From the NCBI GenBank assembly GCA_005191425.1, contig SUPR01000169.1, positions 1 to 5,552 of the forward strand: a stretch of 5,552 nucleotides of DNA, written 5' to 3'. Under the pieces are notes generated by a model. The model was not told the origin of the DNA. It saw only the letters and a program-made list of their open reading frames with translations, and did no database searches. Position numbers and translations under genes: made by a program. Below, piece by piece: positions 1 through 5,552 of the stretch. This DNA is from Candidatus Helarchaeota ASGARD archaeon Hel_GB_B (GTDB lineage: Archaea > Asgardarchaeota > Lokiarchaeia > Helarchaeales > HEL-GB-B). Within the stretch, counting starts at the first letter, position 1. Each line of letters begins with the position of its first letter.

Positions 1-283
1 TTTGTTTTTGCATACTTTCAAAACGCTTATTAACCTCTTCAAAACGCTTGTCCATTTGTTTTTGCATACTTTCAAAATGCTTATTAACCTCTTCAAAACG
101 CTTGTCCATTTGTTTTTGCATACTTTCAAAACGCTTATTAACCTCTTCAAAACGCTTGTCCATTTGTTTTTGCATACTTTCAAAACGCTTGTCCATTTGT
201 TTTTGCATACTTTCAAAACGCTTGTCCATTTGTTTTTGCATACTTTCAAAATGCTTATTAACCTCTTCAAAACGCTTGTTCAT
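1..283 (-). repeat. Coding composite tandem repeat of 33-bp (A) and 21-bp (B) units
   Basis: On the + strand A=ttcaaaacgcttgtccatttgtttttgcatact lies at 38-70, 92-124, 146-178, 179-211 and 212-244 (five identical copies), with a partial copy at 1-16 and a degenerate one at 266-283. B=ttcaaaa(c/t)gcttattaacctc lies at 17-37, 71-91, 125-145 and 245-265 (one SNP, Arg/His). Both unit lengths are multiples of 3. Confidence 0.98.
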
Positions 284-424
284 TATGTCTATTATTTCTT
301 TAATATCTTCTCTTGTTGCAACTACTCCTGATAATGCAGTTATTATCGCTCCTTTTATTGCATCATTTTCTTTTATTAATCTTGGTAATTCTCTTTTTAA
401 TTCATCTAAATCTATTGGAGACAT
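2..424 (-). CDS. Trimeric coiled-coil protein with beta-layer neck (DUF3782-like; possibly a C-terminal PD-(D/E)XK nuclease beyond the window), 3'-partial
   Basis: Hand translation from ATG at 424..422 (in-frame TAA just upstream at 433..431) is open to the left edge, 141 codons: MSPIDLDELKRELPRLIKENDAIKGAIITALSGVVATREDIKEIIDIMNKRFE-EVNKHFE-(SMQKQMDKRFE)x3-EVNKRFE-SMQKQMDKRFE-EVNKHFE-SMQKQMDKRFE-EVNKRFE-SMQKQ... It has coiled-coil composition and a TATA box 24 nt upstream. It is probably absent from the ORF track because no stop lies in the window. The CDS is well supported; the family assignment is from recalled motif similarity and the nuclease domain is not visible. Confidence 0.9.
   Translation of the reverse strand, partial: MSPIDLDELKRELPRLIKENDAIKGAIITALSGVVATREDIKEIIDIMNKRFEEVNKHFESMQKQMDKRFESMQKQMDKRFESMQKQMDKRFEEVNKRFESMQKQMDKRFEEVNKHFESMQKQMDKRFEEVNKRFESMQKQ
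302..322 (-). other. Beta-layer motif VATREDI at the head-to-stalk transition
   Basis: The translation reads V-A-T-R-E-D-I immediately before the coiled coil. This matches the [VML]ATKxD[LI] beta-layer consensus known from trimeric alpha/beta coiled coils (Tcar0761, DUF1640 and DUF3782 families). Confidence 0.7.
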
Positions 425-448
425 CTCATTTTAATTATTGTATTACCA

Positions 449-464
449 TTTATAAAATTCTCTT
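449..464 (-). promoter_or_regulatory. Archaeal BRE + TATA box for the coiled-coil gene (probably leaderless)
   Basis: The minus strand reads AAGAGAAT-TTTATAAA followed by 24 nt and then the ATG at 424. A purine-rich BRE-like element abuts a consensus TTTAWA box at typical archaeal spacing, and no Shine-Dalgarno is evident. The AT-rich background lowers specificity. Confidence 0.6.
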
Positions 465-533
465 TTTGAAACTTCATCATTTTATAAGTATTTTACATAG
501 CAGTAGAATTTACAAAAACTCAATAAATATGAG

Positions 534-548
534 AAAATAAAAATTAAA
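534..548 (-). terminator. Candidate archaeal oligo-T terminator of the large gene
   Basis: The minus strand reads TTTAATTTTTATTTT starting 6 nt after the TGA stop, with another T5 at 518..514. There is no hairpin, which is consistent with archaeal U-tract termination. Confidence 0.4.
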
Positions 549-553
549 GTAGT

Positions 554-3500
554 TCATTTATGGTCGGACAATTTTTCTTTATAAACTCTTGTTTTTGTTG
601 TCTTATATCCATATTTTTCTGCTAATTCCTCCACAGTTTTCTCATTAATATTAAGTTTAGTTGCAATCTTTGTTTTTGAAATAAATTTTCCAGGTAATGT
701 TTCGATTAAATTTTTAAATTTATTTATAATGGCATCATGTGTTCCTAATTCATCTTGGTCATTCATTCTTTTTTCTGTAGTATTTTTTTCTTTTATTTCT
801 TTACTTTCTTTTTCATCTGTTTCTTTTAATTTATCTGAGGTATCTTTTTTATCTGTCTTATCGAAATCTTCCTTATGTTTACTTTCTAGCTCAAAAGAAA
901 AGTTCTTATTAAATTGCGGAATTATAATTCCTTTATTTCTAAAGTCTATTAGACTAAAAAGAATTGATTCTAAAGAGGTTTTTTTCTCTGACGTTAATAT
1001 TGGTAAAATATCAGTTATATAAAATTGATCTTCTGGAATTGGGAATCTATAATATTGTCCAATTAATTGATTAAAGCGCTTTACTAAATTATTAATTTCA
1101 GTATTTTTAGTAAATGTTTTATATTTTATTTTATGTTCAGGTATTTTTATTGATTTATTAATATATTCTTGAATTTTCTTGAGTGCTAATTTATTCAATT
1201 TATCTGATATACTAGATAATCGTTTTTGGTCATTTGTCAGTTTAAATGGATAAATTAGTTTTAAGTTAAAGTATAAATCAAAAATGTCATCAAATAATTC
1301 ATAGTCTAATTTTTTACTATCAAGAACTTCTTTGATATCATTACATGCCTTTATAAAGTTGTCTTTGAACTCTTTATCTTCATAAATTTTAGTTAATATC
1401 ATAATTCTTACTTTACCGATATCTGCATAGATATTGTCTATTTCATCTATTTCTATTTCTTTTAATGCAGAGATTTCTTGGTACTTCTGTCCGCTTAGTT
1501 TTCTAATTTCATCTTTAACTCCGGTTTTATTAGGGTCTTCAAAGCATCTAATATAACTTATCTCCTTCTTTTTATTTTTCCCATCTACTTCTAAGCTACC
1601 AATGATTATAATACAACGTAAATTTAAGGCTCTATTAAACTTCTTGATGATAAATTCAATCCTGTCCTTTTTATAAATAATATATGGTTTTCCACGTTTT
1701 ATCACATAATAACTACTTATACTGATACTTCCAATTATTACAAAAAGCACAATTAAAGCGATTAACCAGCTCCAATCAACTTTTTTAAACGGTACATTGA
1801 TTACAAATCTGATCGAAGTTAGTTTAAATCCGACAATTTCTATTGTAATATTTAAAATATGGGTGCCCGTAAAATTTGCAGTGAAATTAAAGTCATATCG
1901 TCCTGGTTGTGACATGTTTTCAAAAATCTTTTTATTATCAACATAAAAGTTGCCTCCACTTACTGGTCTTCCCGTTATATTGTCTTTATACATAACTGTA
2001 ATCTTAACAGTTTCTCCTAAATTCATTATTAAAGTTAATCCTTCAGGTTCCTTTAATTCACCATTAATATATAATTCAACTTTAATTGGCCGGCTTAAAA
2101 CTCTAATTTTTATAATAGTTATATTTGATTCATAGTTTGAGTTCAATGTAGCATTAATTATAAATGTAAAATTATTCACTACTGTTCCATTATATTTTAG
2201 TCTGTATATTCCATTACCAAGGTCTTTAAAGGACGTGGAGTTCAACTTGACAGTTGCATTTGGGAGTCCTTGAGCCGTTAATAAATCAGTATAATTCAGG
2301 TCTATAATTACTGACTGGTTATAATAAAGTGAATATTCTAGAACTTGTGACCCGTTCATTTTAATCGTTAATTTTGTGAGTCTTTTGAGCACGTTAATTG
2401 TAATATTGATCAATTTTGTTGAATAACCGTATTTCGATATATTAATAGTCAGGTAGTGTATTCCAATATTTGTAGCGTTGAAAACCCAGGTATAATTACC
2501 ATTCCCAATCTCTTGCATTTTCCACGAATCTAATCCAAGATTAACCATAGCAGTAGCATTTATTATTCCAGAACCATCAAATGTATTATTAAATTGAACA
2601 GAAACTCTACAAGATTGGTTATAATATATGGTATAATTTACTAATACACACTGATTTATGTAGACGCTATAATTAGTCGGGTAATTTATTACATGGATTG
2701 TAATAATTGTCTTATTAAATTTGAACCCATATTTTGAACCGTTTATTATGAATTTAAAGTCTCCAATTTGAGTGGCATTATACGTCCAGGTATAATTCCC
2801 ATTTCCTATTTCTTGCATTTTCCATGAATTAATGCTAAATTCATCGGAAATATTTAGCTCTGCGCCATGAATTCCTGTCCCATTTAAAGTATTATTATAA
2901 AATGCAGTAATGGTACATGATTGATTATAGTATAATGTATAATTAAATGTGAGTGAATTATTAACATAAATTGAAATATTTGTTGGATATTCTAAAATAT
3001 GAACTATAATTTTTATTTCAGAACTCATAAATCCATATTTCGTTCCATTTATTGTATATTGAAAATTTCCAATCTGAGTACCAATTAAAGTCCATGAATA
3101 ATTTCCTGCTCCTAATTCCGACATTGACCAGGTATTTAGACCAAGGGTTATATTTAATTTTGCATTTGAAATACCTATTCCATCGTAGGTGTCGTTGTAA
3201 AACGCAGTAATAATGATACTTTCTCCAAAATAAATTGAAGTTTCATTTATCGATGGTCCATTGATATATGGAATAATATTAGTAGGTCTGGAGACTACAT
3301 TAATTGAAATAAAAGTTTCATTATATTTATAACCATGTTTTGTCCCATTTACCTTAAAATTCAATAACCCTAGCGTATTTGCATGGAATAGCCATGTATA
3401 ATTACCAAATCCAATTTCAGTCATCTCAATTCCGCTTATATTCACTTTAGCATTTATTATTCCAATATTATCTATTAAATCCTCAAAATAAGCAGTAATT

Positions 3501-5551
3501 TGAACGCTAGTCCCATAATAGCAGGTAATATTATATTCAATTGATTTATTCATATAAATTGTAATATTTGTTAATTTTTCTATTATTCTTATTTTAATTG
3601 TTTTTTCTGCATATTGTTTGTCTGGCCTACTAGCATTAATCAGTAAATTAAATTCATAGGGCAAATCCACTTTATTATACCAATCTTGGGCTCTGAAGAT
3701 CCAGCTATAATTTCCACCACCTAATTCAGCCATTTGATATCTTGTATCATTCCAAAGGACTGTAATATTCACGCTTGCCGACTCTATTCCTTGACCTATT
3801 GCAGTATCATTATAGAATGCAGTAATATTGATTATCTCATCAAAATATATATCTATAGTAGTAAGTAATGTTCCATTTAAATAGGTAACAATATTTGTAT
3901 AACCAACTACAATTGTAAAGAATGATTGGTTTAATGTGTAGCCTGTTTTAACTGAATCTACTCTAAAATTATATACACCTGAACTATTAGGGTCAAAAGT
4001 CCATGTGTAATTTCCATTCCCAGCCGGAGTCATTGGGGCATTATTGGCAATCATACTATTCGTTATACATGTAATATTTACAAGTCCATTAATTATTGGA
4101 CTCGAATGTAATATATCCTCAAAATATATCACGATTCCTATAGTATCGTTGGCTTTAATTATATAATAATTTGTTCTACTATTGTTTAAATATACTGTTG
4201 AATTCGTTGGAATTGGGTCCACTTGAATATAATGAACTTCATTTTGTTTTTGATATCCATATAATGTAGCATTAATAAATATGGTAAAATTATAAGGAAG
4301 AGAAACATATCTACCCCAAATTGAAGCATTAAACAAGTAATAATAAGAGCCATTAGTAATATAATGCATTTTTTCTATTGTATTATTCCATAATATTGTG
4401 ATGTTAACCGATTCTTTATCAATTCCAATATGATGATATGTATCTACAAATGTTCCTGAAATATTGATAAATTCATCAAAATAAATTCTTTGAGAAGTAT
4501 TTAGGTTTGTTATCAATTGCGTCGGAATTTCTAATACTTTTATCGATAATGTCGTTTCGTAGTATTTAAACCCGTATTTCGTTGCGTTTATTGTAAAATT
4601 GAAAGTACCTGTATTAGTACCATTAAAAATGAATGTATAATTTCCATTACCCACTTCATTCATAACCCAAGTTGGGTTTAATGTTATATTTACTGAGGCC
4701 CCATCTATTCCTTCATTTCTTAGCGTGTCATTATAATATGCTGTAATTAATATCGTTTCATTATAATAAATCGACCAATTATTTGTAATCGAACCATTTA
4801 CATATATCGTAATATTTGTTTTCCTTTCAATTACATGTATGTCAAATTCTAAACTCGCGTTTATATATCCATATTTACTTGCATTTATTCTATAATGAAA
4901 ATCGCCAAGGTTTGTCCCATTAAATATATATTGATAAAAACCTGTCCCATTTCCATTTAATGCAATTGTATCATTAAGTTTCACGTTTGCATTACTTATT
5001 CCTTCTCTTGTATATGTATTATTAAATAATATTTCTAATATTAATGTCTCATTATAATATATAGTCCTATTAACTTGAACTGTAGAATTCATATATAATA
5101 CTAAATTCGTTGGGTTCCTTATTACGTGGATTAAAAACGTAATTGTTTGGCCTACATACCCATATTTACTTGTGTTAATTACGTAATAAAAATCGCCTAA
5201 AAGCGTCCCATTGAACCTATACGAATAGAAACCTGATGAATTCCCAGTCAGTTCAGTTGTTGTATTTAAAGTAACATTTGCATTTGGTATTCCTGTTCCT
5301 AAATATGTGTTATTATATAATACCTCAATTGTCAAATTCTCATTATAATAAATCATCGTTTCATTTGTTATTGTTGAGTTTATATACAATACCAAATTAG
5401 TCGGATACTCTATTACTTGAATATTCAATGTATTTTCTGCAATTTTATATCCATATCTCGTTGCGTTAATATAAAAATTAAATGTTGAAATGGTCGTCCC
5501 TTTAAATGTATACGTATAATTTCCATTTCCTGCTGATGTCATAGTTTCCAT
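554..5551 (-). CDS. Large glycosylated single-pass cell-surface protein with tandem Ig-like repeats and a multi-domain cytoplasmic tail, 5'-partial
   Basis: Uninterrupted 1665-codon ORF ending in TGA at 556..554. The first Met lies inside a repeat (METMTSAGNGNY compares with APMTPAGNGNY in repeat 5) and there is no signal peptide, so the true start is probably beyond the right edge. Architecture: repeats aa 1-1254, TM aa 1260-1284, basic stop-transfer KRGKPYIIYKK, then a cytoplasmic tail. Confidence 0.95.
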   Translation of the reverse strand: METMTSAGNGNYTYTFKGTTISTFNFYINATRYGYKIAENTLNIQVIEYPTNLVLYINSTITNETMIYYNENLTIEVLYNNTYLGTGIPNANVTLNTTTELTGNSSGFYSYRFNGTLLGDFYYVINTSKYGYVGQTITFLIHVIRNPTNLVLYMNSTVQVNRTIYYNETLILEILFNNTYTREGISNANVKLNDTIALNGNGTGFYQYIFNGTNLGDFHYRINASKYGYINASLEFDIHVIERKTNITIYVNGSITNNWSIYYNETILITAYYNDTLRNEGIDGASVNITLNPTWVMNEVGNGNYTFIFNGTNTGTFNFTINATKYGFKYYETTLSIKVLEIPTQLITNLNTSQRIYFDEFINISGTFVDTYHHIGIDKESVNITILWNNTIEKMHYITNGSYYYLFNASIWGRYVSLPYNFTIFINATLYGYQKQNEVHYIQVDPIPTNSTVYLNNSRTNYYIIKANDTIGIVIYFEDILHSSPIINGLVNITCITNSMIANNAPMTPAGNGNYTWTFDPNSSGVYNFRVDSVKTGYTLNQSFFTIVVGYTNIVTYLNGTLLTTIDIYFDEIINITAFYNDTAIGQGIESASVNITVLWNDTRYQMAELGGGNYSWIFRAQDWYNKVDLPYEFNLLINASRPDKQYAEKTIKIRIIEKLTNITIYMNKSIEYNITCYYGTSVQITAYFEDLIDNIGIINAKVNISGIEMTEIGFGNYTWLFHANTLGLLNFKVNGTKHGYKYNETFISINVVSRPTNIIPYINGPSINETSIYFGESIIITAFYNDTYDGIGISNAKLNITLGLNTWSMSELGAGNYSWTLIGTQIGNFQYTINGTKYGFMSSEIKIIVHILEYPTNISIYVNNSLTFNYTLYYNQSCTITAFYNNTLNGTGIHGAELNISDEFSINSWKMQEIGNGNYTWTYNATQIGDFKFIINGSKYGFKFNKTIITIHVINYPTNYSVYINQCVLVNYTIYYNQSCRVSVQFNNTFDGSGIINATAMVNLGLDSWKMQEIGNGNYTWVFNATNIGIHYLTINISKYGYSTKLINITINVLKRLTKLTIKMNGSQVLEYSLYYNQSVIIDLNYTDLLTAQGLPNATVKLNSTSFKDLGNGIYRLKYNGTVVNNFTFIINATLNSNYESNITIIKIRVLSRPIKVELYINGELKEPEGLTLIMNLGETVKITVMYKDNITGRPVSGGNFYVDNKKIFENMSQPGRYDFNFTANFTGTHILNITIEIVGFKLTSIRFVINVPFKKVDWSWLIALIVLFVIIGSISISSYYVIKRGKPYIIYKKDRIEFIIKKFNRALNLRCIIIIGSLEVDGKNKKKEISYIRCFEDPNKTGVKDEIRKLSGQKYQEISALKEIEIDEIDNIYADIGKVRIMILTKIYEDKEFKDNFIKACNDIKEVLDSKKLDYELFDDIFDLYFNLKLIYPFKLTNDQKRLSSISDKLNKLALKKIQEYINKSIKIPEHKIKYKTFTKNTEINNLVKRFNQLIGQYYRFPIPEDQFYITDILPILTSEKKTSLESILFSLIDFRNKGIIIPQFNKNFSFELESKHKEDFDKTDKKDTSDKLKETDEKESKEIKEKNTTEKRMNDQDELGTHDAIINKFKNLIETLPGKFISKTKIATKLNINEKTVEELAEKYGYKTTKTRVYKEKLSDHK
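572..739 (-). other. C-terminal helix-turn-helix or winged-helix-like domain
   Basis: aa 1605-1660: ISKTKIATKLNINEKTVEELAEKYGY fits the HTH pattern (S..EIA..L.I...TV..L) and is followed by a basic wing-like KTTKTRVYK. Confidence 0.55.
749..895 (-). other. Highly charged low-complexity linker, likely disordered
   Basis: aa 1553-1601 FELESKHKEDFDKTDKKDTSDKLKETDEKESKEIKEKNTTEKRMNDQDE is dominated by K, E, D and T. Confidence 0.75.
1238..1654 (-). other. Juxtamembrane cytoplasmic domain, divergent longin/roadblock-like
   Basis: aa 1300-1438: KKFNRALNLRCIIII...SYIRCF...NIYADIGKVRIMIL...FKDNFIKACNDIKEVL...FDLYFNLKLIYPFKL. The strand/helix order and the flanking KF..xN[LI]xxIII and F..F...LIYP motifs resemble post-TM domains I recall from Asgard membrane proteins. 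Not verified by search. Confidence 0.4.
1700..1774 (-). other. Single transmembrane helix
   Basis: aa 1260-1284 WSWLIALIVLFVIIGSISISSYYVI, flanked by W and Y residues and followed by KRGKP..KK (positive-inside rule), giving N-out/C-in topology. Confidence 0.9.
1790..5551 (-). repeat. Protein-level array of 12 complete plus 1 partial ~96-108-aa Ig-like beta-sandwich domains
   Basis: Recurring motif xPT(N)...IYY/FNE...GI.NA.V...M...GNGNY.W/Y.F..T..G.F...IN.TKYG(Y/F)...I.V. Repeat starts are near aa 49, 146, 243, 342, 447, 551, 659, 755, 855, 957, 1057 and 1154. The repeat periodicity is directly seen; the Ig-like fold is inferred from alternating beta-strand patterns. Confidence 0.85.
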
Positions 5552-5552
5552 T

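Follow-up and report, generated by a model that had tools for sequence, protein, structure and literature searches.

The window, the whole stretch of 5,552 nucleotides that was analysed, carries a giant reading frame for a surface protein and the start of a neighbouring gene, both on the reverse strand (Table 1). Since the window is an entire contig (C80), the N-terminus of the surface protein is missing. Near-identical copies in sister assemblies extend to 2310 and 2614 aa and are likewise truncated by contig ends. The reading frame is free of frameshifts and stops. The phylum name of the host at NCBI is Promethearchaeota. The second gene is a same-strand neighbour, and its position does not show that it belongs to the same system; beyond it lie the genes for a GIFT-domain protein and an ABC-2 transporter. 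No small-GTPase or longin gene adjoins the surface-protein gene within the 18 kb visible in a sister assembly, and the visible neighbourhood contains neither a signalling enzyme nor ESCRT genes.

Table 1. Features of the window and their coordinates
Feature	Position	Strand	Remarks
Giant surface protein, open reading frame	554..5551	-	1665 aa visible; stop at 554-556; 5′ end beyond contig end
Ectodomain, aa 1-1259	1775..5551	-	~12 Ig-like repeats of ~100 aa each; sequon-rich
Single TM helix, aa 1260-1284	1700..1774	-	Hydropathy scan; basic juxtamembrane stretch after it
Juxtamembrane helix (aa 1295-1310) and predicted longin-type alpha/beta domain (aa 1309-1434)	1250..1669	-	AF2, VIA, hhalign
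Cassette second half, aa 1435-1550	902..1249	-	AF2 model; alignment to canonical copies
K/E-rich low-complexity linker, aa 1556-1597	761..886	-	64% charged residues
Terminal winged helix, aa 1598-1665	557..760	-	H1-S1-H2-H3-S2-S3; AF2, VIA
Next gene, start only	2..424	-	Coiled-coil DUF3782 protein; 281 aa in sister assemblies

The repeats of the ectodomain are spaced by 97-102 aa, and each is closed by a K-Y-G-Y/F motif. Pfam searches of the ectodomain gave sub-threshold matches only, to Big_7 and Filamin. N-x-S/T sequons occur 98 times in the ectodomain against 27 expected from composition, whereas the tail contains 4 against an expected 2.5. This contrast supports a topology in which the ectodomain faces outward and the tail inward. 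In the hydropathy scan, strongly hydrophobic 19-mers were confined to a single run at aa 1255-1285, and a basic stretch, KRGKPYIIYKKDR, follows the transmembrane (TM) helix. The tail after this helix comprises a longin cassette, a disordered linker and the terminal winged helix. An earlier first-pass annotation of this DNA had proposed a single-pass layout of ectodomain, TM helix and a tail of ~380 aa. Indeed, we found one reading frame, one TM helix and a tail of 381 aa, and the span of 557-1774 given at the time coincides exactly with TM helix plus tail.

The cassette (aa 1295-1550) was modelled with AF2 at a pLDDT of 82.9 and a pTM of 0.83 (model m95f2b058f164). Its first half was predicted as E27-38, E43-52, H56-69, (E84), E89-94, E97-103, H109-127 and H133-149, which corresponds to the order b1-b2-a1-(b3)-b4-b5-a2-a3 of the longin five-stranded antiparallel sheet; strand b3 was modelled at low confidence (pLDDT <50, model residues 77-86). 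When the cassette model and the model of the terminal winged helix were searched against the PDB with Foldseek, neither returned a row at E <= 1e-3, and VIA-align (VIA) was therefore used. The top Foldseek rows for the cassette model were AP-2 sigma, zeta-COP and sedlin (all E > 1e-3), while the ESM Atlas rows included zeta-COP, Longin-SNARE clusters and Asgard longin-Arf fusions. Longin or roadblock domains accounted for 29 of the 31 best VIA matches, with Z from 9.6 to 6.7 over model residues 25-150. Among these were the VAMP7 longin (4afi_B, Z 9.6, 109 aa, 3.4 A), 2dmw (Z 8.9), AP-3 sigma (7p3x_S, Z 8.6), synbindin (2zmv, Z 8.5), SRX (5ck3, Z 8.0) and 3egd_C (Z 8.0), bearing in mind that Z values of 8-9.6 only moderately exceed the background of 7-8 stated for the tool. 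The Loki Roadblock-Longin structure 8yqg_B scored Z 7.4, and 9m28_A Z 7.8. Comparisons with Roadblock/LC7 domains ranked below the longin matches (MglB, Z 6.7; MK-D1 Roadblock3, 6.5; LAMTOR, 6.2) and ended near model residue ~130; the model also has an N-terminal helix, the element that opens the a-b-b-a-b-b-b order of Roadblock/LC7 domains, which lack the second C-terminal helix. There was no Robl_LC7 match in Pfam.

Together, the predicted structure and its matches support a longin-type fold for the alpha/beta region. The tail matched no family in Pfam or NCBIfam, and because there was no significant curated-family match we filed the domain as longin-fold rather than as a member of any one of the longin families in Pfam. 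The earlier reading had seen an alpha/beta region at aa 1300-1438 and had suggested a longin- or roadblock-like fold; AF2 placed the domain at aa 1309-1434, and its best structural matches were mostly longin or roadblock domains and not an unrelated fold. The helical stretch that it had noted after this region appears in the model at aa 1435-1483, and its assignment of a FYITDIL segment (aa 1510-1545) as winged-helix-like agrees with the predicted order of secondary structure, H1-S1-H2-H3-S2, in a unit spanning aa 1484-1545 that includes FYITDIL...GIIIP.

The second half of the cassette runs from a conserved L-x-Y-P-x-x-L strand through helices and a lineage-specific extra helix of ~35 aa to the winged-helix-like unit, which ends in R-N-K-G-I-I-I-P. 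Over this half with its winged-helix-like unit, VIA gave only one weak row (6ec8_A, Z 6.0), and Pfam gave isolated hints. Whole Asgard cassettes in the ESM Atlas matched the model at TM scores of 0.59-0.63 over residues 7-268. Co-folding of two copies of the cassette (residues 8-266) gave a score of 0.00, which counts neither for nor against dimerisation.

The terminal domain was modelled at a pLDDT of 81.1 (mf2b323f60b8f), with the winged helix at aa 1601-1660. All 50 of its 50 best VIA matches were winged helices (Z 8.6-6.2, residues 1-68), so that the terminal HTH of the first-pass annotation can be extended to a full predicted winged helix. In a MAFFT alignment, internal winged helices of canonical cassettes fell onto the terminal one, but a relationship between the two was rejected at an hhalign probability of 0.6%. 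Between the I-I-I-P motif of the cassette and the K-F-I-S-K strand that belongs to the terminal winged helix lie 80 aa, and 145 aa in a homologue from the same genus. Strong matches to the terminal winged helix were confined to the archaeal order of the host, with weak partial matches only outside it. One further copy is present in the host genome, in a small soluble protein encoded at C150:4910-5404. This copy, which was scanned, is accompanied within the protein by an HTH_10 match and by a segment judged by eye to be RHH-like. In a genome of the same genus, the terminal winged helix is likewise found in a small soluble protein with an RHH-like segment, again judged by eye.

Single-sequence searches of the tail found no canonical copies of the cassette; the link to these emerged with profiles only. 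With phmmer against 1.84 billion representatives, the tail recovered nothing beyond the cluster to which it belongs and a single fragment at 39% identity; a word-indexed search found the tail itself only, BLASTP against the tail of a relative in genome G002 gave nothing significant, and a related-locus search with the tail of the window's protein (P0001) found no relative. In the ESM Atlas feature search with the cassette, all scores were <= 0.81 and served as leads only. Profile-to-profile comparison, on the other hand, aligned the P0001 group with 14 canonical cassettes over 202 co-linear columns (hhalign probability 96.6%, E 6e-10). The HMM of the canonical cassette matched P0001 at E 9e-4, the same-genus homologue P0005 co-linearly at 2.5e-6 and the G002 relative at 2e-16. 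Position is preserved as well: the cassette begins within ~25 residues of the TM helix and ends in L-R-x-K-G-I-I-x-P. As judged from sequence, these profile comparisons showed the window's cassette to be a diverged version of a module of ~230-260 aa that is found across Asgard archaea and consists of a longin domain, a helical linker and a predicted winged helix.

The divergence is most evident in a1, where the most conserved motif of the family, D-x-D-L-I-S-G-F-L-x-A-I-x-x-F, is replaced by unrelated sequence in P0001, P0005 and P0008; because of this loss we regard the window's cassette as a diverged member. In addition, 7 aa are inserted into its b1-b2 hairpin. The cassettes of two species of the genus are 43-45% identical; both the Y-P and the G-I-I-I-P motif are retained, as are the core positions. 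A related giant protein in genome G006 has no cassette, yet has two terminal winged helices, which implies that this protein lineage can do without the cassette.

The canonical cassette was found in 288 of 301 sampled Asgard genomes, and in 89 of the 90 high-quality ones among them. The host genome alone has 31 open reading frames that match the cassette HMM, including four other giant single-pass glycoproteins; ~10 of the 31 are stand-alone domains of 140-170 aa. Such stand-alone paralogues gave sub-threshold matches to Longin, Sybindin, Fuz_longin_1 and SRP-alpha_N (E 2e-4 to 5e-3), and one paralogue, at C131:21459-22346, is a cassette-type longin fused to an Arf/Ras-like GTPase. The cassette is carried by many different ectodomains and also by soluble proteins. 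As with the window's tail, neither Pfam nor NCBIfam has a family for the canonical copies. The relatives found are Asgard archaeal and not bacterial, and the system is not a one-off but belongs, in diverged form, to a very large Asgard family. In the literature outside subscription journals, expansions of longins and their fusions with GTPases are described, but we found no account of longin-winged-helix tails tethered by a TM helix.

We are highly confident of the architecture and the predicted folds. As a whole, the locus is best explained, with a probability that we put slightly above even, by a very large (>2600 aa), heavily N-glycosylated Asgard surface protein with Ig-like repeats, a C-terminal single-TM anchor and a modular tail that serves for docking. 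The tail would then act as a membrane-proximal scaffold. Its longin face may dock a small Arf/Rag-like GTPase or a further longin or roadblock protein, while the tethered terminal winged helix could recruit an additional partner specific to the order, be it a protein or a polyanion, for example nucleic acid. Acting together, the two modules would link a surface coat or adhesin to cytoplasmic machinery, in an inward direction (contact sensing) or an outward one (positioning or sorting of the surface protein). Longin domains dock partners in TRAPP, Mon1-Ccz1, FLCN, NPRL2/3, SRX and AP sigma. As dimers, both longin and roadblock domains provide platforms for small GTPases, and fusions of a longin to a GTPase are encoded in Asgard genomes (PMC10933270; bioRxiv 10.1101/2020.10.19.343400). 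By this analogy, docking of a GTPase or a longin partner is a putative function of the tail that we propose only tentatively; it is weaker than the fold assignment, because a shared fold does not show function. Counting against it are the lack of a GTPase or longin gene beside the surface-protein gene, the lost a1 motif and the G006 relative without a cassette. An adhesion receptor that would couple surface contact to a GTPase-related or transcriptional output, as inferred in the first-pass annotation, is likewise hypothetical, given that no GTPase gene adjoins and the a1 motif is lost.

Foremost among the alternatives is a passive anchor, in which a structural coat or adhesin is merely fixed or spaced by its tail, for example through self-association or through cytoskeletal or envelope binding, with neither GTPase nor signal involved. 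A repetitive, glycosylated Ig-like stalk is typical of archaeal surface proteins, the a1 motif of the family is lost in the window's copy, and the genes nearby, which encode the coiled-coil DUF3782 protein, the GIFT-domain protein and the ABC-2 transporter, include no signalling enzyme or GTPase. However, the near-universal occurrence of the cassette, on varied ectodomains and in soluble proteins, argues for a specific cytoplasmic partner and not a spacer, and in the host genome one member of this domain family occurs as a fusion with an Arf-like GTPase. We regard a purely passive role as unlikely.

Less probable still is a membrane-tethered regulator whose terminal winged helix, either still at the membrane or once freed by proteolysis, would bind DNA or RNA and so carry surface events directly to gene expression, by a logic of the ToxR/CadC type. 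This idea draws on the canonical winged-helix fold, on the long flexible tether that precedes it, on the soluble copies beside an HTH_10 match or an RHH-like segment, on sub-threshold matches to HTH families (NUMOD1, HTH_17, HTH_26, Rv2175c_wHTH and arginine repressor) and on the wing, which is conserved and basic (G-Y-K/R-x-T-K-S/T-R-I/V-Y-K, by column conservation; it includes K1653, R1655 and K1658). On the other hand, the exposed face of helix 3 has conserved acidic residues, as at E1642 in 10 of 11 sequences, an uncommon feature for a helix that reads DNA. Moreover, the best structural match is the protein-binding PCI winged helix of Rpn12 (Z 8.6, 62 aa, 1.9 A), no DNA-binding family of Pfam reached threshold for the terminal domain, and neither a cleavage site nor a protease partner was seen.

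We consider it very unlikely that the protein is a contact receptor, in which engagement or clustering of the ectodomain would alter the binding of an Arf/Rag-like GTPase or a longin adaptor to the longin platform, and the terminal winged helix would relay this to a DNA-bound partner, for example the free winged-helix-RHH protein. If true, it would represent a prokaryotic pathway from receptor via small GTPase to transcription in the closest relatives of eukaryotes. Just as doubtful is a relic cassette that decays in this lineage and leaves the terminal winged helix as the sole functional part: the lost a1 motif, the extra residues in the hairpin and ahead of the winged-helix-like unit, and the cassette-free G006 relative with its two terminal winged helices would fit decay, but the intact reading frame, the confident AF2 fold, and the identity and motifs retained between two species speak against it.

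Asgard genomes contain dozens of longin, roadblock and small-GTPase genes with unknown cellular roles (PMC10933270, PMC4917890). A longin cassette on the inner side of surface glycoproteins, as in the docking-tail reading that we favour, ties longin and GTPase proteins to a fixed location and offers them a candidate input, and defined tails make their roles in Asgard archaea testable by pull-downs. The cassette is near-universal in the sampled genomes, yet lacks a Pfam or NCBIfam model, and the window's copy illustrates that it can diverge strongly or drop out within one protein lineage. The constant part of the tail in this lineage is the order-specific terminal winged helix, which is shared with a small HTH/RHH-like protein.

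With respect to known systems, ToxR/CadC-type regulators also have a tethered winged helix, on a protein that spans the membrane once and bears a domain outside. Theirs is N-terminal, whereas that of the window's protein is C-terminal and gave no match to Trans_reg_C (OmpR-type) at E up to 1. In archaeal ESCRT loci, membrane-associated Ig-repeat Ser/Thr kinases with a C-terminal PCI-type winged helix have been described (PMC11188069). The likeness lies in architecture and fold, namely a small C-terminal winged helix on an Ig-repeat membrane protein, but the window's protein has no kinase domain. Longin-containing GAPs for Rag and Arf (NPRL2/NPRL3 of GATOR1, FLCN-FNIP, C9orf72-SMCR8) share the order of a longin followed by a further C-terminal domain, and their longin part matched at Z 6.5-7.4. 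These are, however, soluble complexes, and in P0001 the longin part alone was aligned, with no DENN/NPRL C-terminal domain detected; 'NPRL2-like longins' have been reported in Asgard archaea (bioRxiv 10.1101/2020.10.19.343400). The eukaryotic longins of SNAREs (VAMP7/Sec22/Ykt6), AP/COPI sigma/zeta/mu subunits, sedlin/synbindin and SRX resemble P0001 in fold (Z 8.0-9.6 over 106-123 residues) at 5-12% sequence identity, without a significant sequence match. P0001 has no SNARE motif, and its longin follows the TM helix, whereas theirs lies ahead of the tail anchor. Asgard longin-GTPase and Roadblock-Longin proteins (PMC10933270; PDB 8yqg, 9m28) belong to the same superfamily; unlike them, the window's protein lacks a GTPase domain, is membrane-anchored and has a giant ectodomain. 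The canonical Asgard TM-longin-linker-winged-helix cassette, represented in the Atlas by 'hypothetical protein' clusters, shares with the window's copy the place after a single TM helix, the L-x-Y-P-x-x-L and L-R-x-K-G-I-I-I-P motifs and the predicted fold. The window's copy differs from it by the missing a1 motif, the hairpin insert and the extra helix, and in its protein the cassette is followed by a disordered linker and a further winged helix at the C-terminus. The novel elements are the diverged cassette and the additional terminal winged helix.

The window is the entire contig G000:C80 (5552 bases; AT-rich, GC 23-29%) from an assembly of 3.5 Mb and 94% completeness, and nearly all of it is occupied by the gene for the giant surface protein P0001. 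Since the reading frame reaches the contig end, the N-terminus of P0001 is absent. Near-identical proteins of 2310 and 2614 aa from sister assemblies likewise ended at contig edges, and were identical to P0001 at 402 of the final 406 positions. A hydropathy scan revealed a single hydrophobic run (aa 1255-1285), from which a TM helix was assigned to aa 1260-1284; a basic stretch comes next. On the N-terminal side of the helix, a unit of roughly 100 aa is repeated about 12 times, and a K-Y-G-Y/F motif closes each copy. The repeat region contained 98 N-x-S/T sequons, against 27 predicted from composition, and the 381-aa tail contained 4, against 2.5 expected. This asymmetry, together with the positive-inside residues, indicated that the repeats are extracellular and the tail is cytoplasmic. 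The ectodomain-TM-tail layout proposed in the first-pass annotation for positions 557-1774, which encode the TM helix and the whole tail, was thereby verified.

The tail gave no significant match in Pfam or NCBIfam, and single-sequence searches reached only its own cluster, a metagenomic fragment (P0008; 39% identical) and a homologue from another species of the genus (P0005; 43% identical). A profile of these sequences and P0006, a relative from genome G002 of the same order, produced weak matches throughout the phylum. The corresponding ORFs carried a markedly conserved module directly C-terminal to a TM helix, located behind differing ectodomains and also on one soluble HEAT-repeat protein. 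The consensus of this canonical cassette, which no Pfam family covers, reads I-I-H-K-x-x-G-x-x-I-Y ... D-x-D-L-I-S-G-F-L-x-A-I-x-x-F ... Y-x-x-F-x-I-x-x-x-D-G-x-Y-x-R-x-A-L-I-L, then D-L-x-E-x-x-F-x-x-x-L-x-Y-P-x-x-L, and finally F-F-I-x-x-L-L ... E-L-R-x-K-G-I-I-I-P. An HMM built from six canonical copies scored P0006 at 2e-16, P0005 at 2.5e-6 (co-linear, positions 16-232) and P0001 at 9e-4, and aligning the profile of the P0001 group to a profile built on 14 canonical copies gave a probability of 96.6% (E 6e-10; 202 co-linear columns). We therefore conclude that the tail of P0001 is a diverged member of the cassette family. It has lost the motif of helix a1 and carries inserts of 7 residues in the first hairpin and of about 35 residues, forming one extra helix, before the last domain.

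An AF2 model of aa 1285-1555 (20-row alignment; pLDDT 82.9, pTM 0.83) showed a juxtamembrane helix followed by b1, b2, a1, b3 (poorly modelled), b4, b5, a2 and a3, then a short strand where the conserved Y-P motif lies, further helices, and an H-S-H-H-S unit ending in G-I-I-I-P, which by its secondary-structure order is a putative winged helix. When this model was compared exhaustively with 48,161 PDB representatives, longin domains ranked top, with Z values moderately above the tool's stated background: VAMP7 (4afi_B, Z 9.6 over 109 aa at 3.4 A; 2vx8_A, 9.5), SYBL1 (8.9), AP-3 sigma (8.6), synbindin (8.5), delta-COP (8.1), SRX and Sec22 (both 8.0), sedlin (7.8), a Lokiarchaeal Roadblock-Longin protein (7.4), and C9orf72-SMCR8, FLCN and Lst4 (about 7). 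The roadblock proteins MglB, MK-D1 Roadblock3 and LAMTOR followed at 6.2-6.7, with shorter alignments. The top Foldseek rows, all weak, were AP-2 sigma, zeta-COP and sedlin. The 31 ORFs of the window's genome that matched the canonical HMM included four other giant glycoproteins (see below), multidomain proteins that are soluble, some ten alpha/beta domains of 140-170 aa that stand alone, and one ORF in which a cassette-type longin domain is joined to a small GTPase of Arf/Ras/Roc-like type (Arf 8e-17). The stand-alone domains displayed sub-threshold but consistent Pfam matches to Sybindin (2e-4), Longin (8e-4, 4e-3 and 4e-3), Fuz_longin_1, SRP-alpha_N and MAPKK1_Int. Because the uniform match list, these hints from paralogues and the GTPase fusion agree, we refer to the domain as longin-type, in line with the longin/roadblock-like tail considered possible in the first-pass annotation.

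The HTH previously noted at the end of the tail proved to be a textbook winged helix (H1-S1-H2-H3-S2-S3) in an AF2 model of aa 1598-1665 (11 rows; pLDDT 81.1). All 50 of its best PDB matches were winged helices, including the Rpn12 PCI winged helix (Z 8.6; 62 aa, 1.9 A), ZBP1 Z-alpha and NiaR (both 7.9), and E2F, ScpB, IclR and BirA (near 7), and its sub-threshold sequence matches were exclusively to HTH or wHTH families. Conservation is highest in the wing, G-Y-K/R-x-T-K-S/T-R-I/V-Y-K, and helix 3 bears a conserved acidic residue. Strong matches came only from this order. In giant proteins the domain invariably forms the extreme C-terminus behind a K/E-rich linker, with one copy in the window's genome and in G001, a tandem pair in G002 and G006, and a fragment end in G004. 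As the G006 protein has a like ectodomain and TM helix without the longin cassette, the terminal domain is the constant part of this protein lineage. Kinship between the terminal winged helix and the putative internal one was rejected, sequence comparison detecting no relation. The only other copy in the window's genome belongs to a soluble protein with an HTH_10 match above cut-off and, as read by eye, a C-terminal ribbon-helix-helix segment; its same-genus equivalent adjoins TFB/TFE-like ORFs and a serA-like gene.

Coordinates of the genes discussed
Feature	Location	Strand	Size
P0001 ORF	window 554-5551	minus	1665 aa
Coiled-coil protein gene	window 2-424; L003:8019-8864 (sister assembly)	minus (window)	281 aa
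GIFT-domain protein loci	L003:10910-12388 and 15516-17236; L006:80-1462; L008:3-1124		
Soluble protein with terminal winged helix	C150:4910-5404 (L062:1327-1821)	plus	165 aa
Its G001 equivalent	L012:1321-1695	minus	124 aa
Four other giant glycoproteins, window's genome	C106:26807-31846; C134:12309-17408; C132:2048-6595; C124:19462-25050		1516-1863 aa
Longin-GTPase fusion	C131:21459-22346 (L049)	minus	
HEAT/PBS-lyase-like proteins with C-terminal cassette (G042, G053)	L018:1489-3168; L025:1-1683	minus; plus	

The canonical cassette was present (E <= 1e-8) in 288 of 301 sampled genomes of the phylum and in 89 of the 90 high-quality ones, usually in multiple copies and mostly on ORFs of 700-3000 aa. 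For one canonical copy, every close relative came from a MAG whose title read Promethearchaeota/Promethearchaeia, Thor-, Hermod- or Hodarchaeota, or from an uncultured-archaeon MAG without a phylum label, and ESM Atlas clusters of the same shape were 99-100% archaeal and annotated 'hypothetical protein'. Besides P0001, the window's genome encodes four giant single-pass glycoproteins with a canonical cassette and 55-65 sequons before the TM helix. In two of these, about 215 further residues form a TPR-like helical tail, and the C124 protein ends in a CxxC...CxxC zinc-ribbon-like motif. No TM helix was detected in the HEAT/PBS-lyase-like proteins of another Asgard family, and the cassette is therefore not restricted to membrane proteins. 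On several contigs (C102, C106, C136, C139, C147 and C164), two cassette/longin-family ORFs lie 1-15 kb apart, hinting that members of the family cluster locally.

As to the gene neighbourhood, the coiled-coil protein gene lies 130 nt downstream of the P0001 gene on the same strand, and its product exceeds the Pfam DUF3782 cut-off (29.6 vs 24.4 bits). In three genomes of the order, a GIFT-domain protein (IFT52_GIFT 4e-14 and 6e-13; the G002 copy was assigned by eye only) is encoded close to the giant gene. Its gene is adjacent and convergent in G002 and G006, the G006 copy additionally matching ABC_transp_aux. In the sister assembly, where it lies three genes downstream, it is followed by an ABC-2 permease and an ABC ATPase, an arrangement that brings to mind the GldA/F/G set of gliding bacteria.

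Together, these findings show a giant glycosylated surface protein whose cytoplasmic part comprises a longin-type domain no more than about 25 residues from the membrane, then another small domain, a flexible tether and finally a winged helix. Elsewhere longin domains, often as dimers, act as platforms for GTPases of the Rab, Arf, Rag and SR-beta types (PMC10933270 and references there). By analogy with these roles, the cassette may serve as a docking site for another longin/roadblock protein or a small GTPase. Candidates of both kinds abound in the window's genome, and the C131 fusion, which joins a GTPase to a cassette-family domain, is a candidate partner for the cassette tails. A simple GTPase reading of the window's own copy, however, is opposed by the loss of the a1 motif, the lack of GTPase genes among the neighbours along 18 kb of a sister assembly, and the fact that the G006 protein dispenses with the cassette. 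In the broader docking model, the terminal winged helix would bind an additional partner, which may be a protein (PCI-like) or a polyanion, and information could pass either way, the ectodomain informing the cytoplasm or the cytoplasm positioning the ectodomain.

Longin and roadblock expansions, NPRL2-like longins and longin-GTPase fusions have been described in Asgard archaea (PMC4917890, bioRxiv 10.1101/2020.10.19.343400, PMC10933270), and a PCI-like winged helix ends membrane Ig-repeat kinases of archaeal ESCRT loci (PMC11188069). In a literature search that covered few papers of subscription journals, we found no description of longin-winged-helix cassettes tethered to the inner side of giant surface glycoproteins. 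The tail of P0001 agrees with the Asgard cassette layout in architecture, fold and absence of Pfam/NCBIfam coverage; new with this protein are the strong divergence of the cassette and the extra terminal winged helix, the latter strongly matched only within the order.
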